Shown here: piece after piece, positions 1 through 64,000 of the stretch
Layout of the letters: every line of letters starts with the position of its first letter
Numbering within the stretch: position 1 is the first letter of the stretch
Assembly: GCF_000026545.1 (NCBI RefSeq)
Contig: NC_011601.1
DNA: 64,000 nucleotides
Direction: 5' to 3' (one strand)
Source of the DNA: Escherichia coli O127:H6 str. E2348/69
GTDB taxonomy: Bacteria > Pseudomonadota > Gammaproteobacteria > Enterobacterales > Enterobacteriaceae
Made by a program: the position numbers and the translations under genes
The notes under the pieces: generated by a model
Databases searched by the model: none
What the model was told of the DNA's origin: nothing
Seen by the model: the letters and a program-made list of their open reading frames with translations, nothing else

Positions 1-2375
1 GTAATATTAAGGAGCAGATTGCCGTTCTGAAGGGCAGTCTGCTGTTGTCACGTATCCTGTACCAGCAACAACAAACACTCCCCTCGGCAGATGAACTGGA
101 AAACATGACCAACCGCATCGCGGATTTGCGTCTCGAACAGTTTGAAGTCAACCAGCAGCGTGACGCGCTGTTCCAGAGCGATGCGTTCGTCAGCAAACTG
201 GAAGAAGGTCACACCAACGAAGTCAACAGCGAAGTTCACGATGCATTATTGCAAGTAGTTGATATGCGTCGCGAATTGCTGGATCAGCTTAACAAACAGT
301 TGGGTAACCAGCTGATGATGGCCATTAACCTGCAAATCAACCAGCAGCAGTTAATGAGTGTGTCGAAAAACCTGAAATCCATCCTGACGCAGCAAATTTT
401 TTGGGTGAACAGTAACCGCCCGATGGACTGGGACTGGATTAAAGCGTTCCCGCAAACGCTGAAAGATGAATTTAAGTCGATGAAAATCACGGTGAACTGG
501 GAAAAAGCCTGGCCCGCCGTATTCATCGCCTTCCTCGCTGGTTTGCCGCTGCTGTTGATTGCCGGGCTGATCCACTGGCGTCTGGGCTGGCTGAAAGCGT
601 ATCAACAAAAACTGGCTTCCGCTGTGGGTTCCCTGCGTAACGACAGCCAGCTCAACACACCAAAAGCGATCCTTATCGACCTGATCCGCGCACTGCCGGT
701 GTGCCTGATTATTCTCGCTGTCGGCCTGATTCTGCTGACTATGCAGCTCAATATCAGCGAGTTATTGTGGTCGTTCAGCAAAAAACTGGCGATTTTCTGG
801 CTGGTATTTGGCCTGTGCTGGAAAGTGCTGGAGAAAAATGGTGTTGCCGTGCGTCACTTTGGTATGCCGGAACAGCAGACCAGCCACTGGCGTCGGCAAA
901 TTGTCCGCATCAGCCTCGCGTTGCTGCCGATCCATTTCTGGTCTGTGGTGGCAGAACTCTCCCCGCTGCATTTGATGGATGATGTGCTGGGGCAGGCGAT
1001 GATTTTCTTCAACCTGCTGCTGATTGCCTTCCTGGTGTGGCCGATGTGCCGCGAAAGCTGGCGTGATAAAGAGTCGCACACCATGCGACTGGTCACCATT
1101 ACCGTGCTGTCGATTATCCCGATTGCGTTGATGGTGCTGACCGCCACGGGTTACTTCTACACCACGCTGCGCCTCTCCGGGCGTTGGATTGAAACCGTTT
1201 ATTTGGTGATCATCTGGAACCTGCTGTACCAGACGGTATTGCGCGGCTTAAGCGTAGCGGCGCGGCGTATCGCCTGGCGTCGTGCACTGGCGCGTCGGCA
1301 GAATCTGGTGAAAGAGGGCGCAGAAGGTGCCGAACCGCCGGAAGAACCCACCATTGCGCTGGAGCAGGTTAACCAGCAGACGCTGCGTATTACCATGTTG
1401 CTGATGTTTGCGCTGTTCGGTGTCATGTTCTGGGCAATTTGGTCTGATTTGATCACCGTGTTCAGCTATCTCGACAGCATTACGCTCTGGCATTACAACG
1501 CTACTGAAGCTGGTGCTGCGGTGGTGAAAAACGTCACCATGGGCAGTCTGTTGTTTGCGATTATCGCCTCAATGGTGGCCTGGGCGTTGATTCGCAACCT
1601 GCCTGGTTTGCTGGAAGTGCTGGTGCTCTCGCGACTGAATATGCGCCAGGGCGCGTCGTATGCCATTACTACCATCCTTAACTACATCATTATTGCCGTT
1701 GGTGCGATGACGGTGTTCGGATCGCTGGGCGTCTCGTGGGATAAACTCCAGTGGCTGGCGGCAGCATTATCCGTAGGTCTTGGTTTTGGTTTACAAGAGA
1801 TCTTCGGTAACTTCGTTTCCGGTTTGATCATTCTGTTCGAACGTCCGGTGCGCATAGGCGACACGGTAACCATTGGTAGCTTCTCGGGTACGGTCAGCAA
1901 GATCCGTATTCGTGCGACAACGATTACCGATTTCGATCGCAAAGAAGTGATTATCCCGAACAAAGCGTTTGTTACCGAGCGTCTGATCAACTGGTCGTTG
2001 ACTGACACGACTACGCGTCTGGTGATCCGTCTCGGCGTAGCCTATGGCTCCGATCTGGAAAAAGTGCGTAAAGTGTTGCTGAAGGCGGCGACTGAGCACC
2101 CAAGGGTGATGCACGAACCAATGCCGGAAGTCTTCTTTACGGCATTTGGTGCCAGCACGTTGGATCATGAGCTGCGTCTGTATGTGCGTGAACTGCGTGA
2201 CCGTAGCCGTACTGTCGATGAGCTGAACCGTACTATCGATCAGCTGTGCCGTGAAAACGACATCAACATTGCCTTTAACCAGCTTGAAGTGCATCTGCAC
2301 AACGAGAAGGGCGATGAAGTGACGGAAGTGAAACGCGACTACAAAGGCGACGATCCGACGCCAGCGGTAGGGTAA
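1..2375 (+). CDS. mscK: Mechanosensitive K+-regulated channel MscK (KefA), C-terminal part; 5' end lies upstream of the window
   Basis: ORF 45..2375 is open in frame back to position 1; multi-pass membrane region followed by MscS-like C-terminal domain; recognised from memory. Confidence 0.85.
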   Translation, partial: NIKEQIAVLKGSLLLSRILYQQQQTLPSADELENMTNRIADLRLEQFEVNQQRDALFQSDAFVSKLEEGHTNEVNSEVHDALLQVVDMRRELLDQLNKQLGNQLMMAINLQINQQQLMSVSKNLKSILTQQIFWVNSNRPMDWDWIKAFPQTLKDEFKSMKITVNWEKAWPAVFIAFLAGLPLLLIAGLIHWRLGWLKAYQQKLASAVGSLRNDSQLNTPKAILIDLIRALPVCLIILAVGLILLTMQLNISELLWSFSKKLAIFWLVFGLCWKVLEKNGVAVRHFGMPEQQTSHWRRQIVRISLALLPIHFWSVVAELSPLHLMDDVLGQAMIFFNLLLIAFLVWPMCRESWRDKESHTMRLVTITVLSIIPIALMVLTATGYFYTTLRLSGRWIETVYLVIIWNLLYQTVLRGLSVAARRIAWRRALARRQNLVKEGAEGAEPPEEPTIALEQVNQQTLRITMLLMFALFGVMFWAIWSDLITVFSYLDSITLWHYNATEAGAAVVKNVTMGSLLFAIIASMVAWALIRNLPGLLEVLVLSRLNMRQGASYAITTILNYIIIAVGAMTVFGSLGVSWDKLQWLAAALSVGLGFGLQEIFGNFVSGLIILFERPVRIGDTVTIGSFSGTVSKIRIRATTITDFDRKEVIIPNKAFVTERLINWSLTDTTTRLVIRLGVAYGSDLEKVRKVLLKAATEHPRVMHEPMPEVFFTAFGASTLDHELRLYVRELRDRSRTVDELNRTIDQLCRENDINIAFNQLEVHLHNEKGDEVTEVKRDYKGDDPTPAVG

Positions 2376-2383
2376 TAACCAAA

Positions 2384-2577
2384 GGGGGCGACATTTAGTT
2401 GCCCCGAGATTACTAACAAAGTGCGCGTTGTTCATGCCGGATGCGGCGTGACCGCCTTATCCGGCCTACGAAACCGCAAGAATTCAATATATTGCAGGAG
2501 CGGTGTAGGCCTGATAAGCGTAGCGCATCAGGCAGTTTTGCGTTTGCCCACAATCTTAGGGGACATTTAGCGGCCCC
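2384..2577. repeat. REP/BIME palindromic unit pair in the mscK-ybaM intergenic region
   Basis: gccggatgcggcgtgaccgccttatccggcctac and taggcctgataagcgtagcgcatcaggca, typical enterobacterial REP sequences. Confidence 0.7.
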
Positions 2578-2586
2578 ATTTATTTC

Positions 2587-2748
2587 TCACTTTTCCGCCT
2601 CATCATCGCGCGTTAATTTCTTTTCATAATCGCGTTTTACAATATCCAGCGCGCGCAGTACGGTGCGGGCTGGGATCTGATTTTCTTCCAGCAGCACAAT
2701 CAAATCGACGGCCAGTTTGACATCGTCAGGGGCATTTTCCAGTGACAT
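2587..2748 (-). CDS. ybaM: Small conserved protein YbaM (53 aa)
   Basis: Hand-translated minus-strand [56 protein letters not shown], directly upstream of priC; too short for the ORF track. Confidence 0.7.
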
Positions 2749-2761
2749 ACTCTCTCCATTG

Positions 2762-3289
2762 CTAGCGGGTTAAACGCGCTAACCTGTTTTCGATTTTTTC
2801 CAGCGCATGGCGGCAGCGTGCCAGGCGCGCTTCATAGGCTTCCACTTCACGATGCAGTGTCTGCTGTTCCACGAGAGCGGTCGCTCGCGCCAGACGGGCT
2901 CTACGTTCGGCAACCATCTCACGTAGCCGCCGCTCAAAATCCTGATGCTGAATACGTTTACGCTGCCAGCGGGCAATTTTCGGTGGTGCGCTATCCCACT
3001 CGCGTAGCGACCAGGCTGTGGCTTCACGCGCTATAGCCTCCAGTTGCGCCGCCAGATGTTCTGCCAGCCAGGCGACTTGCGGCAGCTGTTGCTGCTCAAC
3101 CGCATGACGAAGCGCAGCCAGGTTATCGCCCGCCTCATCGAGACAAGCCTGTAGTGTTGTCGCACGGGTCTGAAAAAGGTGCCTGTCAAAACGGGCACTT
3201 AGCGTGGCAAATTGCGCTACCGGGGCACAACGCTGACGCAGCGTGGCGAGCTGTCCTTCCAGTTTTTCCAGTAGCAGGGTGGTTTTCAC
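2762..3289 (-). CDS. priC: Primosomal replication protein N'' (PriC), 175 aa
   Basis: ORF track; size and sequence recognised; position between ybaM and ybaN. Confidence 0.85.
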
Positions 3290-3358
3290 GATAAGACCTC
3301 AATGAAAATGATAATTGTTATGCTAAAGTAGCCACTCTGTAAGCTGACAACACTCAAT

Positions 3359-3736
3359 ATGCAACGAATCATTTTAATCATCATTGGCTGGCTGGCGGTA
3401 GTGCTGGGTACGCTAGGCGTGGTATTACCGGTATTACCGACGACGCCGTTTATCCTGCTGGCGGCCTGGTGCTTTGCCCGTTCTTCCCCGCGCTTTCACG
3501 CCTGGTTGCTGTACCGCTCATGGTTTGGCAGTTATCTACGTTTCTGGCAGAAACATCATGCGATGCCGCGCGGCGCAAAACCACGGGCGATTTTGCTTAT
3601 TTTGATTACGTTTACGATTTCGCTGTGGTTCGTCCAGATGCCGTGGGTGCGCATCATGTTGCTGGTAATTCTCGCCTGTTTGCTTTTTTATATGTGGCGA
3701 ATTCCGGTGATTGATGAAAAGCAAGAAAAGCACTGA
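3359..3736 (+). CDS. ybaN: Inner membrane protein YbaN (DUF454), 125 aa
   Basis: ORF track; hydrophobic helices; conserved neighbour of apt. Confidence 0.8.
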
Positions 3737-3888
3737 AGCACAACAATCGCAGTTGCAATTATTGCGTACAGCCAGTACATTCTGGCGTTTTCGAGCACAG
3801 GCGCAGGCGGTCAAAGGTTAAACAACTGTTACTTTTGATACGTTCAAAACGCGCCGTGAGTACCACCGTAACAAGCAGGCATACACTT

Positions 3889-4440
3889 ATGACCGCGACT
3901 GCACAGCAGCTTGAGTATCTCAAAAATAGCATCAAAAGCATTCAGGACTACCCAAAACCCGGCATTCTTTTCCGCGATGTCACCAGCTTACTGGAAGACC
4001 CGAAAGCTTACGCTCTCAGCATCGACTTGCTGGTTGAGCGTTACAAAAATGCGGGCATTACCAAAGTGGTCGGCACCGAAGCGCGTGGCTTCTTGTTTGG
4101 CGCTCCGGTAGCTCTGGGTCTGGGCGTTGGCTTTGTACCGGTCCGTAAACCGGGCAAACTGCCGCGTGAAACCATCAGTGAAACTTACGACCTGGAATAC
4201 GGCACCGATCAGCTGGAAATCCACGTTGATGCCATCAAACCGGGCGATAAAGTTCTGGTGGTGGACGATCTGCTGGCAACCGGCGGCACTATCGAAGCGA
4301 CCGTTAAACTGATCCGTCGTCTGGGTGGTGAAGTAGCTGACGCTGCGTTCATTATCAACCTGTTCGATCTCGGCGGTGAACAGCGTCTCGAAAAACAGGG
4401 CATTACCAGCTACAGCCTTGTCCCGTTCCCGGGCCATTAA
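3889..4440 (+). CDS. apt: Adenine phosphoribosyltransferase, 183 aa
   Basis: ORF 3835..4440 trimmed to the internal ATG ([12 protein letters not shown]...); PRTase motif [13 protein letters not shown]. Confidence 0.9.
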
Positions 4441-4568
4441 TTATCGTCAGTCTTGCGCTGCTCACGCTACGGGCAGCACAAGATGTGCATTCAGCCTCGC
4501 CGTTCTGACGGGGCTGTGTTAGCATTACCCCTTCGTGAATCCACCTTCCAGCGTTTCAGAGCCTGCCA

Positions 4569-6500
4569 ATGAGTTATCAGGTCTTAGCCCGAAAATGGCG
4601 CCCACAAACCTTTGCTGACGTCGTCGGCCAGGAACATGTGCTGACCGCACTGGCGAACGGCTTGTCGTTAGGGCGTATTCATCATGCTTATCTTTTTTCC
4701 GGCACCCGTGGCGTCGGAAAAACCTCTATCGCCCGACTGTTGGCGAAGGGGCTAAACTGCGAAACCGGCATTACCGCGACGCCGTGCGGCGTGTGCGATA
4801 ACTGTCGTGAAATCGAGCAGGGGCGCTTTGTCGATCTGATTGAAATCGACGCCGCCTCGCGCACTAAAGTCGAAGATACCCGCGACCTGCTGGATAACGT
4901 TCAGTACGCTCCGGCGCGTGGTCGTTTCAAAGTTTATCTCATCGACGAAGTGCATATGCTGTCGCGTCACAGCTTTAACGCACTGTTAAAAACCCTTGAA
5001 GAGCCGCCAGAGCACGTTAAGTTTTTGCTGGCGACGACCGATCCGCAGAAATTGCCGGTGACGATTTTGTCACGCTGTCTGCAATTTCATCTCAAGGCGC
5101 TGGATGTCGAGCAAATTCGCCATCAGCTTGAGCACATCCTCAACGAAGAACATATCGCTCACGAGCCGCGGGCGCTGCAATTGTTGGCACGCGCCGCTGA
5201 AGGCAGCCTGCGAGATGCCTTAAGTCTGACCGACCAGGCGATTGCCAGCGGTGACGGCCAGGTTTCAACCCAGGCGGTCAGTGCGATGCTGGGTACGCTT
5301 GACGACGATCAGGCGTTATCGCTGGTTGAAGCGATGGTCGAGGCCAACGGCGAGCGCGTAATGGCGCTAATTAATGAAGCTGCTGCCCGTGGTATCGAGT
5401 GGGAAGCGTTGCTGGTGGAAATGCTCGGTCTGTTGCATCGTATTGCGATGGTACAACTTTCGCCTGCTGCTCTTGGCAACGACATGGCCGCCATTGAGCT
5501 GCGGATGCGTGAACTGGCGCGCACCATACCGCCGACGGATATTCAGCTTTACTATCAGACGCTGTTGATTGGTCGCAAAGAATTACCGTATGCGCCAGAC
5601 CGCCGTATGGGTGTTGAGATGACGCTGCTGCGCGCGCTGGCGTTCCATCCGCGTATGCCTCTGCCTGAGCCAGAAGTGCCACGCCAGTCCTTTGCGCCCG
5701 TTGCGCCAACGGCAGTAATGACGCCAACACAGGTGCCGCCGCAACCGCAATCAGCGCTGCAGCAGGCACCGACTGTACCGCTCCCGGAAACCACCAGCCA
5801 GGTGCTGGCGGCGCGCCAGCAGTTGCAGCGCGTGCAGGGAGCAACCAAAGCAAAAAAGAGTGAACCGGCAGCCGCTACCCGCGCGCGGCCGGTGAATAAC
5901 GCTGCGCTGGAAAGACTGGCTTCGGTCACCGATCGCGTTCAGGCGCGCCCGGTGCCATCGGCGCTGGAAAAAGCGCCAGCCAAAAAAGAAGCGTATCGCT
6001 GGAAGGCGACCACTCCAGTGATGCAGCAAAAAGAAGTGGTCGCCACGCCGAAGGCGCTGAAAAAAGCGCTGGAACATGAAAAAACGCCGGAACTGGCGGC
6101 GAAGCTGGCGGCAGAAGCCATTGAGCGCGACCCGTGGGCGGCTCAGGTGAGTCAACTTTCGCTACCAAAACTGGTCGAACAGGTGGCGTTAAATGCCTGG
6201 AAAGAGGAGAGCGACAACGCAGTATGTCTGCATTTGCGCTCCTCTCAGCGGCATTTGAACAACCGCGGCGCACAGCAAAAACTGGCTGAAGCGTTGAGCA
6301 CGTTAAAAGGTTCAACGGTTGAACTGACTATCGTTGAAGATGATAATCCCGCGGTGCGTACGCCGCTGGAATGGCGTCAGGCGATATACGAAGAAAAACT
6401 TGCGCAGGCGCGCGAGTCCATTATTGCGGATAATAATATTCAGACCCTGCGTCGATTCTTCGATGCGGAGCTGGATGAAGAAAGTATCCGCCCCATTTGA
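4569..6500 (+). CDS. dnaX: DNA polymerase III tau subunit (643 aa); gamma subunit made by -1 frameshift
   Basis: ORF track; AAA+ Walker A GTRGVGKT; slippery A AAA AAG at about 5852-5858 followed by a stem-loop. Confidence 0.95.
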   Translation: MSYQVLARKWRPQTFADVVGQEHVLTALANGLSLGRIHHAYLFSGTRGVGKTSIARLLAKGLNCETGITATPCGVCDNCREIEQGRFVDLIEIDAASRTKVEDTRDLLDNVQYAPARGRFKVYLIDEVHMLSRHSFNALLKTLEEPPEHVKFLLATTDPQKLPVTILSRCLQFHLKALDVEQIRHQLEHILNEEHIAHEPRALQLLARAAEGSLRDALSLTDQAIASGDGQVSTQAVSAMLGTLDDDQALSLVEAMVEANGERVMALINEAAARGIEWEALLVEMLGLLHRIAMVQLSPAALGNDMAAIELRMRELARTIPPTDIQLYYQTLLIGRKELPYAPDRRMGVEMTLLRALAFHPRMPLPEPEVPRQSFAPVAPTAVMTPTQVPPQPQSALQQAPTVPLPETTSQVLAARQQLQRVQGATKAKKSEPAAATRARPVNNAALERLASVTDRVQARPVPSALEKAPAKKEAYRWKATTPVMQQKEVVATPKALKKALEHEKTPELAAKLAAEAIERDPWAAQVSQLSLPKLVEQVALNAWKEESDNAVCLHLRSSQRHLNNRGAQQKLAEALSTLKGSTVELTIVEDDNPAVRTPLEWRQAIYEEKLAQARESIIADNNIQTLRRFFDAELDEESIRPI

Positions 6501-6537
6501 TCGTAAGCACAGCTTACGTTCGTCATCCTTAACGTGA

Positions 6538-6881
<344 letters not shown>

Positions 6882-6882
<1 letters not shown>

Positions 6883-7487
6883 TGCAAACCAGCCCGCTGT
6901 TAACACAGCTTATGGAAGCACTGCGCTGTCTGCCGGGCGTTGGCCCGAAGTCGGCGCAGCGTATGGCGTTCACGCTGCTTCAGCGCGATCGTAGCGGCGG
7001 GATGCGTCTGGCGCAGGCGCTCACCCGGGCGATGTCGGAAATCGGCCACTGCGCCGATTGCCGCACCTTCACCGAACAGGAAGTCTGTAACATCTGTTCG
7101 AATCCACGTCGTCAGGAAAACGGTCAAATCTGCGTGGTGGAGAGTCCGGCGGACATTTACGCCATTGAGCAGACGGGGCAGTTTTCAGGTCGTTATTTTG
7201 TGTTGATGGGGCATCTGTCACCGCTGGACGGCATCGGTCCTGATGATATCGGGCTTGATCGTCTGGAACAGCGTCTGGCAGAGGAAAAAATCACTGAAGT
7301 GATCCTCGCCACCAACCCCACGGTTGAAGGTGAAGCTACCGCTAACTACATTGCCGAGCTTTGTGCGCAATATGACGTGGAAGCCAGCCGAATCGCTCAT
7401 GGCGTACCGGTTGGCGGCGAACTGGAAATGGTCGATGGCACCACGCTGTCACACTCCCTTGCCGGGCGTCATAAGATTCGTTTTTAA
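6882..7487 (+). CDS. recR: Recombination protein RecR, 201 aa
   Basis: ORF track; C4 zinc finger [16 protein letters not shown] and Toprim region; start overlaps ybaB stop. Confidence 0.95.
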
Positions 7488-7516
7488 GCAAACGAGAGCA
7501 GGATCACCTGCTCTCG

Positions 7517-7545
7517 CTTGAAATTACTCTCCCTTGTCCCCATCT
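7517..7545 (+). promoter_or_regulatory. Sigma-32 heat-shock promoter of htpG
   Basis: CTTGAAA, about 14 bp spacer, CCCCATCT, matching the sigma-32 -35/-10 consensus upstream of htpG. Confidence 0.7.
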
Positions 7546-7596
7546 CTCCCTCATCCTGTTTTTAACCTTAAAATGGCATTATTGAGGTAGACCTAC

Positions 7597-9471
7597 ATGA
7601 AAGGACAAGAAACACGTGGTTTTCAGTCAGAAGTGAAACAGCTTCTGCACCTGATGATCCATTCTCTCTATTCCAATAAAGAAATCTTCCTGCGTGAGCT
7701 TATCTCTAACGCCTCCGATGCGGCGGACAAGCTGCGTTTCCGCGCGCTTTCTAACCCGGACCTGTACGAAGGTGATGGTGAACTACGCGTTCGTGTCTCT
7801 TTCGATAAAGACAAGCGCACGCTGACCATCTCCGATAACGGCGTGGGGATGACCCGCGACGAAGTGATTGACCATCTGGGGACTATCGCTAAATCCGGCA
7901 CCAAATCATTCCTCGAATCCCTGGGTTCTGACCAGGCGAAAGACAGCCAGCTGATCGGTCAGTTTGGTGTTGGTTTCTACTCTGCGTTTATCGTGGCTGA
8001 CAAAGTGACCGTGCGTACTCGCGCGGCAGGCGAAAAACCAGAAAACGGCGTCTTCTGGGAATCGGCTGGCGAAGGTGAATACACCGTTGCCGACATCACT
8101 AAAGAAGATCGTGGTACTGAAATCACCCTGCATCTGCGTGAAGGCGAAGACGAGTTCCTCGATGACTGGCGTGTGCGTTCCATCATCAGCAAATATTCCG
8201 ACCATATCGCGCTGCCGGTAGAGATCGAAAAACGCGAAGAGAAAGACGGCGAAACCATTATCTCCTGGGAGAAAATCAACAAAGCGCAGGCGCTGTGGAC
8301 TCGTAACAAGTCGGAAATCACCGATGAAGAGTACAAAGAGTTCTACAAACACATCGCCCACGACTTTAACGATCCGCTGACCTGGAGCCACAACCGCGTT
8401 GAAGGTAAGCAGGAGTACACCAGCCTGCTGTACATTCCGTCTCAGGCACCGTGGGATATGTGGAACCGCGATCATAAACACGGTCTGAAACTGTATGTTC
8501 AGCGTGTGTTCATCATGGACGACGCAGAACAGTTCATGCCGAACTATCTGCGCTTCGTGCGTGGTCTGATTGACTCCAGCGATCTGCCGCTGAACGTTTC
8601 CCGTGAAATCCTCCAGGACAGCACGGTAACGCGTAACCTGCGCAATGCGCTGACCAAGCGTGTGCTGCAAATGCTGGAAAAACTGGCGAAAGACGACGCG
8701 GAAAAATACCAGACCTTCTGGCAACAGTTTGGCCTGGTACTGAAAGAAGGTCCGGCGGAAGATTTCGCTAACCAGGAAGCGATCGCCAAACTGCTGCGTT
8801 TTGCTTCTACCCATACCGATTCTTCTGCGCAGACCGTGTCTCTGGAAGACTACGTTTCCCGCATGAAAGAAGGGCAGGAGAAAATCTACTATATCACCGC
8901 AGACAGCTACGCGGCAGCGAAGAGCAGCCCGCACCTGGAACTGCTGCGTAAGAAAGGCATCGAAGTTCTGCTGCTTTCCGACCGCATCGATGAGTGGATG
9001 ATGAACTATCTGACTGAGTTCGACGGTAAACCGTTCCAGTCTGTGTCTAAAGTTGACGAGTCGCTGGAAAAACTGGCTGACGAAGTTGATGAGAGCGCGA
9101 AAGAAGCGGAGAAAGCACTGACTCCGTTCATCGACCGTGTGAAAGCTCTGCTCGGCGAGCGCGTGAAAGATGTCCGTCTGACTCACCGTCTGACCGATAC
9201 GCCAGCGATCGTTTCGACCGACGCGGACGAAATGAGCACTCAGATGGCGAAACTGTTCGCTGCGGCGGGCCAGAAAGTGCCAGAAGTGAAATACATCTTC
9301 GAACTGAACCCGGATCACGTACTGGTGAAACGTGCGGCGGATACTGAAGATGAAGCGAAGTTCAGCGAGTGGGTAGAACTGCTGCTGGATCAGGCGCTGC
9401 TGGCAGAACGCGGCACGCTGGAAGATCCGAACCTGTTTATTCGTCGTATGAACCAGCTGCTGGTTTCTTGA
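7597..9471 (+). CDS. htpG: Chaperone HtpG (Hsp90), 624 aa
   Basis: ORF track; GHKL ATPase N-terminal motifs ([18 protein letters not shown]). Confidence 0.95.
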
Positions 9472-9475
9472 TGCC

Positions 9476-9510
9476 ATGCCGGATGACCTTCGTGTCATCC
9501 GGCATTTTTC
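9476..9510 (+). terminator. Intrinsic terminator after htpG
   Basis: gccggatgac...gtcatccggc hairpin followed by a T-rich run. Confidence 0.6.
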
Positions 9511-9579
9511 TTTTCTTCATCTGCACTTTCCGCAAATTATCTCGCCATTAACCGTTTCAGCCTCAGGTGCCTTTCTTGA

Positions 9580-10296
<717 letters not shown>

Positions 10297-10427
10297 TCAA
10301 GCCGCAGCAGATCTGCTTTCGGGCAGGTCTGCTCATCCTCCTCAGGCAATACCTCTTACAGCAATTAGTTCTTCTTCTTCACTTTTCCGCTACAATTATC
10401 AACAAGTTGAATCGATAAGAGGCGGTA

Positions 10428-11390
10428 ATGCGTCAGACTAAAACCGGTATCCTGCTGGCAAACCTGGGTACGCCCGATGCCCCCACACCTGAAGCGGTAA
10501 AACGCTATCTGAAACAATTTTTAAGCGACAGACGCGTGGTTGATACCTCACGGTTGTTATGGTGGCCGTTGCTGCGCGGCGTGATTTTGCCGCTGCGTTC
10601 GCCGCGTGTGGCGAAGCTGTATGCCTCTGTCTGGATGGAAGGTGGCTCGCCGCTGATGGTTTACAGCCGCCAGCAACAGCAGGCGCTGGCGCAACGTTTA
10701 CCGGAGACGCCCGTGGCGCTGGGAATGAGCTACGGCTCGCCATCACTGGAAAGCGCCGTAGATGAACTTCTGGCAGAGCATGTAGATCATATTGTGGTGC
10801 TGCCGCTTTATCCGCAATACTCCTGTTCAACGGTCGGTGCGGTATGGGATGAACTGGCACGCATTCTGGCGCGCAAACGTAGCATTCCGGGGATATCGTT
10901 TATTCGTGATTACGCCGATAACCACGATTATATTAATGCACTGGCGAACAGCGTACGTGCTTCTTTTGCCAAACATGGCGAACCGGATCTGTTGTTGCTC
11001 TCTTATCATGGCATTCCCCAGCGTTATGCAGATGAAGGCGATGATTACCCGCAACGTTGCCGCACAACAACTCGCGAACTCGCTTCCGCACTGGAGATGG
11101 CACCGGAAAAAGTGATGATGACCTTTCAGTCGCGCTTTGGCCGGGAACCCTGGCTGATGCCTTATACCGACGAAACGCTGAAAATGCTCGGAGAAAAAGG
11201 CGTGGGTCATATTCAGGTGATGTGCCCGGGCTTTGCTGCGGATTGTCTGGAGACGCTGGAAGAGATTGCCGAGCAAAACCGTGAAGTCTTCCTCGGCGCT
11301 GGCGGGAAAAAATATGAATATATTCCGGCGCTTAATGCCACGTCGGAACATATCGAAATGATGGCTAATCTTGTTGCCGCGTATCGCTAA
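10428..11390 (+). CDS. hemH: Ferrochelatase, 320 aa
   Basis: ORF track; size and position downstream of adk. Confidence 0.9.
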
Positions 11391-12346
11391 AGCTGAGCGG
11401 TAAAGAACTGAGCGCCGTCGAGAAGAGCCTCGTCGGCGGTTTTCATCATCCGTGAATAATGCAAAAAGGCGTGCAGCGTGCCTGGGTAGAGTTTGAACTC
11501 ACAGGGCTGCTGATGCGCCGCTAACGTCTGGTAAAGCAGACGGCTGTCATCCAGCAGTGGATCGAACTCCGCCCCGGCAATAAAACAGGGCGGAACTTCG
11601 CGAGTGAGATCATTATTAAACAGGCAGTAATATGGCGACTCGCGGTCCGCGTCGTTGCTTAAATACGCCTCTTCATACATCTGCAAATCCTGTTGCGTTA
11701 AGCCATCCCAGACACCACCCAACAGACGACGAGTCACGGAATCCCGTAATCCGTAAAGCCCATACCACAGCAAAACGCCCGCAACTTTACCGCAATCGAT
11801 CTGTTTATCGCGCAACCACAACGCACTGGCGAGCGCCAGCATGGCACCTGCGGAATCACCGGCAAAACCAATGCGGGACATATTGATTTGATAATCCTCC
11901 GCCTGCTGGTGGAAATAACAACAGGCAGCCACAATTTCCTCTATCGCTTGCGGAAAACGCGCTTCAGGTGAAAGGGTGTAATCAATGCCAATCACCGTAC
12001 ATTGGCTGTAGCTTGCCAGCAGGCGCATGATGCGATCGTGGGTATCGAGATTGCCGAGAATAAAACCGCCTCCATGCAAATAAAATAGCGTCGCCGGGCT
12101 ATCTGGCTGCGGATAAAAGATACGTGTTTTCACCTGCCCATATTTTGTTGGAACCCTGTAAGCTCTGGTTGCCATTTCTGGAGCGCCCACATTCCAGAAT
12201 CGGCGCTCAAGCGTGTAATACTGTCGTTGCTCAGCAATCGTTCCCGTTGCAGGCCAGGGCGGTAAATCCGGCTGAAGAGTATTCACAACGGTCTTCATTT
12301 CAGCAGAGATAAGGTCCAGAACGGGTAATTTGTTTTCCGGCTTCAT
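11387..12346 (-). CDS. aes: Acetyl esterase Aes, 319 aa
   Basis: ORF track; alpha/beta-hydrolase HGGGF oxyanion motif and GDSAG nucleophile elbow. Confidence 0.9.
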
Positions 12347-12497
12347 GCAAAAACTCCTTTCAAATTACGTCATTGTAAGGAACCACTGCCATGAAAATGC
12401 GATCCCGCCTGCTGATATTGAAACTGGCTGCGTCTCGCGCGCTCCCGTCAGATTGTGTTAACATTCGCCGCTCAGTTAACCACCCGTAAAAACAACC

Positions 12498-13802
12498 ATG
12501 AAATTTCCCGGTAAACGTAAATCCAAACATTACTTCCCCGTAAATGCACGCGATCCGCTGCTTCAGCAATTCCAGCCAGAAAACGAAACCAGCGCCGCCT
12601 GGGTAGTGGGTATCGATCAAACGCTGGTCGATATTGAAGCGAAAGTGGATGATGAATTCATTGAGCGTTATGGATTAAGCGCCGGGCATTCATTGGTGAT
12701 TGAGGATGACGTTGCCGAAGCGCTTTATCAGGAACTAAAACAGAAAAACCTGATTACCCATCAGTTTGCGGGTGGCACCATTGGTAACACCATGCACAAC
12801 TACTCGGTGCTCGCGGACGACCGTTCGGTGCTGCTGGGCGTCATGTGCAGCAATATTGAAATTGGCAGCTATGCCTATCGTTACCTGTGTAACACCTCCA
12901 GCCGTACCGATCTTAACTATCTACAAGGCGTGGATGGCCCAATTGGTCGTTGCTTTACGCTGATTGGCGAGTCCGGGGAACGTACCTTTGCTATCAGCCC
13001 CGGCCACATGAACCAGCTGCGGGCTGAAAGTATTCCGGAAGATGTGATTGCCGGAGCCTCGGCACTGGTTCTCACCTCTTATCTGGTGCGTTGCAAGCCG
13101 GGTGAACCCATGCCGGAAGCAACCATGAAAGCCATTGAGTACGCGAAGAAATATAACGTACCGGTGGTGCTGACGCTGGGCACCAAGTTTGTCATTGCCG
13201 AGAATCCGCAGTGGTGGCAGCAATTCCTCAAAGACCACGTCTCTATCCTTGCGATGAACGAAGATGAAGCCGAAGCGTTGACCGGAGAAAGCGATCCGTT
13301 GTTGGCATCTGACAAGGCGCTGGACTGGGTAGATCTGGTGCTGTGCACCGCCGGGCCAATCGGCTTGTATATGGCAGGCTTTACCGAAGACGAAGCGAAA
13401 CGTAAAACCCAGCATCCGCTGCTGCCGGGTGCTATAGCGGAATTTAACCAGTATGAGTTTAGCCGCGCCATGCGCCACAAGGATTGCCAGAATCCGCTGC
13501 GTGTCTATTCGCACATTGCGCCGTATATGGGCGGGCCGGAAAAAATCATGAACACTAACGGAGCAGGGGATGGCGCACTGGCAGCGTTGCTGCATGACAT
13601 TACCGCCAACAGCTACCACCGTAGCAACGTACCAAACTCCAGCAAACATAAATTCACCTGGTTAACTTATTCATCGTTAGCGCAGGTGTGTAAATATGCT
13701 AACCGTGTGAGCTATCAGGTACTGAACCAGCATTCACCTCGTTTAACGCGCGGCTTGCCGGAGCGTGAAGACAGCCTGGAAGAGTCTTACTGGGATCGTT
13801 AA
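12498..13802 (+). CDS. gsk: Inosine-guanosine kinase, 434 aa
   Basis: ORF track; PfkB-family sugar-kinase motifs (NTNGAGDGALAALL). Confidence 0.9.
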   Translation: MKFPGKRKSKHYFPVNARDPLLQQFQPENETSAAWVVGIDQTLVDIEAKVDDEFIERYGLSAGHSLVIEDDVAEALYQELKQKNLITHQFAGGTIGNTMHNYSVLADDRSVLLGVMCSNIEIGSYAYRYLCNTSSRTDLNYLQGVDGPIGRCFTLIGESGERTFAISPGHMNQLRAESIPEDVIAGASALVLTSYLVRCKPGEPMPEATMKAIEYAKKYNVPVVLTLGTKFVIAENPQWWQQFLKDHVSILAMNEDEAEALTGESDPLLASDKALDWVDLVLCTAGPIGLYMAGFTEDEAKRKTQHPLLPGAIAEFNQYEFSRAMRHKDCQNPLRVYSHIAPYMGGPEKIMNTNGAGDGALAALLHDITANSYHRSNVPNSSKHKFTWLTYSSLAQVCKYANRVSYQVLNQHSPRLTRGLPEREDSLEESYWDR

Positions 13803-13809
13803 GTTATCG

Positions 13810-13925
13810 TCGGTTCGTAGGCCAGATAAGGCGTTCACGCCGCATCTGGCATTTTGCTTTCAATGCCTGATGCGACGCTGGCGCGTCTTATCAGGCCTAC
13901 ATATCCGCGCCTATTATCCGGCAAC
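13810..13925. repeat. REP/BIME elements between gsk and ybaL
   Basis: taggccagataaggcgttcacgccgcatctggca and gcctgatgcgacgctggcgcgtcttatcaggcctac. Confidence 0.7.
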
Positions 13926-13931
13926 CACCGT

Positions 13932-15608
13932 TTACCCCGTCACCACCTCACCCGCCGGTGGCGTTTCCAGCAGTTCCAGCATAGTACGGGCAATTTCACG
14001 CTCACCCATCACTACCTGATTCGCACCACGTTCGGTGATATACGCCACTTCATCGTCATAATGGGCGCGGGCAATAATCTCAATATCCGGATTTTTCGCG
14101 CGGGCAGATGCCACAATCTCGCCCGCTTCATAGCCGTTGGGAATCGTCAGGATCAGCCATTTTGCACATTCCAGATGCGCCAGTTGCATAATTTCTTCGT
14201 TCGCCGCATTGCCCAATACTGCGCGGACCCCGCGCTCGCGCAGCTCATCAACACGGGTTCGTGACGTCTCAATCACCACCAGCGGAATATCAGAGGCGAG
14301 CAATTTCTCCCCCAGCAGGCTGCCTACACGACCGTAACCCACCAGTAGCGCATGGTTGCAAATATCCACTGGGATCTGCTTCTCTTCTTCGATTGCCTCT
14401 TCCAGCGTCTGCTCTTCCAGCGTTTCGGTCTTCGCCAGATATTTCTCCAGTAGTGCGAACAGTACCGGGTTGAGCATAATCGACAGGATCGCCCCTGCCA
14501 GTACCAGGTTTTGTCCGGCCTGCGGCAGTAAATTCAATGCCATTCCTAGTCCCGCCAGGATAAACGCGAACTCACCAATCTGCGCCAGGCTGGCGGCGAT
14601 GGTTAACGCCGTGCGCTGGGAGTGACCAAACAAACGCACAAGGAACAGGGCCGCGACCGATTTACCAAACAGAATAATTGCCAGCGTCGCCAGTACTGCC
14701 AGCGGTTGCTGAATCAGAATTAACGGATCAAACAACATCCCGACGGAGACAAAAAACAGCACCGCAAACGCGTCGCGCAATGGCAGTGTATCGTGGGCGG
14801 CACGGTGACTCAGTTCAGACTCGTTCAGTACCATCCCGGCAAAGAACGCACCGAGTGCAAAGGAGACATCAAACAGCTCTACCGCACCAAAGGCAATCCC
14901 TAACGCCAGCGCCAGCACCGACAGGGTAAACAGCTCGCGGGAACCGGTTGCTGCGCTGCGTGCCATAATCCACGGCACCAGACGGCGACCTACCAGCATC
15001 ATAATGGCGATAAATGCGATCACCTTGCCGATGGTGATCCCCATATCGACTGCAAGAGTGGCAAAGCCCACATCGCCCTGTTCCATCATTCCTGCTACCG
15101 CGGGTAGCAATACCAGCGTCAGGACCATCACCAGGTCTTCCACAATCAACCAACCGATGGCGATTTGCCCACGCTGACTGTCAATTAATTGCCGTTCTTC
15201 AAGTGCGCGCAGTAACACCACGGTACTGGCGGTGGAAAGACATAAGCCGAACACGATACCGGTCATTAACGACCAGCCCAGCACGGCGGAGAGCGCCATA
15301 CCCAGCAGCGTCGCCACGGCTATCTGGGCGATCGCGCCGGGAATGGCGATGGACTTTACCGCCATCAAATCCTTGAGCGAAAAATGCAAACCGACGCCGA
15401 ACATCAGCAAAATAACGCCCAGTTCAGCCAGTTCCGGCGCAAGCTTGGTATCGGCAACAAAGCCCGGAGTGAATGGTCCTGCCAGCACACCCGCTAACAG
15501 ATATCCCACCAGAGGAGAAATACGTAGTTTATTGGCCAGCATGCCGAGGATAAAGGCGAGCACAAGGCCGCCAACAATGGTGGTGATAAGCGGGGTGGTG
15601 TGATGCAT
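13932..15608 (-). CDS. ybaL: CPA2-family cation:proton antiporter YbaL (KefB-like, C-terminal TrkA-N/RCK domain), 558 aa
   Basis: ORF track; multi-pass N-terminus plus Rossmann-like GYGRVG motif. Confidence 0.85.
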   Translation of the reverse strand: MHHTTPLITTIVGGLVLAFILGMLANKLRISPLVGYLLAGVLAGPFTPGFVADTKLAPELAELGVILLMFGVGLHFSLKDLMAVKSIAIPGAIAQIAVATLLGMALSAVLGWSLMTGIVFGLCLSTASTVVLLRALEERQLIDSQRGQIAIGWLIVEDLVMVLTLVLLPAVAGMMEQGDVGFATLAVDMGITIGKVIAFIAIMMLVGRRLVPWIMARSAATGSRELFTLSVLALALGIAFGAVELFDVSFALGAFFAGMVLNESELSHRAAHDTLPLRDAFAVLFFVSVGMLFDPLILIQQPLAVLATLAIILFGKSVAALFLVRLFGHSQRTALTIAASLAQIGEFAFILAGLGMALNLLPQAGQNLVLAGAILSIMLNPVLFALLEKYLAKTETLEEQTLEEAIEEEKQIPVDICNHALLVGYGRVGSLLGEKLLASDIPLVVIETSRTRVDELRERGVRAVLGNAANEEIMQLAHLECAKWLILTIPNGYEAGEIVASARAKNPDIEIIARAHYDDEVAYITERGANQVVMGEREIARTMLELLETPPAGEVVTG

Positions 15609-15846
15609 TCCGTCTCCTTTTCCTGGTGGTTATTGTCCATTTTTGGCCGGGAAAACCAAAATTACAGGTAATAGTTTATGACAATTTCATTGATGATGTT
15701 TATGAATAATTGTTGAATTTTGCAGAAAAATGGAATTAGCTGCAAAAAAAAGCACGGATCGGAAAACAGAAGGCGGTTTAACAGAGGAAAGGCTTATGGC
15801 GACTGTAAAACGATGCAGCCAAAGTTTGCCTTTGGCTGCAATGAAA

Positions 15847-17067
15847 TCAGTCTTTATGCCGGTTATCAGGCAGGAATATGGTCAACATCCCCAATAGTGG
15901 CAGGAAAGCACAGATTTTATAGACTAACTCTATGCTGGTGTGGTCGGCGATAAGCCCCAGAACTGCCGCCCCCAGACCTCCCATGCCGAAAGCAAAACCG
16001 AAAAATAGTCCAGAAACCATACCGATACGTCCCGGAAGCAGCTCCTGGGCATAGACCAGAATGGCAGAGAATGCCGAAGCGAGGATAAATCCAATAATCA
16101 CCGTTAAAACCCCCGTCCAGTGCAGGCTGGCGTAGGGTAAAATCAGCGTAAACGGCGCAACGCCGAGGATAGAGCCCCAAATCACATATTTCCGTCCAAT
16201 TTTATCCCCTACAGGCCCGCCAATCACCGTACCTGCCGCAACGGCAAACAGGAAGGCAAACAAATGAAGCTGAGCATTCTGGATAGATAATCCGAATTTT
16301 TGCATCAGATAAAAGGTGTAATAGCTGCTGATGCTCGCCATATAGAAATATTTCGAGAAAATGAGGATTAACAGAATGCTGACCGCCAGAACAACTTTAT
16401 TGCGCGGCAGTGGATTGATAATCGTCGCTTTGGGTTTTCCTTTATTCATTCGGTGCTGTGCCGAGTACCAACGGCTGATTTGCGCCAACACCACGATCGC
16501 CAGCAGTGCCGCAAGCACAAACCAGGCAACGTTGCCTTTGCCATAAGGCGCGATAATCACCGCCGCCAGCAAGGGGCCCAGGGAACTGCCAAAGTTGCCG
16601 CCGACCTGAAATATAGATTGCGCCAGGCCATGACGCCCGCCGGAAGCCATACGGGCCACGCGAGAAGATTCCGGATGAAAGACCGATGAACCGGTACCGA
16701 CCAGCGCCGCTGCCAGCAGAACTGCGCCAAAACTGCCCGCCAGCGCCAGCAGCACCAGACCACTTAAGGTAAAACACATGCCAATCGGCAACGACCACGG
16801 CATCGGATATTTATCGGTCCAGTAGCCGACCACCGGTTGCAGTAGCGAAGAGGCGAGCTGGAAGGTGAGGGTTATCATGCCAATCTGCATAAATGTCAGA
16901 GAAAATTCTGACTGAAGCAGTGGATAAATCGCCAGAATCAGCGATTGGATCATGTCGTTCAGCAGATGTGAGAGGCTGATAGCACCTAAAATACCAAACG
17001 ATGTTCGGGCCTTAGTCGTTGACGCAGCCGCGCCCGCCACAGGCTGGGTTTGTTCACTCATTGCCAT
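15847..17067 (-). CDS. fsr: MFS transporter Fsr (fosmidomycin resistance), 406 aa
   Basis: ORF track; 12-helix MFS-like hydrophobicity; conserved position. Confidence 0.85.
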   Translation of the reverse strand: MAMSEQTQPVAGAAASTTKARTSFGILGAISLSHLLNDMIQSLILAIYPLLQSEFSLTFMQIGMITLTFQLASSLLQPVVGYWTDKYPMPWSLPIGMCFTLSGLVLLALAGSFGAVLLAAALVGTGSSVFHPESSRVARMASGGRHGLAQSIFQVGGNFGSSLGPLLAAVIIAPYGKGNVAWFVLAALLAIVVLAQISRWYSAQHRMNKGKPKATIINPLPRNKVVLAVSILLILIFSKYFYMASISSYYTFYLMQKFGLSIQNAQLHLFAFLFAVAAGTVIGGPVGDKIGRKYVIWGSILGVAPFTLILPYASLHWTGVLTVIIGFILASAFSAILVYAQELLPGRIGMVSGLFFGFAFGMGGLGAAVLGLIADHTSIELVYKICAFLPLLGMLTIFLPDNRHKD

Positions 17068-17284
17068 AGGAAAGTCACTTTTTCAGGGTTGCGATGTAAA
17101 GAATGATCTTATTTGTGATTATTACCCGACTAACATACCTGTATGCGCCGCCTGAAGGAAGTCTCAACGCGGAATACAGAATTTCTAATCTGGATGCAGA
17201 TTTATCTTCACCGGACGCAGACTTGTTTATGATGTCGCGTCATACTATTTTTCAACACGTTGAAATCAGGTCAGGGAGAGAAGT

Positions 17285-18937
17285 ATGAAATTATTGCAGC
17301 GGGGCGTGGCGTTAGCACTGTTAACCACATTTACACTGGCGAGTGAAACTGCTCTGGCGTACGAGCAGGATAAAACCTACAAAATTACAGTTCTGCACAC
17401 CAATGATCATCATGGGCATTTTTGGCGCAATGAATATGGTGAATATGGTCTGGCGGCGCAAAAAACGCTGGTGGATGGTATCCGCAAAGAGGTTGCGGCT
17501 GAAGGCGGTAGCGTGCTGCTACTTTCCGGTGGCGACATTAACACTGGCGTGCCCGAGTCCGACTTACAGGATGCCGAACCTGATTTTCGCGGTATGAATC
17601 TGGTGGGCTATGACGCGATGGCGATCGGTAATCATGAATTTGATAACCCGCTCACCGTATTACGCCAGCAGGAAAAGTGGGCTAAGTTCCCGTTGCTTTC
17701 CGCCAATATCTACCAGAAAAGTACCGGCGAGCGCCTGTTTAAACCATGGGCGCTGTTTAAGCGTCAGGATCTGAAAATTGCCGTTATTGGCCTGACGACG
17801 GATGACACAGCCAAAATTGGTAATCCGGAATATTTCACTGATATCGAATTTCGTAAGCCCGCTGATGAAGCGAAGCTGGTGATTCAGGAGCTGCAACAGA
17901 CAGAAAAGCCAGACATTATTATCGCGGCGACCCATATGGGGCATTACGACAATGGTGAGCACGGCTCTAACGCACCGGGCGATGTGGAGATGGCACGCGC
18001 GCTGCCTGCCGGATCGCTGGCGATGATCGTCGGTGGTCACTCGCAAGATCCGGTCTGTATGGCGGCAGAAAACAAAAAACAGGTCGATTACGTGCCGGGT
18101 ACGCCATGCAAACCGGATCAACAAAACGGCATCTGGATTGTGCAGGCGCATGAGTGGGGCAAATACGTGGGACGGGCTGATTTTGAGTTTCGTAATGGCG
18201 AAATGAAAATGGTTAACTACCAGCTGATTCCGGTGAACCTGAAGAAGAAAGTGACCTGGGAAGACGGGAAAAGCGAGCGCGTGCTGTACACCCCTGAAAT
18301 CGCTGAAAACCAGCAAATGATCTCGCTGTTATCACCGTTCCAGAACAAAGGCAAAGCGCAGCTGGAAGTGAAAATAGGCGAAACCAATGGTCGTCTGGAA
18401 GGCGATCGTGACAAAGTGCGTTTTGTACAGACCAATATGGGGCGGTTGATTCTGGCAGCACAAATGGATCGCACTGGTGCCGACTTTGCGGTGATGAGCG
18501 GAGGCGGAATTCGTGATTCTATCGAAGCAGGTGATATCAGCTATAAAAACGTACTGAAAGTGCAGCCATTCGGCAATGTGGTGGTGTATGCCGACATGAC
18601 CGGTAAAGAGGTGATTGATTACCTGACCGCCGTCGCACAAATGAAGCCAGATTCAGGTGCCTACCCGCAATTTGCCAACGTTAGCTTTGTGGCGAAAGAC
18701 GGCAAACTGGACGACCTTAAAATCAAAGGCGAACCGGTCGATCCGGCGAAAACTTATCGTATGGCGACATTAAACTTCAATGCCACCGGCGGTGATGGCT
18801 ATCCGCGCCTTGATAACAAACCGGGCTATGTGAATACCGGCTTTATTGATGCCGAAGTGCTGAAAGCGTATATCCAGAAAAGCTCGCCGCTGGATGTGAG
18901 TGTTTATGAACCGAAAGGTGAGGTGAGCTGGCAGTAA
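17285..18937 (+). CDS. ushA: Periplasmic UDP-sugar hydrolase / 5'-nucleotidase, 550 aa
   Basis: ORF track; signal peptide; metallophosphatase motifs (VLHTNDHHG, GNHEFD). Confidence 0.9.
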   Translation: MKLLQRGVALALLTTFTLASETALAYEQDKTYKITVLHTNDHHGHFWRNEYGEYGLAAQKTLVDGIRKEVAAEGGSVLLLSGGDINTGVPESDLQDAEPDFRGMNLVGYDAMAIGNHEFDNPLTVLRQQEKWAKFPLLSANIYQKSTGERLFKPWALFKRQDLKIAVIGLTTDDTAKIGNPEYFTDIEFRKPADEAKLVIQELQQTEKPDIIIAATHMGHYDNGEHGSNAPGDVEMARALPAGSLAMIVGGHSQDPVCMAAENKKQVDYVPGTPCKPDQQNGIWIVQAHEWGKYVGRADFEFRNGEMKMVNYQLIPVNLKKKVTWEDGKSERVLYTPEIAENQQMISLLSPFQNKGKAQLEVKIGETNGRLEGDRDKVRFVQTNMGRLILAAQMDRTGADFAVMSGGGIRDSIEAGDISYKNVLKVQPFGNVVVYADMTGKEVIDYLTAVAQMKPDSGAYPQFANVSFVAKDGKLDDLKIKGEPVDPAKTYRMATLNFNATGGDGYPRLDNKPGYVNTGFIDAEVLKAYIQKSSPLDVSVYEPKGEVSWQ

Positions 18938-18973
18938 TCCGAAAGTGCCGGATATTTGCATCCGGCACAATGC

Positions 18974-19468
<495 letters not shown>

Positions 19469-19573
19469 TTAAACAAAAAACGAAGCAAGCATACGCCTGA
19501 TGGCGGTCCCAAAAAAAGAGTCATCTTGCCTAAGAGTATTGGCAGGATGGTGAGATTGAGCGACAATCGACTT

Positions 19574-19656
19574 ACACCGTCGCTTAAAGTGACGGCATAA
19601 TAATAAAAATATGAAATTCCTCTTTGACGGGCCAATAGCGATATTGGCCATTTTTT
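19574..19656 (+). ncRNA. chiX: ChiX (MicM/SroB) Hfq-dependent small RNA
   Basis: acaccgtcgcttaaagtgacggcataataataaaaatatgaaattcctctttgacgggccaatagcgatattggccattttttt in the ybaK-ybaP intergenic region, ending in a hairpin plus T-run; matches ChiX as I recall it; coordinates approximate. Confidence 0.65.
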
Positions 19657-20450
19657 TAGCGCAACATCTGCGGCAAATTCCCTTCTCCATACAGATGTAA
19701 AGCACCGACCGCGACCACATAGCGCCCCGGCGGCATGTCGCGTAATTTGTCCCGCCAGGCGAGATTTCGCTGATGCATCAGCACATCGTACAGCGACTGA
19801 CTGAATGTATTGGGCAGCGTTATTTCATTATTTTGCGGCGGCGCATTCAGCCACCAGCCCATCATTTGTTGCAGCAACCGTGCATTGGTGTGCCAGTGGG
19901 TCAGCGTATCGTCCAGCAGCGCCAGTCCTTTGTCAGGGAGCTGGAGCAACATGGCAATCTGTTTTTCTGCGCCTTCCAGTTCAATTACAGGTTTATGTTG
20001 TTGCTTCGCCGCCTGCAATAGCTGGTAATCGATACCATATTCTGCCCGCAGCCCCAGTTTTTGCGCCTGCGTCGCCTGAAGAACCATCGCGATTTGCCAC
20101 AACGGTTGAGTAGAAAAGAGTGACGGAGAAATGCCCATCTCCTGGCTAATGTGCTGCAGGTTTTGGAGTTGCTCCTCGCTAATGCGCTCTTCCAGTGCCT
20201 CGCAGGCAGGCAAATTGGCAAAAGGCGTATCGCTGGTGGAAACATCCGCCTCGACGATCAGCGCATCGGCGTTTTTGAGCTTTTTGAGCAAACGGGTGGG
20301 CAGGGGAGCCATATCGTGGCTACCCATATGAATACTGCCGATCAGATGAAAATGGCGATTGCCGGGAAGAGAGATATCGATAGCAGGCCAGGTGTAATGA
20401 TTACCGCGCAGCGCGGCCCAAAGCGTTTTTACCCGGTACAACAGATCCAT
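19656..20450 (-). CDS. ybaP: TraB/GumN-family protein YbaP, 264 aa
   Basis: ORF track; conserved position. Confidence 0.8.
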   Translation of the reverse strand: MDLLYRVKTLWAALRGNHYTWPAIDISLPGNRHFHLIGSIHMGSHDMAPLPTRLLKKLKNADALIVEADVSTSDTPFANLPACEALEERISEEQLQNLQHISQEMGISPSLFSTQPLWQIAMVLQATQAQKLGLRAEYGIDYQLLQAAKQQHKPVIELEGAEKQIAMLLQLPDKGLALLDDTLTHWHTNARLLQQMMGWWLNAPPQNNEITLPNTFSQSLYDVLMHQRNLAWRDKLRDMPPGRYVVAVGALHLYGEGNLPQMLR

Positions 20451-20595
20451 ACGACCTCCCTTTGTGAAATATCATGCTAGCGCGCGGGGAGGGATGGCGC
20501 AAATCGCAAATGGAGTTGGGGACTTGTTTGATGTGTTTGTATGCTTCAGTATGTTCCTGTATCGCTATTTCACAAGGAAGCAACAGTTAAAAACC

Positions 20596-20937
20596 ATGAA
20601 ACAGGCAACAAGAAAACCGACGACACCTGGAGATATTCTTCTCTATGAATATCTGGAACCGCTCGATTTGAAAATCAATGAGTTAGCAGAGTTGCTGCAT
20701 GTTCATCGTAATAGCGTCAGTGCACTGATCAATAATAATCGTAAACTCACCACTGAAATGGCATTCCGTCTGGCGAAAGTTTTTGATACCACAGTCGATT
20801 TTTGGCTAAACCTCCAGGCGGCAGTTGATCTTTGGGAAGTTGAAAACAACATGCGTACCCAGGAAGAATTGGGACGGATTGAAACAGTGGCTGAATATTT
20901 GGCACGCCGTGAAGAGCGTGCAAAAAAGGTCGCGTAG
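20596..20937 (+). CDS. ybaQ: HTH (XRE/HigA-like) DNA-binding protein YbaQ, 113 aa
   Basis: ORF 20464..20937 trimmed to internal ATG (MKQATRKPTTPGDIL...). Confidence 0.75.
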   Translation: MKQATRKPTTPGDILLYEYLEPLDLKINELAELLHVHRNSVSALINNNRKLTTEMAFRLAKVFDTTVDFWLNLQAAVDLWEVENNMRTQEELGRIETVAEYLARREERAKKVA

Positions 20938-20994
20938 AATAATTTCCCTATAACGGATGCGCCACCCTAAAGCAGTGCATCCGTAATGATGTAA

Positions 20995-23499
20995 TTATTC
21001 CTTTGGTTTAAACCGCAGCAACCGGTTGGCGTTACTCACTACGGTAATCGACGAGAGCGCCATTGCCGCTCCGGCAACCACCGGGTTAAGCAGTGTTCCA
21101 GTGAACGGCCACAAAATACCGGCGGCGACCGGAATACCAATGCTGTTGTAGATAAACGCGCCGAGCAGGTTCTGCTTCATATTGCGCAGCGTTGCGCGGG
21201 AAATCGCGAGCGCATCTGCAACACCCATCAGGCTATGGCGCATCAGGGTAATCGCCGCGGTTTCAATGGCAACATCACTGCCGCCACCCATTGCAATGCC
21301 GACATCCGCCTGAGCCAGCGCTGGCGCGTCGTTAATGCCATCGCCCACCATTGCCACCTGACGTCCTTCACTTTGCAGACGTTTGATCGCTTCGGCTTTA
21401 CCGTCCGGCAGCACCCCGGCTATCACCTCATCAATCCCTGCTTCTTTGGCGATCGCATTGGCGGTGGTCGGGTTATCCCCGGTTAGCATCACCAGGCGAT
21501 ATCCCGCTTTATGCAGGCGTTGCAGCGCCGCCACGCTATCACTACGCAACGGATCGCGTACAGCCAGCAGGGCTACCGCTTTCCCGTCAACCGCCAGCAG
21601 CACAGGCGTTGCCCCTTGCGATGCCTGAGCTGAAATATCTGCTTCAATTGCTTTGGTATTGACCTGTTGGTCATTTAACAACGCCTGATTGCCCAGCAAT
21701 AACGCATGACCTTCAGCTTCACCGCTCACGCCCAGCCCGCGCAATGTGCGGAAACCGTTGACCTGCGGTAGCTGCATATCGCTTGCTTTATCGAGGATAG
21801 CCCGTGCCAGCGGGTGGCTGGAACCTTGCTCCAGCGCTGCCGCCAGACGCAATGCTTGCGCTTCATCAATATCAGCAAATGTTTTTACTGCGACAACCTG
21901 CGGCTTCCCTTCGGTCAGCGTCCCGGTTTTATCGAACACTACGGTGTCGAGCGTACTGGCGCGTTGCAGCGCGTCGGCGTCCCGTACCAGCACGCCAAAC
22001 TCAGCCGCCCGCCCGACGCCCGAAATAATCGACATCGGCGTCGCCAGCCCCAGCGCACACGGACAGGCAATAATCAGCACCGTGGTGGCAATCACCAGGG
22101 TATAGACAATCTGCGGTGCCGGACCAAAGAAATACCAGATTGCCGCACTGATCAGCGCAATCACCACCACTACCGGCACAAATACGGCTGAGATTTTATC
22201 CGCCAGCTGACCGATTTCTGGCTTACTGCTCTGGGCCTGGCGCACCATACGAATAATCCGCGACAGCGTAGTATGGCTGCCAACCGCACTGGCGCGAAAC
22301 AACACGCTACCGTCCTGCACCACTGTCCCGGCATGGACGCTATCGCCTTCGCCTTTTTGCTGCGGTATAGGTTCGCCCGTCAGCATCGCTTCATCCAGCC
22401 ACGCTTCGCCCTGGGTGATCTCACCATCTACCGGTACGCGATCGCCGGTCGTCAGGCGCAGCAACATACCTGGCTGCACTTCCGCCAGCGGCACGCTTTT
22501 TTCACCTTCGTCAGTAACCAGGCGCGCCGTCGGCGGAGTTAAATCGAGTAATTTCTCCAGCGCCTTTGAAGAACGCTGACGTGCGCGCGCTTCCAGCATA
22601 TGACCGAGATTAATCAGACCGATAATCATCGCACTGGCTTCATAGTAAAGATGCCGCGCTTCCATCGGGAACCACTGCGGCCACAGGTTAACGCTCATCG
22701 AATAGAGCCACGCCACACCAGTACCCAGCGCCACCAGCGTATCCATCGTCGCTGCACCGTTCAGCAGGCTTTTCCATGCACTACGGTAAAAATGGCCGCC
22801 GGCGAAAACCATCACTGCCAGGGTTATCAGGCCGATAACCAACCACAGGCTGCGGTTGTCAGCGGTGACCATCATGTTATCGCCGATCATCCCCCAGACC
22901 ATCACCGGGATACCCACCGCCAGTGCGACAATCGCCTGCCAGCGGAAGCGCTTCATCGTAGCGACGGCGGTTTCTTGCTGGCGCTCGCGGCGTTTAGCGT
23001 CATCTTCAATCGCTTCCGCGCCGTAGCCCGCTTTTTCCACCGCCTGCACTAAATCTTGTGGGGAGGCACTGCCCATCACCAGCGCAGTACGCTCCGCCAG
23101 GTTTACCCGTGCCTGAGTGACGCCCGGTACGCTTTGCAGCGCATTTTGTACGCGGGTGACACAGCTGGCGCAGCTCATGCCGCTCAGCAGCAACTGCTGG
23201 CTGTCATCATCATCGGCGGTCGCTGCCGGAAGCGCCTCAGAAACCGCTGTCAGTGCTTCCGACGGGATTGATGACTCCGCCAGCGGTTTAGCCTTTGGGT
23301 GGCTTACAGATGCGTCATAACCCGCTTGTTTGATGGTTTCGATCAGCTGTTCTGCACTGGCAGTCCCGGTAACGTGCGCTTCAGTGACAGACACATCCGC
23401 CTGCTCAACATCCGGGCGCTGTTCGAGACTTTCTTTCACGCGTTTAACGCAGTGACCGCAGGACAGGCCGTCCAGGGTCAGGTCGATAGTTTGTGACAT
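20995..23499 (-). CDS. copA: Cu(I)-exporting P1B-type ATPase CopA, 834 aa
   Basis: ORF track; two N-terminal GxxCxxC metal-binding domains, CPC, DKTGT and GDGxND motifs. Confidence 0.95.
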
Positions 23500-23547
23500 A
23501 AAACACTCCTTTTAAGACAGTTTTGACTGGCTGTGATAAAGGTTAAA

Positions 23548-23570
23548 CCTTCCAGCAAGGGGAAGGTCAA
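23548..23570 (-). promoter_or_regulatory. CueR (MerR-type) operator within the copA promoter
   Basis: Inverted repeat ccttccagcaaggggaagg next to a TTGACC -35 element on the copA strand, consistent with a 19-bp-spacer MerR-type promoter. Confidence 0.65.
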
Positions 23571-23761
23571 GAAATTAATAAACCAGGCGGGTAAAAGTCC
23601 GTAAAGATTAAAAAATCGGCTCGATTTGCATCAGGATTAGACATTTATCTCTTTGTTTTCCTGTGGTTAAGTTGCGGGTGCTAAGTTAAATCAGGATGCC
23701 TGAAAATCGGCACCGGGGTGAGGAATTACCTCCCGCATCTATAAAAAGGAGTTAACAAAAG

Positions 23762-24694
23762 ATGTTAGATGCAAACAAATTACAGCAGGCAGTGGATCAG
23801 GCTTACACCCAATTTCACTCACTTAACGGCGGACAAAATGCCGACTACATTCCCTTTCTGGCGAATGTACCTGGTCAACTGGCAGCAGTGGCTATTGTGA
23901 CCTGCGATGGCAACATCTATCGCGCGGGTGATAGTGATTACCGCTTTGCGCTGGAATCCATCTCGAAAGTCTGTACGTTAGCCCTTGCGTTAGAAGATGT
24001 CGGCCCGCAGGCGGTACAGGACAAAGTTGGCGCTGACCCGACCGGATTGCCCTTTAACTCAGTTATCGCCTTAGAGTTGCATGGCGGCAAACCGCTTTCG
24101 CCACTGGTAAATGCTGGCGCTATTGCCACCACCAGCCTGATTAACGCTGAAAATACTGAACAACGCTGGCAGCGAATTTTACATATCCAACAACAACTGG
24201 CTGGTGAGCAGGTAGCGCTCTCTGATGAAGTCAACCAGTCGGAACAAACAACCAACTTCCATAACCGGGCCATTGCCTGGCTGCTGTACTCCGCCGGATA
24301 TCTCTATTGTGATGCAATGGAAGCCTGTGACGTGTACACCCGTCAGTGCTCCACGCTCATCAATACTATTGAACTGGCAACGCTTGGCGCGACGCTGGCG
24401 GCGGGTGGTGTGAATCCGCTGACGCATAAACGCGTTCTTCAGGCCGACAACGTGCCGTACATTCTGGCTGAAATGATGATGGAAGGGCTGTATGGTCGCT
24501 CTGGTGACTGGGCGTATCGCGTTGGTTTACCGGGCAAAAGCGGTGTAGGTGGCGGTATTCTGGCGGTCGTCCCTGGCGTGATGGGAATTGCCGCGTTCTC
24601 ACCACCGCTGGACGAAGAAGGCAACAGTGTTCGCGGTCAAAAAATGGTGGCATCGGTCGCTAAGCAACTCGGCTATAACGTGTTTAAGGGCTGA
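23762..24694 (+). CDS. glsA: Glutaminase 1 (YbaS), 310 aa
   Basis: ORF track; serine-dependent glutaminase family; recognised. Confidence 0.9.
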   Translation: MLDANKLQQAVDQAYTQFHSLNGGQNADYIPFLANVPGQLAAVAIVTCDGNIYRAGDSDYRFALESISKVCTLALALEDVGPQAVQDKVGADPTGLPFNSVIALELHGGKPLSPLVNAGAIATTSLINAENTEQRWQRILHIQQQLAGEQVALSDEVNQSEQTTNFHNRAIAWLLYSAGYLYCDAMEACDVYTRQCSTLINTIELATLGATLAAGGVNPLTHKRVLQADNVPYILAEMMMEGLYGRSGDWAYRVGLPGKSGVGGGILAVVPGVMGIAAFSPPLDEEGNSVRGQKMVASVAKQLGYNVFKG

Positions 24695-24696
24695 TC

Positions 24697-25989
24697 ATGA
24701 TGAACACGGAAGGTAATAACGGTAACAAACCCCTCGGTCTATGGAACGTCGTTTCCATCGGTATTGGGGCAATGGTGGGGGCGGGGATCTTCGCGCTGCT
24801 GGGTCAGGCTGCGTTGCTAATGGAAGCCTCGACCTGGGTCGCCTTTGCTTTTGGCGGTATTGTGGCGATGTTTTCCGGTTATGCCTATGCGCGTCTGGGG
24901 GCGAGCTATCCCAGCAATGGCGGTATTATCGACTTCTTTCGTCGCGGATTAGGCAACGGCGTCTTTTCGCTGGCGCTCTCGTTATTGTACCTGTTGACGC
25001 TGGCGGTGAGCATCGCCATGGTCGCCCGTGCTTTTGGCGCTTATGCCGTGCAGTTTTTGCATGAAGGCAGTCAGGAGGAGCACCTTATATTGCTCTACGC
25101 GTTGGGGAGCATTGCGGTGATGACGCTTTTCAACTCCTTAAGCAACCATGCAGTAGGGCGGCTGGAAGTGATCCTCGTCGGCATTAAAATGATGATTCTG
25201 TTATTGCTGATTATTGCCGGTGTCTGGTCGCTGCAACCGGCGCATATTTCCGTCTCTGCGCCCCCCAGCTCCGGTGCGTTCTTCTCCTGTATCGGGATAA
25301 CCTTCCTTGCCTATGCGGGCTTTGGCATGATGGCGAACGCGGCGGATAAAGTGAAAGATCCGCAGGTCATTATGCCACGGGCGTTTCTGGTGGCGATTGG
25401 CGTTACCACGTTGCTTTATATCTCGCTGGCGCTGGTTTTGCTTAGCGATGTATCGGCATTAGAGTTAGAAAAATATGCCGATACCGCCGTAGCGCAGGCT
25501 GCTTCTCCGCTGCTCGGGCATGTGGGTTATGTGATCGTCGTCATCGGCGCTTTACTGGCGACGGCTTCAGCCATCAACGCGAACCTGTTCGCCGTGTTTA
25601 ACATCATGGACAACATGGGCAGCGAACGCGAACTGCCGAAGCTAATGAATAAATCCCTGTGGCGGCAGAGTACCTGGGGCAACATCATTGTCGTGGTGTT
25701 GATTATGCTGATGACGGCGGCGCTGAATTTAGGCTCACTCGCCAGCGTTGCCAGCGCCACCTTTTTGATTTGCTATCTGGCGGTGTTTGTGGTGGCGATC
25801 CGCCTGCGTCATGATATTCACGCCTCGTTGCCGATTCTTATCGTAGGTACGTTGGTGATGTTGTTGGTGATCGTTGGCTTTATCTACAGTCTCTGGTCCC
25901 AGGGCAGCCGTGCGCTGATATGGATTATTGGCGCACTCTTACTCAGCCTTATTGTGGCAATGGTCATGAAGCGCAATAAAACCGTATAA
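24697..25989 (+). CDS. ybaT: APC-family amino-acid transporter YbaT, 430 aa
   Basis: ORF track; 12-helix permease; 3-bp gap after glsA. Confidence 0.85.
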   Translation: MMNTEGNNGNKPLGLWNVVSIGIGAMVGAGIFALLGQAALLMEASTWVAFAFGGIVAMFSGYAYARLGASYPSNGGIIDFFRRGLGNGVFSLALSLLYLLTLAVSIAMVARAFGAYAVQFLHEGSQEEHLILLYALGSIAVMTLFNSLSNHAVGRLEVILVGIKMMILLLLIIAGVWSLQPAHISVSAPPSSGAFFSCIGITFLAYAGFGMMANAADKVKDPQVIMPRAFLVAIGVTTLLYISLALVLLSDVSALELEKYADTAVAQAASPLLGHVGYVIVVIGALLATASAINANLFAVFNIMDNMGSERELPKLMNKSLWRQSTWGNIIVVVLIMLMTAALNLGSLASVASATFLICYLAVFVVAIRLRHDIHASLPILIVGTLVMLLVIVGFIYSLWSQGSRALIWIIGALLLSLIVAMVMKRNKTV

Positions 25990-26113
25990 CATCTCTCTGT
26001 GCGCAGTACTTCCTGTATTATTGTGGTGGCGGTCGATATTCGCACTGGCAAAAAAACGTGCTTGAATATTTGTTGAAACCCTTTAACAAAGCACAGGAGG
26101 CGTTGCGCGAACG

Positions 26114-26521
26114 ATGAACATTAGCGATGTAGCAAAAATTACCGGCCTGACCAGCAAAGCCATTCGCTTCTATGAAGAGAAGGGGCTGGTGACGCCGCCG
26201 ATGCGCAGCGAAAACGGTTATCGCACCTACACGCAGCAGCATCTCAACGAACTGACCTTACTGCGCCAGGCACGCCAGGTGGGCTTTAACCTGGAGGAGA
26301 GCGGCGAACTGGTGAATCTGTTTAACGATCCGCAGCGTCACAGCGCCGACGTCAAACGTCGTACGCTGGAGAAAGTAGCGGAGATCGAACAGCATATCGA
26401 AGAACTGCAATCCATGCGTAACCAGCTGCTGGCGCTGGCGAATGCCTGTCCCGGTGATGACAGCGCCGACTGCCCGATTATCGAAAATCTCTCCGGCTGC
26501 TGTCATCATCGGGCGGGGTGA
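26114..26521 (+). CDS. cueR: Copper-responsive MerR-family regulator CueR, 135 aa
   Basis: ORF track; N-terminal MerR HTH ([25 protein letters not shown]) and C-terminal CxxxxxxxC metal site. Confidence 0.95.
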
Positions 26522-27252
26522 TTAAGGCTTGCGAAAATAGTCGTCCATTATTTTCGTCAGCTCCGGACGTTCCCCGTCATCATTGATGGCAAAATCCAGA
26601 AAAAAAGCATCTGCTTGCGGCGTTCGGTTTTGCGCCATCAACCGGAAGGTGAGGGGGCCTGACCAGGTTTCGGATGGGCTGATGTGCTTATCAGGGCCGA
26701 AACTCTCCCATGCGTTGGGCGGTAATGTTTTGCACGCGGTGAGTTTTGGTATGTGGTATTGCAGCTCTGTTTTGTGCAGACATTCCCCGCCAGGAAATAC
26801 CAGGGTTTGTTGCTCATCATTAAAATGGGTTGCCGTGCTGAGCACCAGTGTTTTGAGCGGTCGCCCTTCCAGCGCGGCGGCAGTAGCCTTATGGTGTCCG
26901 TCGAGCAGAACGCAGAGATAGGAATCAGGGAGATACCAGGCCAGAGCGCGGGCGATTCCAGTTTTCGAGAGCAGACAAAAACCGGGCGGCTCCCTGTTCA
27001 TCCTCCGCAAAACCGCTGTAGACAAATTCCGCACAGGTAGGGCAATCAGCCTCGGACCAGAAACGTATTAACGGGACATCCTTGCCAGCAGAGCGAATGG
27101 ATAAGACCGTGCGAGTGCGGATCGTAAATCACACATTGACGCAGAAATCCTTTCCCGGACTTCACCGAAAAAATGACGCCCGCAGCGGTATTTTTCAGCA
27201 GACGTACTTCAGGTTTTCGAAAGGGGAAAAAGCATGGCCACTCCTTAGCCAA
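26522..27252 (-). pseudogene. Hypothetical accessory gene of about 240 codons, split by an apparent frameshift near 27046-27068
   Basis: Two adjacent minus-strand ORFs (27046..27252 and 26522..27034) in different frames; the downstream frame stays open up to 27067; no family confidently recognised; stop abuts cueR stop. Confidence 0.45.
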
Positions 27253-27323
27253 AATTTCAGTTCCCTGAACTGTGCCAGAAAATTACGCTGGTGACTATTG
27301 CTCTGGAAATGGAAACGGTGTCC

Positions 27324-27530
27324 TTACCCATTAATCCCCGTTTGCACCGAAAGAATATGCTGCAAACTTTCTACCATTATGCGCCCCGACTGAAATAAGC
27401 CTTCCTGGATTTCGTTGTTAACATTCACAGCGTGAACCAGGGAGGCTAATAACACCACTTGCAAGAAGGCAAAAATAAACGCACCGATAATCATAATATG
27501 CGTCAGGGGGATTTTCCTTTGCTCCTTCAT
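27324..27530 (-). CDS. Small single-pass membrane protein (68 aa), hypothetical
   Basis: ORF track; one hydrophobic helix IIGAFIFAFLQVVLLASLV; start overlaps the stop of the upstream lipoprotein gene by 4 bp. Confidence 0.5.
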   Translation of the reverse strand: MKEQRKIPLTHIMIIGAFIFAFLQVVLLASLVHAVNVNNEIQEGLFQSGRIMVESLQHILSVQTGING

Positions 27531-27949
27531 TTTAAATAACCCACAAACTGGCCTTCTTTCATTAAGGCGACTTTTCCTGTGTGATGATAAACAATGACAT
27601 TATACAGACCCGACTGATAAACAGTAGCATCTTTATTGTCTTCATCAATTACACATAATGAATCATTGAGATAAGCAAAGTTCTTACTGCTCATTCTAAA
27701 GGTCATGCCAAATCCTTTATAAATGGCTTTCTTTGCCGCCTGGGCATGTTGTGCGGCTTCTGCATTTTTAAATGCCTGCGCCTCGGATGCACTTAAAATA
27801 GCCGTCTGACGCTGTTGTTCTGCGAGGTAACAGGTGTCATGGCTGACGCCCTGCGCCTGGCAATCTGCGATGCGGGAAGTGGGTGAACTACAGCCAGCCA
27901 GTAATATAACCGCCAGCAGGGAAAACGATTTAATGGAGCTATTCATCAT
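27527..27949 (-). CDS. Predicted lipoprotein (140 aa), hypothetical
   Basis: ORF track; signal peptide with lipobox LLAGC followed by S at +2; not a K-12 core protein I recognise. Confidence 0.6.
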   Translation of the reverse strand: MMNSSIKSFSLLAVILLAGCSSPTSRIADCQAQGVSHDTCYLAEQQRQTAILSASEAQAFKNAEAAQHAQAAKKAIYKGFGMTFRMSSKNFAYLNDSLCVIDEDNKDATVYQSGLYNVIVYHHTGKVALMKEGQFVGYLK

Positions 27950-28002
27950 TGTTAACCTTAAATAATGTGCGGAAAATTGCGAATAAGAAATTGCTGTTAA
28001 AA

Positions 28003-29019
28003 TTAGAACGAATATCCCACGCCGACACCCGCACCGAAATCAGATTGTGTATCCGCAGAAATACCTGCTTTAAGTACCGTATGCGTTCCGGCATTAAAAG
28101 ATGTTCCGACAGACACCGCAGATTCACCGTTAAAGGTTCCCGCTCCCGCTGAGACCATCATCAAGTCACCGGTTTTCACCTGTGGTTGTGAGGCGATAGC
28201 GATGGCAGATGCAGTTCCCGCATTGGCTTCTTTACGATTGTCCTCAACTTCGTTTTTTAGCGAACTGAAATGGTTATTGAGCGTGTTAATTTGCTGGCTG
28301 TTATCTGCAACCCGTTTTTGGGTGTTGGTTAACTGTTGCTGCGTTTGTGCGGAATCTTGTCTCAGACTTTCAATTTGCTCATGTGCCTGGACAGACTTCT
28401 GCGCCAGACTTTGCATTTGTTTATCGTATTGAGCCCTTTCTTTTTGCTGTTGTGCTGCCACATCGGTTGTCAGTGCATTCATTTTCTGCCCTTGTTCCGT
28501 GGTAGTGCGCTGATTAGCCTCATTTTGAGCCGCCAGCCTGGCATTAATCATCTCCTGATAATGCGCGGTATTTTGCGTATCTCCAGTCGCGGCGAGCGTT
28601 TTTTGTGTGGCTACGATCTGCGCCTGTTGCTCTGTAATTTGCGTTTGCTGGGCATCAGTTACCGTAGACTGTCGGGCGTTGATCATGCTCTGATAACGGG
28701 CGGTTGTCTGTACATCACCTGTAGCGGCAACGGTTTTTTGTCCTGCGTCAGGATCTGTCTGGACAGGGGGAGTCTGAGTGGTATCAGGTGTTTCAGAAGG
28801 GATGTAGTGATGTTCAGTCAAATAGGTATATGCAGCGGGGCTGTTGTCGGTGCGTTCTAAAAAGCGGGTAATCTTCTGCTCAATCTCCGATTGCGACATG
28901 CCCGAGTTAATGGCTGAAAGCTCTGTTGCCGCCGCTTCAATGGTATCACCAGCTAAAACAAAAGGGCTGGATGTTGCTGAAATTATGAGTGCCAGTAAAG
29001 CTACGTTTACAGTTTTCAT
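28003..29019 (-). CDS. Short trimeric-autotransporter-like protein with YadA-type C-terminal membrane anchor (338 aa)
   Basis: ORF track; N-terminal signal peptide, Q/T/A-rich coiled-coil repeats, C-terminus ...GESAVSVGTSFNAG...GAGVGVGYSF resembling the YadA anchor and ending in an aromatic residue. Confidence 0.7.
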   Translation of the reverse strand: MKTVNVALLALIISATSSPFVLAGDTIEAAATELSAINSGMSQSEIEQKITRFLERTDNSPAAYTYLTEHHYIPSETPDTTQTPPVQTDPDAGQKTVAATGDVQTTARYQSMINARQSTVTDAQQTQITEQQAQIVATQKTLAATGDTQNTAHYQEMINARLAAQNEANQRTTTEQGQKMNALTTDVAAQQQKERAQYDKQMQSLAQKSVQAHEQIESLRQDSAQTQQQLTNTQKRVADNSQQINTLNNHFSSLKNEVEDNRKEANAGTASAIAIASQPQVKTGDLMMVSAGAGTFNGESAVSVGTSFNAGTHTVLKAGISADTQSDFGAGVGVGYSF

Positions 29020-29386
29020 TCATTTTCTCTCGATCAAAATAAGTTGCATTAATGTTTCTATAAGAAACAAATAATATTGTTATTAAGAAATAAAATACGT
29101 TGCAATATGATCGAAATCTACGCCGCCATTTGTGTGATGTAAAGCGCATTTTTGTCTGTTGTAAGCGTAAATATCACCAATAAGAAACAAAAAATGTTTC
29201 TTTTATAAATTAAAAAGGAAAACATTTCGTGCTCTTTCAATGTAAAAAAGAGTAAAGACTTGTTTTGATAAGCGAAATAAATTCTGTTTCTGGACTAAAC
29301 GTGAACCGGTTCCTGATGTGTGCTAAAATGCGTTTCTTTGATAAATCTCAATTTTTAAGAGGTTTACGCCAGGCAGGAACATTTAA

Positions 29387-29749
29387 ATGAATGAATTTGA
29401 GAAGATTTTTAATGAAATGAATCTGGACCGGGCATTGCTACCGATCCTTTTTCGTTCGAACCGGTCAACAGTGTGGAAGTATTTAAGCGGCGATAGTACG
29501 GCTCCTGCCTCAGCTATGTCACTGATTATGCTGTTGCAGTTAATCCAGAAACGAAACCCCGATCTATTAGCCGAATGGTTAACGCTTTCTGATTTCACCA
29601 TTCCGCCAGAAGTTTACCTGGACCAGCCTGATTACTGGAAAGGGTGGGTGTATACCCAACACAAGGTCAATAAAAACGTCCTGGAATATCTAAAAAAACA
29701 TTATCCGGATGAAGACCAAAAAAGTATGGGTAAAGGCCGGGAAGAGTAA
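29387..29749 (+). CDS. Putative HTH DNA-binding regulator (120 aa), hypothetical
   Basis: ORF track; HTH-like segment RSNRSTVWKYLSGDSTAP; divergent from the autotransporter-like gene across a 370-bp AT-rich region. Confidence 0.45.
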   Translation: MNEFEKIFNEMNLDRALLPILFRSNRSTVWKYLSGDSTAPASAMSLIMLLQLIQKRNPDLLAEWLTLSDFTIPPEVYLDQPDYWKGWVYTQHKVNKNVLEYLKKHYPDEDQKSMGKGREE

Positions 29750-29754
29750 TTTTG

Positions 29755-29850
29755 CCTCTACTCGGCTATATGCCGGATGCGGCGCAAGCGCCTTATCTGG
29801 CCTACGATTCGGGCATATTTTGTAGGCATGATAAGACGCGCCAGCGTCGC
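29755..29850. repeat. REP/BIME elements at the island-ybbJ junction
   Basis: gccggatgcggcgcaagcgccttatctggcctac and gcgacgctggcgcgtcttatcatgcctac (revcomp) between 29749 and the ybbJ stop. Confidence 0.65.
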
Positions 29851-29851
29851 A

Positions 29852-30310
29852 TCAGGCGATGACCGCACGGATAATCAGCGTTATTCCTTCTATCGCAATC
29901 ACCTCAACATGCGTACCAGCGCCGAGATCCTCGCTGGCGCTGACAGGCCATGAACTGTCACCGACGCGCATATGACCGCGCCCGTTGACCAGCGGAGATT
30001 CCAGAACAAAACGTTGGCCAATCAACTGCTGCCCGCGCTGGTTTAAATGACTGTCGCTGTGCTTTTGTTCGCGCACCCGCCGCGACAACCATTTCCACCA
30101 CAGCCAGGCGGCGAGCAGCGTCAGGACGGCAAACATTACCCCTTGCCACTCCCAACCCAGCGGCAGCAACCAGACCACCAGACCGGTAATCACCGCTGCC
30201 ACGCCGCTCCACAACAGATAACCATTGCCGCCCAACATCTCGGCTGCCAGCAGCAAACCGCCGAGACTTAGCCAGAAAATATGTTGATGGACGACCATTA
30301 ACTCCATCAT
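29852..30310 (-). CDS. ybbJ: NfeD-like inner membrane protein YbbJ, 152 aa
   Basis: ORF track; overlaps qmcA stop; conserved NfeD-SPFH pair. Confidence 0.85.
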
Positions 30311-31224
30311 GGCTGAGTCCGTTTGTTGGCGCTGTCTTTCACCAGCTCAGCAATCCCGGCAATCGACCCCATCAGGCTGCTGGCCTCTAATGGCATCATC
30401 ACCACTTTGCTGTTACTGGACGAACCGATCTGCTGTAACGCTTCGGTGTATTTCTGTGCGACGAAGTAGTTCACCGCCTGAATATCGCCGGAGGCGATGG
30501 CTTCAGACACCATTTTGGTGGCGCGGGCTTCTGCTTCAGCGGAACGTTCACGCGCTTCAGCCTGTAAAAACGCCGACTGACGTTCGCCTTCCGCTTTCAG
30601 GATTTGTGACTGTTTTTCACCTTCGGCTTTGAGGATTTCCGCCTGACGGATCCCTTCCGCTTCAAGGATGTAAGCGCGTTTGGTACGTTCCGCTTTCATC
30701 TGCGCGTTCATTGAAGAGATAAGCTCTGCGGGCGGGCGCACATCACGAATTTCAATACGGGTGACTTTAATCCCCCACGGGTTGGTGGCCTCATCGACAA
30801 TATGCAGCAGACGCGAGTTAATGCTGTCGCGCTGAGAGAGCATTTCATCAAGTTCCATTGAACCCAGCACGGTACGGATGTTAGTCATAGTCAGATTGAT
30901 GATTGCCAGCTCCAGATTGCTGACTTCATAAGCCGCGCGCGGCGCGTCAATTACCTGAATAAAGCACACGGCGTCGATGGTAACGTTGGCGTTATCTTTC
31001 GAGATAACTTCCTGGGAAGGGATGTCGAGCACTTGCTCCATCATATTGATCTTGCGACCAATGCGATCCATAAAGGGCACCACCAGGCTTAGACCTGGCT
31101 GTAACGTTTTGGTATAGCGACCAAAGCGTTCTACCGTCCATTGATAGCCCTGCGGCACGATTTTGACGCCCGCGCCGACAATGACCAGCGCGACAAAAAT
31201 GAGAATCGGGATAAAGATAATCAT
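30307..31224 (-). CDS. qmcA: SPFH/band-7 (stomatin-like) protein QmcA (YbbK), 305 aa
   Basis: ORF track; SPFH domain plus KAEGE repeat tail. Confidence 0.9.
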
Positions 31225-31369
31225 CGGAAAAACCTCCTGTTGTACCGTCCATAATCAGCAAAATTGCTGCTTGATTAAACAAATTATACCTGATTACTGA
31301 AAGAGAGTTCCCCCTTATTCCTGCGAAGGATAAACTGTTTTTAGTAAAAATCAGAAAAAGGGAACAGCG

Positions 31370-32047
31370 ATGCAGGAAAATAGTCCTTTGCTTCAGCTAC
31401 AAAACGTAGGATATCTGGCGGGTGATACGAAGATTCTTAATAACATCAATTTTTCGCTGCGTGCTGGCGAATTTAAGTTAATTACCGGTCCTTCTGGTTG
31501 TGGCAAAAGTACACTGCTAAAAATAGTTGCTTCATTGATCAGCCCAACCAGCGGAACGTTACTGTTTGAAGGTGAGGATGTCAGCACACTAAAGCCAGAA
31601 ATCTACCGCCAGCAAGTCTCTTACTGCGCCCAGACGCCGACGCTGTTTGGCGATACGGTATACGATAACCTGATTTTTCCCTGGCAGATCCGTAACCAGC
31701 AGCCTGACCCGGCCATTTTTCTCGATTTTCTTGAACGCTTCGCTTTACCGGACAGCATTTTGACGAAGAATATCGCCGAGCTATCTGGTGGTGAAAAACA
31801 ACGCATCTCATTGATTCGTAACCTGCAATTTATGCCGAAGGTTTTATTGCTCGACGAAATCACCAGTGCGCTGGATGAAAGTAATAAACATAACGTTAAT
31901 GAGATGATCCACCGTTATGTGCGCGAGCAAAATATTGCCGTGCTGTGGGTGACACACGATAAAGACGAAATTAATCATGCGGATAAGGTGATTACACTGC
32001 AACCGCATGCCGGAGAAATGCAGGAAGCACGCTATGAACTCGCATAA
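31370..32047 (+). CDS. fetA: ABC transporter ATP-binding protein FetA (YbbL), 225 aa
   Basis: ORF track; Walker A GPSGCGKST and signature LSGGEKQR. Confidence 0.85.
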   Translation: MQENSPLLQLQNVGYLAGDTKILNNINFSLRAGEFKLITGPSGCGKSTLLKIVASLISPTSGTLLFEGEDVSTLKPEIYRQQVSYCAQTPTLFGDTVYDNLIFPWQIRNQQPDPAIFLDFLERFALPDSILTKNIAELSGGEKQRISLIRNLQFMPKVLLLDEITSALDESNKHNVNEMIHRYVREQNIAVLWVTHDKDEINHADKVITLQPHAGEMQEARYELA

Positions 32048-32813
32048 TATTACTAACGAATCATTAGCACTGGCATTAATGCTGGTGGTGGTGGCAATCT
32101 TAATTAGCCATAAAGAAAAACTAGCGCTGGAGAAAGATATTCTCTGGAGTGTCGGGCGCGCGATAATCCAGCTGATTATTGTCGGCTATGTGCTGAAGTA
32201 TATTTTCAGCGTGGATGATGCCTGTCTGACATTATTGATGGTGTTATTTATCTGCTTTAATGCGGCGTGGAACGCGCAAAAACGCAGTAAATATATTGCT
32301 AAAGCTTTTATCTCATCGTTTATTGCCATTACGGTCGGAGCGGGAATTACCCTGGCGGTACTGATCCTCTCTGGGTCGATTGAATTTATCCCGATGCAGG
32401 TGATCCCTATCGCCGGGATGATAGCCGGTAACGCCATGGTAGCGGTGGGGGTGTGTTACAACAATTTAGGGCAACGGGTCATTAGCGAACAGCAACAGAT
32501 TCAGGAGAAACTGAGTCTTGGCGCGACACCAAAACAGGCTTCAGCGATATTGATTCGCGACAGTATTCGCGCGGCTTTAATTCCGACGGTCGATTCAGCA
32601 AAAACGGTTGGCTTAGTGAGTTTACCAGGAATGATGTCCGGGCTGATATTTGCCGGGATTGATCCGGTGAAGGCGATTAAATATCAGATTATGGTGACCT
32701 TTATGCTGCTCTCAACTGCCAGCCTGTCTACCATTATTGCCTGCTATTTAACCTATCGTAAATTTTATAATTCGCGCCACCAGTTGGTGGTGACGCAATT
32801 GAAGAAGAAATGA
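32034..32813 (+). CDS. fetB: ABC transporter permease FetB (YbbM), 259 aa
   Basis: ORF 32007..32813 trimmed to MNSHNITNES...; overlaps fetA end. Confidence 0.8.
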   Translation: MNSHNITNESLALALMLVVVAILISHKEKLALEKDILWSVGRAIIQLIIVGYVLKYIFSVDDACLTLLMVLFICFNAAWNAQKRSKYIAKAFISSFIAITVGAGITLAVLILSGSIEFIPMQVIPIAGMIAGNAMVAVGVCYNNLGQRVISEQQQIQEKLSLGATPKQASAILIRDSIRAALIPTVDSAKTVGLVSLPGMMSGLIFAGIDPVKAIKYQIMVTFMLLSTASLSTIIACYLTYRKFYNSRHQLVVTQLKKK

Positions 32814-32875
32814 TGCGATGCCGGATGCGCAGCATCGCATCCGGCGTTGTGGTTCATGTGCCGATCAACAAAACA

Positions 32876-33772
<897 letters not shown>

Positions 33773-33790
33773 TTAAGCGCGCGCTTCAAC

Positions 33791-34600
33791 TCACCCCTGC
33801 AATATTTTGTCCATCACGCGCCCCGGCAGCAGGCGCTTAAGCACCATTACCGCCCAGGTCACCAGCGTCACCGGATAGCGCATCTTCGGCTTCTCGCTAA
33901 TAAAAGCATGGCGCACTTTGTCGACCACCGCTTCCGGTCCCAACGTAAAGCGGGCGGCGATGCCAGGATTTTCGACTGGTTTATCACTTTGCGTCTGATT
34001 GACGTTGTCGGTGAAGCGAGTACGAATGGGACCAGGTTCGATCAGGCTGACTTTAATTCCGCTGTGGCGCAGCTCCATGCGCAGTGCGTCTGACCACGCC
34101 TCCAGCGCATATTTACTGGCCGCGTAAGCGCCACGACCCGGTGTGGAGATTAATCCCATCACCGATGAGGTCATCACAATACGCCCTTCACCGTGCGGCA
34201 ACATCGCGGGTAACAGGCGCATGGTGAGCTGGTGTGCGCCGAAAAAGTTGGCGGAAAACTGCTGTTCCATCTGCGCACGGCTGATGGTGGAAAGGGGGCC
34301 ATACATGCCGAATCCGGCATTGTTATAGATCCCATACAGACAATTATCGGTCAGGGCGATCACTTCGTCGGCTGCGCGATCAACACTTTCTGGTGAATCC
34401 AGATCGATCAACACGCCGGTAAATCCCATGCTGTTCATGCGCTCAACATCATCCGGTTTCCGGCAACCTGCCAGCACATGAAAACCCTGGCGTTTTAATT
34501 CGAGCGCGCTTTCCAGGCCAATACCACTGGAACATCCGGTAATTAAGACCGATTTTTGCATAACTTTACCTGTCAGGATCTCCGTTGCTTTATGAGTCAT
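33791..34600 (-). CDS. ybbO: Short-chain dehydrogenase/reductase YbbO, 269 aa
   Basis: ORF track; SDR glycine motif TGCSSGIG and YxxxK. Confidence 0.85.
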   Translation of the reverse strand: MTHKATEILTGKVMQKSVLITGCSSGIGLESALELKRQGFHVLAGCRKPDDVERMNSMGFTGVLIDLDSPESVDRAADEVIALTDNCLYGIYNNAGFGMYGPLSTISRAQMEQQFSANFFGAHQLTMRLLPAMLPHGEGRIVMTSSVMGLISTPGRGAYAASKYALEAWSDALRMELRHSGIKVSLIEPGPIRTRFTDNVNQTQSDKPVENPGIAARFTLGPEAVVDKVRHAFISEKPKMRYPVTLVTWAVMVLKRLLPGRVMDKILQG

Positions 34601-35216
34601 GATTTACTAAAGGCTGCAACTGCTTCGCCATCCAGTCGGCAATAAACGGCTGGGCGTCGCGGTTGGGATGAATACCGTCATCCTGCATCCATTGTGGCTT
34701 GAGGTAGACCTCTTCCATAAAAAAGGGCAGCAGCGGAACATCAAACTCTTTGGCGAGTTTGGGGTAAATGGCGCTAAAGGCTTCATTATAACGGCGACCA
34801 TAGTTTGCAGGCAGACGTATTTGCATTAACAATGGTTCAGCGTTGGCGGCTTTGACATCCTGCAAAATCTGGCGCAGCGTTTGCTCGGTTTGCTGTGGCT
34901 GAAAACCACGCAAACCGTCATTGCCGCCCAGTTCAACCAGCACCCAGCGCGGCTGATGCTGTTTCAGCAGAGCCGGAAGGCGCGCCAGCCCTTGTTGCGA
35001 GGTGTCGCCGCTGATGCTGGCATTGATTACCGACGTTTTACTCTGCCACTTATCATTCAACAAGGCAGGCCAGGCCGCGCTGGCAGACATTCGATACCCG
35101 GCGCTCAGGCTATCACCCAGAATCAATAACGTGTCCGCTGCGGCGGCACGGAAGGTTAACAGGACCAGGAACAGGAAGGGCAAATGCCAGCGGAAAACAT
35201 TGTTGAAGTTCATCAT
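34590..35216 (-). CDS. tesA: Acyl-CoA thioesterase I / protease I / lysophospholipase L1 (SGNH hydrolase), 208 aa
   Basis: ORF 34590..35246 trimmed to MMNFNNVFRW...; GDSLS motif. Confidence 0.9.
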   Translation of the reverse strand: MMNFNNVFRWHLPFLFLVLLTFRAAAADTLLILGDSLSAGYRMSASAAWPALLNDKWQSKTSVINASISGDTSQQGLARLPALLKQHQPRWVLVELGGNDGLRGFQPQQTEQTLRQILQDVKAANAEPLLMQIRLPANYGRRYNEAFSAIYPKLAKEFDVPLLPFFMEEVYLKPQWMQDDGIHPNRDAQPFIADWMAKQLQPLVNHDS

Positions 35217-35870
35217 CTTAAGAAGTCCGTCGGTCAGGGGGAGCATGAACTCTCCATCCTCACCGGAGTTGAGCTGGTTGTCAAACGTGGTGAGACCATT
35301 GCACTGGTGGGCGAGTCGGGATCGGGTAAGTCAACCTTGCTGGCGATCCTCGCAGGGCTGGATGACGGCAGCAGTGGCGAAGTGAGTCTGGTGGGACAAC
35401 CGCTACATAATATGGACGAAGAAGCGCGGGCAAAGTTGCGCGCGAAGCACGTAGGCTTTGTTTTTCAGTCATTTATGTTAATTCCTACCCTTAACGCGCT
35501 GGAAAACGTCGAGCTTCCGGCGCTGCTGCGCGGTGAGAGTAGCGCAGAAAGTCGTAACGGGGCGAAAGCGTTGCTCGAACAGTTAGGGCTGGGTAAACGT
35601 CTTGATCATCTTCCGGCACAGCTTTCTGGCGGCGAACAGCAACGAGTGGCGCTGGCGCGAGCCTTTAATGGTCGACCTGATGTGCTGTTTGCCGACGAGC
35701 CCACCGGCAACCTTGACCGCCAGACCGGCGATAAAATTGCCGACCTGCTGTTTTCCCTCAACCGTGAGCATGGCACCACGTTGATTATGGTGACCCACGA
35801 CCTGCAACTGGCGGCACGCTGCGACCGCTGCTTACGGCTGGTGAACGGGCAGTTGCAGGAGGAAGTATGA
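35184..35870 (+). CDS. ybbA: ABC transporter ATP-binding protein YbbA, 228 aa
   Basis: ORF track; Walker A GESGSGKST, LSGGEQQR. Confidence 0.85.
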   Translation: MPAENIVEVHHLKKSVGQGEHELSILTGVELVVKRGETIALVGESGSGKSTLLAILAGLDDGSSGEVSLVGQPLHNMDEEARAKLRAKHVGFVFQSFMLIPTLNALENVELPALLRGESSAESRNGAKALLEQLGLGKRLDHLPAQLSGGEQQRVALARAFNGRPDVLFADEPTGNLDRQTGDKIADLLFSLNREHGTTLIMVTHDLQLAARCDRCLRLVNGQLQEEV

Positions 35871-38281
35871 TTGCACGTTGGTTCTGGCGCGAATGGCGTT
35901 CGCCGTCGCTATTAATTGTCTGGCTGGCGCTAAGCCTGGCGGTGGCCTGCGTGCTGGCGCTGGGCAATATCAGCGATCGCATGGAGAAGGGCTTAAGCCA
36001 GCAAAGCCGGGAGTTTATGGCGGGCGATCGGGCGTTGCGCAGTTCGCGCGAAGTGCCGCAAGCATGGCTGGAGGAAGCGCAAAAGCGCGGCCTGAAAGTC
36101 GGCAAGCAGCTGACTTTCGCCACCATGACCTTTGCAGGCGACACGCCGCAACTGGCGAACGTCAAAGCGGTGGATGATATCTACCCGATGTATGGCGAGC
36201 TACAAACCAATCCCCCTGGCCTGAAACCGCAGGCGGGCAGCGTATTGCTGGCCCCACGCCTGATGGCACTGCTTAACCTGAAAACGGGCGACACCATTGA
36301 CGTGGGCGATGCCACCTTGCGGATTGCCGGAGAAGTGATTCAGGAACCGGATTCCGGTTTTAACCCCTTCCAGATGGCTCCGCGTCTGATGATGAATCTG
36401 GCGGATGTCGATAAAACCGGAGCCGTGCAGCCGGGGAGTCGGGTCACCTGGCGCTATAAATTCGGCGGCAGCGAGAACCAGCTCGACGGCTATGAGAAAT
36501 GGTTGTTACCCCAGCTTAAACCTGAACAACGCTGGTACGGTCTGGAACAGGACGAAGGCGCGCTGGGGCGATCGATAGAACGTTCGCAACAGTTCCTGCT
36601 GCTTTCGGCGCTTCTGACCTTGCTGCTGGCGGTGGCGGCGGTTGCGGTGGCGATGAATCATTACTGTCGCAGTCGCTACGACTTGGTGGCGATCCTCAAG
36701 ACGCTGGGGGCAGGGCGAGCGCAACTGCGTAAGTTAATCGTCGGTCAGTGGTTGATGGTGCTGGCGCTTTCAGCCGTTACCGGTGGGGCGATAGGCCTGT
36801 TGTTCGAAAACGTGTTGATGGTGCTGCTCAAGCCCGTGCTACCTGCCGCTTTACCTCCTGCCAGCCTCTGGCCGTGGCTGTGGGCGCTCGGCACCATGAC
36901 GGTTATTTCGCTGCTGGTGGGGCTACGACCATACCGCCTGTTGTTGGCAACGCAGCCTTTACGCGTATTACGTAATGATGTGGTAGCGAACGTCTGGCCG
37001 CTGAAGTTTTATCTGCCGATTGTCACCGTGGTGGTTGTGCTGCTGCTCGCCGGATTAATGGGTGGCAGTATGCTGCTCTGGGCGGTGCTGGCGGGCGCGG
37101 TAGTACTGGCTTTGCTGTGCGGTGTGCTGGGCTGGATGCTGCTGAATGTACTTCGCCGCATGACGCTGAAATCGCTACCTCTGCGCCTGGCGGTTAGCCG
37201 CCTGTTACGTCAGCCGTGGTCAACGTTAAGCCAGCTTTCGGCATTTTCGCTCTCCTTTATGCTGCTGGCACTGTTGCTGGTGTTGCGTGGCGATCTGCTC
37301 GACCGTTGGCAACAACAACTGCCGCCAGAAAGCCCGAACTACTTTTTAATCAACATCGCTACGGAACAGGTTACGCCGCTGAAAGCGTTTCTCGCGGAAC
37401 ATCAAATAGTCCCGGAATCGTTTTATCCGGTGGTGCGGGCGCGGTTGACGGCGATTAACGACAAGCCGACAGAAGGCAATGGAGATGAGGCGCTCAACCG
37501 CGAGCTGAATCTCACCTGGCAAAATACGCGGCCTGATCATAACCCGATCGTCGCCGGTAACTGGCCGCCAAAAGCGGATGAAGTGTCGATGGAAGAGGGG
37601 CTGGCGAAACGCTTAAACGTTGCCCTCGGCGATACCGTGACTTTTATGGGCGATACCCAGGAGTTCCGCGCTAAAGTGACCAGCCTGCGCAAAGTGGACT
37701 GGGAAAGTCTGCGGCCTAATTTCTATTTTATTTTCCCGGAAGGGGCATTAGACGGGCAACCGCAGAGCTGGCTTACCAGTTTCCGCTGGGAGAATGGCAA
37801 CGGCATGTTGACGCAACTCAACCGCCAGTTCCCGACCATTAGCCTGTTAGACATTGGCGCGATTTTAAAACAGGTCGGTCAGGTGCTGGAGCAGGTAAGT
37901 CGGGCGCTGGAAGTGATGGTGGTGCTGGTCACCGCCTGCGGCATGTTGCTGTTGCTGGCGCAGGTGCAGGTGGGAATGCGTCAGCGTCATCAGGAGCTGG
38001 TGGTGTGGCGCACACTTGGTGCGGGGAAAAAACTGCTGCGCACGACATTGTGGTGTGAGTTCGCCATGCTCGGGTTTGTATCCGGCCTGGTGGCCGCAAT
38101 TGGTGCGGAAACGGCACTGGCGGTACTGCAATCGAAAGTGTTTGATTTCCCGTGGGAGCCAGACTGGCGATTGTGGATTGTTCTGCCGTGCAGCGGTGCG
38201 CTACTGCTGTCGCTTTGCGGCGGCTGGCTGGGTGCGCGACTGCTTAAGGGTAAGGCGCTGTTCAGGCAGTTTGCGGGGTGA
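35867..38281 (+). CDS. ybbP: FtsX-like ABC transporter permease YbbP, 804 aa
   Basis: ORF track; overlaps ybbA stop. Confidence 0.85.
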   Translation: MIARWFWREWRSPSLLIVWLALSLAVACVLALGNISDRMEKGLSQQSREFMAGDRALRSSREVPQAWLEEAQKRGLKVGKQLTFATMTFAGDTPQLANVKAVDDIYPMYGELQTNPPGLKPQAGSVLLAPRLMALLNLKTGDTIDVGDATLRIAGEVIQEPDSGFNPFQMAPRLMMNLADVDKTGAVQPGSRVTWRYKFGGSENQLDGYEKWLLPQLKPEQRWYGLEQDEGALGRSIERSQQFLLLSALLTLLLAVAAVAVAMNHYCRSRYDLVAILKTLGAGRAQLRKLIVGQWLMVLALSAVTGGAIGLLFENVLMVLLKPVLPAALPPASLWPWLWALGTMTVISLLVGLRPYRLLLATQPLRVLRNDVVANVWPLKFYLPIVTVVVVLLLAGLMGGSMLLWAVLAGAVVLALLCGVLGWMLLNVLRRMTLKSLPLRLAVSRLLRQPWSTLSQLSAFSLSFMLLALLLVLRGDLLDRWQQQLPPESPNYFLINIATEQVTPLKAFLAEHQIVPESFYPVVRARLTAINDKPTEGNGDEALNRELNLTWQNTRPDHNPIVAGNWPPKADEVSMEEGLAKRLNVALGDTVTFMGDTQEFRAKVTSLRKVDWESLRPNFYFIFPEGALDGQPQSWLTSFRWENGNGMLTQLNRQFPTISLLDIGAILKQVGQVLEQVSRALEVMVVLVTACGMLLLLAQVQVGMRQRHQELVVWRTLGAGKKLLRTTLWCEFAMLGFVSGLVAAIGAETALAVLQSKVFDFPWEPDWRLWIVLPCSGALLLSLCGGWLGARLLKGKALFRQFAG

Positions 38282-38289
38282 TGACAGGT

Positions 38290-38400
<111 letters not shown>

Positions 38401-38498
38401 CAGTGTGCATTTTGGCAATAAATATGAAACCAACTGTCATGTCGGTTTTTTTAAAGGCCGAAGGTGGTAAACCTTCGGCCTTAGCTACGTTTCCTCAG

Positions 38499-38582
38499 TT
38501 ATTCAATAAATTGACGGATCAGTTCTAGCAGCGCGATTAGCGCCTTAAGAACGATGAGAACTTTATCGAGAAAAGTTTTCAT
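38499..38582 (-). CDS. Putative 27-aa amphipathic micro-protein (MKTFLDKVLIVLKALIALLELIRQFIE)
   Basis: Hand-translated; AAGGGAG Shine-Dalgarno 6 nt upstream of the ATG; followed downstream by a perfect 10-bp-stem hairpin (about 38456-38480). Confidence 0.35.
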   Translation of the reverse strand: MKTFLDKVLIVLKALIALLELIRQFIE

Positions 38583-38656
38583 CCGTTGCTCCCTTAAGGG
38601 AGAAAGACAATCACAGCTTACCCTTACGTTGCCTGTAACTATGATTTTCTTCATGT

Positions 38657-39958
38657 GCTAGATGAGGACTGCCTCTCTCCAAATTAGAGCACCAGAATCA
38701 GCACCACCTGTATCCTGACCAGGACTTAAAAGTACTTTTCCGCACTGCGGTAATCCCTTGAGGCAGTATCACTACTAGCGTCGGGATTGTATCGCCAACA
38801 TAGCTGTTGTGTAAGTTCACAGAGATATTGCAATTGCCTCCGGATAAGTAAGGGGAGATTGCACTATGCAAATGCAGCATCTGATGGTTGGCTATCCTAA
38901 GTACTACCAAACGGCCGATTATGCGTTGAGGCTTTCAGTGATGGCTGATATAGCAACAATGAGAATGAAGGCTCTGCACTTCTGGGATAAACACGGTATT
39001 TCTGCAGCTTCTGAAGCCTTTGGCGTGTCCTGCCGCACGCTTTACTGGTGGCGTCAGTTACTGAACAAGGAAGGACCTGAGGGGCTAATCCCGCACAGTA
39101 AGGCACCTCTGGTGCGACGAAAAAAACACTGGCATCCCGATGTGCTGAAAGAGATTCGACGCCTCAGGACAGAGCTGCCGAACCTCGGTAAAGAGCAGAT
39201 TTTTGTTCGCCTGAAGCCCTGGTGCGAACAGCGCTATCTGGCCTGTCCGAGTGTTTCCACCATCGGCAGAATGATCGCTGCCGCACATGATAAAATGCGG
39301 ATGATACCTGTGCGTCTGGGATCGCGGGGGAAGGCACTGCTTGTCAAAAAGCGGTCTGCCAAACCCCGCAGGCCAAAGCACTACCGCCCGGTAAAGACAG
39401 GTGAGCTCATTGGGATGGACGCCATTGAGCTCAGAATGGGCGAACTGCGTCGCTATGTCATCACCATGATCGACGAATGCAGCAATTACGCGCTGGCGCT
39501 GGCTGTGCCGTCACTCAACAGTGATATCGTCAATCACTTCTTCAGCCGCGCAGCCCGGTTGTTCCCGGTCGGTATCAGCCAGATAATCACAGATAACGGA
39601 AAAGAGTTCCTGGGAAACTTCGACAAAACGCTGCAGGAAGCCGCTATCAAACACCTCTGGACCTATCCCTACACGCCAAAAATGAACGCTATCTGTGAAC
39701 GTTTTAACCGGACGTTAAGAGAGCAGTTTATTGAATTTAATGAGATTTTACTCTTTGAAGATCTGGCGCTATTTAACCAGAAGCTGGCGGAATATCTGGT
39801 GCTGTATAACAGCAAAAGACCCCACAAGGCGCTCGCACTAATGACGCCCGTGGAATATATTTTAAAAGAGAATAAAAATTGCAATATGTGGTGGACCCAT
39901 ACAGCTGTTTGAATATGTAGGCATCCTGACTTATAATTCACTTGCTAGATGAGGACTG
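38657..39958 (+). mobile_element. Putative insertion sequence carrying one DDE transposase gene (IS481-like architecture); ends uncertain
   Basis: Transposase ORF bracketed by a 16-bp direct repeat tgctagatgaggactg at about 38657-38672 and 39943-39958; occupies the position where K-12 has the rhsD element. Confidence 0.45.
38866..39912 (+). CDS. DDE transposase, N-terminal HTH plus integrase-core (rve) domain, 348 aa
   Basis: ORF track; catalytic D (GMDAIE), D (ITDNGKEF) and E (ICERFNRT) with 35-residue D-to-E spacing. Confidence 0.7.
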   Translation: MQMQHLMVGYPKYYQTADYALRLSVMADIATMRMKALHFWDKHGISAASEAFGVSCRTLYWWRQLLNKEGPEGLIPHSKAPLVRRKKHWHPDVLKEIRRLRTELPNLGKEQIFVRLKPWCEQRYLACPSVSTIGRMIAAAHDKMRMIPVRLGSRGKALLVKKRSAKPRRPKHYRPVKTGELIGMDAIELRMGELRRYVITMIDECSNYALALAVPSLNSDIVNHFFSRAARLFPVGISQIITDNGKEFLGNFDKTLQEAAIKHLWTYPYTPKMNAICERFNRTLREQFIEFNEILLFEDLALFNQKLAEYLVLYNSKRPHKALALMTPVEYILKENKNCNMWWTHTAV

Positions 39959-40094
39959 TTTCATTTCTGCCCGGAACCACCAAGTCTTGGGCGGAAAAAA
40001 TAAAAAAACCGACTGTCATGTCGGTTTTTTTATATCTGTATTCTGGTGCAACCATTCTGTTCTCACGACAATCGCCGTTTCAGAATACCGCCCA

Positions 40095-41204
<1,110 letters not shown>

Positions 41205-41257
41205 TCAAATCAGCTTGCGCGCTATTTTACGCGCCAACGCGCAAGGAAACTTGATTT

Positions 41258-42184
41258 TTAACTGCGTGGGTTGCCGAAAATTTCTAAAAATCCGCTGATT
41301 TCTGGCCTGCGCTGGGTAAACAAGGTCACAATATCTTCTACCGCTTTGCCGCTGCCAAATTTGCGCCATGCCAGACTCAATGGCGAAGGAGGGCGCATCG
41401 TTGGGATTACCCGGCTGACCAGTTGTTGATTATCGAGCATTGACTGGCAAAGTGATTTTGGCAAAAAACCAATGCCAACGCCCGCCAGATGGGCGGCGAT
41501 TTTCGTTTCCATATCGGGAACAATAATCTCTTTTTGCCCCGGCAATCGCCAGGCGACGCGTTTGGTTAAGGTGCGGGCGCTGTCTTCAATATTGACCGCC
41601 GGAAAGCGCCGCAACTGTGCTTCTGTTAGCGGCTCTTCAACGTTCGCCAGCGGATGATCCGCCGCCATGACAAAGCGCCATTGCACCGATCCTAAGGGAT
41701 CAAGACTAAAGGTATTTGCCAGCGCCTCGGTTCCCGTGACGCCGATAGCCAGTGAAAAACCTTCGTACAATAGCGAGTCCCAGACGCCCATATAGATTTG
41801 TCGGGAGATGTGAAATTGGGTAAACGGGTAACGTTCATTTAGCCACGCCAGCAGCCTGGCAACGGCCTGGGGGTTGTAGAGCAGGTTGTTGATGACAATA
41901 TTCACCTGGCGTTCCACGCCATCATTCACCTGTTGCAGCTCGCTGGGCATACTTTCCAGCCAGCTCAGCCAGTCTCTGGCCTGACAAAGTAGATGCTCGC
42001 CAGCCGCTGTCAACGTCACGCTGCGAGTCGTGCGGAAAAAGAGCGCCACTCCGGTATTCTCTTCCAGAAGTTTAATGCGATAACTAATCGTCGCCGTGGT
42101 TTTACATAATCGTTCTGCCGCTTTTGAAAAACTTCCTGTTTCAGCAACCGCAATGAAAGTCCGCAAGGTTTCTGGATCGAACAT
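41258..42184 (-). CDS. allS: LysR-type activator of allantoin catabolism AllS, 308 aa
   Basis: ORF track; LysR HTH; divergent from allA. Confidence 0.85.
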
Positions 42185-42291
42185 CTTCAGGTATCCCCTT
42201 TTAAATCCGCAAGTTGCGTGATTTTCTTATCCTCTGATTTATCAGTATTTTTACATGATAACCCTGTTCAATTTGTGGACTAAATCTAGTT

Positions 42292-42308
42292 TTGGAAAAA
42301 TATTCCAA
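42292..42308. promoter_or_regulatory. Candidate AllR operator in the allS-allA intergenic region
   Basis: Perfect palindrome TTGGAAAAATATTCCAA. Confidence 0.6.
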
Positions 42309-42413
42309 CTTTTGTGTTGATGTTGTTCTCTTAAGGTTTTAGATTGCCTGTTATTGAAACCAAGCTGACCGGTCGGTGGTGGTTGAACGGAATTATGTTA
42401 CAAGGACAAAAAG

Positions 42414-42896
42414 ATGAAACTTCAGGTATTACCGTTAAGTCAGGAAGCCTTTAGTGCTTATGGCGACGTAATCGAAACGCAGAAACGGGATTTTTTCCAT
42501 ATTAACAATGGACTGGTGGAGCGTTACCACGATTTGGCGCTGGTTGAGATTCTTGAGCAAGACCGTACGCTTATCAGCATTAACCGCGCGCAACCGGCGA
42601 ATCTGCCGCTGACCATTCACGAACTCGAACGTCATCCGCTGGGCACTCAGGCCTTTATCCCGATGAAAGGTGAAGTGTTTGTGGTAGTCGTGGCGTTAGG
42701 TGACGACAAACCAGACCTGTCAACCCTGCGGGCGTTTATTACCAATGGCGAACAGGGAGTGAATTACCATCGTAACGTCTGGCATCACCCACTTTTCGCC
42801 TGGCAGCGCGTCACCGATTTTCTGACCATCGATCGCGGCGGCAGTGACAACTGTGATGTTGAAAGTATTCCTGAACAGGAACTCTGTTTTGCGTGA
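42414..42896 (+). CDS. allA: Ureidoglycolate lyase AllA, 160 aa
   Basis: ORF track; recognised. Confidence 0.9.
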
Positions 42897-42973
42897 CGCC
42901 TGCAACCGACTTGCATAAGATAAACGAATTGTTCATTGTTTATGCTCATTTGTAGGTCGGAGTTAACGTAGGT

Positions 42974-43789
42974 ATGACGGAAGTTAGACGGCGCGGCAGG
43001 CCAGGACAGGCGGAGCCTGTGGCACAGAAGGGTGCACAGGCGTTAGAGCGGGGAATTGCGATTCTGCAATATCTGGAAAAAAGTGGGGGAAGTTCGTCGG
43101 TTAGCGATATCTCTCTCAATCTGGATTTGCCGCTCTCCACGACCTTTCGCTTGCTGAAGGTTTTACAGGCAGCGGATTTTGTCTATCAGGACAGTCAGTT
43201 AGGCTGGTGGCATATAGGATTAGGTGTCTTTAACGTCGGTGCAGCGTACATCCATAACCGCGATGTCCTCTCCGTCGCCGGGCCGTTTATGCGCCGCCTG
43301 ATGTTACTTTCCGGCGAAACGGTCAATGTCGCGATCCGTAACGGCAATGAAGCGGTATTAATTGGTCAGTTAGAGTGTAAATCGATGGTCAGAATGTGTG
43401 CGCCGCTGGGCAGTCGTCTGCCGCTGCATGCTTCCGGTGCGGGCAAGGCGCTGCTTTATCCGCTGGCGGAAGAAGAGTTGATGAGCATCATTCTGCAAAC
43501 CGGTTTGCAGCAGTTTACGCCAACGACGCTTGTGGATATGCCCACCTTGCTGAAGGACCTGGAACAAGCGCGTGAACTGGGCTATACCGTAGATAAAGAA
43601 GAGCATGTTGTCGGCCTGAATTGCATAGCTTCAGCAATTTACGATGATGTAGGTAGTGTTGTTGCCGCTATCTCCATCTCCGGCCCTTCATCAAGACTGA
43701 CAGAAGATCGTTTTGTCAGTCAGGGTGAGCTGGTCAGAGACACCGCCCGTGATATCAGCACGGCGTTGGGACTGAAAGCACATCCATAG
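42974..43789 (+). CDS. allR: IclR-family repressor AllR, 271 aa
   Basis: ORF track; IclR HTH and effector domain. Confidence 0.9.
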
Positions 43790-43800
43790 TGTCTGTCGTA

Positions 43801-43826
43801 TCCCGCTCTGCGGAGCGGGTTTTTTT
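43801..43826 (+). terminator. Intrinsic terminator after allR
   Basis: cccgctc tgcg gagcggg hairpin followed by TTTTTTT. Confidence 0.7.
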
Positions 43827-43841
43827 GACAAAATTTGAGAG

Positions 43842-43858
43842 TTGGAAAATTTTTCCAA
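43842..43858. promoter_or_regulatory. Candidate AllR operator in the gcl promoter
   Basis: Palindrome TTGGAAAATTTTTCCAA about 20 bp upstream of the gcl start. Confidence 0.6.
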
Positions 43859-43878
43859 TTAATAGAGGTAGGAATAAA

Positions 43879-45660
43879 ATGGCAAAAATGAGAGCCGTTG
43901 ACGCGGCAATGTATGTGCTGGAGAAAGAAGGTATCACCACCGCCTTCGGCGTTCCGGGAGCTGCAATCAATCCGTTCTACTCAGCGATGCGTAAGCACGG
44001 CGGTATTCGTCACATTCTGGCGCGTCATGTGGAAGGCGCTTCGCACATGGCGGAAGGTTATACCCGCGCAACGGCAGGGAATATCGGCGTATGTCTGGGG
44101 ACTTCCGGTCCTGCGGGCACGGACATGATCACCGCGCTCTATTCCGCTTCTGCTGATTCCATTCCTATTCTGTGTATTACCGGCCAGGCCCCGCGCGCCC
44201 GTTTGCATAAAGAAGATTTCCAGGCCGTTGATATTGAAGCAATTGCTAAACCGGTCAGCAAAATGGCGGTTACAGTTCGTGAAGCGGCGCTGGTGCCTCG
44301 TGTGCTGCAACAGGCGTTTCACCTGATGCGTTCTGGTCGCCCGGGTCCGGTACTGGTGGATTTACCGTTCGACGTACAGGTTGCGGAAATCGAGTTTGAT
44401 CCTGATATGTACGAACCGCTGCCGGTCTACAAACCTGCTGCCAGCCGTATGCAGATCGAAAAAGCTGTAAAAATGTTAATCCAGGCCGAACGTCCGGTGA
44501 TTGTTGCCGGAGGCGGGGTAATCAATGCTGACGCAGCTGCACTGTTACAACAGTTTGCTGAACTGACCAGCGTTCCGGTGATCCCAACGCTGATGGGCTG
44601 GGGCTGTATCCCGGACGATCATGAACTGATGGCCGGGATGGTGGGTCTGCAAACCGCGCATCGTTACGGTAACGCAACGTTGCTGGCGTCCGATATGGTG
44701 TTTGGTATCGGTAACCGTTTCGCCAACCGTCATACCGGTTCGGTAGAGAAATACACCGAAGGGCGCAAAATCGTTCATATCGATATTGAGCCGACGCAAA
44801 TTGGCCGCGTGCTGTGTCCGGATCTCGGCATTGTCTCTGATGCTAAAGCGGCGCTGACACTGCTGGTTGAAGTGGCGCAGGAGATGCAAAAAGCGGGTCG
44901 TCTGCCGTGTCGTAAAGAGTGGGTCGCCGACTGCCAGCAGCGCAAACGCACTTTGCTGCGCAAAACCCACTTCGACAACGTGCCGGTGAAACCGCAGCGC
45001 GTGTATGAAGAGATGAACAAAGCTTTTGGCCGCGATGTTTGTTATGTCACCACCATTGGCCTGTCACAAATCGCTGCGGCACAAATGCTGCATGTCTTTA
45101 AAGACCGCCACTGGATCAACTGTGGGCAGGCAGGCCCGCTGGGCTGGACGATTCCGGCGGCGCTGGGGGTTTGTGCCGCTGATCCAGAGCGCAATGTGGT
45201 GGCGATTTCCGGTGACTTCGACTTCCAGTTCCTGATTGAAGAATTAGCCGTTGGCGCACAGTTCAACATTCCGTACATCCATGTACTGGTCAATAACGCC
45301 TATCTGGGTCTGATTCGCCAGTCGCAACGTGCCTTTGATATGGATTACTGCGTACAGCTCGCGTTCGAAAATATTAACTCCAGCGAAGTGAACGGTTATG
45401 GCGTCGACCACGTAAAAGTAGCGGAAGGTTTAGGTTGTAAAGCAATTCGCGTTTTCAAACCGGAAGATATTGCACCAGCCTTTGAACAGGCGAAAATCTT
45501 AATGGCGCAATATCGGGTACCGGTAGTCGTGGAAGTTATTCTCGAGCGTGTGACCAATATTTCGATGGGCAGTGAACTGGATAACGTCATGGAATTTGAA
45601 GATATCGCCGATAACGCCGCGGACGCACCGACTGAAACCTGTTTCATGCACTATGAATAA
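43879..45660 (+). CDS. gcl: Glyoxylate carboligase (TPP-dependent), 593 aa
   Basis: ORF 43789..45660 trimmed to [18 protein letters not shown]... Confidence 0.9.
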
Positions 45661-45672
45661 GGGAGATAAATA

Positions 45673-46449
45673 ATGTTACGTTTCTCTGCTAATTTATCGA
45701 TGTTATTTGGTGAATATGATTTTCTCGCCCGTTTTGAGAAAGCTGCGCAGTGTGGTTTTCGCGGCGTTGAATTTATGTTCCCTTATGACTACGACATTGA
45801 AGAATTAAAACAGGTGCTGGCGAGTAATAAACTCGAACATACGCTGCACAATTTACCGGCAGGTGACTGGGCGGCGGGCGAGCGGGGTATTGCCTGTATT
45901 CCTGGCCGTGAAGAAGAGTTTCGGGATGGCGTAGCAGCAGCGATTCGTTATGCTCGTGCTCTGGGTAATAAAAAAATTAACTGTCTGGTCGGTAAAACGC
46001 CGACTGGTTTCAGCAGTGAACAGATTCACACAACGCTTGTAGAAAACCTGCGTTATGCCGCAAATATGCTGATGAAAGAAGATATTTTATTACTGATTGA
46101 ACCTATTAACCATTTTGATATTCCTGGTTTCCATCTCACCGGAACCCGGCAGGCACTGAAACTGATTGACGATGTTGGTTGCTGCAATTTGAAAATTCAG
46201 TATGACATTTATCACATGCAGCGGATGGAAGGTGAATTAACTAATACCATGACTCAGTGGGCCGATAAAATTGGTCACCTGCAAATTGCTGATAATCCGC
46301 ATCGCGGCGAACCGGGAACCGGAGAAATTAATTACGAATATCTCTTTACGGTAATTGAAAATTCTGACTACAACGGTTGGGTTGGCTGTGAATATAAACC
46401 CCAAACCACCACGGAAGCTGGTTTAGGCTGGATGGATCCGTACCGTTAA
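45673..46449 (+). CDS. hyi: Hydroxypyruvate isomerase, 258 aa
   Basis: ORF track; recognised. Confidence 0.9.
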   Translation: MLRFSANLSMLFGEYDFLARFEKAAQCGFRGVEFMFPYDYDIEELKQVLASNKLEHTLHNLPAGDWAAGERGIACIPGREEEFRDGVAAAIRYARALGNKKINCLVGKTPTGFSSEQIHTTLVENLRYAANMLMKEDILLLIEPINHFDIPGFHLTGTRQALKLIDDVGCCNLKIQYDIYHMQRMEGELTNTMTQWADKIGHLQIADNPHRGEPGTGEINYEYLFTVIENSDYNGWVGCEYKPQTTTEAGLGWMDPYR

Positions 46450-46548
46450 AACGTAACGCTATTCAGACAATGCTTTTTTAGGCCGCTAAGTTGGCAGGGG
46501 ATCGTGTTGTCTGAATTCAGGAAAAGCGAAATTTAAAAGAGGTTAATT

Positions 46549-47427
46549 ATGAAACTGGGATTTATTGGCTTAGGCATTATGGGTACACCGATGGCCATTA
46601 ATCTGGCACGTGCCGGTCATCAACTGCATGTCACAACCATTGGTCCGGTTGCTGATGAATTACTGTCACTGGGCGCCGTTAGTGTTGAAACTGCGCGCCA
46701 GGTAACGGAAGCATCGGACATCATTTTTATTATGGTGCCGGATACGCCACAGGTTGAAGACGTTCTGTTTGGTGAAAATGGTTGTACCAAAGCCTCGCTG
46801 AAGGGCAAAACCATTGTTGATATGAGCTCCATTTCCCCGATTGAAACTAAACGTTTCGCTCGTCAGGTGAATGAACTGGGCGGCGATTATCTCGATGCGC
46901 CAGTCTCCGGCGGTGAAATCGGCGCGCGTGAAGGGACGTTATCGATTATGGTTGGCGGTGATGAAGCAGTATTTGAACGTGTAAAACCGCTGTTTGAACT
47001 GCTCGGTAAAAATATCACTCTCGTGGGCGGTAACGGCGACGGTCAAACCTGCAAAGTGGCAAATCAGATTATCGTGGCGCTCAATATTGAAGCGGTTTCT
47101 GAAGCCTTGTTGTTTGCTTCAAAAGCCGGTGCGGACCCGGTACGTGTGCGCCAGGCGCTGATGGGCGGCTTTGCTTCCTCACGTATTCTGGAAGTTCACG
47201 GTGAGCGCATGATTAAACGCACCTTTAATCCAGGTTTCAAAATTGCGCTGCACCAGAAAGATCTCAACCTGGCACTGCAAAGTGCGAAAGCACTGGCGCT
47301 GAACCTGCCAAACACCGCGACCTGCCAGGAATTGTTTAATACATGTGCGGCAAACGGTGGCAGCCAGTTGGATCACTCTGCGTTAGTGCAGGCGCTGGAA
47401 TTAATGGCTAACCATAAACTGGCCTGA
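46549..47427 (+). CDS. glxR: Tartronate semialdehyde reductase, 292 aa
   Basis: ORF track; Rossmann motif GFIGLGIMG. Confidence 0.9.
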   Translation: MKLGFIGLGIMGTPMAINLARAGHQLHVTTIGPVADELLSLGAVSVETARQVTEASDIIFIMVPDTPQVEDVLFGENGCTKASLKGKTIVDMSSISPIETKRFARQVNELGGDYLDAPVSGGEIGAREGTLSIMVGGDEAVFERVKPLFELLGKNITLVGGNGDGQTCKVANQIIVALNIEAVSEALLFASKAGADPVRVRQALMGGFASSRILEVHGERMIKRTFNPGFKIALHQKDLNLALQSAKALALNLPNTATCQELFNTCAANGGSQLDHSALVQALELMANHKLA

Positions 47428-47596
47428 TACCCGCAATAAAAATGGCCGATATCAGAAAATGAATCGGCCAGCAATATTAAAAAAAGAAAGCAGCCAAAGA
47501 TGTTGCTTCAGTATTAAAAATAATATTTTTATTTTATTTGTTCCTCATAGCTAGATTAAAACAACGTTATTCGATACGTGAAATTAAGAGGGATTT

Positions 47597-49051
47597 ATGG
47601 AACATCAGAGAAAATTATTCCAGCAACGCGGCTATAGCGAAGATCTACTGCCGAAAACGCAAAGTCAGCGGACCTGGAAAACATTTAACTATTTTACCTT
47701 ATGGATGGGTTCGGTTCATAACGTTCCCAATTATGTGATGGTTGGCGGCTTTTTTATTCTCGGCTTGTCTACCTTTAGTATTATGCTGGCAATTATCCTC
47801 AGCGCCTTTTTCATTGCCGCGGTAATGGTATTAAACGGTGCTGCGGGCAGTAAATACGGCGTACCGTTTGCCATGATCCTGCGTGCTTCTTACGGCGTAC
47901 GTGGTGCACTGTTTCCCGGATTATTAAGAGGCGGTATTGCTGCCATTATGTGGTTTGGCCTGCAATGTTACGCGGGGTCACTGGCCTGCTTGATTCTGAT
48001 TGGCAAAATCTGGCCGGGATTTTTGACTCTCGGTGGCGATTTCACACTGTTAGGCCTTTCTCTACCGGGCTTAATTACTTTTTTACTCTTCTGGCTGGTT
48101 AACGTTGGTATTGGTTTTGGCGGCGGAAAAGTTTTAAATAAATTCACTGCCATTCTTAACCCGTGCATCTATATCGTTTTCGGCGGTATGGCGATTTGGG
48201 CGATTTCGCTGGTCGGGATCGGTCCAATCTTTGACTACATTCCGGGCGGTATTCAGAAAGCAGAAAACAGTGGCTTCCTGTTTCTGGTGGTGATAAACGC
48301 GGTGGTTGCGGTCTGGGCGGCACCGGCGGTGAGCGCATCCGACTTTACGCAAAACGCCCACTCGTTTCGTGAGCAGGCGTTGGGGCAAACGCTGGGTTTA
48401 GTTGTGGCCTATATTCTGTTTGCGGTCGCCGGGGTATGTATTATTGCCGGAGCCAGTATTCATTACGGCGCTGACACCTGGAACGTGCTGGATATTGTTC
48501 AGCGTTGGGACAGCCTGTTCGCCTCGTTCTTTGCGGTACTGGTTATTCTGATGACGACTATCTCTACTAACGCCACCGGTAATATTATTCCGGCTGGTTA
48601 TCAGATTGCCGCCATTGCACCGACGAAACTGACCTATAAAAACGGCGTACTGATTGCCAGTATTATCAGCCTGCTGATCTGCCCGTGGAAATTAATGGAA
48701 AATCAGGACAGTATTTATCTGTTCCTCGATATTATCGGCGGAATGCTTGGTCCGGTAATTGGTGTGATGATGGCGCATTATTTTGTGGTGATGCGTGGGC
48801 AAATTAATCTTGATGAACTGTACACCGCACCTGGCGATTATAAATATTACGATAACGGTTTTAACCTCACCGCGTTTTCAGTAACTCTGGTGGCCGTTAT
48901 TTTATCTCTTGGCGGTAAGTTTATTCCCTTTATGGAACCGTTATCACGTGTTTCATGGTTTGTCGGCGTCATCGTCGCCTTTGCGGCCTACGCCTTATTA
49001 AAGAAACGTACAACAGCAGAAAAAACAGGAGAACAAAAAACCATAGGTTAA
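47597..49051 (+). CDS. ybbW: NCS1-family allantoin permease, 484 aa
   Basis: ORF track; multi-pass permease; position between glxR and allB. Confidence 0.8.
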   Translation: MEHQRKLFQQRGYSEDLLPKTQSQRTWKTFNYFTLWMGSVHNVPNYVMVGGFFILGLSTFSIMLAIILSAFFIAAVMVLNGAAGSKYGVPFAMILRASYGVRGALFPGLLRGGIAAIMWFGLQCYAGSLACLILIGKIWPGFLTLGGDFTLLGLSLPGLITFLLFWLVNVGIGFGGGKVLNKFTAILNPCIYIVFGGMAIWAISLVGIGPIFDYIPGGIQKAENSGFLFLVVINAVVAVWAAPAVSASDFTQNAHSFREQALGQTLGLVVAYILFAVAGVCIIAGASIHYGADTWNVLDIVQRWDSLFASFFAVLVILMTTISTNATGNIIPAGYQIAAIAPTKLTYKNGVLIASIISLLICPWKLMENQDSIYLFLDIIGGMLGPVIGVMMAHYFVVMRGQINLDELYTAPGDYKYYDNGFNLTAFSVTLVAVILSLGGKFIPFMEPLSRVSWFVGVIVAFAAYALLKKRTTAEKTGEQKTIG

Positions 49052-49110
49052 TTAATCACGATATTGAACATTGAGTTAAAAACCAATCTGTATTTTACAA
49101 GGAGTTTGTT

Positions 49111-50472
49111 ATGTCTTTTGATTTAATCATTAAAAACGGCACCGTTATTTTAGAAAACGAAGCTCGCGTTGTAGATATCGCCGTTAAAGACGGAAAAATT
49201 GCTGCTATCGGTCAGGATCTGGGCGATGCAAAAGACGTTATGGATGCGTCTGGTCTGGTGGTTTCGCCGGGCATGGTTGATGCGCACACCCATATTTCTG
49301 AACCGGGTCGCAGCCACTGGGAAGGTTATGAAACCGGTACTCGCGCAGCAGCAAAAGGTGGTATCACCACCATGATCGAAATGCCGCTCAACCAGCTGCC
49401 TGCAACGGTTGACCGCGCCTCAATTGAACTGAAGTTCGATGCCGCTAAAGGAAAGCTGACTATCGATGCGGCACAACTCGGTGGCCTGGTGTCTTACAAC
49501 ATTGACCGTCTGCATGAGTTGGATGAAGTGGGTGTTGTCGGTTTCAAATGCTTCGTTGCGACCTGTGGCGATCGCGGTATCGACAACGACTTCCGTGACG
49601 TCAATGACTGGCAATTCTTCAAAGGCGCGCAGAAGCTGGGTGAACTAGGCCAGCCGGTGCTGGTGCACTGCGAAAACGCGCTGATCTGTGACGCACTGGG
49701 CGAAGAAGCGAAGCGTGAAGGTCGCGTAACTGCCCATGACTATGTGGCTTCGCGTCCGGTATTTACCGAAGTGGAAGCGATTCGCCGCGTACTGTACCTG
49801 GCGAAAGTCGCTGGTTGCCGTCTGCACGTTTGCCACGTCAGCAGCCCGGAAGGTGTTGAGGAAGTGACTCGTGCACGTCAGGAAGGTCAGGATGTTACTT
49901 GTGAATCCTGCCCGCATTACTTTGTGCTGGATACCGATCAGTTCGAAGAAATCGGTACTCTGGCGAAGTGTTCACCGCCGATCCGCGATCTGGAAAACCA
50001 GAAAGGCATGTGGGAAAAACTGTTTAACGGTGAAATAGACTGCCTGGTTTCCGACCACTCTCCATGCCCGCCGGAAATGAAAGCCGGTAACATCATGAAA
50101 GCGTGGGGCGGTATCGCTGGTCTGCAAAGCTGCATGGACGTGATGTTCGATGAAGCGGTACAGAAACGCGGAATGTCTCTGCCAATGTTCGGCAAATTAA
50201 TGGCGACTAACGCAGCAGATATTTTCGGTCTGCAGCAAAAAGGCCGTATCGCCCCAGGAAAAGATGCCGACTTCGTCTTCATTCAGCCGAATAGCAGCTA
50301 TGTTCTTACCAATGACGATCTGGAATATCGCCACAAAGTCAGCCCGTATGTTGGCCGTACTATTGGCGCGCGTATCACGAAAACCATCTTACGTGGTGAT
50401 GTGATTTACGATATCGAACAGGGCTTCCCTGTTGCGCCGAAAGGTCAATTTATCCTTAAACATCAGCAGTAA
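49111..50472 (+). CDS. allB: Allantoinase, 453 aa
   Basis: ORF track; amidohydrolase metal ligands (DAHTH). Confidence 0.9.
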
Positions 50473-50521
50473 TCTGGCCCTGCAATGCCCGTCCTTGTGG
50501 CGGGCATTCTCCGGTTAAGGT

Positions 50522-51829
50522 GTGTTTATGTTCAATTTTGCAGTGGGCCGCGAAAGCCTGTTATCAGGATTTCAGTGGTTTTTCTTTATTTTTTGCAACA
50601 CGGTTGTGGTTCCTCCTACGCTACTTTCTGCTTTTCAGTTGCCTCAAAGTAGCCTGCTTACGCTCACGCAATATGCTTTTCTTGCTACCGCACTGGCCTG
50701 CTTCGCTCAGGCGTTCTGCGGTCATCGTCGCGCTATTATGGAGGGGCCGGGCGGCCTGTGGTGGGGAACCATCCTGACTATCACCCTTGGCGAAGCATCG
50801 CGCGGGACACCGATCAACGATATCGCTACCAGTCTGGCGGTGGGGATTGCGCTCTCCGGCGTGCTGACGATGTTGATTGGTTTTAGCGGATTAGGCCATC
50901 GCCTGGCACGGTTATTTACGCCGTCTGTGATGGTCTTGTTTATGTTGATGCTGGGTGCGCAACTGACCACTATCTTTTTCAAAGGTATGCTCGGGCTGCC
51001 GTTTGGCATAGCCGACCCGAATTTTAAAATTCAATTACCGCCGTTCGCGCTCTCGGTGGCGGTGATGTGCCTGGTACTGGCGATGATTATTTTCCTGCCA
51101 CAACGTTTTGCCCGTTACGGCCTGCTGGTCGGTACGATAACCGGCTGGTTGTTGTGGTACTTTTGCTTTCCTTCTTCGCATTCGCTCTCCGGTGAGTTGC
51201 ACTGGCAGTGGTTCCCGCTCGGCAGTGGCGGTGCTTTGTCGCCGGGGATTATTCTGACGGCGGTGATTACAGGTCTGGTAAATATCAGCAATACCTACGG
51301 TGCGATTCGGGGCACGGATGTTTTTTATCCGCAGCAGGGCGCGGGGAATACGCGTTATCGTCGCAGCTTTGTGGCGACCGGATTTATGACACTGATAACC
51401 GTGCCGCTGGCAGTAATTCCATTTTCACCGTTTGTTTCATCCATTGGTTTATTAACCCAGACTGGCGATTACACGCGGCGTTCGTTTATTTATGGCAGCG
51501 TTATTTGCCTGCTGGTGGCACTGGTTCCGGCACTCACGCGACTGTTTTGCAGTATCCCTTTACCCGTGAGTAGCGCGGTCATGCTGGTTTCTTATCTGCC
51601 TTTACTCTTTTCCGCGCTGGTGTTTAGCCAGCAAATAACGTTTACCGCTCGCAATATTTATCGACTCGCATTGCCGTTATTTGTCGGCATATTTTTAATG
51701 GCATTACCGCCTGTGTATCTGCAAGACCTTCCATTAACGCTTCGTCCTCTGCTCAGTAACGGCTTACTGGTCGGAATTTTACTGGCTGTTCTTATGGATA
51801 ATCTTATTCCGTGGGAACGCATCGAATAA
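50522..51829 (+). CDS. ybbY: Putative purine/uracil-family permease YbbY, about 433 aa (start uncertain)
   Basis: ORF track; hydrophobic multi-pass; conserved position. Confidence 0.75.
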   Translation: MFMFNFAVGRESLLSGFQWFFFIFCNTVVVPPTLLSAFQLPQSSLLTLTQYAFLATALACFAQAFCGHRRAIMEGPGGLWWGTILTITLGEASRGTPINDIATSLAVGIALSGVLTMLIGFSGLGHRLARLFTPSVMVLFMLMLGAQLTTIFFKGMLGLPFGIADPNFKIQLPPFALSVAVMCLVLAMIIFLPQRFARYGLLVGTITGWLLWYFCFPSSHSLSGELHWQWFPLGSGGALSPGIILTAVITGLVNISNTYGAIRGTDVFYPQQGAGNTRYRRSFVATGFMTLITVPLAVIPFSPFVSSIGLLTQTGDYTRRSFIYGSVICLLVALVPALTRLFCSIPLPVSSAVMLVSYLPLLFSALVFSQQITFTARNIYRLALPLFVGIFLMALPPVYLQDLPLTLRPLLSNGLLVGILLAVLMDNLIPWERIE

Positions 51830-51850
51830 TTTGTTGAAAAAGGATTGATA

Positions 51851-52996
51851 ATGAAGATTGTCATTGCGCCAGACTCTTTTAAAGAGAGCTTAAGTGCAGA
51901 AAAATGTTGTCAGGCAATTAAAGCCGGGTTTTCGACCCTCTTTCCCGATGCGCACTATATCTGTTTGCCGATAGCGGATGGCGGCGAAGGGACGGTGGAG
52001 GCGATGGTTGCCGCGACGGACGGTAACATCGTGAAGCTTGAAGTCTGTGGACCGATGGGCGAAACAGTGAATGCTTTTTATGGCCTTACCGGCGACGGGA
52101 AAACGGCAGTGATTGAGATGGCGGCAGCAAGTGGCCTGATGCTGGTCGCGCCTGAAAAGCGTAATCCGTTGCTGGCCTCCAGTTTTGGTACGGGGGAGTT
52201 AATTCGCCATGCGCTGGATAACGGCATTCGCCATATTATTCTCGGCATTGGCGGCAGTGCGACGGTCGACGGCGGTATGGGCATGGCGCAGGCGCTCGGT
52301 GTGCGTTTCCTTGATGCCGACGGTCAGCCGCTGGCGGCTAACGGCGGCAATTTAGCGCGCGTGGCAAGTATTGAGATGAATGAATGCGATCCGCGTCTGG
52401 CGAACTGTCATATTGAAGTCGCATGTGATGTTGATAACCCGCTGGTAGGGGCACGCGGCGCGGCGGCGGTGTTTGGCCCGCAAAAAGGGGCAACGCCGGA
52501 GATGGTCGAAGAGCTGGAACAGGGGCTGCAAAATTACGCCCGTGTTTTACAACAGCTAACTGAAATCAACGTCTGCCAGATGGCGGGTGGTGGCGCGGCG
52601 GGCGGTATGGGCATTGCGGCGGCGGTATTCCTCAATGCGGATATTAAACCGGGTATTGAGATTGTGTTGAATGCGGTCAATCTTGCGCAGGCAGTGCAGG
52701 GTGCAGCACTGGTGATCACCGGGGAAGGGCGCATCGACTCGCAAACGGCAGGCGGTAAAGCGCCGCTGGGTGTGGCATCGGTGGCGAAGCAGTTTAATGT
52801 CCCGGTGATTGGGATTGCTGGCGTATTGGGTGATGGCGTGGAAGTGGTGCACCAGTACGGCATTGACGCGGTATTCAGCATTTTGCCTCGTCTGGCACCT
52901 TTAGCCGAAGTGCTCGCCAGCGGTGAAACCAATCTCTTCAACAGCGCGCGTAATATTGCCTGCGCCATTAAAATAGGTCAGGGAATTAAAAACTGA
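51851..52996 (+). CDS. glxK: Glycerate 2-kinase (glycerate kinase II), 381 aa
   Basis: ORF 51845..52996 trimmed to [16 protein letters not shown]. Confidence 0.85.
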
Positions 52997-53124
52997 CTAT
53001 TACCTTTAAAGCGGATGCGATTTATATCGCATCTTTTTTTACCTGAATTGACTACAAAAAAAGCCACGGAATAAACCGTGGCAAAATCCAACATAGCTAA
53101 AAATAATCAGGCGAGTGGTATGAC

Positions 53125-53910
53125 TTAAATCTCTACGTCGCGGTTGCAATCTTTCGAGTAAATATAGCTGAACGCTTCACCACGCCCCACGCCATAACCG
53201 GCCTGTAAGGAATAAGCGCCCATAAAGATGTAATCGCCTTTTTTCACCGGGATCCAGTTATTGTCGAGGTTATAAACCCCCTGACCGGAAAGAATATAGG
53301 CACCGTGTTCCTGAACGTGTGTTTCGATATAACCATGGCTGGCACCTGGCGCAAAAGAGAGGATATGCATGTTCATATCAAAACCTAACTCTTTGGGCAG
53401 AAAATCCAGCAGAATAACATCGTCCATGCCTTCATAATGAATGCGTTCCAGTTCGCTGGCATTGCCAGAAACCAGCCACGGCGCATGACCTTCTACCGGA
53501 ATATAGCGACGCTTATATAAAAAGATTTGGCTGTCTTCGGCCTGGGCGTTAACAAACGTCATTAAGGAGCCTGGCGGGCAATAAAGATAGCCACCTTCAC
53601 TTAAGGTAAATGTTTTCCCTTCGGCTTTGGCAGTGATATTTCCAGAGATCACATACAGGAACGTTTCAATGCCTTCGCCACCGAAGCCCTGTTGGTTGCC
53701 GCCGTTTTGATGCAGTGTGACCAGATAATCAACAAAAGAGGCACCCAGCTTTGGCGTGGAGAGGATTGTCGCGTCACAATTTTCAAAGCCCGGAATAATA
53801 TTTTTTACCAGACCGTCTGGTGTTAACAGTGCGAAATTACCGTGTTTCACAATCGCACGGTTAGCCAGTAAATCATCGCGGTAACCGGTGACGTTATTTA
53901 AATATCCCAT
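53125..53910 (-). CDS. allE: (S)-ureidoglycine aminohydrolase (cupin; YlbA), 261 aa
   Basis: ORF track; recognised. Confidence 0.85.
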   Translation of the reverse strand: MGYLNNVTGYRDDLLANRAIVKHGNFALLTPDGLVKNIIPGFENCDATILSTPKLGASFVDYLVTLHQNGGNQQGFGGEGIETFLYVISGNITAKAEGKTFTLSEGGYLYCPPGSLMTFVNAQAEDSQIFLYKRRYIPVEGHAPWLVSGNASELERIHYEGMDDVILLDFLPKELGFDMNMHILSFAPGASHGYIETHVQEHGAYILSGQGVYNLDNNWIPVKKGDYIFMGAYSLQAGYGVGRGEAFSYIYSKDCNRDVEI

Positions 53911-53920
53911 TTATAACTCC

Positions 53921-55156
53921 TTATTTCTGCCAGGCAAGTTGATAAAGCATGAGTGCCAACGTTTTGACCCCTTCGGCAAGGTCGGTAATATTGGTGCGTT
54001 CCGCCGGGTTATGGCTGATCCCGTTGATGCTGGGAATGAAAATCATGCAGGTCGGCACGCGAGGCGCGAAAATTTGCGCGTCGTGCCCGGCACCACTGTG
54101 CATCACCCGGTAATTCAGTTTTTCGCTTTCACACAATTCTGTCAGGGTGGCGACCAACTCCTTATTCATCGGCACGGGTTCTTCGTCCATCCATAAATCG
54201 ATATCAATACCAATATCCATTTCATCGCAAATCGCCCGCATGTCGTTTTCTAACTGTTGGGTGAAATCGCGCAGCACGGTAGCGTCGGTATGACGACAAT
54301 CAATGGTGAACGTGGTTTTACCCGGCACTACATTCACCGTATTCGGGCGCGGCTCTACTTTGCCAAAGGTCAGAACCAGCGGGTCGCCCATCTTTTTCGC
54401 TTTTTCGACAGACTGATGGCAAATGCGACTGAAAGCGTAAACCGTATCACGACGATAACCCATCGGCGTGGTGCCTGCATGGTTTGATTCGCCATTCAGC
54501 GTCACCGTATAACGACGCTGCCCGACAATTGCATTCACCACGCCAATTGATTGCCCATTACTTTCCAGCACACAGCCCTGTTCGATATGCAGTTCGACAA
54601 AGGCTTTAATATCCTGACGCGGAGTTAGTGGGGCGTTCGGCAGAGTAAATCCGCAAGCCTTCATCGCATCGACAAAACTATTTCCTTTGGCATCACAGAT
54701 ATTCCGCACGTCGTCAGGATTCGACAGCCCAAAAATATTTTTACTGCCCCAGAAAACATACGGGAAGCGGCTGCCTTCTTCTTCTGCCATCGCCACCACT
54801 TCGACCGTACGTAACGGCGCGCCGTATTGCGTTTTCAGCCAGTCAATAGCCAGCCACGCCGCCAGCGCACCGAATTGCCCGTCGAGGTTACCGCCGTTAA
54901 CCACGGTATCGATATGCGAACCGCTCAGAACCACTTCCTGTGGATATTCGGTGCCACTCAGGCGACCGTATAAATTCCCCACTTCATCGAAACGTGTTTC
55001 CAGCCCGCTTGCTGCCATTCTTTTTTTAAACTGCTGCTGGGTTTCCAGCCATTCCGGCGAATAAAGTAAACGGGTCATCCCACCCGCTGGGTCAGCGCCA
55101 AAAGAGGAAAGCCAGGGCAGCGTTTCTTCTATAGCTTGACGGAAATGTGTAATCAT
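53921..55156 (-). CDS. allC: Allantoate amidohydrolase, 411 aa
   Basis: ORF 53921..55174 trimmed to MITHFRQAIEE... Confidence 0.85.
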   Translation of the reverse strand: MITHFRQAIEETLPWLSSFGADPAGGMTRLLYSPEWLETQQQFKKRMAASGLETRFDEVGNLYGRLSGTEYPQEVVLSGSHIDTVVNGGNLDGQFGALAAWLAIDWLKTQYGAPLRTVEVVAMAEEEGSRFPYVFWGSKNIFGLSNPDDVRNICDAKGNSFVDAMKACGFTLPNAPLTPRQDIKAFVELHIEQGCVLESNGQSIGVVNAIVGQRRYTVTLNGESNHAGTTPMGYRRDTVYAFSRICHQSVEKAKKMGDPLVLTFGKVEPRPNTVNVVPGKTTFTIDCRHTDATVLRDFTQQLENDMRAICDEMDIGIDIDLWMDEEPVPMNKELVATLTELCESEKLNYRVMHSGAGHDAQIFAPRVPTCMIFIPSINGISHNPAERTNITDLAEGVKTLALMLYQLAWQK

Positions 55157-55177
55157 AAGAAAGTCCTGTCTCAATAA

Positions 55178-56227
55178 TTATTGCGCAAAGGGATTTTTCG
55201 TTTCGTATGACGTGTTATAAAGCGCGTCGGAAATTAAATACTGGTAAATATCATCAACAATTTCGATGCCTTCGACGGCGGCTTTGCGTTGTTTAATATC
55301 CTGATCCTGTCCGGGATAATAAACCTGATTAAAACCGGGCGCGGGGGTAATGGTATTTAATTCGCGCATGGTCTGGCTAAGATGTTGACGGAATAATTCG
55401 CTGGAGGAGAAAAAGTTCGGGTTAATAACTATATGTAATTGCCCCAAATTACGCCCGGCGTGTAAATCGTCATACATCGAACTAACCTGTCGCCCGAACG
55501 GTAAGCCGAGTAAGACGCCTGAGAGGACGTCAATCATCATCATCAGGCCATACCCTTTCGGCCCAGCGGCGGGGAGCAGAGCATGTACCGCGAACGGATC
55601 GGTTGTTGGTGCACCGTTTTTATCGACTGCCCAGGTATCCGGGATAGACATATTGCGCGAGCGGGCGTCGAGCACTTTTCCCCATGCCTGTACGGTAGTC
55701 GCCATATCGAAGGTAAGGATCTCATCGCCTTCTCCCGGCGCGGCAAAGGCCAGTGGGTTAGTGCCGTAGTAAATTTCCGCGCCGCCAAACGGCACCACCA
55801 TTGGATCGGACTGGCACAGCGAAATGCCAATCAATCCGGCGCGGGCAGCCTGCTGCACAAAATAAGAGATTGCGCCGCTGTGACCCATCCGGCTGATACC
55901 GACCACCGCAACGCCTTTTTGCTGGGCGGTTTTGATGGCATGTTCCATACCCATTTTCGCCGCGACCTGTCCGGCGGCATTGTCGGCATGTAAAATTGCC
56001 GAGCACGGTCCGGTTTCCTCAAGACGAAACTCCGGTTCGCGGTTGGTGCCGCCTTTTGAAATGCGTTCGGCGTAGTATTCAACGCGCACCGCGCCATGAG
56101 AGTGGATCCCTCTGGCATCGGCGTAAACCAATACTTCAGCCACGGTTGCAGCGTGCTCACGTTTTAACCCAGCCTGGCAGAGTTTATTCTCGATTAGCTG
56201 GTGGAGTGTTTCCCGACTGATTTTCAT
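55178..56227 (-). CDS. allD: Ureidoglycolate dehydrogenase, 349 aa
   Basis: ORF track; recognised. Confidence 0.85.
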   Translation of the reverse strand: MKISRETLHQLIENKLCQAGLKREHAATVAEVLVYADARGIHSHGAVRVEYYAERISKGGTNREPEFRLEETGPCSAILHADNAAGQVAAKMGMEHAIKTAQQKGVAVVGISRMGHSGAISYFVQQAARAGLIGISLCQSDPMVVPFGGAEIYYGTNPLAFAAPGEGDEILTFDMATTVQAWGKVLDARSRNMSIPDTWAVDKNGAPTTDPFAVHALLPAAGPKGYGLMMMIDVLSGVLLGLPFGRQVSSMYDDLHAGRNLGQLHIVINPNFFSSSELFRQHLSQTMRELNTITPAPGFNQVYYPGQDQDIKQRKAAVEGIEIVDDIYQYLISDALYNTSYETKNPFAQ

Positions 56228-56543
56228 CTGTCTTCCTTTTTAACGACGGTGTGAAGCATGACTGCAATTAACATACAGGGAAAATATCTGGATTATGTGA
56301 TCCAGACAGGCAAAAAAATATAGTTAGAATTTATTTGATAATCTTCGTGCTTTTAACCTGGTTTTTAAAACAACCATGCTTATTAAAAAATAACGCGTAA
56401 TAGTCTGGCGGTTATTTGAATTCTTTTGTTAATAATCCACGTGTGATATTCATCACCTTATTTACTCGTTGTCATCGATACCGTAATCGCCACATTAACA
56501 CTGCTCGTGCAATTGCCATGGGTGCAATTTTTAAGGAGTTGTT

Positions 56544-58211
56544 ATGATCCACGCCTTTATTAAAAAAGGGTGTTTTCAGGATTCGGTCAGTTTAATGATT
56601 ATTTCACGAAAACTCAGCGAATCAGAAAATGTTGATGATGTTTCCGTAATGATGGGTACGCCCGCCAATAAAGCGTTATTAGATACTACAGGTTTCTGGC
56701 ATGACGATTTTAATAACGCCACGCCGAACGATATTTGCGTGGCAATTCGTAGCGAAGCGGCGGATGCGGGGATCGCGCAGGCGGTTATGCAGCAGCTTGA
56801 AGAGGCGCTAAAACAACTGGCGCAGGGTTCAGGCAGCAGCCAGGCGTTGACGCAGGTGCGTCGCTGGGACAGTGCCAGTCAGAAATTACCCGATGCCAAT
56901 CTGGCGCTGATTTCAGTGGCTGGTGAGTATGCGGCGGAGCTGGCGAACCAGGCGCTGGATCGCAACCTCAACGTGATGATGTTCTCCGATAACGTCACGC
57001 TGGAAGATGAAATCCAACTTAAAACCCGCGCGCGGGAAAAAGGCTTGCTGGTGATGGGGCCAGACTGCGGTACGTCGATGATTGCCGCCACGCCGCTGGC
57101 TTTTGCTAACGTGATGCCGGAAGGCAACATTGGCGTCATAGGCGCTTCCGGTACCGGGATTCAGGAGCTGTGCTCACAGATTGCGCTGGCAGGGGAGGGA
57201 ATTACTCACGCGATTGGTCTTGGCGGGCGCGATCTCAGCCGTGAAGTGGGCGGCATCAGTGCGCTAACGGCGCTGGAAATGCTCAGTGCAGACGAGAAAA
57301 GCGAAGTGCTGGCATTTGTTTCAAAACCACCTGCCGAAACTGTGCGTCTGAAAATTGTTAATGCCATGAAAGCAACTGGCAAAACGACGGTGGCGCTGTT
57401 TTTAGGTTATACCCCGGCGGTGGCCCGCGACGAGAATGTCTGGTTTGCCTCCTCGCTGGATGAGGCCGCTCGTCTGGCTTGTCTGCTTTCACGCGTCACT
57501 GCGCGACGTAACGCGATAGCGCCTGCCAGCAGCGGATTTATTTGCGGTTTGTATACCGGCGGTACGCTGGCTGCTGAAGCGGCGGGATTACTTGCCGGAC
57601 ACCTTGGCGTGGAAGCCGACGATACCCATCAACATGGCATGATGCTGGACGCCGACGGACATCAGATCCTCGACCTGGGCGATGATTTTTACACCGTCGG
57701 GCGTCCCCATCCGATGATCGACCCGACCTTACGCAACCTGTTAATTGCCGATCTCGGCGCTAAACCGCAAGTGCGCGTGTTGCTGCTTGATGTCGTGATT
57801 GGCTTCGGTGCGACCGCCGATCCTGCCGCCTCGCTGGTGAGCGCCTGGCAAAAAGCCTGTGCCGCGCGTTCAGACAATCAACCACTGTATGCCATTGCCA
57901 CGGTGACAGGCACTGAACGTGACCCGCAATGCCGCGCGCAGCAAATCGCCACGCTGGAAGATGCGGGGATCGCGGTAGTGAGTTCGCTACCGGAAGCCAC
58001 CTTGCTGGCGGCGGCGTTAATTCATCCGCTCTCGCCTGCCACACAGCAACACACACCGTCATTACTGGAAAACGTCGCCGTGATTAACATCGGATTACGC
58101 AGCTTTGCGCTGGAGCTACAAAGCGCCAGCAAACCGGTTGTGCATTACCAATGGTCGCCAGTCGCCGGCGGCAATAAAAAACTGGCTCGTTTATTAGAAC
58201 GTTTGCAATAA
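56544..58211 (+). CDS. fdrA: FdrA (acyl-CoA-synthetase-like; proposed oxamate-branch component), 555 aa
   Basis: ORF track; recognised. Confidence 0.85.
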   Translation: MIHAFIKKGCFQDSVSLMIISRKLSESENVDDVSVMMGTPANKALLDTTGFWHDDFNNATPNDICVAIRSEAADAGIAQAVMQQLEEALKQLAQGSGSSQALTQVRRWDSASQKLPDANLALISVAGEYAAELANQALDRNLNVMMFSDNVTLEDEIQLKTRAREKGLLVMGPDCGTSMIAATPLAFANVMPEGNIGVIGASGTGIQELCSQIALAGEGITHAIGLGGRDLSREVGGISALTALEMLSADEKSEVLAFVSKPPAETVRLKIVNAMKATGKTTVALFLGYTPAVARDENVWFASSLDEAARLACLLSRVTARRNAIAPASSGFICGLYTGGTLAAEAAGLLAGHLGVEADDTHQHGMMLDADGHQILDLGDDFYTVGRPHPMIDPTLRNLLIADLGAKPQVRVLLLDVVIGFGATADPAASLVSAWQKACAARSDNQPLYAIATVTGTERDPQCRAQQIATLEDAGIAVVSSLPEATLLAAALIHPLSPATQQHTPSLLENVAVINIGLRSFALELQSASKPVVHYQWSPVAGGNKKLARLLERLQ

Positions 58212-58220
58212 GGGGTTCCC

Positions 58221-59480
58221 ATGTTTACATCAGTGGCGCAAGCCAATGCTGCGGTTATCGAACAAATTCGTCGGGCTCGTCCACACTGGCTGGATGTGCA
58301 ACCGTCTTCTTCACTTATCAGCGAACTAAACAAGGGCAAAACACTGCTTCACGCCGGGCCGCCAATGCGCTGGCAGGAGATGACCGGACCCATGAAAGGT
58401 GCATGTGTGGGCGCATGTCTGTTCGAAGGCTGGGCGAAAGATGAAGCGCAGGCGCTGGCAATACTGGAGCAGGGGGAAGTGAACTTCATTCCTTGTCACC
58501 ATGTGAATGCTGTCGGGCCAATGGGCGGTATTACTTCTGCCAGTATGCCGATGCTGGTGGTCGAGAACGTGACCGACGGCAACCGGGCGTACTGCAACCT
58601 CAACGAAGGTATCGGCAAAGTGATGCGTTTTGGCGCTTACGGCGAAGATGTCCTGACTCGCCATCGCTGGATGCGCGATGTGTTAATGCCAGTATTAAGC
58701 GCGGCGCTGGGGCGCATGGAGCGCGGTATCGATCTCACGGCAATGATGGCGCAGGGCATTACCATGGGCGATGAGTTCCATCAACGCAATATTGCTTCCT
58801 CAGCACTGTTAATGCGTACGCTGGCCCCACAAATTGCTCGCCTCGATCATGATAAACAGCACATTGCGGAAGTGATGGATTTCCTCAGCGTGACCGATCA
58901 GTTCTTCCTCAACCTCGCGATGGCCTACTGCAAGGCGGCGATGGATGCTGGCGCGATGATCCGCGCAGGCAGCATCATTACGGCTATGACCCGCAACGGC
59001 AATATGTTCGGGATTCGGGTAAGCGGGCTGGGTGAACGCTGGTTTACTGCGCCTGTAAACACTCCGCAAGGTCTGTTTTTCACCGGCTTCTCGCAGGAGC
59101 AGGCGAACCCGGATATGGGCGATAGCGCGATTACCGAAACCTTTGGTATCGGAGGTGCGGCAATGATCGCAGCGCCTGGCGTAACGCGCTTTGTCGGTGC
59201 GGGTGGCATGGAAGCGGCCAGAGCGGTATCTGAAGAGATGGCGGAAATTTACCTTGAACGCAATATGCAGTTGCAGATCCCCGGCTGGGATTTCCAGGGT
59301 GCGTGCCTGGGGCTGGACATTCGTCGCGTGGTAGAAACCGGCATTACGCCACTCATCAATACCGGTATCGCCCATAAAGAGGCGGGGATCGGGCAGATTG
59401 GCGCAGGCACCGTGCGGGCACCGCTGGCGTGCTTTGAGCAGGCGCTGGAAGCACTGGCTGAAAGCATGGGGATTGGTTGA
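58221..59480 (+). CDS. ylbE: DUF1116 protein YlbE, intact 419 aa
   Basis: ORF track; single uninterrupted frame. Confidence 0.8.
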
Positions 59481-59490
59481 GGAACGCACA

Positions 59491-60306
59491 ATGACGATCA
59501 TCCATCCTCTACTTGCCAGCCGTAGCGCACCGAATTATCGCCAGTCCTGGCGGTTAGCGGGAGTGTGGCGGCGGGCGATTAACCTGATGACGGAAAGCGG
59601 CGAACTGTTAACGCTGCATCGTCAGGGGAGTGGTTTCGGCCCCGGCGGATGGGTGCTTCGCCGCGCGCAATTCGATGCGTTATGCGGTGGATTATGCGGC
59701 AATGAACGACCACAGGTTGTGGCACAAGGGATTCGCCTCGGGCGTTTCACGGTTAAACAGCCACAGCGTTATTGTTTGCTACGTATTACGCCGCCTGCGC
59801 ATCCTCAAGCGCTTGCCGTTGCATGGATGCAACGCGCGGAGGAAACCGGGCTTTTCGGGCCACTGGCATTGGCGGCAAGCGATCCGCTGCCTGCTGAATT
59901 ACGCCAGTTTCGTCACTGTTTTCAGGCCGCGCTCAATGGCGTTAAGACCGACTGGCGGCACTGGCTGGGTAAAGGCCCCGGATTAACGCCAAGTCATGAT
60001 GACACGCTGAGCGGAATGCTGCTGGCGGCCTGGTATTATGGCGCTTTAGATGCGCGCTCCGGTCGCCCGTTTTTTGCCTGTTCCGACAATCTTCAACTCG
60101 TTACCACTGCGGTGAGCGTCAGTTATTTACGTTATGCCGCGCAAGGATATTTCGCCTCGCCACTCCTGCACTTTGTTCATGCTCTGAGTTGCCCGAAACG
60201 TACCGCAGCGGCGATCGATTCGCTGCTGGCGCTGGGGCATACGTCAGGGGCCGATACGCTGCTGGGGTTCTGGCTTGGCCAACAATTATTACAAGGAAAA
60301 CCATGA
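59491..60306 (+). CDS. ylbF: DUF2877 protein YlbF, 271 aa
   Basis: ORF 59398..60306 trimmed to [12 protein letters not shown]...; overlaps ybcF start. Confidence 0.75.
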
Positions 60307-61196
60307 AAACACTGGTTGTGGCTCTTGGGGGCAACGCCTTACTCCAGCGCGGTGAGGCGCTGACGGCAGAAAATCAATATCGCAATATTGCCAGTGCTGT
60401 ACCCGCGCTGGCGCGCCTGGCCCGTTCTTATCGGCTGGCGATTGTTCACGGCAACGGACCGCAGGTGGGGCTGCTGGCGTTACAGAATCTGGCGTGGAAA
60501 GAGGTAGAACCGTATCCGCTGGATGTACTGGTGGCGGAAAGCCAGGGGATGATTGGCTATATGCTGGCGCAGAGCTTGAGCGCACAGCCGCAGATGCCGC
60601 CTGTCACGACGGTGCTGACGCGCATTGAGGTTTCGCCTGATGATCCGGCGTTTTTACAGCCAGAGAAGTTTATCGGTCCGGTTTATCAGCCAGAAGAACA
60701 AGAGGCACTGGAAGCGGCTTACGGCTGGCAGATGAAACGTGATGGTAAATATTTACGCCGGGTGGTGGCGTCTCCGCAACCGCGTAAAATTCTCGACAGC
60801 GAAGCCATCGAGTTGTTGCTCAAAGAGGGGCATGTGGTGATTTGCAGTGGCGGCGGCGGTGTGCCTGTGGCGGAAGACGGGGCAGGGAGTGAAGCGGTGA
60901 TTGATAAAGATCTCGCCGCTGCGTTGCTCGCCGAGCAGATTAATGCCGATGGACTGGTGATCCTCACCGATGCTGATGCGGTATATGAAAACTGGGGAAC
61001 GCCGCAGCAACGTGCCATTCGCCATGCCACACCGGATGAGTTAGCGCCATTTGCCAAAGCCGATGGTTCGATGGGGCCGAAGGTAACGGCGGTGAGTGGC
61101 TATGTCAGAAGCCGTGGTAAACCCGCGTGGATTGGGGCGTTATCGCGGATTGAAGAGACGCTGGCGGGCGAAGCGGGGACTTGTATTTCGCTGTAG
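60303..61196 (+). CDS. ybcF: Carbamate-kinase-like protein, 297 aa
   Basis: ORF 60189..61196 trimmed to [17 protein letters not shown] (amino-acid kinase fold). Confidence 0.85.
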
Positions 61197-61214
61197 TGAT
61201 GGGCACCAGGCAAT

Positions 61215-61420
61215 TGGCACATCTAGCCTGATGCGATGCTGGCGCGTCTTATCAGGTCTACAGGCGGTGTCGGAACGGTAGGCCGGATAAGGCGTTCACG
61301 CCGCATCCGGCAATCGGCACACCATGCCTGATGCGATGCTGGCGCATCTTATCAGGCCTACAGTCGGTGTTGGAACGGTAGGCCTGATAAGGCGTTCACG
61401 CCGCATGCGGCAAGAAAATG
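61215..61420. repeat. Tandem BIME: two roughly 100-bp units, each a REP pair
   Basis: gcctgatgcgatgctggcgcgtcttatcagg...taggccggataaggcgttcacgccgcatccggca repeated almost exactly. Confidence 0.8.
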
Positions 61421-61428
61421 AGCATCAA

Positions 61429-62496
61429 TTAACTGAACTTACTCTGCGCCCACATCACGCCGCTGGCATACTCCGGCGGCAGCAGTGGGATTAAGGCTTC
61501 CAGCGTCGCGGTCAGACGCGATGTGTCGCTGTCGGTCAAATTCAAATGCCCCACTTTACGGCCCGGACGGACTTCTTTGTCGTACCAGTGCAGATGCACA
61601 AGCGGCAGTTTCAGCCAGTCATAATTCAGATCGCTACCAATCAGATTGATCATCACCGACGGATTATTCACTACTGGTTGCGGTAACGGCAGATCGGTAA
61701 TTGCCCGCAGATGTAGCTCAAACTGGCTGATGCTGGCACCGTTTTGTGTCCAGTGCCCACTGTTATGCACACGCGGAGCCAGTTCGTTGATCAGCAGACC
61801 TTGTGGGGTGACAAAACACTCCATTGCCATCACGCCTACATAGCTCAGCTCCTGCATAATCGCCGACAACATCTCTTCAGCTTGCGCCTGTTGCTGTGCG
61901 TTGGCCTGCGGGAAAGCGACGCTGGTGCGCAAAATGCCGTCCTGATGCAGGTTATGCGTCAGCGGATAAAACACGGTGCTGCCATCAAAACCGCGCGCGC
62001 CAACCAGCGACACTTCACCAGAGAAGTTTATGCCCTGCTCGACAATACATTCGCCGTAGCATTCAGCCGGTAACTGTTCGGTTTCAGCGGCGCGTAAACG
62101 CCATTGACCGCGTCCGTCATAGCCACCAGTGCGGCGCTTAACAATCGCCAGCTCACCTAAACGATCAAACACCGCAGGCCACTCGCTGCGTTCGGCAAGT
62201 AACTGCCACGGTGCGGTCGGCAGGTGGAGTTTATCGAAAAGCTGCTTCTGAGTCAGACGGTCGGCAATAATCGGGAACACATCGCGGTTCACAAAGGCCG
62301 GATGGCGTGCCAGCTCGCGGGTTAATGCGGTTTCCGGCCAGCGTTCGATCTCAGCGGTAATCACGCTTTGTTGAAAAGGCACCGCCGCCGGTTCAGCGTC
62401 CAGCCCGACCGGCCAGACAGCAATGCCTAACGGTTCGCCTGCCTGACGTAGCATACGGCCTAACTGCCCGTTCCCGAGGACGCAAACCTGTTTCAT
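61429..62496 (-). CDS. purK: N5-carboxyaminoimidazole ribonucleotide synthase, 355 aa
   Basis: ORF track; ATP-grasp; overlaps purE stop. Confidence 0.9.
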
Positions 62497-63002
62497 GCCG
62501 CACCTCGCGGGTCCGGGTTTTCCAGCACTTCATCAGTTTGTGCTTTGCGCCATTCATTCAGACGCTGGTGCAGTTCTTTATCATGAGTCGCAAGAATTTG
62601 TGCTGCCAGTAACGCCGCGTTTGCCGCGCCAGCTTTACCAATCGCCAGCGTACCCACCGGAATGCCGCGCGGCATTTGTACGATGGAGTAGAGGCTATCG
62701 ACACCGCTCAGTGCGGCGCTCTGTACTGGCACGCCCAGCACCGGCACCAGCGTTTTGGCGGCAATCATGCCAGGCAGGTGCGCTGCGCCGCCTGCGCCCG
62801 CAATAATCACCTGATAACCGTTCTCTTCGGCGCTTTCGGCGAAGCTGAACAGTTTATCGGGGGTGCGGTGAGCAGAAACCACTTCAACGTGGTGCGGGAC
62901 ATTCAGGATTTCGAAGATTTCGGCGGCGAACTGCATGGTAGCCCAGTCGCTTTTGGACCCCATCACGATGGCGACACGCGCCGGATTATTGCGGGAAGAC
63001 AT
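62493..63002 (-). CDS. purE: N5-CAIR mutase, 169 aa
   Basis: ORF 62493..63029 trimmed to [20 protein letters not shown]. Confidence 0.9.
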
Positions 63003-63074
63003 GCGTCTTAAAACTCCTGTGGTGCACAACTCTCGGCTTTAGAGGGCACAGAGAATAGCACGGAAAGAGAGCAA

Positions 63075-63090
63075 GGAAAACGGTTGCGTG
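63075..63090 (-). promoter_or_regulatory. Candidate PurR box upstream of purEK
   Basis: Minus strand reads ACGCAACCGTTTTCC, close to the PurR operator consensus as I recall it. Confidence 0.5.
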
Positions 63091-63119
63091 GCTGTGAAAT
63101 CAGCAAAGTTGCGGGTTTT

Positions 63120-63842
63120 TTAAAACGGGAAATGAATCAGCTCAACGTCATCCGCCGTGACTTTCACCATTGAACCTTCCGTATGCCAGGCACCCAGCAC
63201 GACGCGGAAAGCAGGTTGCTGATTGGCGATAAGTTCATGTACTGCCGGGCGATGGGTATGCCCGTGAATCAGCCATTGCACCTGATGTTTTTCCATCGCA
63301 TTGACCACCGCGTTTTGGTTAACGTCCATGATCGCCAGCGATTTACTGCTGTTGGCTTCTTTGCTGTTCGCTCGCATTCGCGCGGCAATGCGTTTGCGCA
63401 CAAACAACGGCAGGGCGAGAAATAGCGTTTGCAGCCAGGGTTTGTGGACTTTGGCGCGAAAAGCCTGATAACCCGCGTCATCGGTGCACAGCGTGTCGCC
63501 ATGCATAATCAACACCCGACGACCATAAAGTTCGAGCACCTTCTCTTCCGGCAATAACGTCATGCCGCTTTCACGGGCAAAGCGTTTGCCGAGCAGAAAA
63601 TCACGGTTGCCATGAATGAAATAACAGGGAACGCCGGAATCGGACACCGCTTTGATCGCTGCCGCCATCTGGTGATGAAGTGGGTTGGGATCGTCGTCGC
63701 CGATCCAGGCTTCAAACAGATCGCCAAGAATATACAGCGCATCGGCCTTGCGGGCCTCCCCCGCTAAAAAACGCAGAAAACCGGCGGTGATCGCCGGTTC
63801 TTCCACGCAGAGATGAAGATCTGCAATAAAGAGTGTCGCCAC
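63120..63842 (-). CDS. lpxH: UDP-2,3-diacylglucosamine hydrolase, 240 aa
   Basis: ORF track; metallophosphatase motifs (DLHL, GNRDF). Confidence 0.9.
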
Positions 63843-63844
63843 GA

Positions 63845-64000
63845 TTACTCGCTAACGGTCACGCTTTCAATGATAACGTCTTCTTTTGGCACGTCCTGGT
63901 GCATACCGCTACGACCGGTTGCCACACCTTTGATTTTGTCTACCACGTCCATGCCTTCAACCACTTCAGCAAATACGCAGTAGCCCCAACCTTGCAGGCT
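63845..64000 (-). CDS. ppiB: Peptidyl-prolyl isomerase B, C-terminal fragment; rest lies beyond the window
   Basis: Minus-strand frame ends ...ESVTVSE* with cyclophilin-like upstream residues; conserved neighbour of lpxH. Confidence 0.7.

What the first reader, a model, noticed from the sequence alone, without database searches (positions are those of the whole stretch)
28003..29019. Unusually short trimeric-autotransporter-like protein with a YadA-type anchor and no obvious head domain
The last 70 residues resemble the YadA/Hia anchor, including a C-terminal aromatic residue. Upstream there is only a signal peptide and about 230 residues of Q/T/A-rich coiled-coil with internal repeats (ATGDVQTTARYQSMINAR and ATGDTQNTAHYQEMINAR). 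At 338 aa this is far shorter than UpaG, EhaG, Saa or Eib and seems to lack a head domain. It could be a minimal stalk-only adhesin or a scaffold.
Basis: partly seen in the sequence, partly recalled or inferred. Interest (0 to 1): 0.7.

Follow-up and report, generated by a model that had tools for sequence, protein, structure and literature searches.

The report
Short surface fibre published as regulator GmrA
The gene has every sequence hallmark of a short trimeric-autotransporter surface fibre, it is common in E. coli, and it is the same gene that a 2018 paper named GmrA and described as a DNA-binding activator of flagella, a role its sequence does not support.

Summary
The ORF at 28003-29019 (-) is real and encodes 338 aa. 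It has a Sec-type signal peptide, a conserved ~52-aa helical N-terminal domain, a Pro/Thr linker, a ~183-aa Q/T/A-rich helical stalk holding a 45-aa internal repeat, and a full-length YadA_anchor (Pfam E=1.6e-11) ending in Phe.

No classical head, neck or ESPR motif is detectable.

The window is E. coli E2348/69. The gene lies in a 3.3-kb islet between cueR and ybbJ, which is O-island 29 of O157:H7. The islet is in 26% of complete E. coli genomes, and the 338-aa form is the majority allele. Longer alleles (436-586 aa) carry extra stalk modules.

The gene belongs to a cassette conserved across Enterobacterales. It comprises a divergent HTH-like gene, a headless autotransporter, a lipoprotein with an 8-stranded beta-barrel, and in Escherichia and Pseudocitrobacter a small membrane protein.

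The parts
28003..29019 (-). [not shown]
   Evidence: ORF. RefSeq annotation 'YadA C-terminal domain-containing protein'. 322/338 identical to the O157 protein with no gaps. Published primers flank it exactly.
28951..29019 (-). Signal peptide, residues 1-23 (MKTVNVALLALIISATSSPFVLA|GD)
   Evidence: Hydropathy profile and the -3/-1 rule. The hydrophobic N-terminus is kept in all 21 aligned alleles. No dedicated signal-peptide predictor was available.
28795..28950 (-). Conserved N-terminal helical domain, residues 24-75; expected to form the distal tip of the fibre
   Evidence: AF2 helices 27-34, 43-56 and 61-69 with pLDDT ~78. 24 invariant columns within residues 24-75 across the alleles. Found on longer YadA-anchored proteins P0129 and P0132. 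No Pfam match.
28735..28794 (-). Pro/Thr-rich linker, residues 76-95, containing the junction where long alleles carry extra stalk modules
   Evidence: AF2 pLDDT below 50 for residues 76-104. Composition. Least conserved region, mean pairwise identity 0.54. Alignment gap against long alleles.
28186..28734 (-). Q/T/A-rich helical stalk, residues 96-278, about 27 nm if a straight coiled coil
   Evidence: AF2 helices 103-145 and 148-276, with pLDDT block means of 66-96 over residues 111-270. Constant heptad register from about residue 187 to 278. PHROG 'adhesin' family 17426, E=5.8e-23, over residues 102-338.
28471..28740 (-). Two 45-aa tandem units, residues 94-138 and 139-183, each starting QKT(V/L)AATGD...YQxMINAR
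   Evidence: 24/45 identical, 0 of 100,000 shuffles reach this. Between 1 and 3 such units in other alleles.
28006..28185 (-). YadA-type membrane anchor, residues 279-338. It has four predicted beta-strands and ends GVGVGYSF.
   Evidence: Pfam PF03895 over 1-60/60, E=1.6e-11. Alignments to the AtaA, Hia and YadA anchors, including the conserved ANAG(T/I)A pore-helix motif. Most conserved region, mean identity 0.94. Strand pattern.
29020..29386 (.). AT-rich 367-bp divergent intergenic region between the autotransporter gene and the z0640-like gene. It includes a sigma-70-like site at 29143-29115 (-).
   Evidence: GC 0.41. Promoter-like match, 9 of 12, but such matches are not enriched over shuffles. 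Sequence read.
27527..27949 (-). [not shown]
27324..27530 (-). Small membrane-protein gene (68 aa), overlapping the lipoprotein stop by 4 nt
   Evidence: ORF coordinates. Hydrophobic stretch at residues 14-32, mean Kyte-Doolittle 2.65, after a basic N-terminus. Homologues in the same position in Pseudocitrobacter and other Escherichia species.
29387..29749 (+). [not shown]
   Evidence: Only sub-threshold HTH hints: MqsA_antitoxin 0.012-0.12, Xre-like-HTH 0.05, HigA-2 0.54. Conserved in divergent orientation upstream of the autotransporter in 9 loci from Escherichia, Pseudocitrobacter, Rahnella, Yersinia and Ewingella.
26522..29851 (.). The 3.3-kb low-GC islet between the convergent genes cueR and ybbJ (O-island 29 / S-loop 43). 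K-12 has nothing here.
   Evidence: Annotation. GC 0.41-0.45 against 0.53 in the flanks. cueR and ybbJ abut in K-12. O157 layout. OI-29 is described in PMC5826968.

Best explanation
The gene encodes a type Vc (trimeric autotransporter) outer-membrane protein of the headless, coiled-coil kind.

Inferred mechanism, from the established biology of the YadA/Hia family:
- The 23-residue signal peptide sends the chain through Sec.
- Three C-terminal 4-strand anchors are assembled by BAM into one 12-stranded barrel.
- The helix just before the anchor (ANAGTASAIAIAS) occupies the pore.
- The passenger is threaded out C-to-N to form a parallel three-stranded coiled coil of about 27 nm.
- A flexible Pro/Thr linker then carries a small three-helix domain at the distal tip.

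The E2348/69 and O157 protein is the short, majority allele of a modular Escherichia family. In that family the number of stalk modules varies while the anchor and tip are kept.

The gene sits in a small transferable cassette with a divergent HTH-like gene, a downstream lipoprotein and a small inner-membrane protein. The lipoprotein is predicted to go to the outer membrane and has a small beta-barrel fold. It is the likeliest biogenesis or functional partner.

The protein most likely acts as a surface fibre in adhesion, autoaggregation or serum or immunoglobulin interactions, but its ligand is unknown.

This is the gene published as the transcriptional activator GmrA. I consider the reported motility phenotype real but indirect, acting through the envelope or flagellar assembly rather than through DNA binding by this protein.

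Shown here: the architecture, the homology of the anchor, the allele structure, the gene identity and the cassette conservation. Inferred: trimerisation, surface exposure, the lipoprotein's role, the adhesive function and the indirect route to fliA.
For: - YadA_anchor is the only significant Pfam hit in both the E2348/69 and the O157 proteins.
- Residue-level alignments to the solved AtaA, Hia and YadA anchors cover the pore helix and all four strands.
- The signal peptide, the C-terminal Phe and the alternating strand pattern are present.
- AF2 gives a long helix over residues 103-276, and the heptad register is constant into the anchor.
- Conservation falls from anchor (0.94) to stalk (0.74-0.80) to linker (0.54), with whole-module indels in the stalk. 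This is the pattern expected of a surface-exposed fibre.
- The island is in 1416 of 5426 complete genomes and the short junction in 1029.
- Gene identity with gmrA is proven by exact primer matches abutting the start and stop codons, in the window and in O157.
- The gene is transcribed in DMEM, RPKM 96 (supplementary table S3 of PMC5826968).
- A YadA-anchor gene lies directly upstream on the same strand of the lipoprotein gene in 13 of 26 species-level loci spanning at least 7 genera. In 12 of these the gap is 57-331 nt.
- The z0640-like gene is divergent in 9 loci.
- All 16 cassette autotransporters lack Pfam head and neck motifs.
Against: - Trimerisation and the 12-strand barrel were not modelled. 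Only a monomer AF2 run was possible, and its anchor has pLDDT ~30.
- No localisation data exist.
- Deleting the whole island did not change adherence of O157 to HeLa or Caco-2 cells (PMC5826968).
- About half of the lipoprotein homologues stand without an autotransporter, and deleting z0638 gave no motility phenotype.
- The published EMSA, ChIP-qPCR and fliA epistasis data favour direct DNA binding, and I cannot re-examine them.
Confidence: 0.85

Rival explanations
1. As published, the protein is GmrA, a cytoplasmic transcriptional activator that binds the fliA promoter directly and so switches on flagellar genes.
For: PMC5826968 reports the following:
- Deleting gmrA lowers motility and the fliA, fliC and motA transcripts, while flhDC is unchanged.
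- Complementation works with gmrA alone.
- An EMSA with competition shows binding to the fliA promoter, and ChIP-qPCR gives 7.75-fold enrichment.
- Epistasis places the effect through fliA.
- The same phenotype is seen in eight strains, including E2348/69.
Later reviews repeat this account.
Against: - No DNA-binding domain is detected in Pfam, NCBIfam, PDB sequences or Foldseek. Only sub-threshold coiled-coil noise appears, for example TMF_DNA_bd at E=0.08-0.16 and SMC at 20 bits against a cut-off of 567.
- The protein has a Sec signal peptide and a YadA anchor, and the anchor is the best conserved part.
- The passenger is acidic: pI 5.0, K+R 20 against D+E 30.
- Alleles differ by whole stalk modules, which is not expected of a transcription factor.
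- Judging from their primers, both biochemical constructs would disturb export: a vector tag ahead of the signal peptide in pET-28a, and 3xFLAG after the terminal Phe (inference).
Confidence: 0.06
2. The 338-aa form is a decaying remnant of a longer adhesin. It arose by an in-frame deletion and no longer has a function of its own.
For: It lacks the ~125-aa DRDxxQD...NTALMNG stalk module present once or twice in all the 436-586-aa alleles aligned except P0017/P0028, which lack the NTALMNG motif. That module is also recognisable in the Pseudocitrobacter relative, so it is probably ancestral. The E2348/69 islet also holds a frameshifted neighbouring gene.
Against: - The short junction is intact at 95% identity or more in 1029 complete genomes from distant lineages such as O157:H7, UM146 and E2348/69.
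- The reading frame, signal peptide, tip domain and anchor are all kept.
- The gene is transcribed and its deletion has a phenotype.
- Relatives that are even shorter exist, for example 293 aa in Enterobacter asburiae.
Confidence: 0.04
3. It is mainly an immune-evasion fibre of the Eib type, binding immunoglobulin or conferring serum resistance, rather than an adhesin for host cells.
For: The stalk and anchor (residues 102-338) match the phage 'adhesin' family PHROG 17426 at E=5.8e-23. I did not check whether that family includes the Eib proteins. Sakai annotators called the gene 'Saa-like'. In Eib proteins the immunoglobulin-binding sites lie in the coiled-coil stalk (own knowledge). The island deletion gave no cell-adherence defect. 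The island is enriched in bloodstream, meningitis and avian pathogenic lineages in the list of PMC5826968.
Against: Identity to phage-borne relatives is at most 39% and is confined to the C-terminal half. No binding motif could be tested, and there are no functional data.
Confidence: 0.12

Closest known systems
[not shown]
   Same: It is the same gene. The O157 protein is 322/338 identical with no gaps. The paper's E2348/69 deletion primers (gmrA-03) abut this ORF's start and stop codons exactly.
   Different: Only the interpretation differs. The paper treats it as a hypothetical protein with a 'putative DNA-binding domain' acting on the fliA promoter. The sequence shows a secreted, outer-membrane-anchored coiled-coil protein with no detectable DNA-binding domain.
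YadA / Hia / AtaA trimeric autotransporter anchors (Pfam PF03895)
   Same: A full-length anchor match. The pore-helix motif ANAGxA, four strands and a C-terminal aromatic residue are all present.
   Different: There is no beta-roll head, neck, Trp-ring or ESPR. At 255 residues the passenger is far shorter than those of Hia or AtaA.
NadA (Neisseria meningitidis) and HadA (Haemophilus influenzae biogroup aegyptius), short coiled-coil autotransporters
   Same: Small size and a passenger that is almost entirely coiled coil, without a YadA-like head (own knowledge; HadA reference Serruto et al. 2009 seen).
   Different: No sequence relationship outside the anchor was seen: neither appears among the PDB sequence hits. 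The helical tip domain and the Pro/Thr linker are specific to the enterobacterial family.
Eib and Saa adhesins of E. coli
   Same: E. coli trimeric autotransporters of moderate size (own knowledge). Residues 102-338 match a phage 'adhesin' family; I did not check whether Eib belongs to it. Sakai annotators labelled the gene 'Saa-like'.
   Different: Eib and Saa have head and neck regions and are carried on prophages or a plasmid (own knowledge). This gene is chromosomal, lies between cueR and ybbJ, and is headless. Saa did not appear among the 15 plasmid hits listed.
SadA-SadB (Salmonella) and AtaA-TpgA (Acinetobacter), autotransporters with a dedicated periplasmic helper
   Same: An autotransporter gene is paired in one operon with a small lipoprotein, and the pairing is conserved across genera. 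Both are lost together in K-12, as sadBA is.
Cha of the Haemophilus cryptic genospecies (Sheets and St Geme 2011)
   Same: Alleles differ in the number of tandem peptide repeats in the passenger. In Cha this modulates adhesive activity (title seen).
   Different: This is an analogy only. No homology was tested, and the effect of module number is unknown here.

Membership tests
Trimeric autotransporter adhesins (type Vc secretion) | C-terminal YadA-like anchor domain (Pfam PF03895): four beta-strands preceded by a pore helix | tested here: met
   PF03895 over 1-60/60, E=1.6e-11, and 2.6e-11 for the O157 orthologue. Alignments to the AtaA, Hia and YadA anchors. Four amphipathic strands.
Trimeric autotransporter adhesins (type Vc secretion) | N-terminal Sec signal peptide | tested here: met
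   The n-h-c layout with V-x-A before Gly24 is kept in all alleles. This rests on inspection and hydropathy only, because no SignalP-type tool was available.
Trimeric autotransporter adhesins (type Vc secretion) | C-terminal aromatic residue and beta-signal for BAM | tested here: met
   The protein ends GVGVGYSF, and this is invariant in 21 alleles.
Trimeric autotransporter adhesins (type Vc secretion) | Coiled-coil stalk running in register into the anchor | tested here: met
   AF2 helix 148-276 with pLDDT up to 96. The heptad register is constant from about residue 187 to 278, with 50-75% hydrophobic a/d positions.
Trimeric autotransporter adhesins (type Vc secretion) | Obligate homotrimer forming a 12-stranded barrel | not testable with these tools
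   Only single-chain AF2 was available. The anchor is poorly modelled as a monomer, with pLDDT ~30.
Trimeric autotransporter adhesins (type Vc secretion) | Surface exposure of the passenger | not testable with these tools
   This needs fractionation, protease shaving or immunofluorescence.
YadA/Eib/UpaG-type autotransporters with a classical head | Beta-roll head (YadA_head PF05658) and neck/stalk motif (PF05662) | tested here: not met
   No such hit even at E<=10 in the query or the O157 protein, and none among 16 cassette relatives. Precomputed Pfam for all listed homologues shows PF03895 only.
DNA-binding transcriptional activators (the published GmrA assignment) | A recognisable DNA-binding domain | tested here: not met
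   Pfam, NCBIfam, PDB sequence and Foldseek searches give only coiled-coil noise below every threshold.
DNA-binding transcriptional activators (the published GmrA assignment) | Cytoplasmic location | tested here: not met
   The sequence predicts export and outer-membrane insertion. Location itself was not measured.
DNA-binding transcriptional activators (the published GmrA assignment) | Specific promoter binding in vitro and in vivo | not testable with these tools
   Reported by EMSA and ChIP-qPCR in PMC5826968. Judging from the primers, the constructs carried tags at the signal peptide or after the C-terminal Phe.
SadB-type autotransporter export lipoproteins | Homology or shared fold with SadB/YajI | tested here: not met
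   [not shown]
SadB-type autotransporter export lipoproteins | Conserved operon partnership with an autotransporter | tested here: met
   Same-strand adjacency in 13 of 26 species-level loci, plus L004 and L005. The other half of the family is orphan.
SadB-type autotransporter export lipoproteins | Enhances surface display of its partner | not testable with these tools
   This needs co-expression and flow cytometry.

The most novel reading that the evidence does not exclude
The motility phenotype reported in eight strains is real and is produced by the exported, outer-membrane form of this fibre. That would make it a surface adhesin that positively couples to flagellar class II expression downstream of FlhDC, through the envelope. 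It would belong to a transferable cassette in which the co-encoded beta-barrel lipoprotein is a third, previously unrecognised class of autotransporter partner, after SadB and TpgA. In Yersiniaceae relatives an HTH-like peptide is fused ahead of the signal sequence, which hints that export of these fibres may be wired to gene regulation.
Probability: 0.15. Interest if true: 0.75.

Novelty: new member of a known kind. Interest (0 to 1): 0.55.

Why it matters
- **Published function.** A gene carried by about a quarter of complete E. coli genomes, including O157:H7, E2348/69 and lineages listed as neonatal-meningitis and avian pathogens, is listed in the literature and in reviews as a transcription factor. 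Its sequence says it is an outer-membrane fibre. If that is right, the GmrA model of direct fliA activation needs re-testing.
- **A missing adhesin.** E. coli would gain a further trimeric autotransporter beyond UpaG/EhaG, Saa and Eib, the only ones named in the review checked here. It would be a candidate surface antigen.
- **A gap in recent surveys.** The conserved pairing with a beta-barrel lipoprotein was invisible to a 2026 survey of autotransporter helpers, because that survey required a YadA head domain. Headless autotransporters and their partners are therefore an unexamined group.

Tried and rejected
- **Foldseek of the monomer AF2 model against PDB.** Nothing below E=3, only generic helical proteins.
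- **Rfam** on 26000-30400: no match.
- **Promoter and terminator scan.** Counts are no higher than in shuffles, so the sites named are only candidates.
- **Saa and Eib similarity.** tblastn of plasmids and phages gave only distant C-terminal matches of 39% identity or less, or 59% to an Enterobacter plasmid anchor. I therefore did not file the gene under Saa or Eib.
- **Literature.** Wells et al. 2010 and Totsika et al. 2012, which may already list this gene as an autotransporter, are not held. No held paper links GmrA with an autotransporter.
- **The paper's 'DNA-binding domain'.** I considered that it was the weak TMF_DNA_bd or SMC-type coiled-coil hit. Its figure S3B is not held, so this stays a guess.
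- **Lipoprotein as a dedicated helper.** I considered it a strictly dedicated helper and rejected that strong form, because half of its homologues are orphans.

Full report
**Where the window comes from.** The 2.5 kb around the finding is 100% identical to the chromosome of E. coli E2348/69 (EPEC O127:H6). RefSeq annotates the ORF at 28003-29019 (-) as WP_000859804.1, 'YadA C-terminal domain-containing protein'. It lies in a 3.3-kb stretch of low GC (0.41-0.45 against about 0.53 in the flanks) between the convergent genes cueR (26114-26521) and ybbJ (29852-30310). In K-12 these two genes abut with nothing between them.

**Checking the observation.** The ORF is as described: 338 aa, with an in-frame TGA directly before the ATG.
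- The N-terminus MKTVNVALLALIISATSSPFVLA|GD has the layout of a Sec signal peptide.
- The two quoted 18-mers are at residues 99 and 144. They belong to a 45-aa tandem unit with 24 of 45 identical positions; none of 100,000 shuffles exceeded 14.
- The last 60 residues match Pfam YadA_anchor end to end (E=1.6e-11), and nothing else in Pfam is significant.
- Against solved structures the only real hits are the anchors of AtaA, Hia and YadA, aligned over residues 244-337. The alignment includes the pore-helix motif ANAGTASA.
- The chain ends in GYSF.

**Anatomy.** A single-chain AlphaFold2 model built on 21 alleles gives:
- three short helices at 27-34, 43-56 and 61-69 (pLDDT ~78);
- a disordered stretch at 76-104, which includes the Pro/Thr-rich segment 76-95;
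- helices 103-145 and 148-276 (pLDDT up to 96);
- a poorly modelled anchor, as expected for one chain of an obligate trimer.

The heptad register is constant from about residue 187 into the anchor. So the passenger is not 230 residues of coiled coil. It is a small helical domain, a linker and about 183 residues of stalk. The stalk would be about 27 nm long at 0.148 nm per residue (rise per residue from general knowledge).

No head, neck or ESPR motif is found.

**Allele family.** The 120 best of 318 homologues are all from Escherichia where a source names the organism. They fall into short forms (325-345 aa) and long forms (436-586 aa).
- Long forms carry extra stalk between the linker and the first ATGD unit, in most of them one or two copies of a ~125-aa module (DRDxxQD...NTALMNG), and one to three ATGD...YQxMxxA units.
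- The same module is recognisable in a 633-aa relative from Pseudocitrobacter, so the short form is probably derived by deletion.
- Mean pairwise identity is 0.94 in the anchor, 0.90 at the stalk-anchor junction, 0.74-0.80 in the stalk, 0.74 in the N-terminal domain and 0.54 in the linker.
- The island is present in 1416 of 5426 complete E. coli genomes. The short junction is contiguous at 95% identity or more in 1029 of them, including O157:H7 and UM146. The short allele is therefore the normal E. coli form and not an oddity.

**Identity with a published gene.** In O157:H7 the same position holds a 338-aa 'YadA family autotransporter adhesin' flanked by a lipoprotein gene and a 120-aa gene. 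The O157 protein is 322/338 identical to the window's, with no gaps.

Sakai ECs0548 at this locus was listed in 2007 as a 'Saa-like protein' of S-loop 43 (PMC2323221).

Yang et al. 2018 (PMC5826968) describe O-island 29 as a 2,643-bp island with z0638, z0639 and z0640. They name z0639 GmrA, 'a transcriptional activator' of fliA. Their supplementary primer table settles which gene that is:
- The E2348/69 deletion arms (gmrA-03) match window 29020-29058 (-) and 27965-28002 (+) exactly. These are the bases abutting this ORF's start and stop codons.
- The O157 arms flank the annotated adhesin CDS in the same way.
- The cloning primer starts ATGAAAACTGTAAACGTAGCTTTA, which is the ORF start.
- The FLAG primer ends in the codons for GVGYSF.

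The finding's ORF is therefore gmrA itself, and that study deleted it in E2348/69.

**Weighing the two readings.** The paper reports:
- lower motility and lower fliA, fliC and motA transcripts in the mutant;
- unchanged flhDC;
- complementation by gmrA alone;
- an EMSA and a 7.75-fold ChIP-qPCR enrichment at the fliA promoter;
- the same phenotype in eight strains.

It rests the regulator idea on a 'putative DNA-binding domain' from the NCBI conserved-domain database. That figure is not held.

Against this:
- I find no DNA-binding domain by Pfam, NCBIfam, PDB sequence search or Foldseek. There are only sub-threshold coiled-coil matches, among them TMF_DNA_bd (E=0.08-0.16) and SMC (20 bits against a cut-off of 567). 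One of these may be what the database reported, but that is my guess.
- The passenger is acidic, with pI 5.0.
- The most conserved part of the protein is its membrane anchor.
- Alleles differ by whole stalk modules.
- From the primers, the EMSA protein was full length with its signal peptide behind a vector tag. The ChIP construct carried 3xFLAG after the terminal Phe that BAM substrates need (the consequence is my inference).

I conclude that the protein is a trimeric autotransporter. If the motility effect is real, it is most likely indirect. Because fliA is autoregulated and depends on hook-basal-body completion (general knowledge), an envelope effect could lower fliA without touching flhDC.

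Deleting the island did not change adherence to HeLa or Caco-2 cells, so no adhesive function has been shown either.

None of the held papers links GmrA to an autotransporter. The one recent review of E. coli autotransporters that I checked (2025) names only UpaG, EhaG, Saa and Eib.

**The neighbours.**
- *Lipoprotein.* Starting 53 nt downstream of the autotransporter stop codon is a 140-aa lipoprotein. It has the lipobox LLAG|C, Ser at +2 and two further conserved Cys.
- *Small membrane protein.* A 68-aa protein with one hydrophobic helix follows, and its gene overlaps the lipoprotein stop by 4 nt.

A scan of one genome per species with the lipoprotein profile returned 51 loci.
- Of the 26 loci with a full-length lipoprotein match, 13 have a YadA-anchor ORF directly upstream on the same strand. 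The gap is 57-331 nt in 12 of them. They come from Escherichia, Pseudocitrobacter, Enterobacter, Rahnella, Yersinia, Pantoea and Ewingella.
- No anchor ORF lies downstream or on the opposite strand in any of the 51 scan loci.
- The other half of the lipoprotein family stands alone. In one contig the lipoprotein and a small ORF sit directly upstream of qmcA-ybbJ.
- All 16 cassette autotransporters lack Pfam head and neck motifs, and 14 have a significant YadA_anchor.

A 2026 preprint that searched for autotransporter helpers required a YadA head domain, and it names only TpgA and SadB as known helpers. This headless group was therefore outside its dataset.

The pairing resembles sadBA, including joint loss in K-12. 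But the lipoprotein is unrelated to SadB, lies downstream and is predicted to go to the outer membrane. A helper role is an inference. Deleting z0638 gave no motility phenotype.

**Comparison and novelty.** By its defining features the protein is a trimeric autotransporter. Anchor, signal peptide, beta-signal and in-register stalk were all tested and met. Trimerisation and surface exposure could not be tested.

It works like the short coiled-coil members NadA and HadA rather than like YadA, Eib or UpaG. Its helical tip domain is restricted to a narrow enterobacterial group, with only 15 hits among 1.8 billion representative proteins.

As a sequence it is already annotated. As an autotransporter it is uncharacterised. 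As 'GmrA' it is, in my reading, probably mis-assigned. I rate it a new member of a known kind. Its interest lies mainly in the conflict with the published function and in the conserved lipoprotein partnership.

Noticed in passing
L017 4734-4860, L020 3750-3880, L022 4204-4330, L030 4136-4260, L023 4989-5120: In Rahnella, Ewingella and (weakly) Yersinia aleksiciae, the cassette autotransporter ORF has an in-frame ~42-aa extension before the hydrophobic signal sequence (for example ERNTQIIAAYIAGNTNKIELAHYFGVSASTIRRVL). It gives many sub-threshold hits, all to HTH regions: IS256 and CD3324 at 3e-4, and FixJ, sigma-70 region 4, CENP-B_N and HTH_28 at 2e-3 to 0.1. The E. coli gene lacks it. The true start codon is unknown.
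   Followed up: partly
[not shown]
   Followed up: partly
window 26020-26117 (+): Directly upstream of cueR, E2348/69 and K-12 keep about 95 bp of the 3' end of the HlyD-family type I secretion adaptor gene, with a 1-nt deletion. That gene is intact in O157:H7 (RTX locus). The RTX/T1SS locus therefore appears to have been lost by deletion in these lineages.
   Followed up: partly
window 26522-27201 (-): A frameshifted hypothetical gene lies between cueR and the 68-aa gene. It has no family match in Pfam-independent libraries. The 0.8-kb segment is present in 965 of 5426 complete E. coli genomes and is absent from the O157 version of the island.
   Followed up: partly
[not shown]
   Followed up: no
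L009 304-2873: In one enterobacterial contig a lipoprotein homologue and an overlapping 74-aa ORF lie directly upstream of qmcA (Band_7) and ybbJ (NfeD), with cueR next to them. This is the same neighbourhood as the E. coli islet, but on the other side and without a visible autotransporter. The contig ends 303 nt upstream.
   Followed up: no
L004 3706-5529: Pseudocitrobacter faecalis has a second autotransporter-like gene (608 aa, anchor-profile E=4e-28 in my script) between the first autotransporter and the lipoprotein. The whole cassette sits next to a large serine recombinase gene.
   Followed up: no
L020 3750-5933; L015 4321-5670; L030 4136-5866; L031 522-1565: Passengers of the cassette autotransporters vary widely. 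Rahnella rivi and an unclassified Enterobacteriaceae genome have long runs of TPQATPQ-type Pro-rich repeats. Ewingella and Enterobacter have collagen-like GKDG repeats (Pfam Collagen 9.6e-9).
   Followed up: no
L021: A record titled 'Chryseobacterium sp. 18061' carries a lipoprotein homologue with the same identity and coverage as Enterobacter sp. JUb54 (L019). This is probably a mislabelled or contaminated assembly.
   Followed up: no

Follow-up and report, generated by a model that had tools for sequence, protein, structure and literature searches.

Trimeric autotransporters (TAAs) are usually built and diversified by the internal duplication of stalk modules. Adhesive heads of a known fold are frequent among these proteins, but they are not obligatory.

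One described break in coiled-coil stalks is the beta-layer, which has the consensus [aliphatic]-A-T-K-[polar]-[DE]. At such a site, the heptad register is lengthened by 2 or 6 residues, and three residues in a row depart from the helix and pair between the chains. Examples are IENKADKAD in OMP100 of Actinobacillus and MATKDDIAN in Tcar0761 (Hartmann et al., 2016, eLife 5:e11861, PMC4786415).

Here, we describe a pair of repeat units within a small gene of Escherichia coli O127:H6 str. E2348/69. The stretch of DNA that we analyzed (64,000 nt, hereafter the window) matches the E2348/69 genome and its annotation at 100%. We propose that the two segments are copies of a 26-residue coiled-coil stalk module in a small TAA, and that the repeat is old and stable, with rare in-frame remodelling. 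We put the probability of this reading at about 80%.

A probable small trimeric autotransporter

All alleles of the gene occupy one cassette between ybbJ and cueR. To judge from its sequence and its predicted structure, the 338-aa product is a TAA (type Vc) in its architecture, with a signal peptide, an N-terminal domain, a stalk, and a membrane anchor (Table 1), and it would presumably trimerise on the cell surface. The anchor matches the YadA_anchor family of Pfam (PF03895, E = 7.2e-12, 45.6 bits versus a cut-off of 22.7). In the AlphaFold2 (AF2) model, the anchor forms four beta-strands within residues 287-337, and the protein ends in ...GYSF, with a terminal Phe. With this model as the query, the top four matches from Foldseek were the anchors of Hia and YadA (probability 1.00). 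The sequence matches of the full protein in the PDB were also only to anchors (AtaA, Hia, and YadA), with no similarity to the solved stalk fragments of EibD, SadA, or UpaG. The Pfam, PDB, and Foldseek results agree with an earlier note on this DNA, which had called the gene autotransporter-like.

Table 1. Coordinates of the gene, its parts, and its neighbours within the window
Feature	Position	Strand	Basis
CDS of the 338-aa trimeric-autotransporter-type protein	28003..29019	-	ORF list and translation; RefSeq WP_000859804.1
Predicted Sec signal peptide, aa 1-23, MKTVNVALLALIISATSSPFVLA, followed by GD	28951..29019	-	Read from sequence
Small helical N-terminal domain, aa 24-70	28810..28950	-	AF2 and conservation
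Pro/Thr-rich linker, aa 71-93, predicted to be disordered	28741..28809	-	Sequence; AF2
Repeat unit 1, aa 94-119, QKTVAATGDVQTTARYQSMINARQST	28663..28740	-	Diagonal scan, translation
T100-G101-D102 of unit 1; stalk helix starts just after	28714..28722	-	AF2 helix from residue 103
Spacer from unit 1 to unit 2, aa 120-138, Gln-rich and built of heptads	28606..28662	-	Allele alignment
Repeat unit 2, aa 139-164, QKTLAATGDTQNTAHYQEMINARLAA	28528..28605	-	Diagonal scan, translation
T145-G146-D147 of unit 2, predicted break of the stalk helix	28579..28587	-	AF2
Rest of the coiled-coil stalk, aa 165-278	28186..28527	-	Heptad layout; AF2
YadA-type membrane anchor, aa 279-338	28006..28185	-	Pfam, PDB, AF2, Foldseek
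Downstream co-oriented gene for a 140-aa lipoprotein (z0638 homologue), lipobox LLAGC	27527..27949	-	Translation; O157 annotation "lipoprotein"
Divergent 120-aa ORF (z0640 homologue), same island	29387..29749	+	

The quality of the AF2 monomer model is moderate: its pLDDT has a mean of 69.6 and is about 63 near the helix break that we discuss below. Its stalk helix at residues 148-276 runs into the anchor with a pLDDT of 80-95, and residues 202-268 of the stalk have a regular a/d heptad register with Asn at d positions (N240 and N261). At the other end of the protein, the features of the signal peptide that we identified by eye are K2, a hydrophobic core, and V-L-A ahead of the predicted cut; the family consensus in this region has SAFA before the cut and GDT after it. 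The N-terminal domain is predicted to form helices at residues 27-34, 43-56, and 61-69 (pLDDT about 75). It is kept across all alleles and is also present in two other TAAs (P0129 and P0146), and it has no match in Pfam. More broadly, residues 24-93 have no match in Pfam or the PDB, and we see no adhesive head with a fold known from TAAs. (Residues 75-104 have a pLDDT below 50.) The family of this passenger is a narrow one: among 1.84 billion cluster representatives, 31 belong to it.

The lipoprotein gene downstream belongs to the conserved cassette, which is present in all alleles. No SadB-like partner or HTH regulator emerged among the neighbours: the 140-aa lipoprotein and the 68-aa and 120-aa ORFs have no significant match to a family or to the PDB.

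The gene has been studied under another name. It is gmrA, or Z0639 of O-island 29 of EHEC: the published cloning primers match both ends of the CDS with 0 mismatches. Original work and a review alike treat GmrA as a transcriptional activator. Yang et al. (2018, PMC5826968) reported that the protein binds PfliA, as seen by EMSA and ChIP-qPCR, and that it activates motility. In eight strains, E2348/69 among them, motility was reported to be lost when the gene was deleted, and complementation was shown (PMC5826968). If the product is a cytoplasmic activator, as this work implies, then the repeat would lie in a DNA-binding or dimerisation coiled coil and not in a surface stalk. We consider this unlikely because the protein has an N-terminus that resembles a signal peptide and a significant YadA anchor, because it is annotated in RefSeq as a YadA family autotransporter adhesin, and because modular length variation, which we describe below, is typical of surface fibres. 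Also, the published "DNA-binding domain" of GmrA is a CDD prediction only (PMC5826968). We found no DNA-binding domain in Pfam or NCBIfam at E ≤ 1, just the YadA anchor and families that resemble coiled coils. The one DNA-binding name among these, TMF_DNA_bd, is itself a coiled-coil family and had E = 0.21 and 12 bits versus a cut-off of 35 bits. No DNA-binding fold was among the Foldseek matches of the model. If Yang et al. are right, then the cytoplasmic role falls outside of an explanation based on a TAA stalk. Under an adhesin name, we found nothing in the literature on this TAA besides the gmrA papers; the genome paper for EAEC 042 counts "two AT-2 systems".

Two copies of a predicted stalk module

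A custom diagonal scan revealed the repeat pair, which generic tools missed (neither TRF nor a seed-based repeat finder, run on the window, reported it). The earlier note had quoted the repeated peptide motif exactly, and the motif is present twice (aa 94-119 and 139-164). The coordinates that it gave for the two DNA segments need correction. It had placed them at 28556-28630 and 28675-28750, but the first of these is misplaced and the in-register identity is just 23%. The implied spacing was about 120, but the units are in fact offset by 135 nt (45 aa), of which 57 nt are spacer. Correctly placed, the units are identical at 52 of 78 nt (67%), and an extended match of 40 codons is identical at 73 of 120 nt. 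Self-comparison puts this repeat well above chance. The best non-overlapping 75-nt diagonal scored 52, compared to 37.3 ± 1.3 in 300 codon shuffles, and the protein local score was 113, compared to 32.8 ± 5.8 in 2000 shuffles. Thus, the earlier note was right that the repeat is real, but its description of near-copies at the nucleotide level was overstated, as the 67% identity is explained by shared amino acids.

The earlier note had also described the repeat as a stalk unit, and both copies are indeed inside the predicted long stalk helix. The AF2 monomer has helices at 103-145 and 148-276, and the only break within 103-276 is at G146-D147. We also ran AlphaFold on a linked pseudo-trimer (residues 104-200 three times, joined by Gly/Ser linkers of 55 residues, from an alignment of 10 rows). 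This gave a low-confidence model (pLDDT 41, pTM 0.23), which we discarded apart from the local helix break: a break of 2-3 residues was predicted at the same site in 3 of 3 copies.

Across the family, the sequence of the break is [VLI]-[AS]-A-[TLM]-G-D, and six residues (G, D, Y, Q, M, and A) do not vary among the 59 distinct units that we compared. The motif is also found in other Enterobacteriaceae TAAs that have unrelated N-termini (twice in P0125 and once each in P0127 and P0134). No Pfam family contains the unit, and Pfam gave nothing meaningful on the repeat region. A profile of the unit had no match in the PDB at E ≤ 10.

We propose that the module has three parts. The first, Q-[IL]-x-x-T-Q-K-T-[VL]-A-A, would be a lead-in phased by heptads. 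Next, the invariant [T/L]-G-D would interrupt the alpha-helix, and the coiled coil would then resume, with its register shifted, at the invariant x-A-[RH]-Y-Q-x-M-[IV]-[ND]-A. To compare registers, we computed core hydrophobicity from the family profile for different numbers of inserted residues. The worst value was for no insertion (0.22), and the values for 2, 5, and 6 residues were 0.58, 0.57, and 0.42. In other words, insertions of +2 (the beta-layer type) and +5 fit alike. Furthermore, V-A-A-[T-G-D]-V-Q-T can be overlaid on the solved nonad of OMP100, I-E-N-[K-A-D]-K-A-D. The structural model and the sequence suggest that the T-G-D break may be a discontinuity of the beta-layer or nonad type.

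Age of the duplication

The DNA similarity of the two units is no more than their protein similarity imposes. They use the same codon in 10 of 24 identical amino-acid pairs, where the codon usage of the gene itself predicts 10.1 ± 2.2, and the 73 identical bases of the extended match compare to 71.7 ± 2.9 for random back-translation of both peptides. The duplication of the 26-residue motif is ancient, and its synonymous sites are saturated. Within alleles, unit 1 shares 65-69% identity with unit 2, while between alleles, orthologous copies are 79-97% identical for unit 1 and 71-97% identical for unit 2. Because the silent sites are saturated and because other alleles contain a separate orthologue of each copy, the pair seems to be fixed in the fibre architecture of this allele.

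As there is no DNA-level trace of common descent, and as the motif is single in distant TAAs, we also considered whether the two units converged independently on one functional motif (for ligand binding or as a stalk connector), with no internal duplication. This seems improbable. The similarity covers 40 residues, and these include a lead-in that is not invariant (QKT-AAT) and a shared terminal TEQ. Also, sister alleles contain clear recent duplications of the 26-residue unit, so the mechanism of duplication is demonstrably active at this locus.

Variation in the number of units

The earlier note had suggested that the copy number might vary between strains and that homologous loci should be compared. 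The number of units does differ between diverged alleles of this locus: among 124 distinct full-length homologues, 106 have two units, and the others have none (6), one (5), or three (7). In contrast, there is no such variation in the sampled rows of the window's own allele. In all, 1,414 complete genomes were positive for the gene. This allele is present at 95% identity or above in about 1,030 complete genomes of E. coli (236 at ≥99% and 794 at 95-99%), and all 29 rows that we sampled from these genomes align as one ungapped piece of exactly 311 nt. At the protein level, the main cluster comprises 1187 members at 338 aa. There are rare variants of the short allele, and these have small deletions that are dispersed over the stalk; the number of units is unchanged in all of them.

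Two other differences in length are unrelated to the units. A 30-nt difference at O157-type loci is intergenic and lies outside the gene. In the one low-coverage genome that we inspected (H100), a large deletion extends from the interior of the gene to purE, and it is not repeat-mediated.

Across alleles, the units are spaced by 38, 45, or 52 aa, so the spacings differ by whole heptads (7 residues). The spacer of the window allele is shorter by 7 aa than that of the 471-aa and 594-aa alleles and longer by 7 aa than that of the 459-aa and 497-aa alleles, and one of the loci that we compared (L003) has a 21-nt tandem repeat in its spacer. In the 497-aa allele, TRF reports an array with a 114-nt period and 2.5-2.8 copies, and in the 594-aa allele, it reports repeats of 369 nt and 21 nt. 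One Escherichia allele carries a tandem pair of units that are 96% identical. The third unit of the 480-aa allele resembles unit 1.

We propose that the stalk would be remodelled across the species by rare in-frame events, namely the gain or loss of whole heptads in the spacer, the duplication or deletion of units, and the duplication of a 123-aa module. Such events would alter the length and surface of the fibre while keeping the phase of the coiled coil, and we infer that selection acts on these changes in length or surface.

The variation between alleles, together with the 96%-identical tandem pair, might instead point to a hypermutable (contingency) repeat, in which slippage or recombination between the copies switches the number of units among close strains. 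We think this is very unlikely for the window allele. A contingency repeat is expected to consist of near-identical DNA units arranged head to tail, but these units are 67% identical, are separated by 57 nt, have no exact in-register run longer than 9 nt, share nothing beyond the protein constraint, and were not called by TRF. Length polymorphism among close strains is also expected, but the 29 sampled rows have none, and the deletions in the rare short-allele variants leave the number of units as is. As the copies are old and have no extra DNA identity, and as the 311-nt span is constant, this is not a contingency or slippage repeat. Finally, chance similarity due to the Gln/Ala/Thr-rich composition of the coiled coil, with no true repeat, has a negligible probability: although the stalk is of low complexity and the generic tools were silent on the pair, this origin is refuted by the shuffle tests (0 of 300 codon shuffles reached the observed diagonal, and the highest protein score among shuffles was 64) and by the invariance of six residues across units from many alleles and distant TAAs.

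Comparison with described systems

An old and stable duplication of a stalk module is ordinary for TAAs, so the repeat in itself is of small importance. The unit may be of wider interest, as it is a conserved stalk element that is absent from Pfam and the PDB. Its predicted helix break makes it a cheap target for crystallography of TAA fragments as GCN4 fusions, which is an established approach.

The unit is similar to a beta-layer in several respects. The predicted break is in a TAA stalk and would cover three residues that end in Asp and that follow a hydrophobic a position and two small residues; the core downstream of T-G-D fits a shift of +2; and the element recurs along the fibre. On the other hand, the T-G-D unit has a central Gly, it matches the consensus loosely (without the K or the acidic last position), a shift of +5 fits equally well, and the units are 38-52 residues apart instead of consecutive. 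A more ambitious reading is that the unit is an undescribed connector of Enterobacteriaceae TAA stalks, with a natural break of the beta-layer type, of which each fibre would have one to three, spaced in steps of whole heptads, and that GmrA is an outer-membrane fibre whose effect on fliA and motility is indirect. We offer this as a tentative idea and suspect that it would not hold in full.

The published GmrA is the same gene as the one described here, yet a DNA-binding activator of fliA is unlike the outer-membrane TAA architecture that we detected. Groups that study motility regulation in EHEC and EPEC, or O-island 29, should know of this architecture before relying on the assignment of GmrA as a transcription factor.

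Compared with other TAAs (YadA, Hia, and AtaA, or UpaG/EhaG, Saa, and Eib of E. coli), the protein is alike in its signal peptide, in the Asn at d positions of its stalk, in its four-stranded YadA_anchor that ends in Phe, and in the variation of passenger length between strains that is driven by repeats. It differs in that it is very small, at 338 aa, and in that a helical N-terminal domain of roughly 47 residues replaces the YadA-like head, Trp-ring, and GIN domains. As for the stalk and neck repeats of TAAs from Neisseria, Haemophilus, and Bartonella, the likeness is in the in-frame gain and loss of modules, and the sister alleles with arrays of 114 nt and 369 nt are the counterpart at this locus. 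In contrast to those repeats, the units of the window allele are saturated at silent sites and their number is fixed.

The repeat and the protein that carries it

We propose, with a probability of about 0.8, that the two similar segments of the autotransporter-like gene are old copies of one stalk module of a surface fibre. When the gene was compared with itself along all diagonals, a single one stood out: offset by 135 nt (45 codons), it has 52 matches in 75 nt, while shuffling the codons gave a mean of 37.3 ± 1.3 and a maximum of 42 (n = 300). So, the repeat exists. In the protein, aa 92-131 align without gaps to aa 137-176 (24/40 identical) with a score of 113, versus 32.8 ± 5.8 for shuffled proteins (n = 2000).

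The stalk-unit peptide that an earlier note had quoted is exact and matches both units, and its reading as a stalk unit is right. Of the two ranges given there (28556-28630 and 28675-28750), one was right and the other was misplaced: taken literally they are 23% identical in register, and once corrected, 67% (52/78). The description of the segments as near-copies at the nucleotide level was overstated. The same codon is used in 10 of the 24 identical residue pairs (10.1 ± 2.2 expected from the gene's own codon usage), and 73 of 120 bases are identical, as compared to 71.7 ± 2.9 from random back-translation of both peptides. The longest exact run common to the two units is 9 nt, and neither TRF nor a seed-based repeat finder reported the pair.

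"Autotransporter-like" can be made more precise: the 338-aa protein has the architecture of a trimeric autotransporter (TAA; type Vc secretion), with trimer formation and surface display being predicted from the sequence and the model. The Pfam YadA_anchor family matches aa 279-338 above its curated cut-off (E = 7.2e-12), and sequence matches in the PDB are to the anchors of AtaA, Hia, and YadA only. A Sec signal peptide can be read from the N-terminal sequence (MKTVNVALLALIISATSSPFVLA|GD), and over the final 70 residues of the stalk the heptads are in clean register, with Asn in d positions. The four top Foldseek matches in the PDB to the AlphaFold2 model (41-sequence alignment as input; mean pLDDT of 69.6) are Hia and YadA anchors.

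The N-terminal three-helix domain, GDT[IV]EAAxTELxAIxxGMSxxExxQKIxRFxxRT, is kept in all alleles and matched no known fold by sequence. Longer TAAs whose stalks differ considerably also carry it at their tip (P0129, 708 aa, and P0146, 633 aa; the latter is from Pseudocitrobacter faecalis and contains a collagen-like stretch). This domain may be the functional "head". The antisense ORF opposite the stalk-coding region is most likely no gene but a by-product of Gln/Ala-rich codons (CAG/GCN read as CTG/NGC).

Features of the TAA gene, its protein, the island, and comparison loci from other genomes (L numbers)
Feature	Position	Strand	Remark
TAA-type CDS, 338 aa	28003-29019	-	contains the repeat; RefSeq "YadA C-terminal domain-containing protein"
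Unit 1, QKTVAATGDVQTTARYQSMINARQST	28663-28740 (aa 94-119)	-	core repeat unit
Unit 2, QKTLAATGDTQNTAHYQEMINARLAA	28528-28605 (aa 139-164)	-	core repeat unit
N-terminal three-helix domain	28810-28950 (aa 24-70)	-	
Three short helices	aa 27-69		AlphaFold2 model
Pro/Thr linker, disordered	aa 70-102		AlphaFold2 model
Long helix with single break	aa 103-276		AlphaFold2 model
Four beta-strands	aa 287-337		AlphaFold2 model
Antisense ORF, 174 codons	28336-28860	+	TTG start
140-aa lipoprotein gene	27527-27949	-	lipobox LLAGC; directly downstream of TAA gene, co-oriented
68-aa ORF	27324-27530	-	overlaps lipoprotein gene
120-aa ORF, z0640 homologue	29387-29749	+	divergent from TAA gene
Intergenic region, 367 nt	29020-29386		TAA gene to 120-aa ORF
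36-nt imperfect direct repeat	29060-29095 and 29180-29215		in intergenic region
Frameshifted remnant	26522-27201	-	adjoins cueR
407-aa hypothetical gene, intact	L005 613-1836; L010 5079-6302		counterpart of remnant
Long-allele frames	L003 2604-4412; L004 2636-4075; L005 2635-4443	-	minus strand of those loci
Tandem arrays of sister alleles	L003 3377-4091; L006 3640-3959		
Deletion in E. coli IR53017	L012 2024-2626		from inside TAA gene to purE/purK

Age of the duplication and diversity of the locus

The locus was found in 1,414 of 5,426 complete E. coli genomes and was chromosomal every time. In 1,030 of the 1,414, the 311-nt span of both units matches the window at 95% identity or more, and each of the 29 rows sampled from these genomes has exactly 311 nt in one ungapped piece. 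The protein cluster of the window allele has 1,187 members at 338 aa; the few shorter variants have small deletions dispersed along the stalk, with the number of units unchanged in all of them. In the 384 remaining genomes and in other Escherichia species, the same gene cassette holds a diverged allele, 436-594 aa long. (PGAP/RefSeq reports several of the long alleles as 349 aa, from an internal Met start; with the signal peptide included, the open frame has 471 aa in L004 and 594 aa in L003 and L005.)

Among 124 distinct full-length homologues, 106 have two units, 7 have three, 5 have one, and 6 have none. The spacing from unit to unit is 52 residues in 71 cases, 38 in 39 cases, and 45 in 8 cases, and therefore the spacer changes in whole heptads. 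Within one allele, units 1 and 2 are 65-69% identical at the DNA level, versus 79-97% for orthologous copies of unit 1 and 71-97% for those of unit 2 between alleles. As the two units are distinct types whose orthologues are closer than the paralogues, the duplication is older than the divergence of the alleles.

Sister alleles do contain close repeats. The 497-aa allele has a 114-nt (38-aa) tandem array of the unit (2.5-2.8 copies; the first two units are 96% identical). The 594-aa allele has 1.9 copies, at 96% identity, of a 369-nt (123-aa) module that is wholly absent from the window allele, and in L003 it also has a 21-nt repeat in the spacer and a 42-nt repeat. The two copies in the window allele give no substrate for slippage or homologous recombination. 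Thus, the suggestion that the repeat varies in copy number between strains is true of the series of old alleles, with 0-3 units, but not of the window allele.

If the segments are modules of a stalk, each would comprise a coiled-coil lead-in, then a T-G-D helix break, and then a conserved restart segment, and the modules would be structural elements that set the length and geometry of the stalk. From the standard alpha-helical rise, a heptad would add about 1 nm and a unit about 6-8 nm. Diversity at the locus would arise by rare in-frame gain or loss of heptads, units, and the 123-aa module; we rejected a fast switch as its source.

The island and the annotation of GmrA

Over 1.3 kb around the repeat, the sequence is 100% identical to the chromosome of the enteropathogenic E. 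coli O127:H6 strain E2348/69. The gene lies between cueR and ybbJ in an island of about 3.3 kb with low G+C (0.30-0.48 versus about 0.55 in the flanks), together with a lipoprotein gene (140 aa), two ORFs of 68 and 120 aa, of which the latter is divergent, and a frameshifted remnant. The lipoprotein gene and the 68-aa ORF are kept with the TAA gene in every allele examined, and neither product had a family or PDB match. By analogy with lipoproteins that assist other TAAs, the lipoprotein could be a biogenesis partner. The 120-aa ORF had no significant family; its sole match was weak and sub-threshold, to the HTH region of the MqsA antitoxin (E = 0.08). The intergenic region before it is very AT-rich (G+C of about 0.30). 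The intact counterpart of the remnant is absent from O157. E. coli IR53017 has lost all but the C-terminal 200 codons of the TAA gene to a deletion, and several genes nearby carry frameshifts.

This island is O-island 29 of EHEC O157:H7, whose middle gene, z0639, was named gmrA (Yang et al., 2018, Front Microbiol 9:338, PMC5826968). According to that study, GmrA activates transcription, binds the promoter of fliA, and is required for motility, with deletion phenotypes reported in eight strains including E2348/69 (PMC5826968); later reviews restate the assignment as a transcription factor. The published cloning primers ATGAAAACTGTAAACGTAGCTTTA and GAACGAATATCCCACGCCG match 28996-29019 (-) and 28006-28024 (+) with 0 mismatches; as these are the two ends of the TAA-type CDS, we identify it as gmrA/Z0639. 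RefSeq names the GmrA protein a YadA-family adhesin, and the genome paper for EAEC 042, which carries the island, counted two trimeric autotransporters. We found no paper in the literature searched that notes the YadA anchor of GmrA.

The published DNA-binding domain is a CDD prediction (PMC5826968). We found no DNA-binding domain in the 338-aa protein: the sole match with such a name was TMF_DNA_bd (E = 0.21, 12 bits versus a 35-bit cut-off), which is a coiled-coil family, and we infer that this match was the source of the prediction. Nothing in the sequence or the model supports a cytoplasmic DNA-binding protein; all of the recognisable features point to an outer-membrane fibre. A putative indirect effect on flagellar genes, e.g., via envelope stress, is a plausible alternative.

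The unit motif and the helix break

Besides the conflict over the annotation of GmrA, the only point of specialist interest is the T-G-D/YQxM stalk motif, which is undescribed. The unit follows the pattern ...[VLI]-[AS]-A-[TLM]-G-D-x-Q-x-x-A-[RH]-Y-Q-x-M-[IV]-[ND]-A..., and six positions (G, D, Y, Q, M, and A) are invariant across the 59 distinct units from all alleles. The motif recurs in other Enterobacteriaceae TAAs whose N-terminal parts are unrelated: a second E. coli TAA has two copies, and Enterobacteriaceae bacterium FGI 57 and its relatives have one each. The passenger family is narrow (31 cluster representatives at E ≤ 0.001 among 1.84 billion), and searches with the unit profile gave no match in Pfam or, at E ≤ 10, in the PDB.

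Both AlphaFold runs, of the monomer and of a pseudo-trimer of three linked copies (pLDDT of only 41), place a non-helical break of 2-3 residues exactly at T145-G146-D147, and the stalk helix begins immediately after G101-D102. Before the break, the residues at -11 and -4 from the Gly are strongly hydrophobic, as a-positions. Downstream of it, the poorest fit is that of an uninterrupted heptad register (core hydrophobic fraction of 0.22 versus 0.47 outside the core), and the best fits come from inserting 2 residues (0.58) or 5 residues (0.57). A nonad, the element that gives rise to a beta-layer in a trimeric coiled coil, is defined by an insertion of 2 residues (Hartmann et al., 2016, PMC4786415). 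The spacing of 45 residues could be made up of one nonad, five heptads, and a skip residue (9 + 35 + 1). That the T-G-D break is a beta-layer is a tentative lead, less likely than not, as the insertion of 5 residues also fits.

Overall, the repeat shows the modular build that is ordinary for TAA stalks. The nonad was first seen in the stalk of another TAA, OMP100, as I-E-N-[K-A-D]-K-A-D, in which position d gives way to three residues, the last of them Asp (Hartmann et al., 2016, PMC4786415). The V-A-A-[T-G-D]-V-Q-T of our unit can be superposed on that pattern, and it matches the published beta-layer consensus loosely.

Follow-up and report, generated by a model that had tools for sequence, protein, structure and literature searches.

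Organization of the ybbP-mnmH locus

The DNA analyzed here, a stretch of 64,000 nucleotides referred to as the window, is a 100% match to E. coli E2348/69, for which RefSeq annotates ybbP, dinQ, an IS481 transposase, and mnmH at the locus of interest (Table 1). The dinQ gene is encoded on the minus strand and, together with a predicted small RNA (sRNA) gene transcribed divergently on the plus strand, is bracketed by two near-identical terminator-like hairpins, with the insertion sequence (IS) lying between the two genes. The REP/BIME elements next to ybbP (Rfam ES036, 40.3 bits, exceeding the gathering score; naRNA4, sub-threshold) are also seen in alleles that lack the module.

Table 1. Features between ybbP and mnmH, with positions in the window
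Feature	Position	Strand	Sequence or size	Remarks
REP/BIME palindromic elements	38290..38400			3' of ybbP; inverted repeats I2 and I7; outside the module, context only
Left module edge	38411..38426		TTTTGGCAATAAATATG	Missing in REP-only alleles, kept in solo-hairpin alleles (alleles L002, L003, L010, and L014 compared)
Left hairpin + T7	38427..38452		AAACCAACTGTCATGTCGGTTTTTTT	Putative extra copy of the AgrB-type terminator
GC-rich hairpin	38454..38482		12 bp	Positional homologue of the K-12 gor/dinQ terminator (inverted repeat I14, K-12 alignment, fold)
DinQ-like type I toxin gene	38499..38582	-	MKTFLDKVLIVLKALIALLELIRQFIE, 27 aa	RefSeq WP_349808740.1, "DinQ"
Shine-Dalgarno (SD) palindrome	38586..38605	-	CUCCCUUAAGGGAG	Inverted repeat I15; falls opposite the SD hairpin of K-12 when the conserved 5'UTRs are aligned
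Antitoxin target ("agr repeat") in the toxin 5'UTR	38650..38671	-		Direct repeat D5; pairing extendable to ~38680 via G.U
Candidate toxin promoter -10	38786..38791	-	TACAAT	Inferred
Target site duplication (TSD), left copy	38802..38808		AGCTGTT	Single-copy in the IS-free allele; junctions
IS481-family insertion sequence	38809..39902	+	1094 bp	Imperfect terminal inverted repeats; megablast to other copies spans 38808-39903
Transposase ORF	38866..39912	+	348 aa	Stop codon 8-10 nt past the IS end
TSD, right copy	39903..39909		AGCTGTT	IS-free allele comparison; junctions
AgrB-like sRNA promoter	39909..39937	+	TTGAAT-17-TATAAT	10/12 consensus; aligns to the K-12 agrA promoter
AgrB-like antitoxin sRNA	39944..40033	+		5' antisense segment (39944-39958 onward), middle stem-loop, terminator
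Right hairpin + T7	40000..40033 (40002-40031 for the listed sequence)		AAAAAAACCGACTGTCATGTCGGTTTTTTT	Predicted sRNA terminator; bidirectional, thus also behind mnmH
Right module edge	40034..40081			Missing in REP-only alleles, kept in solo-hairpin alleles (allele comparison)

The toxin gene and its leader

The product of the dinQ-like gene is a short (27 aa) peptide with a hydrophobic single-helix core, which scored 40.9 bits against the NCBIfam DinQ profile NF041472 (cut-off 30, E = 1.8e-10; 54.0 bits for K-12 DinQ) and 24.5 bits against the DqlB profile, under the cut-off of 35. The peptide is unchanged in a divergent lineage despite four synonymous changes in the gene. A Shine-Dalgarno sequence (AAGGGAG) is positioned 6 nt 5' of the ATG start codon, and the palindrome at 38586-38605 can sequester it, as the equivalent of the closed SD hairpin described for dinQ (PMC5066626). 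An alignment of five toxin 5'UTR sequences gave a shared structure of 26 pairs, eight of which display compensatory changes.

Control by LexA was considered and rejected, given that no CTG-N10-CAG box occurs anywhere in the module; the position of the K-12 box (CTGGATAATCATACAG) is deleted here in the alignment of the two loci. Because the canonical box is absent, regulation differs from that of the K-12 model and the toxin promoter is uncertain, and the "damage-inducible" label carried by this toxin in RefSeq is probably unjustified.

The predicted antitoxin sRNA and its target repeat

The segment at 39945-40033 on the plus strand matched the Rfam AgrB family (RF02891) at 53.6 bits, above the gathering score of 40 and over model positions 1-84 of 84, and its predicted fold has a z-score of -4.7. 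The architecture of the gene is that of a self-contained transcription unit divergent from the toxin gene, with its own sigma-70 promoter and a Rho-independent terminator (14-bp stem plus T7, 40000-40033).

A 22-nt direct repeat (38650-38671 and 39937-39958; 20 of 22 positions identical) links the toxin leader to the 5' end of the sRNA, and within it lies a perfect 16-nt core, TGCTAGATGAGGACTG, which is also given as GCTAGATGAGGACTG for the sRNA/target pairing. This core corresponds to the 16-bp direct repeats recorded in the first-pass annotation, which are indeed present at 38656-38671 and 39943-39958. Since toxin and antitoxin are encoded on opposite strands, a direct repeat shared by the two in DNA amounts to RNA-RNA complementarity, and the 16-bp repeats are the region of complementarity between toxin mRNA and antitoxin sRNA that is typical of dinQ/agrB-family modules (PMC3567139). 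A direct repeat of target and sRNA was found in every family member examined, with lengths of 34 nt in K-12, 31 and 34 nt in the plasmid modules, and 22 nt here. The duplex predicted between the 5' 45 nt of the sRNA and its target reached -57.0 kcal/mol, compared with -28.8 +/- 3.4 kcal/mol for shuffled sequences; the comparison was confined to these 45 nt because long interior loops inflate whole-transcript RNAduplex energies, and the values for the latter (-78.5 and -87.0) were set aside.

The IS481-family element

The boundaries of the IS were established by comparing the junctions of three copies, and both of its ends contain GT..ATATTGCAATT. With the NCBIfam IS481 profile (NF033577), the transposase scored 221.6 bits, slightly below the cut-off of 224; IS481 was by far the best-scoring family, IS3 reaching 98 bits. 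Among Pfam domains, rve, rve_3, and HTH_28 exceeded their cut-offs, with HTH_32 (32.4, cut-off 33.7) and LZ_Tnp_IS481 (18.2, cut-off 22.2) narrowly missing theirs. The element resembles the IS481 family in that it is ~1.1 kb long, encodes one DDE (rve) transposase whose N terminus contains HTH domains, carries imperfect inverted repeats at its termini, and lies between the copies of a short TSD; it departs from the family in its profile score and in a transposase stop codon located outside the element.

Given that the hairpins and the 16-bp repeats flank the transposase ORF in direct orientation, the first-pass annotation had read them as a sign that flanking sequence was duplicated by insertion or recombination, or of a composite element. 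That they are a long target duplication made by the transposase, or the termini of some composite or mobile unit carrying it, we consider extremely unlikely. Inverted ends and a 7-bp duplication, AGCTGTT, which is single-copy in the empty site, belong to the IS itself, and the IS-free alleles (e.g., that of 19KM1776) hold both hairpins and both 22-nt repeats unchanged and in the same order, with the hairpins 478 bp and the 22-nt repeats 186 bp apart. Only one IS copy is present at the locus, and other copies of the element (93-94% identity), located close to yegH on a chromosome and on plasmids, are not flanked by these hairpins and repeats. A transposon-made duplication or composite element was therefore ruled out by the empty site and by the other IS copies. 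The IS is a late, simple insertion, recent and lineage-specific, which made none of the repeats. The duplication itself is genuine, specific to this locus, and recombinogenic, as the alleles with a single hairpin described below attest; it is its connection with the transposase that did not hold. What looked like flank duplication by a transposon is the normal anatomy of a DinQ/AgrB-type module that was later hit by an IS.

Among 5,426 complete E. coli genomes, 1,315 carry the module and five carry the IS at this site, the IS being absent from 1,315 module-bearing genomes, in which the repeats thus occur without it. In E2348/69, the toxin and antitoxin promoters, which diverge from each other, have the IS exactly in the gap between them. 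The antitoxin -35 is spared, the sRNA promoter staying intact thanks to the target duplication, and a new outward-facing -35 would be offered to the toxin, with CTTACA or TACACA as candidates to combine with the TACAAT -10. This insertion is a natural experiment in uncoupling the two promoters.

The hairpin pair

Both hairpins reported in the first-pass annotation, near-identical, in the same orientation, and spaced by ~1.58 kb, were recovered with coordinates shifted by one base. The copies are identical at 25 of the 26 positions of a core, AAACCRACTGTCATGTCGGTTTTTTTA, and lie 1579 bp apart from start to start. Pairwise alignment extends over 40 nt at 83% identity, an extra length that is owed mostly to A-richness, and homology of the hairpin flanks outside the 26-nt core was not significant (P = 0.17-0.23).

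The two copies differ in how they fold. The right hairpin forms a perfect 14-bp stem (-17.5 kcal/mol), is terminator-like on both strands, and contains a CCGAC/GTCGG stem that recurs in the agrA and agrB terminators of K-12. It belongs to the module, because homology to the K-12 agr terminators and the sequence downstream of them covers the hairpin and ~13 nt 3' of it. The left hairpin folds less stably and differs between the strands, the plus-strand RNA having an A.C mismatch (-6.3 kcal/mol) and the minus-strand RNA a G.U wobble (-8.5 kcal/mol); this hairpin is the sole terminator-like site called for the toxin unit on the minus strand. In divergent lineages, another substitution is found in the left hairpin, and it causes the same asymmetry between strands. 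Minus-strand pairing is kept via G.U in two lineages with different substitutions, a count too small to serve as proof of minus-strand selection (chance ~0.25-0.5).

A search of the whole window with a 23-mer, allowing up to three mismatches, returned these two sites only, against zero expected (100 shuffles). In a census of the 5,426 E. coli genomes, the hairpin was carried by 1,330, with at most two copies in each, on chromosomes only, and, in all matches inspected, at this locus only. Across 100,044 species-representative genomes it was found at three loci, and in metagenomes it occurred in ten contigs, six of which were inspected and all placed it at the ybbP-mnmH site; it was not found in viral contigs. 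An identical hairpin was noted 3' of a tRNA gene in one unrelated Enterobacterales metagenome-assembled genome (MAG).

These counts bear on the suggestion of a coincidence, in which both copies would belong to a generic, dispersed class of terminators or REP-like motifs. The resemblance of its stem and A/T runs to other AgrB terminators and the copy behind a tRNA gene speak for such a motif, and we nonetheless judge it highly improbable: a dispersed element would hardly be confined to two matches in the window and to a maximum of two per genome at one locus in 1,330 E. coli genomes, three loci among the species representatives, ten metagenome contigs, and no viral contig. Moreover, the true REP elements next to the module (38290-38400) have a different sequence.

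Deletion of the module by recombination between the hairpins

Two strains, LR-28 and SCPM-O-B-8794, have a solo-hairpin allele, i.e., a single hairpin between the module edges. Besides module and solo-hairpin alleles, the ybbP-mnmH site occurs in REP-only, rhsD-type, and 108-bp-deletion forms. The LR-28 allele consists of exactly the left flank, the hairpin with the "A" of the left copy, and the right flank, matching in one piece at 100%, and that of SCPM-O-B-8794 is the recombinant predicted from the copies of its own lineage. With a synthetic junction query, the best 25 matches were all two-piece and module-bearing; a shorter junction query then isolated LR-28, the sole single-piece 100% solo allele in the best-ranked matches among ~1,330 hairpin-bearing genomes. 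The hairpin copies recombine and thereby delete the module precisely, as documented by two independent alleles.

The opposite polarity, where a solo-hairpin allele is ancestral and the toxin-antitoxin module inserted at or beside the hairpin, duplicating it in the manner of a target site, is quite unlikely. It would account for the presence of solo alleles at the same site and for the origin of the left copy, which otherwise lacks an explanation. Against it, the LR-28 allele retains the degenerate "A" of the left copy in flanks identical to those of module-bearing strains, and the SCPM-O-B-8794 allele is a recombinant of the diverged copies of its own lineage, such that the two are scars that each match their own lineage, and not a single ancestral sequence held in common. 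The rarity of the LR-28 type among the best-ranked matches weighs in the same direction, as does the K-12 homology that places the hairpin and the ~13 nt after it within the module. No evidence was found that the module itself is mobile.

Having its own sRNA terminator on both sides provides the module with an inbuilt means of being lost precisely, one that has been taken rarely in nature, on two occasions at least. These alleles are reminiscent of solo-LTR-type scars, in which direct repeats bracket a unit and rare alleles consist of one hybrid repeat with the unit precisely gone; they differ in that the repeats here are only 26 nt long and are terminator hairpins rather than element termini.

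A probable chromosomal DinQ/AgrB-type toxin-antitoxin module

Taken together, we interpret the ybbP-mnmH region of E2348/69 as a chromosomal DinQ/AgrB (dql) type I toxin-antitoxin module that is bracketed by hairpins and was later hit by an IS, a reading to which we assign a probability of roughly 85%. In the proposed mechanism, the minus strand would encode a 27-aa membrane toxin behind a long 5'UTR, and the plus strand a divergent AgrB-like sRNA, predicted to be ~90 nt in length and made from its own promoter. The 5' end of this sRNA would pair with the toxin 5'UTR at the 22-nt repeat, and, by homology with dinQ/agrB, the pairing would keep the ribosome-binding site closed and trigger cleavage by RNase III. 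Neutralization of the toxin by base pairing and RNase III has been shown for K-12 agrB and pOXA-48 agrB only (PMC5066626, PMC12365149).

The right hairpin is the putative Rho-independent terminator of the sRNA and, being bidirectional, would therefore also terminate mnmH transcripts. The left hairpin appears to be an old second copy of this terminator, situated at the other end of the module immediately past the GC-rich 3' hairpin of the toxin gene. It would most likely form the 3' hairpin, or final terminator, of the toxin mRNA and, in a secondary role, back up the termination of ybbP; the ybbP role is equally possible, because the plus-strand T7 is intact in E. coli. When the 26-nt direct repeats occasionally recombine, the toxin gene is lost together with the front part of the sRNA gene, and one hybrid hairpin stays behind between ybbP and mnmH.

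It is possible, if doubtful, that the left hairpin is instead a slowly decaying relic with no function, left, e.g., by an additional agr gene or a tandemly repeated module. The left copy is imperfect and variable between lineages (one stem substitution each), its T-run has decayed in divergent Escherichia, where it reads TTTTGTT or TTTGTT, agr genes are duplicated in tandem at the K-12 locus, and no hairpin of this kind lies between ybbP and mnmH in L003, the one REP-only allele examined. On the other hand, the left copy persists across lineages whose flanking genes have diverged by 5-10%, its loop is unchanged, both substitutions keep the minus-strand pairing, and no agr-like sequence is detectable 5' of it. 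A truncated agr gene is a speculative source of the left copy: no match to AgrB was obtained on the left side at E<1, and the flank homology was not significant.

Within the preferred reading of the left hairpin as the 3' end of the toxin mRNA, a further contact may be envisaged, which we regard as unlikely: a kissing-loop interaction between this 3' hairpin and the antitoxin terminator, in addition to the site in the 5'UTR. It is raised because, if the mRNA traverses the left hairpin, its terminal hairpin (loop AUGACA) would match the antitoxin terminator hairpin (loop UGUCAU) as an exact complement. The predicted heteroduplex of left and right hairpins reaches -42.4 kcal/mol, against -25.3 kcal/mol for the separate hairpins and -5.1 kcal/mol for K-12 dinQ/agrB. 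If true, this would constitute a two-site type I antitoxin interaction that is missing from the model locus.

Relation to known systems

[quoted passage not shown] 2013, PMC3567139; Kristiansen et al. 2016, PMC5066626). The gor-dinQ-agrA segment of K-12 and the module here are collinear, with ~70% column identity. In both, a 27-aa hydrophobic toxin is preceded by a long 5'UTR in which a hairpin can sequester the SD, and part of the toxin leader recurs at the 5' end of a divergent AgrB-type sRNA. Both also have a terminator with a CCGAC/GTCGG stem and A/T runs, and a GC-rich terminator of the toxin gene that directly adjoins the convergent gene upstream. The module here differs from K-12 dinQ in its ybbP-mnmH site, in having one sRNA gene rather than two, in an ATG rather than GTG start codon, and in the missing LexA box. 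Perfect complementarity is also shorter (16 contiguous positions followed by a G.U-rich stretch, compared to 30/31 in K-12), an extra copy of the sRNA terminator lies on the toxin side, and, in E2348/69 only, an IS separates the promoters.

Related modules are found on plasmids, comprising the dql genes and the DqlB-AgrB addiction module of pOXA-48 and IncI/IncL/M plasmids (PMC5066626, PMC12365149). These are of the same family and architecture, and their sRNAs matched the AgrB family at 46-62 bits. In contrast to them, the module here is chromosomal and its toxin scores as DinQ, not DqlB. A duplicated terminator hairpin is absent from the two plasmid modules examined, unlike here, as well as from K-12 and NRG 857C, and duplication of the terminator was accordingly dismissed as a general family trait. 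A 15-nt match downstream of AgrB in one plasmid (L007), considered as a second toxin copy, turned out not to be one.

We found no paper on this locus in E2348/69, though the dql family has been described and the gene is possibly among the 14 dql sequences of PMC5066626, as dqlA. The family is a known one, and deletion of the module by recombination of the hairpin pair is a small new detail. Around a quarter of complete E. coli genomes carry this second, LexA-box-free DinQ/AgrB module at ybbP-mnmH.

Among toxin-antitoxin systems with unrelated sequences, tisB/istR-1 (PMC5066626) offers a parallel, in that a small toxin is likewise paired with a divergent, trans-acting sRNA that base-pairs with the toxin 5'UTR. 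The primary tisB transcript is inactive and becomes active by processing, and tisB is under the control of LexA, in contrast to the module here, which has no LexA box.

Anatomy of the Module and Its Two Repeat Pairs

The region matches E. coli E2348/69 at 100% identity, and its ybbP-mnmH interval carries a DinQ/AgrB-family type I toxin-antitoxin module, parts of which are recognised by both RefSeq and Rfam (Table). The first-pass annotation had described two near-identical hairpins in the same orientation about 1.58 kb apart, and this description holds: the core, AAACCRACTGTCATGTCGGTTTTTTTA, is identical at 25 of 26 positions, both copies lie on the + strand, and 1579 bp separate them. A repeat finder stretched the match to 40 nt (83% identity), the additional 14 nt being A-rich, and no significant homology was noted in the flanks outside the 26-nt core (P = 0.17–0.23). 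A 23-mer search allowing up to 3 mismatches returned exactly two sites in the 64 kb, namely the two hairpins, and none in 100 shuffles. Folding gave the right copy a stem of 14 perfect base pairs (−17.5 kcal/mol); in the left copy, an A·C mismatch is present as + strand RNA (−6.3 kcal/mol) and a G·U wobble as − strand RNA (−8.5 kcal/mol).

Coordinates (window numbering) of features in the ybbP-mnmH region
Feature	Position	Strand	Basis or sequence
ybbP		+	RefSeq annotation
REP/BIME palindrome pair 3′ of ybbP	38290-38400		Rfam ES036
Left hairpin	38427-38452	+	AAACCAACTGTCATGTCGGTTTTTTT
GC-rich hairpin	38454-38482		alignment with K-12
'dinQ', 27 codons	38499-38582	-	RefSeq annotation
Palindrome able to sequester SD	38586-38605		
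22-nt repeat, left copy	38650-38671		TTCAnnTGCTAGATGAGGACTG
TSD, left copy	38802-38808		AGCTGTT, duplicated in E2348/69
IS element	38809-39902		empty-site comparison and junctions
IS481-family transposase	38866-39912	+	RefSeq annotation
TSD, right copy	39903-39909		AGCTGTT, duplicated in E2348/69
Antitoxin promoter	39909-39937		TTGAAT-17-TATAAT, near-consensus
22-nt repeat, right copy	39937-39958		TTCAnnTGCTAGATGAGGACTG
AgrB-like sRNA	39945-40033	+	Rfam RF02891, full length
Right hairpin	40002-40031	+	AAAAAAACCGACTGTCATGTCGGTTTTTTT
mnmH		-	RefSeq annotation

The 16-bp direct repeats reported alongside the hairpins also exist, as the perfect core of a second, 22-nt direct repeat (20/22 identical), and are the antitoxin-target pair of the module. 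In K-12, agrB pairs with a 31–32-nt stretch of the dinQ leader (G88–A119), closing the SD hairpin and inducing RNase III cleavage (PMC3567139, PMC5066626); such complementarity produces a direct repeat in the DNA between the toxin leader and the sRNA start. Several observations place the 22-nt pair in this role. A repeat of this kind was present throughout the family members compared, at lengths of 34 nt (K-12) and of 31 and 34 nt (two plasmid dqlB/dinQ modules), and each of them also contains an AgrB-family match; the duplex between the 5′ 45 nt of the AgrB-like sRNA and the toxin leader reached −57.0 kcal/mol versus −28.8 ± 3.4 for shuffles; and alignment of five family leaders showed a common structure with 8 compensated pairs.

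The sRNA matched Rfam AgrB at 53.6 bits (gathering score 40). The right hairpin is this model's terminator, for which the consensus shows the same CCGAC/GUCGG stem between A and U runs. The 27-aa toxin peptide, MKTFLDKVLIVLKALIALLELIRQFIE, scored 40.9 bits against NCBIfam DinQ (cut-off 30) and is identical in E2348/69 and the divergent Escherichia lineage despite four synonymous differences, consistent with purifying selection. We also noted a recurrent 108-bp deletion variant (approximately window 38554-38669; L004, L023, and L024), seen in several complete genomes (hairpins 370 bp apart versus 478) and two metagenome contigs, which joins GATGAGAACT within the toxin ORF to GATGAGGACT in the antitoxin target. 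The toxin start codon and SD are removed, and the remnant is still labelled 'dinQ' in RefSeq.

Comparison with K-12 dinQ/agrB and dql Relatives

The whole module aligned collinearly with the K-12 gor-dinQ-agrA region, the GC-rich hairpin being the counterpart of the K-12 dinQ/gor terminator. Unlike K-12, which has two sRNA genes, the ybbP-mnmH module has one, and its toxin starts with ATG, which K-12 dinQ does not. K-12 dinQ also has a LexA box, whereas the aligned position is deleted here and no CTG-N10-CAG box occurs anywhere in the module (window 38400-38830; nt 640-1240 of the IS-free strain 19KM1776 sequence, L002); the RefSeq name 'damage-inducible' was probably inherited from the profile rather than earned. 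The module is absent from NRG 857C and is thus not universal in B2; the canonical gor-dinQ locus of that strain has a single agr gene with arsC directly 3′, whereas K-12 has agrA and agrB.

Members of dinQ/agrB and the wider dql family are located on chromosomes and plasmids, with several copies in some strains (PMC3567139, PMC5066626), and one of the plasmid-borne members is a validated addiction module (PMC12365149). We found no paper on the ybbP-mnmH locus in E2348/69, although this exact gene may be one of the 14 dql sequences already published. The bracketing terminator duplication, solo-hairpin scars, missing LexA box, and IS position are small additions to this known system.

The IS481-Family Insertion

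The first-pass annotation had suggested that flanking sequence was duplicated by insertion or recombination, or that there was a composite element. Comparison with the empty site rules out both a duplication made by the IS and a composite element. In strain 19KM1776, the same intergenic region lacks the IS and reads ...CATAGCTGTT|TGAATATG..., with a single AGCTGTT; the hairpins (478 bp apart) and the 22-nt repeats (186 bp apart) are all unchanged. The IS-free 571-bp module was found in 1,315 of 5,426 complete genomes at ≥99% identity, and the IS-containing version in only five. Other copies of the IS (93–94% identity), beside yegH and on plasmids, have the same ends and unrelated flanks. Given these IS-free alleles, the element's own TSD, and its unrelated flanks elsewhere, the repeats are older than the IS, which is a later, simple insertion.

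The best profile for the transposase was IS481, at 221.6 bits and so just under the cut-off of 224, with rve and HTH domains. Its ORF has no stop inside the IS and crosses the IS end and TSD to a TGA within the antitoxin −35 (39900-39914). In other copies of this IS, the annotation gives a C-terminally incomplete pseudogene.

The IS lies between the divergent toxin and antitoxin promoters. The antitoxin −35, TTGAAT, starts at the final T of the TSD, and the duplication would thereby keep it intact. On the − strand (38786-38815), the IS left end contains outward hexamers, CTTACA or TACACA, 16–18 nt from a resident TACAAT, and a promoter-like site toward the toxin was reported by a scan in the IS-bearing sequence only, not in the IS-free allele; the IS may provide −35-like hexamers to the toxin strand.

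Specificity, Origin, and Role of the Left Hairpin

A genome-wide REP-like motif, which would have reduced the hairpin similarity to a generic feature, was ruled out. Querying 5,426 genomes with 56 nt from around the right hairpin gave matches in 1,330 of them, at most two in any genome and on chromosomes only. An exact 20-mer, searched in 100,044 species-representative genomes with about one chance match expected at this pattern length, was present at three loci. These were the full module in Escherichia sp. E1V33, a solo hairpin in a divergent strain labelled E. coli, and an identical hairpin (AACCGACTGTCATGTCGGTTTTTTT; L009, nt 3535-3561) directly after a tRNA gene in an AT-rich, unrelated Enterobacterales MAG. 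No DinQ/AgrB context surrounded the last, a terminator probably owed to chance or convergence. Viral contigs gave no match to the hairpin.

The left copy is a peculiarity of the ybbP-mnmH module; on the toxin side of the K-12 locus, the canonical NRG 857C (B2) locus, and the plasmid modules, no copy of the sRNA terminator was found. Both copies share the loop TGTCAT (K-12 loops are GCAAA), and this private loop indicates that the left copy arose within the ybbP-mnmH module lineage. It is also old, as divergent Escherichia metagenome contigs (L015, L018, and L021) carry it within a complete module at the ybbP-mnmH site. In an IncI1-type plasmid dqlB/agrB module (L006, nt 704-743 and 1258-1274), a 17-nt partial copy (15/17) of one arm of the toxin terminator occurs 10 nt 3′ of the AgrB terminator; this match, only marginally above chance, hints at possible terminal redundancy in family modules.

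On the toxin strand, the left copy was the only terminator-like site called by a pattern scan, and after the GC-rich hairpin that precedes it comes a poor U tract, UUUAAAAAAA. The divergent Escherichia left copy reads CCGAC-TGTCAT-GCCGG then TTTTGTT or TTTGTT, and its substitution differs (GCCGG arm versus CCAAC...GTCGG in E. coli) but, as in E. coli, gives an A·C mismatch on + RNA (−6.6) versus a G·U wobble on − RNA (−9.9 kcal/mol). From these sequence features, the reading we consider best is that the left copy would form the 3′-terminal hairpin of the toxin transcript and also provide ybbP with a second terminator. The two substitutions do not suffice as proof, and a decaying relic is a serious alternative. 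The predicted toxin 3′ hairpin and the antitoxin terminator gave a heteroduplex of −42.4 versus −25.3 kcal/mol for the two separate hairpins (K-12 control, −5.1); that the left hairpin would thereby equip the toxin mRNA with a 3′ hairpin that is the exact complement of the antitoxin terminator, with loops AUGACA/UGUCAU, strikes us as quite unlikely.

Deletion Alleles and Sequence Context

In strain LR-28, the ybbP-mnmH region (...GTGCATTTTGGCAATAAATATGAAACCAACTGTCATGTCGGTTTTTTTATATCTGTATTCTGG...) retains the left flank and the left-copy 'A', after which the right flank follows directly, an exact 478-bp deletion that removes the toxin gene together with the first part of the sRNA gene. This was the only one-piece, 100% match to the solo junction among the best matches. 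Strain SCPM-O-B-8794 (L010) has an equivalent solo allele made of its own lineage's diverged left and right copies. Judged by these junctions, the hairpin pair recombines. The solo allele could instead be a shared ancestral empty site; however, the two scars each match their own lineage, which argues against this and favours deletion from a module-bearing ancestor. In REP-only alleles (L003), the hairpin and both module edges are absent altogether.

The REP/BIME palindrome pair 3′ of ybbP scored 40.3 bits against Rfam ES036, above the gathering score, with a sub-threshold match to naRNA4, and REP copy number at this position varies in module-free alleles. Finally, the module intergenic region (38282-40094) is ~99% identical across strains, Escherichia sp. 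E1V33 included, whereas the adjoining ybbP and mnmH ends (37750-38281 and 40095-40650) diverge by 2–5% in those strains, reflecting either recombination-scrambled gene ends or recent spread of the module.

What the first reader, a model, noticed from the sequence alone, without database searches (positions are those of the whole stretch)
38456..38600. Micro-ORF of 27 codons with a strong ribosome-binding site and downstream hairpin
A minus-strand ORF (MKTFLDKVLIVLKALIALLELIRQFIE) has an AAGGGAG Shine-Dalgarno at ideal spacing and is followed by a perfect 10-bp-stem hairpin (ggccgaaggt...accttcggcc), though the run after the hairpin is TTTAAAAAAA rather than a clean T-tract. The peptide is an amphipathic K/L/I-rich helix, as seen in small membrane-active toxins or regulatory peptides.
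Basis: inference. Interest (0 to 1): 0.45.

Follow-up and report, generated by a model that had tools for sequence, protein, structure and literature searches.

The report
Second DinQ-type toxin gene with antitoxin RNA
The 27-codon ORF is a real but already catalogued gene: a second, DinQ-like small membrane-toxin gene of E. coli with its own AgrB-type antitoxin RNA, here separated from that RNA by an insertion sequence.

Summary
A 27-codon ORF lies at 38499-38582 (-), with an AAGGGAG Shine-Dalgarno 6 nt upstream and a 12-bp hairpin at 38454-38482.

It is not an orphan. The window is E. coli E2348/69, where RefSeq already annotates this ORF as dinQ (WP_349808740.1). The peptide passes NCBIfam toxin_DinQ (40.9 bits, cutoff 30). 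The whole mRNA is homologous to K-12 dinQ.

An AgrB-family sRNA (Rfam 53.6 bits, threshold 40) lies at 39945-40033 (+). Its 5' end pairs with the toxin 5' UTR, and three target-box substitutions relative to K-12 are compensated in the sRNA. The SD sits in a conserved sequestering hairpin. The hairpin-plus-UUUAA 3' end is conserved from Escherichia to Photorhabdus. The reading frame is under purifying selection.

Such dinQ-like (dql) genes were described by Kristiansen et al. 2016.

Local particulars:
- The copy occupies the ybbP-mnmH slot in about 21% of complete E. coli genomes.
- It has no LexA box, so the "damage-inducible" name is doubtful for this copy.
- In the E2348/69 lineage a 1095-bp IS481-family element replaces its -35 region and moves the antitoxin gene 1.1 kb away.

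Verdict: already known, low interest.

The parts
38499..38582 (-). DinQ-like (dql) type I toxin ORF, 27 codons plus stop: MKTFLDKVLIVLKALIALLELIRQFIE
   Evidence: RefSeq dinQ WP_349808740.1. NCBIfam NF041472 40.9 bits, cutoff 30. Frame conserved across genera.
38589..38602 (-). SD-sequestering hairpin (elements 3:4): CUCCC-UUAA-GGGAG. The SD AAGGGAG is at 38595-38589.
   Evidence: An equivalent hairpin with different stem sequences occurs in 13 of 14 family loci.
38599..38612 (-). Element 3 (GAUUGUCUUUCUCC, +168..+181). It can pair either with element 2 or with the SD.
   Evidence: Predicted folds of 5'-truncated mRNA show a 14-bp 2:3 duplex.
38658..38680 (-). Element 2 plus the AgrB target box in the 5' UTR (GGAGAGAGGCAGUCCUCAUCUAG, +100..+122)
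   Evidence: 23-bp contiguous duplex with the sRNA 5' end. dG -46.0 against -24.1+-3.1 for shuffles. Same position relative to the start codon as in six other loci. Direct repeat D2.
38757..38779 (-). Putative mRNA 5' end with a/a' (GCUAG) and element 1 (ACUGCCUC, 38767-38760), which lock the target box in the full-length transcript
   Evidence: MFE fold of the +1 transcript has the same architecture as the K-12 control. The TSS is inferred, not mapped.
38786..38791 (-). -10 hexamer TACAAT of the toxin promoter. The native -35 is displaced by the IS, and IS-end hexamers CTTACA/TACACA take its place.
   Evidence: 9/12 match in the window. No promoter passes the same threshold in the IS-free allele.
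38454..38482 (-). 3' stem-loop / terminator of the toxin mRNA (12-bp stem) with UUUAA tail
   Evidence: I5. Homologous position and covarying stems in K-12, plasmid, Citrobacter, Pantoea, Serratia and Photorhabdus/Xenorhabdus loci.
38414..38453 (.). Second hairpin, a bidirectional terminator-like element. It is an 83% direct-repeat copy of the AgrB-like terminator region.
   Evidence: (D1).
38809..39903 (+). IS481-family insertion sequence (1095 bp; transposase ORF 38866-39912; 6-bp target duplication AACAGC at 38803-38808 and 39904-39909) between the toxin promoter and the antitoxin gene
   Evidence: Alignment to the IS-free allele, coordinates, RefSeq annotation.
39909..39937 (+). Promoter of the AgrB-like sRNA (TTGAAT-17-TATAAT, 10/12)
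   Evidence: Identical in the IS-free allele.
39945..40033 (+). AgrB-family antitoxin sRNA, with a bidirectional terminator at 40000-40033 shared with convergent mnmH
   Evidence: Rfam RF02891 53.6 bits, gathering score 40. Terminator. Cognate pairing.

Best explanation
The ORF is the toxin gene of a second, chromosomal DinQ/AgrB-type (dinQ-like, 'dql') type I toxin-antitoxin module, lodged between ybbP and mnmH in E. coli E2348/69. The proposed mechanism is inferred by homology and structure prediction, not shown for this copy. (1) A roughly 330-nt mRNA is made from the TACAAT promoter. In the full-length form its 5' end pairs with the region +100..+123 (a/a' and 1:2), and the SD is closed in the hairpin CUCCC/GGGAG, so the mRNA is translationally inert. 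(2) 5' processing frees element 2, which can pair with element 3 and break the SD hairpin. (3) The divergently encoded AgrB-like sRNA pairs through its 5' 23 nt with +100..+122. This restores the closed state and, as for dinQ, probably triggers RNase III cleavage. (4) If translated, the 27-aa amphipathic helix inserts into the inner membrane and depolarises it. Unlike K-12 dinQ, this copy has no LexA operator. In this strain lineage an IS481-family element has replaced its -35 region and moved the antitoxin gene 1.1 kb away. Because the sRNA acts in trans, repression should persist.
For: Identity: 100% match to E2348/69, where RefSeq annotates dinQ. NCBIfam toxin_DinQ 40.9 bits against a cutoff of 30. 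Both the 27-aa and 51-aa forms are in public databases under that name. Whole-locus homology to K-12 dinQ-agr. Rfam AgrB 53.6 bits against a gathering score of 40. sRNA-mRNA duplex -46.0 kcal/mol against -24.1+-3.1 for shuffles and -34.6 for non-cognate K-12 AgrB; three target-box substitutions relative to K-12 are compensated in the sRNA. Cognate pairing is best in every row of a 7x7 matrix, at the same UTR position. Folding gives the same 1:2 / 3:4 / 2:3 architecture as the K-12 positive control. The SD hairpin and 3' hairpin are conserved with covarying stems. Purifying selection: 14 core codons have 10 DNA versions and 2 peptides, with variable sites 4/0/10 by codon position; the Escherichia sp. 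E1V33 ortholog differs by 3 synonymous changes only. Published basis: DinQ toxicity, localisation and AgrB control (PMC3567139); the four-element switch and the dql family (PMC5066626); DqlB/agrB validated with compensatory mutations (PMC12365149).
Against: No expression, TSS, processing or toxicity data exist for this copy. In the predicted 5'-truncated folds the SD is only partly freed (P unpaired rises from 0.01 to 0.17) and re-pairs with UGCUCU at +88..+93, so the activating step is not reproduced cleanly. The perfect Watson-Crick core with the sRNA is only 14-16 nt, against about 23 nt in K-12, and the rest relies on G-U pairs. The IS has removed the native -35. Rare population variants hit the hydrophobic core (L42Q, L43Q, E44K, R47L in the 51-aa numbering), and within-species variation does not distinguish the 27-aa part from the upstream extension.
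Confidence: 0.9

Rival explanations
1. The module is a silenced relic in this strain. The IS481 insertion into the promoter region has shut off, or deregulated and then led to the silencing of, the toxin gene, so the ORF is no longer expressed in E2348/69.
For: The IS sits 12 bp upstream of the -10 region's spacer and removes the native -35. IS inactivation of type I toxin loci is well known for hok genes in K-12 (mentioned in PMC7232551).
Against: ORF, UTR, -10 and terminator are 100% identical to IS-free alleles. The IS end supplies -35-like hexamers, so the consensus match rises from 8/12 to 9/12. The sRNA gene and its promoter are intact.
Confidence: 0.15
2. This copy is SOS-induced like K-12 dinQ, as its RefSeq name 'damage-inducible' implies.
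For: Name transferred by the NCBIfam equivalog model. A half-site-like sequence GCCTACATATTCAAACAGCT lies upstream in the IS-free allele.
Against: The best LexA-PWM score is 5.8, against 23.4 for the K-12 dinQ box and 13.7 for the weakest training box. The K-12 box aligns to unrelated sequence here. In this strain the IS separates that half-site from the promoter. The PWM was built from boxes recalled from memory, so scores are approximate.
Confidence: 0.07
3. The real product is the 51-aa in-frame extension (ATG at 38654), which many database entries carry.
For: The longer ORF is open and is deposited as a 51-member cluster.
Against: There is no SD before that ATG. Most relatives have no upstream in-frame ATG, and some have a stop 4 codons upstream. 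In K-12 the 27-aa SD-proximal form is the translated toxic product (PMC3567139). Kristiansen et al. note that Dql peptides are often mis-annotated with longer N-termini.
Confidence: 0.03
4. It is a chance ORF, or a leader peptide of an attenuator, unrelated to toxins.
For: Short ORFs are abundant, and a hairpin follows the ORF.
Against: Family HMM hit, cross-genus frame conservation with third-position variation, and a cognate sRNA. No downstream gene on that strand could be attenuated, because ybbP is convergent.
Confidence: 0.01

Closest known systems
DinQ/AgrB type I toxin-antitoxin system of E. coli K-12 (gor-arsR intergenic region; Weel-Sneve 2013, Kristiansen 2016)
   Same: 27-aa hydrophobic peptide with the core IVL-ALIALLELIR. 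Long 5' UTR with a/a', elements 1-4 and an SD hairpin. Divergent AgrB-family sRNA pairing about 75-106 nt upstream of the start codon. 12-bp 3' hairpin with UUUAA tail.
   Different: Different chromosomal slot (ybbP-mnmH, where K-12 has RhsD). One agr gene instead of agrA plus agrB. ATG instead of GTG start. N-terminal MKTFL extension and a shorter QFIE C-terminus. Lys where DinQ has Gly10. No LexA operator. Only about 66% mRNA identity. A shorter perfect antisense core.
dql (dinQ-like) genes, classes dqlA/dqlB (Kristiansen et al. 2016, PMC5066626); DqlB/agrB of pOXA-48 and other conjugative plasmids (PMC12365149)
   Same: Defined as dinQ homologues on enterobacterial chromosomes and plasmids that share the UTR elements, and some strains carry both dql and dinQ. 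That is exactly the situation here. The C-terminus LELIRQFIE nearly matches IncX3 DqlB LELIRQFID.
   Different: It does not reach the NCBIfam DqlB cutoff (24.5 against 35) and lacks DqlB's 7-residue insert. It is chromosomal, not a plasmid addiction module. I could not see Fig. 3B or the supplements of the 2016 paper, so I cannot confirm that this exact sequence was among its 14 dql genes.
K-type DinQ-like peptides of Photorhabdus/Xenorhabdus (MKAFIDTAIIVLKALIALLELIRAFLK), found here by genome scan
   Same: Same length, the same N-terminal MK-F-D frame, the same Lys in the helix, the same GGAGCAA(A)CGG SD context, and the best mRNA-level similarity (69-70%).
   Different: Those loci have no Rfam AgrB hit at the gathering score, only weak OrzO-P-like hits. 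They are often in tandem copies and lie next to tRNA or tmRNA genes.
TisB/IstR-1 and ZorO/OrzO type I systems
   Same: Small amphipathic inner-membrane toxin, long structured 5' UTR needing processing, and a divergent trans-acting sRNA.
   Different: No sequence-family match. The Rfam OrzO-P hit is only 24.1 bits against a gathering score of 60, and no LexA control as in tisB.

Membership tests
DinQ/AgrB (incl. dql) type I toxin-antitoxin family | Peptide matches the curated DinQ family model above its cutoff | tested here: met
   NF041472 toxin_DinQ 40.9 bits, cutoff 30, E=1.8e-10
DinQ/AgrB (incl. dql) type I toxin-antitoxin family | Short (about 27-31 aa) single-helix hydrophobic peptide with the signature IIVL...ALIA-LELIR, started from an SD-proximal codon | tested here: met
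   Alignments. SD AAGGGAG 6 nt upstream. Mean hydrophobicity 0.34 and hydrophobic moment 0.43.
DinQ/AgrB (incl. dql) type I toxin-antitoxin family | AgrB-family sRNA encoded divergently upstream, not overlapping the toxin gene | tested here: met
   Rfam RF02891 53.6 bits, gathering score 40, at 39945-40033 (+). It sits close upstream in the IS-free allele (sRNA at L002 2377-2465, toxin ORF at 2727-2810) and 1.36 kb from the ORF here because of the IS.
DinQ/AgrB (incl. dql) type I toxin-antitoxin family | The sRNA 5' end is complementary to the toxin 5' UTR upstream of the RBS, specifically for the cognate pair | tested here: met
   23-bp duplex, -46.0 against -24.1+-3.1 kcal/mol for shuffles. 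Compensatory substitutions relative to K-12. Cognate pair best in all rows of the matrix.
DinQ/AgrB (incl. dql) type I toxin-antitoxin family | Four UTR elements with mutually exclusive pairings 1:2, 3:4 (SD closed) and 2:3 (SD open) | tested here: inconclusive
   1:2, 3:4 and a 14-bp 2:3 duplex are all predicted, and the K-12 control reproduces the published fold. But the SD is only partly opened in truncated forms (P unpaired 0.01 -> 0.17).
DinQ/AgrB (incl. dql) type I toxin-antitoxin family | Stable 3' stem-loop / Rho-independent-type terminator just after the ORF | tested here: met
   12-bp stem at 38454-38482. Conserved frame GGAAACGUA..UAAGG[stem]CCUUUAA with covarying stems in 13 of 14 loci.
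DinQ/AgrB (incl. dql) type I toxin-antitoxin family | Toxicity on expression, inner-membrane localisation, depolarisation; activation by 5' processing; RNase III cleavage of the duplex | not testable with these tools
   Known for K-12 DinQ (PMC3567139, PMC5066626) and DqlB (PMC12365149). No data for this copy.
dinQ sensu stricto (SOS / 'damage-inducible' gene) | LexA operator overlapping the promoter | tested here: not met
   Best PWM score 5.8 against 23.4 for the K-12 dinQ box. The K-12 box is not conserved in the alignment.
DqlB (NCBIfam NF041473) | Score above the curated cutoff; 31-aa peptide with the RAVxAxAN insert | tested here: not met
   24.5 bits against a cutoff of 35. The insert is absent.
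ZorO/OrzO | OrzO-P sRNA family match | tested here: not met
   24.1 bits against a gathering score of 60, overlapping the AgrB-like terminator.

The most novel reading that the evidence does not exclude
This LexA-independent dql copy may respond to a trigger other than DNA damage. In the E2348/69 (O127:H6) lineage the IS481-family insertion splits the ancestral back-to-back toxin and antitoxin promoters and donates a better -35 to the toxin gene. That could shift the toxin:antitoxin ratio and give a lineage-specific phenotype, such as altered membrane energisation or persistence. A weaker side-reading is that the K-type subgroup shared with Photorhabdus/Xenorhabdus, whose loci show OrzO-like rather than AgrB-like sRNA signals, links the dinQ/agrB and zor/orz families.
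Probability: 0.15. Interest if true: 0.35.

Novelty: already known. Interest (0 to 1): 0.13.

Why it matters
It matters little as a discovery. The gene is annotated in RefSeq for this very genome, and its family and mechanism are published. The useful points are for curation. The 'damage-inducible' label is transferred to a copy that has no LexA box. Many database entries carry a non-conserved 51-aa extension. And E2348/69, a widely used EPEC reference strain, carries an IS between the toxin gene and its antitoxin RNA, which anyone studying type I toxins or persistence in that strain should know.

Tried and rejected
- tblastn of the 27-aa peptide against plasmids found nothing, probably because of the low-complexity filter on an L/I-rich query. 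The DNA-level 'distant' search worked instead.
- Pfam has no model for the family.
- RNAduplex with the full-length sRNA over-extends along both RNAs and was uninformative. Restricting it to the sRNA head gave interpretable results.
- My first SD-accessibility run indexed the wrong GGAG in K-12. It was redone.
- Within-species protein variants (51-member cluster) do not discriminate between the 27-aa part and the upstream extension: 7 against 6 variable positions. This is inconclusive, and cross-genus comparison was needed.
- A literature search for 'dqlA' and for the peptide string found no study of this copy.
- The supplements of Kristiansen 2016 are not held, so I could not check whether this exact locus is one of their 14 dql genes.
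- An alternative promoter suggested by the MAFFT alignment to K-12 (GATACA-17-GATACT) was rejected. It would exclude element 1 (ACUGCCUC) from the transcript and put the conserved AAGUCCUGGUCAG block at +32 instead of about +50 as in K-12.
- I did not locate the canonical dinQ locus of E2348/69 directly. Its presence is inferred from 2 places in that record and from 5422 of 5426 genomes carrying it.

Full report
**Observation.**
- The ORF MKTFLDKVLIVLKALIALLELIRQFIE runs from 38582 to 38499, stop included.
- AAGGGAG lies at 38595-38589, 6 nt before the ATG.
- A hairpin follows, and it is really 12 bp (38482-38454, pair I5). After it comes TTTAAAAAAA.
- A 27-codon ORF is not significant by itself: 103 ORFs of at least 20 aa overlap the surrounding 7 kb.

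**Identity.** The window is 100% identical to the chromosome of E. coli E2348/69 (O127:H6). RefSeq annotates exactly this ORF there as "dinQ: damage-inducible type I toxin DinQ" (WP_349808740.1), between ybbP and mnmH/selU.
- The peptide scores 40.9 bits on NCBIfam NF041472 toxin_DinQ (cutoff 30, E=1.8e-10). It is below cutoff on the DqlB model at 24.5 against 35. Pfam has no model.
- Both the 27-aa peptide and a 51-aa N-terminally extended version are already in public protein collections under that name, each on at least 1000 contigs.

**Homology covers the whole transcription unit, not only the ORF.** I aligned the IS-free allele of the locus (L002) with the K-12 gor-dinQ-agrA-agrB-arsR region (L003). 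Conserved blocks run through the 5' UTR, the antisense target box, the SD region, the ORF core and the 3' hairpin, and one agr-type sRNA gene lies upstream.
- Rfam places an AgrB-family RNA at 39945-40033 (+), at 53.6 bits against a gathering score of 40.
- That sRNA has a TTGAAT-17-TATAAT promoter and a 14-bp bidirectional terminator, which also serves convergent mnmH.

**Why the sRNA is so far from the ORF.** A 1095-bp IS481-family element occupies 38809-39903. It has TGTA...TACA ends, a 6-bp target duplication (AACAGC) and a 348-aa transposase. It lies between the toxin -10 hexamer (TACAAT, 38791-38786) and the sRNA promoter.
- Only the five best records in the E. coli collection carry this junction, all E2348/69 or O127:H6-like. 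From the sixth record onward the match starts at the IS boundary.
- In the IS-free allele the two divergent -35 regions are back to back.
- In the window the toxin -35 is replaced by IS-end hexamers (CTTACA or TACACA). These reach the 9/12 threshold of the promoter scan, whereas the native allele does not. This is a consensus match only.

**Test of the antitoxin relation.** The first 36 nt of the sRNA form a duplex with +72..+123 of the putative mRNA. This includes 23 contiguous pairs at +100..+122 (window 38680-38658).
- The energy is -46.0 kcal/mol, against -24.1 +- 3.1 for 500 shuffled heads and -34.6 for K-12 AgrB on the same mRNA.
- Conversely, K-12 dinQ prefers its own AgrB: -59.9 against -41.9.
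- Relative to K-12, the target box differs at three positions within GUYCUYAUCUAR, and the sRNA head carries the three complementary changes.
- In a matrix with four plasmid loci (IncX1 dinQ; IncI, IncFIB and IncX3 dqlB), every mRNA pairs best with its own sRNA. The target always lies about -106 to -75 from the start codon.

**Test of the mRNA switch.** Kristiansen et al. 2016 (PMC5066626) showed the following for K-12 dinQ.
- The full-length mRNA is locked by duplex 1:2 and by hairpin 3:4, which closes the SD.
- The +44 form opens the SD through duplex 2:3.
- AgrB re-closes it and directs RNase III cleavage.

ViennaRNA reproduces that architecture for K-12, which served as my positive control. 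It gives the same architecture for this copy:
- a/a' is GCUAG:CUAGC.
- Element 1 (ACUGCCUC, 38767-38760) pairs with GAGGCAGU.
- The SD hairpin is CUCCC-UUAA-GGGAG.
- In 5'-truncated forms there is a 14-bp 2:3 duplex.

One caveat applies. In the truncated folds the SD re-pairs with UGCUCU (+88..+93), and its unpaired probability rises only from 0.01 to 0.17. The activating step is therefore not cleanly predicted. The transcription start (about 38779) is inferred from the -10 hexamer and from the position of the conserved blocks. It is not mapped.

A codon-degenerate search for the motif in one genome per species returned 33 loci. Their peptides fall into two groups.
- The DinQ type, MIDKAIIVLGALIALLELIR(F/Y)LLQLL(N/S), occurs in Escherichia, Citrobacter, Pantoea and Serratia.
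- A "K type", MK.F.D..IIVLKALIALLELIR.F.K, occurs in Photorhabdus and Xenorhabdus. The window's peptide belongs to this group.

Further conservation evidence:
- Escherichia sp. E1V33 has both the canonical dinQ and this copy. Its copy sits in the same ybbP-mnmH slot, has no IS, and differs by three synonymous changes only.
- Over the 14 core codons there are 10 DNA versions and 2 peptides. Variable sites number 4/0/10 at codon positions 1/2/3, and the other two frames are closed in all 18 sequences.
- The upstream 24-codon extension is not conserved. Most relatives have no upstream in-frame ATG, and some have a stop only 4 codons upstream. This agrees with the experimental finding that the 27-aa DinQ V is the translated, toxic, inner-membrane form (PMC3567139).
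- The SD hairpin occurs in 13 of 14 loci with different stems (CUCCAU/AUGGAG, GCUCC/GGAGC, CUCCC/GGGAG and others).
- The 3' element has the frame GGAAACGUA..UAAGG[stem]CCUUUAA with covarying stems.

**Differences from K-12 dinQ.**
- No LexA operator. A PWM built from LexA boxes recalled from memory scores the K-12 dinQ box at 23.4, although that box was not in the training set. The best site in this locus scores 5.8, and the weakest training box scores 13.7. The RefSeq name "damage-inducible" is therefore probably inappropriate for this copy.
- One agr gene instead of two.
- A different slot. K-12 has the RhsD element between ybbP and selU and no trace of the module.
- Distribution. The module is present at 80% coverage or more in 1130 of 5426 complete E. 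coli genomes, whereas the canonical locus is in 5422. The E2348/69 record has two matching places, so it most likely carries both.
- Distant relatives annotated dqlB or dinQ are on 1205 plasmids, mostly conjugative.

**Comparison with the literature.** Kristiansen et al. 2016 already defined "dql" (dinQ-like; dqlA and dqlB) genes on enterobacterial chromosomes and plasmids.
- They noted that some strains carry dql together with dinQ, and that databases often give the peptides too long an N-terminus.
- T1TAdb incorporated those loci.
- DqlB/agrB of pOXA-48 was validated experimentally in 2025, including compensatory base-pair mutations.
- I found no paper on this particular chromosomal copy. 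I also could not open the 2016 figure or supplements to see whether it is one of their 14 sequences.

**Verdict.** The remaining open points are modest: LexA-independence, the effect of the IS, and the affinity with Photorhabdus/Xenorhabdus peptides.
- Confidence that this is a DinQ/AgrB-type toxin-antitoxin module: about 0.9.
- Confidence that it is functional in E2348/69 despite the IS: about 0.7 (inference).
- Interest: 0.13.

Noticed in passing
window 38866-39912 (+), IS end at 39903: The IS481-family transposase ORF has no stop codon inside the element. It reads through the IS end and the 6-bp target duplication and stops at a TGA in the flank (39910-39912), inside the -35 hexamer of the AgrB-like promoter.
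   Followed up: partly
window 38414-38453 vs 39993-40032: A 40-nt direct repeat (83%). A degenerate copy of the AgrB-like terminator, including its TGTCAT loop, lies immediately downstream of the toxin 3' hairpin. It could be a remnant of a former tandem module, since Photorhabdus loci L008 and L036 carry tandem copies 850-910 bp apart. It could also simply be ybbP's terminator. This is unexplained.
   Followed up: partly
window 38803-38815 and L002 2473-2510: In the IS-free allele the toxin and antitoxin -35 regions overlap back to back (TATTCA / TTGAAT). The IS insertion gives the toxin promoter a -35 with a better consensus match, taking the total from 8/12 to 9/12. This may be a hybrid promoter.
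   Followed up: partly
window 38319-38401: REP/BIME-type palindromic elements lie between ybbP and the module (Rfam ES036 40.3 bits, above its gathering score; naRNA4 below its gathering score). They made the first megablast query match nearly 190,000 places.
   Followed up: no
L036, L028, L033, L037, L008 (Photorhabdus/Xenorhabdus): K-type DinQ-like loci have no AgrB hit at the gathering score, but they repeatedly show sub-threshold OrzO-P (ZorO antitoxin) hits of 28-38 bits. A 2024 paper (PMC11264685) independently noted zor-like 5' UTR segments upstream of plasmid dinQ ORFs. This may point to a dinQ/agrB-zor/orz relationship.
   Followed up: partly
L015 (CAAFJI010000131.1) and L014: A 1-kb contig of a MAG labelled Lachnospiraceae, and one from an 'uncultured bacterium' bin, encode a peptide identical to E. 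coli DinQ with the same SD context. This is most likely mis-binned Escherichia DNA.
   Followed up: no
protein cluster /: Rare E. coli variants of this peptide carry drastic changes in the hydrophobic core or its charged residues (L42Q, L43Q, E44K, R47L, F28S in the 51-aa numbering). One has a DinQ-like C-terminus (…IRQLLNN). These may be sporadic toxin inactivation or recombination with canonical dinQ.
   Followed up: no
K-12 NC_000913.3 522831-530131 vs window 38282-40094: The ybbP-selU/mnmH interval is a variable slot. K-12 has the RhsD element plus ybbC-ylbG there, while E2348/69 and about 21% of E. coli genomes have the 0.7-kb dql/agrB module instead.
   Followed up: partly

Follow-up and report, generated by a model that had tools for sequence, protein, structure and literature searches.

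The closest described system to the locus considered here is the allantoin regulon of Escherichia coli K-12, where work by Rintoul et al. 2002, Walker et al. 2006 and Hasegawa et al. 2008 is said to have placed operators of the repressor AllR at allS-allA and at gcl. Two papers report AllR binding both in the control region between allS and allA and at the gcl promoter, at the level of the region, and describe glyoxylate as the inducer, which lowers AllR binding, and allantoin as a corepressor reported to strengthen repression (PMC12535856; PMC11323563). The E. coli AllR motif is given as KTTGGAAWAWTWTTCCAAC in Table 1 of PMC8222616, citing Rintoul 2002, and a 2026 article credits to the same study a recognition site of 37 nucleotides, AAATCTAGTTTTGGAAAAATATTCCAACTTTTGTATT (PMC13300388). 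ChIP-seq work characterizes AllR as highly specific, with strong binding at one or a few places (PMC12059191). Across the IclR family, the centre of a site typically lies 20–80 nt upstream of the start of the regulated gene, a tendency and not a strict rule, and the majority of orthologous groups have tandem sites 18–22 bp apart, which suit tetramer binding (PMC8222616). The paralogous repressor IclR resembles AllR in that its boxes at aceBAK and iclR (TGGAAATNATTTCCA) are A/T-rich palindromes with GGAA/TTCC half-sites from which glyoxylate releases the protein, although IclR is a different regulator with a different regulon.

The window analyzed here, the whole 64,000-nucleotide stretch, corresponds to positions 448001–512000 of NZ_LT827011.1 (E. 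coli O127:H6 E2348/69). According to the annotation, it carries allS (41258–42184, minus strand), coding for a LysR-type activator with Pfam HTH_1 and LysR_substrate domains, and on the plus strand allA (42414–42896; Ureidogly_lyase), coding for ureidoglycolate lyase, allR (42974–43789; HTH_IclR and IclR_C), coding for an IclR-family repressor, and gcl (43879–45660; three Pfam TPP-enzyme domains), coding for glyoxylate carboligase and standing first in an operon, with hyi, glxR, allW, allB, ybbY and glxK following in that order. The 2.8-kb stretch from 41200 to 44000 is 100% identical to E2348/69 and is present in 5,404 of 5,426 complete E. coli genomes; among these genomes, the allS-gcl stretch is found at two places on plasmids, and 34 records carry it at only 80–90% identity. 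The identity of the regulator is clear: the AllR protein matches PDB entry 1TF1, the solved structure of the AllR effector domain (E = 2e-110), and is identical to K-12 AllR over 271/271 residues. The cognate regulator is thus present and intact, and the biochemistry of K-12 AllR is directly applicable to E2348/69.

Two palindromes with the core TTGGAA-N5-TTCCAA are present exactly as an earlier note on this DNA had quoted them, and both fall within the range 42280–43860 that it gave. Operator 1 (TTGGAAAAATATTCCAA, 42292–42308, unstranded) is a single palindrome common to the divergent allS and allA promoters and lies midway between the two genes, with 107 nt separating it from the ATG of allS and 105 nt from that of allA. 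Operator 2 (TTGGAAAATTTTTCCAA, 43842–43858, unstranded) lies in the gcl promoter, 52 nt past the allR stop codon and 20 nt ahead of the gcl ATG; the distances to the start codons agree with the assignment of the sites to the allS-allA intergenic region and the gcl promoter. Measured from its centre, the gcl site is 29 nt upstream of the ATG, within the 20–80 nt typical of the family, and the allS-allA site, at 114 and 116 nt from its two start codons, falls beyond that range. In operator 1, 7/8 arm pairs match about one central base, as the description "near-perfect" had implied, whereas the same words understate operator 2, which is a perfect 8-1-8 palindrome (8/8 pairs). Both sites are twofold-symmetric, as are IclR-family operators in which each helix-turn-helix monomer contacts one half-site.

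Operator 1 fits the published motif KTTGGAAWAWTWTTCCAAC at 19/19 positions and operator 2 at 18/19, the sole difference being the last flanking base (T for C). Operator 1 also falls inside the 37-bp recognition sequence AAATCTAGTTTTGGAAAAATATTCCAACTTTTGTATT, as that sequence is quoted in the 2026 article; the corresponding segment (42282–42318, unstranded) matches it save for a SNP at 42316, outside the palindrome, where E2348/69 has G and K-12 has A. The fit of the motif to both sites, the HTH_IclR and IclR_C domains of AllR, and a secondary literature that assigns these regions to AllR all bear out the proposal that the sites are operators of an IclR-type AllR. We therefore regard both palindromes as almost certainly operators of AllR, an IclR-family repressor whose gene lies between the two; for AllR binding and the effector responses we follow the literature. 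These are the already-known AllR operators of the allantoin regulon and nothing new. They carry little weight as a discovery, being textbook-level, database-curated operators of a well-studied regulon, and the check shows that a true regulatory motif is recognizable from raw sequence.

We scanned for AllR using one genome per species, which returned 22 enterobacterial loci, 20 of them with both flanks. In these 20 complete loci AllR is 66–91% identical to the E. coli protein, and nine or more genera are represented (Superficieibacter, Klebsiella, Raoultella, Citrobacter, Buttiauxella, Izhakiella, Atlantibacter and Providencia, besides further Enterobacteriaceae). The gene order, with allS divergent from allA-allR-gcl, is kept in 20/20 complete loci, and so is a set of two palindromes at the same positions, one within the allS-allA spacer and the other a short way upstream of gcl; the position of operator 2 is also kept in E. 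whittamii L005. One record returned by the scan, titled "Chryseobacterium sp. 18061" (L012, CACSKA010000001.1), contains an enterobacterial allS-allA-allR-gcl locus that is close to that of Citrobacter sp. 18056, with an AllR 86% identical to the E. coli protein, which suggests a mislabelled or contaminated assembly.

This conserved association bears on a rival reading in which the two sites are boxes of the paralogous IclR (TGGAAATNATTTCCA), so that the allantoin genes would be tied to glyoxylate-shunt control and not to AllR. The resemblance is close, since over its inner 15 bases the gcl site departs from the IclR box at only two positions and the allS-allA site at three, and IclR likewise senses glyoxylate (PMC11323563). 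However, these mismatches lie at inner specificity positions, so that neither site matches the IclR consensus, and the AllR sites are further set apart from the IclR box by a length of 17 bp, an A4/T4-type centre, and an invariant outer T/A. The published AllR motif, by comparison, fits exactly, including this outer T/A, which brings the site to 17 bp. Moreover, the sites flank allR and accompany it in every orthologous locus, and the literature assigns both regions to AllR. We consider control by IclR in place of AllR very improbable; weak cross-binding of IclR at these sites may occur.

The sites assigned to AllR are deeply conserved at the level of single bases. Among the 40 orthologous sites, 36 match the core exactly and the other four carry one mismatch. 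The two motifs average 1.86 and 1.79 bits of information per position, versus 0.75 and 0.81 for their 45-bp flanks; the half-sites thus hardly change across genera, in contrast to the diverged flanks. At the five central positions the bases differ between loci and are A/T-rich throughout (AAATA, AATTA, AATTT, AGTTT, AAACT, TATTT and others). From Escherichia to Providencia, this cross-genus footprint delineates an invariant core that is exactly TTGGAA-N5-TTCCAA around a variable A/T centre. The same pattern speaks against the palindromes acting as RNA hairpins in the transcripts, whether as attenuators or as processing or stability elements, and not as DNA operators. Both can indeed fold into short hairpins (−4.4 and −7.2 kcal/mol; z = −1.3 and −2.2), but these hairpins are weak and are not followed by a T-run, the half-sites show no compensatory changes across species, the inner bases vary without preserved pairing (e.g., AAATA, AAACT), and both predicted transcription starts are downstream of operator 1. 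Invariant half-sites around a varying centre therefore indicate recognition by a protein and not an RNA structure, a reading to which we assign hardly any probability.

The two operators are unique in the window. By chance, a 64-kb window would hold 0.01 exact matches to TTGGAA-N5-TTCCAA, and at least two occurred in 0/100 shuffles; thus, even though both sites, like the intergenic DNA around them, are A/T-rich, their origin as chance products of such promoter DNA, without specific function, is practically out of the question given also that their half-sites are almost invariant across genera with diverged flanks. With up to two mismatches allowed, the whole window contains no site beyond these two (2 found, 3.08 expected), and with up to three it contains 21 matches versus 30.8 expected; hence, weak matches are noise. 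A position weight matrix (PWM) built from the orthologous sites and scanned over the window scores operator 2 at 31.9 bits and operator 1 at 31.1 bits, and the third-best match only reaches 9.8 bits. The motif scan of the whole window that the earlier note had proposed has thus been carried out and yields no further credible copy by any of these three measures. The third-best PWM match (GTTAGAAAAATATGCCGAT, 25465–25481) is within the ybaT coding sequence and, at 9.8 versus 31–32 bits, probably reflects chance. Near the true sites, a three-mismatch match at 42387–42403 is unsupported as an AllR site, and another at 43869–43885, which overlaps the gcl start, owes its conservation only to the Shine-Dalgarno and coding sequence there. 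The stretch upstream of allR (42897–42973) holds no AllR motif by either the mismatch scan or the PWM.

K-12 has the same genes and an identical AllR protein, and its operator 1 (532329–532345) is identical to that of E2348/69. The 229-bp allS-allA intergenic regions of the two strains differ at two bases, both outside the palindrome. In K-12, operator 2 (533879–533895, TTGGAAAAATTTTCCAA) has a central A where E2348/69 has a central T, and five further SNPs are found in the aligned flanks. Operator 2 of E2348/69 is the reverse complement of its K-12 counterpart and keeps the perfect symmetry. Since the change in the central base merely flips a perfect palindrome into its reverse complement, no regulatory difference from K-12 is expected. 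More widely, the 61-bp regions around the two sites are present in 5,403 and 5,404 of 5,426 complete E. coli genomes, and among the E. coli copies inspected, those that diverge most (93% and 90% identity) have every substitution outside the palindromes.

To place the operators relative to the promoters, we used a gapped cross-genus alignment, in which conserved blocks appear on either side of operator 1. On the allA side, the blocks GTTGATGT (42316–42323) and GGTTTTAGATTG (42335–42346) fit a candidate allA promoter on the plus strand (42317–42345), with a −35 element TTGATG (42317–42322), a 17-bp spacer, and a −10 element TAGATT (42340–42345). On the allS side, two blocks are conserved almost as well as the operator itself, TGATTTnTAAGTATTTTTnCATAAT / TGATTTATCAGTATTTTTACATGAT (42236–42259) and ATGTGGnCTAAATCT / ATGTGGACTAAATCT (42272–42287), and together they probably hold the allS promoter. 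Our best guess for this promoter, made with low confidence, lies on the minus strand (42255–42284) and combines a −10 element TATCAT (42260 to 42255) with a weak −35 element TTTAGT (42284 to 42279). Reading the sequence of the same strand also yields an alternative candidate −10, TGtAAAAAT (42255 to 42247), and another candidate promoter element, TAGATT (42288 to 42283); the TTGGAA half-sites themselves were considered as further candidates for the allS −35 element. Operator 1 sits 7–8 bp from both candidate −35 hexamers, each of which shares 2–3 bp with the 37-bp recognition sequence. Because the 37-bp stretch reaches both −35 regions, one bound repressor could hinder both divergent promoters. 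The palindrome itself is upstream of, and not over, the −35 and −10 elements predicted for allA and allS, which makes simple steric occlusion less obvious.

The geometry at gcl is tighter. A candidate −35 element that matches the consensus at 6/6 positions, TTGACA (43825–43830, plus strand), is located 11 bp upstream of operator 2, and its TTG lies at a fixed distance from the operator in the orthologues. A conserved gcl Shine-Dalgarno sequence, GAGG, is found at 43865–43868. As the Shine-Dalgarno sequence must be transcribed, transcription of gcl should start at or before ∼43862, and any gcl −10 element would therefore be inside operator 2. Lying between the consensus −35 and the Shine-Dalgarno sequence, operator 2 would thus cover the spacer, the −10 element, and the start region. 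A consensus promoter scan recovered none of the inferred promoters, which fell below its threshold; its sole match is implausible, with a −10 element that would extend into the gcl start codon. Consequently, the promoter assignments rest on conservation and geometry. The upstream edge of the gcl promoter is shared with the intrinsic terminator of allR (43802–43826, plus strand), a hairpin (43802–43819) followed by a T-run that enters the gcl −35 element; the terminator folds at −19 kcal/mol (z = −4.3), and the hairpin is kept across genera. In K-12, the sRNA AllZ (b4831), which has been verified by northern blot (PMC8175672), is annotated from the allR 3′ end and its terminator, and the equivalent stretch here is 43592–43826. 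The terminator and AllZ 3′ end, the candidate gcl −35 element, and the AllR operator are thus crowded within ∼60 bp.

These placements suggest how AllR may control the regulon, with the exact overlap of operators and promoters being inferred. Within the AllR tetramer, a dimer would place one helix-turn-helix on each TTGGAA half-site. On operator 2, AllR would be expected to exclude RNA polymerase from the gcl promoter. On operator 1, between the back-to-back allS and allA promoters, one bound repressor may shut both, which is less certain than at gcl. Glyoxylate, the product of AllA, would then lower DNA binding by AllR and derepress allA, the gcl operon, and allS, and the derepressed AllS could in turn activate the oxamate-branch operons. 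The suggestion that the palindromes control both branches is accordingly a fair one: AllR acts directly on allA and on the gcl operon, which represents the glycerate branch, and on the oxamate side it acts indirectly, through allS, on the AllS-activated allD and allF operons.

AllR reportedly acts as a tetramer (Walker 2006), and the AllR structure 1TF1 consists of four chains. The operators of TtgV, an IclR-family regulator that is likewise tetrameric, consist of tandem palindromes, whereas each AllR control region contains one: an offset profile of the PWM over 21 loci revealed no second conserved palindrome within 80 bp of either operator. The two operators are 1,550 bp apart in the window and 1,541–1,636 bp apart in other genera. 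Given that one palindrome suffices for one dimer, that AllR is tetrameric, and that a tandem site is missing, one tetramer could bridge both operators. We regard such bridging of operators 1 and 2, with a repression loop formed around allA and allR, as a speculative and rather unlikely arrangement; if true, the loop would couple the two promoter regions.

Several features elsewhere in the window were recorded along the way. Rfam matches above the gathering score comprise STnc480, which falls within the allantoin cluster between the convergent genes glxK and allE, two naRNA4 elements (REP-derived), sroB, and the dnaX frameshift element (53052–53118, 13820–13897, 61281–61358, 19574–19657, and 5833–5897, in the order listed). 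A strain-specific insert between cueR and ybbJ (26520–29750) contains a protein with a YadA C-terminal domain (trimeric autotransporter-like), several hypothetical ORFs, and a frameshifted gene. Adjoining mnmH, an IS481-family transposase (38866–39912) is flanked by a dinQ-like type I toxin coding sequence (38499–38654, minus strand) and a match to the sRNA ES036 (38319–38361), and by a match to an AgrB-like antisense RNA (39945–40033). The IS is bracketed by direct repeats measuring 40 nt (83% identity) and 22 nt (91% identity), and the segment as a whole (38319–40033) looks like a second dinQ/agr-type repeat locus interrupted by the IS.
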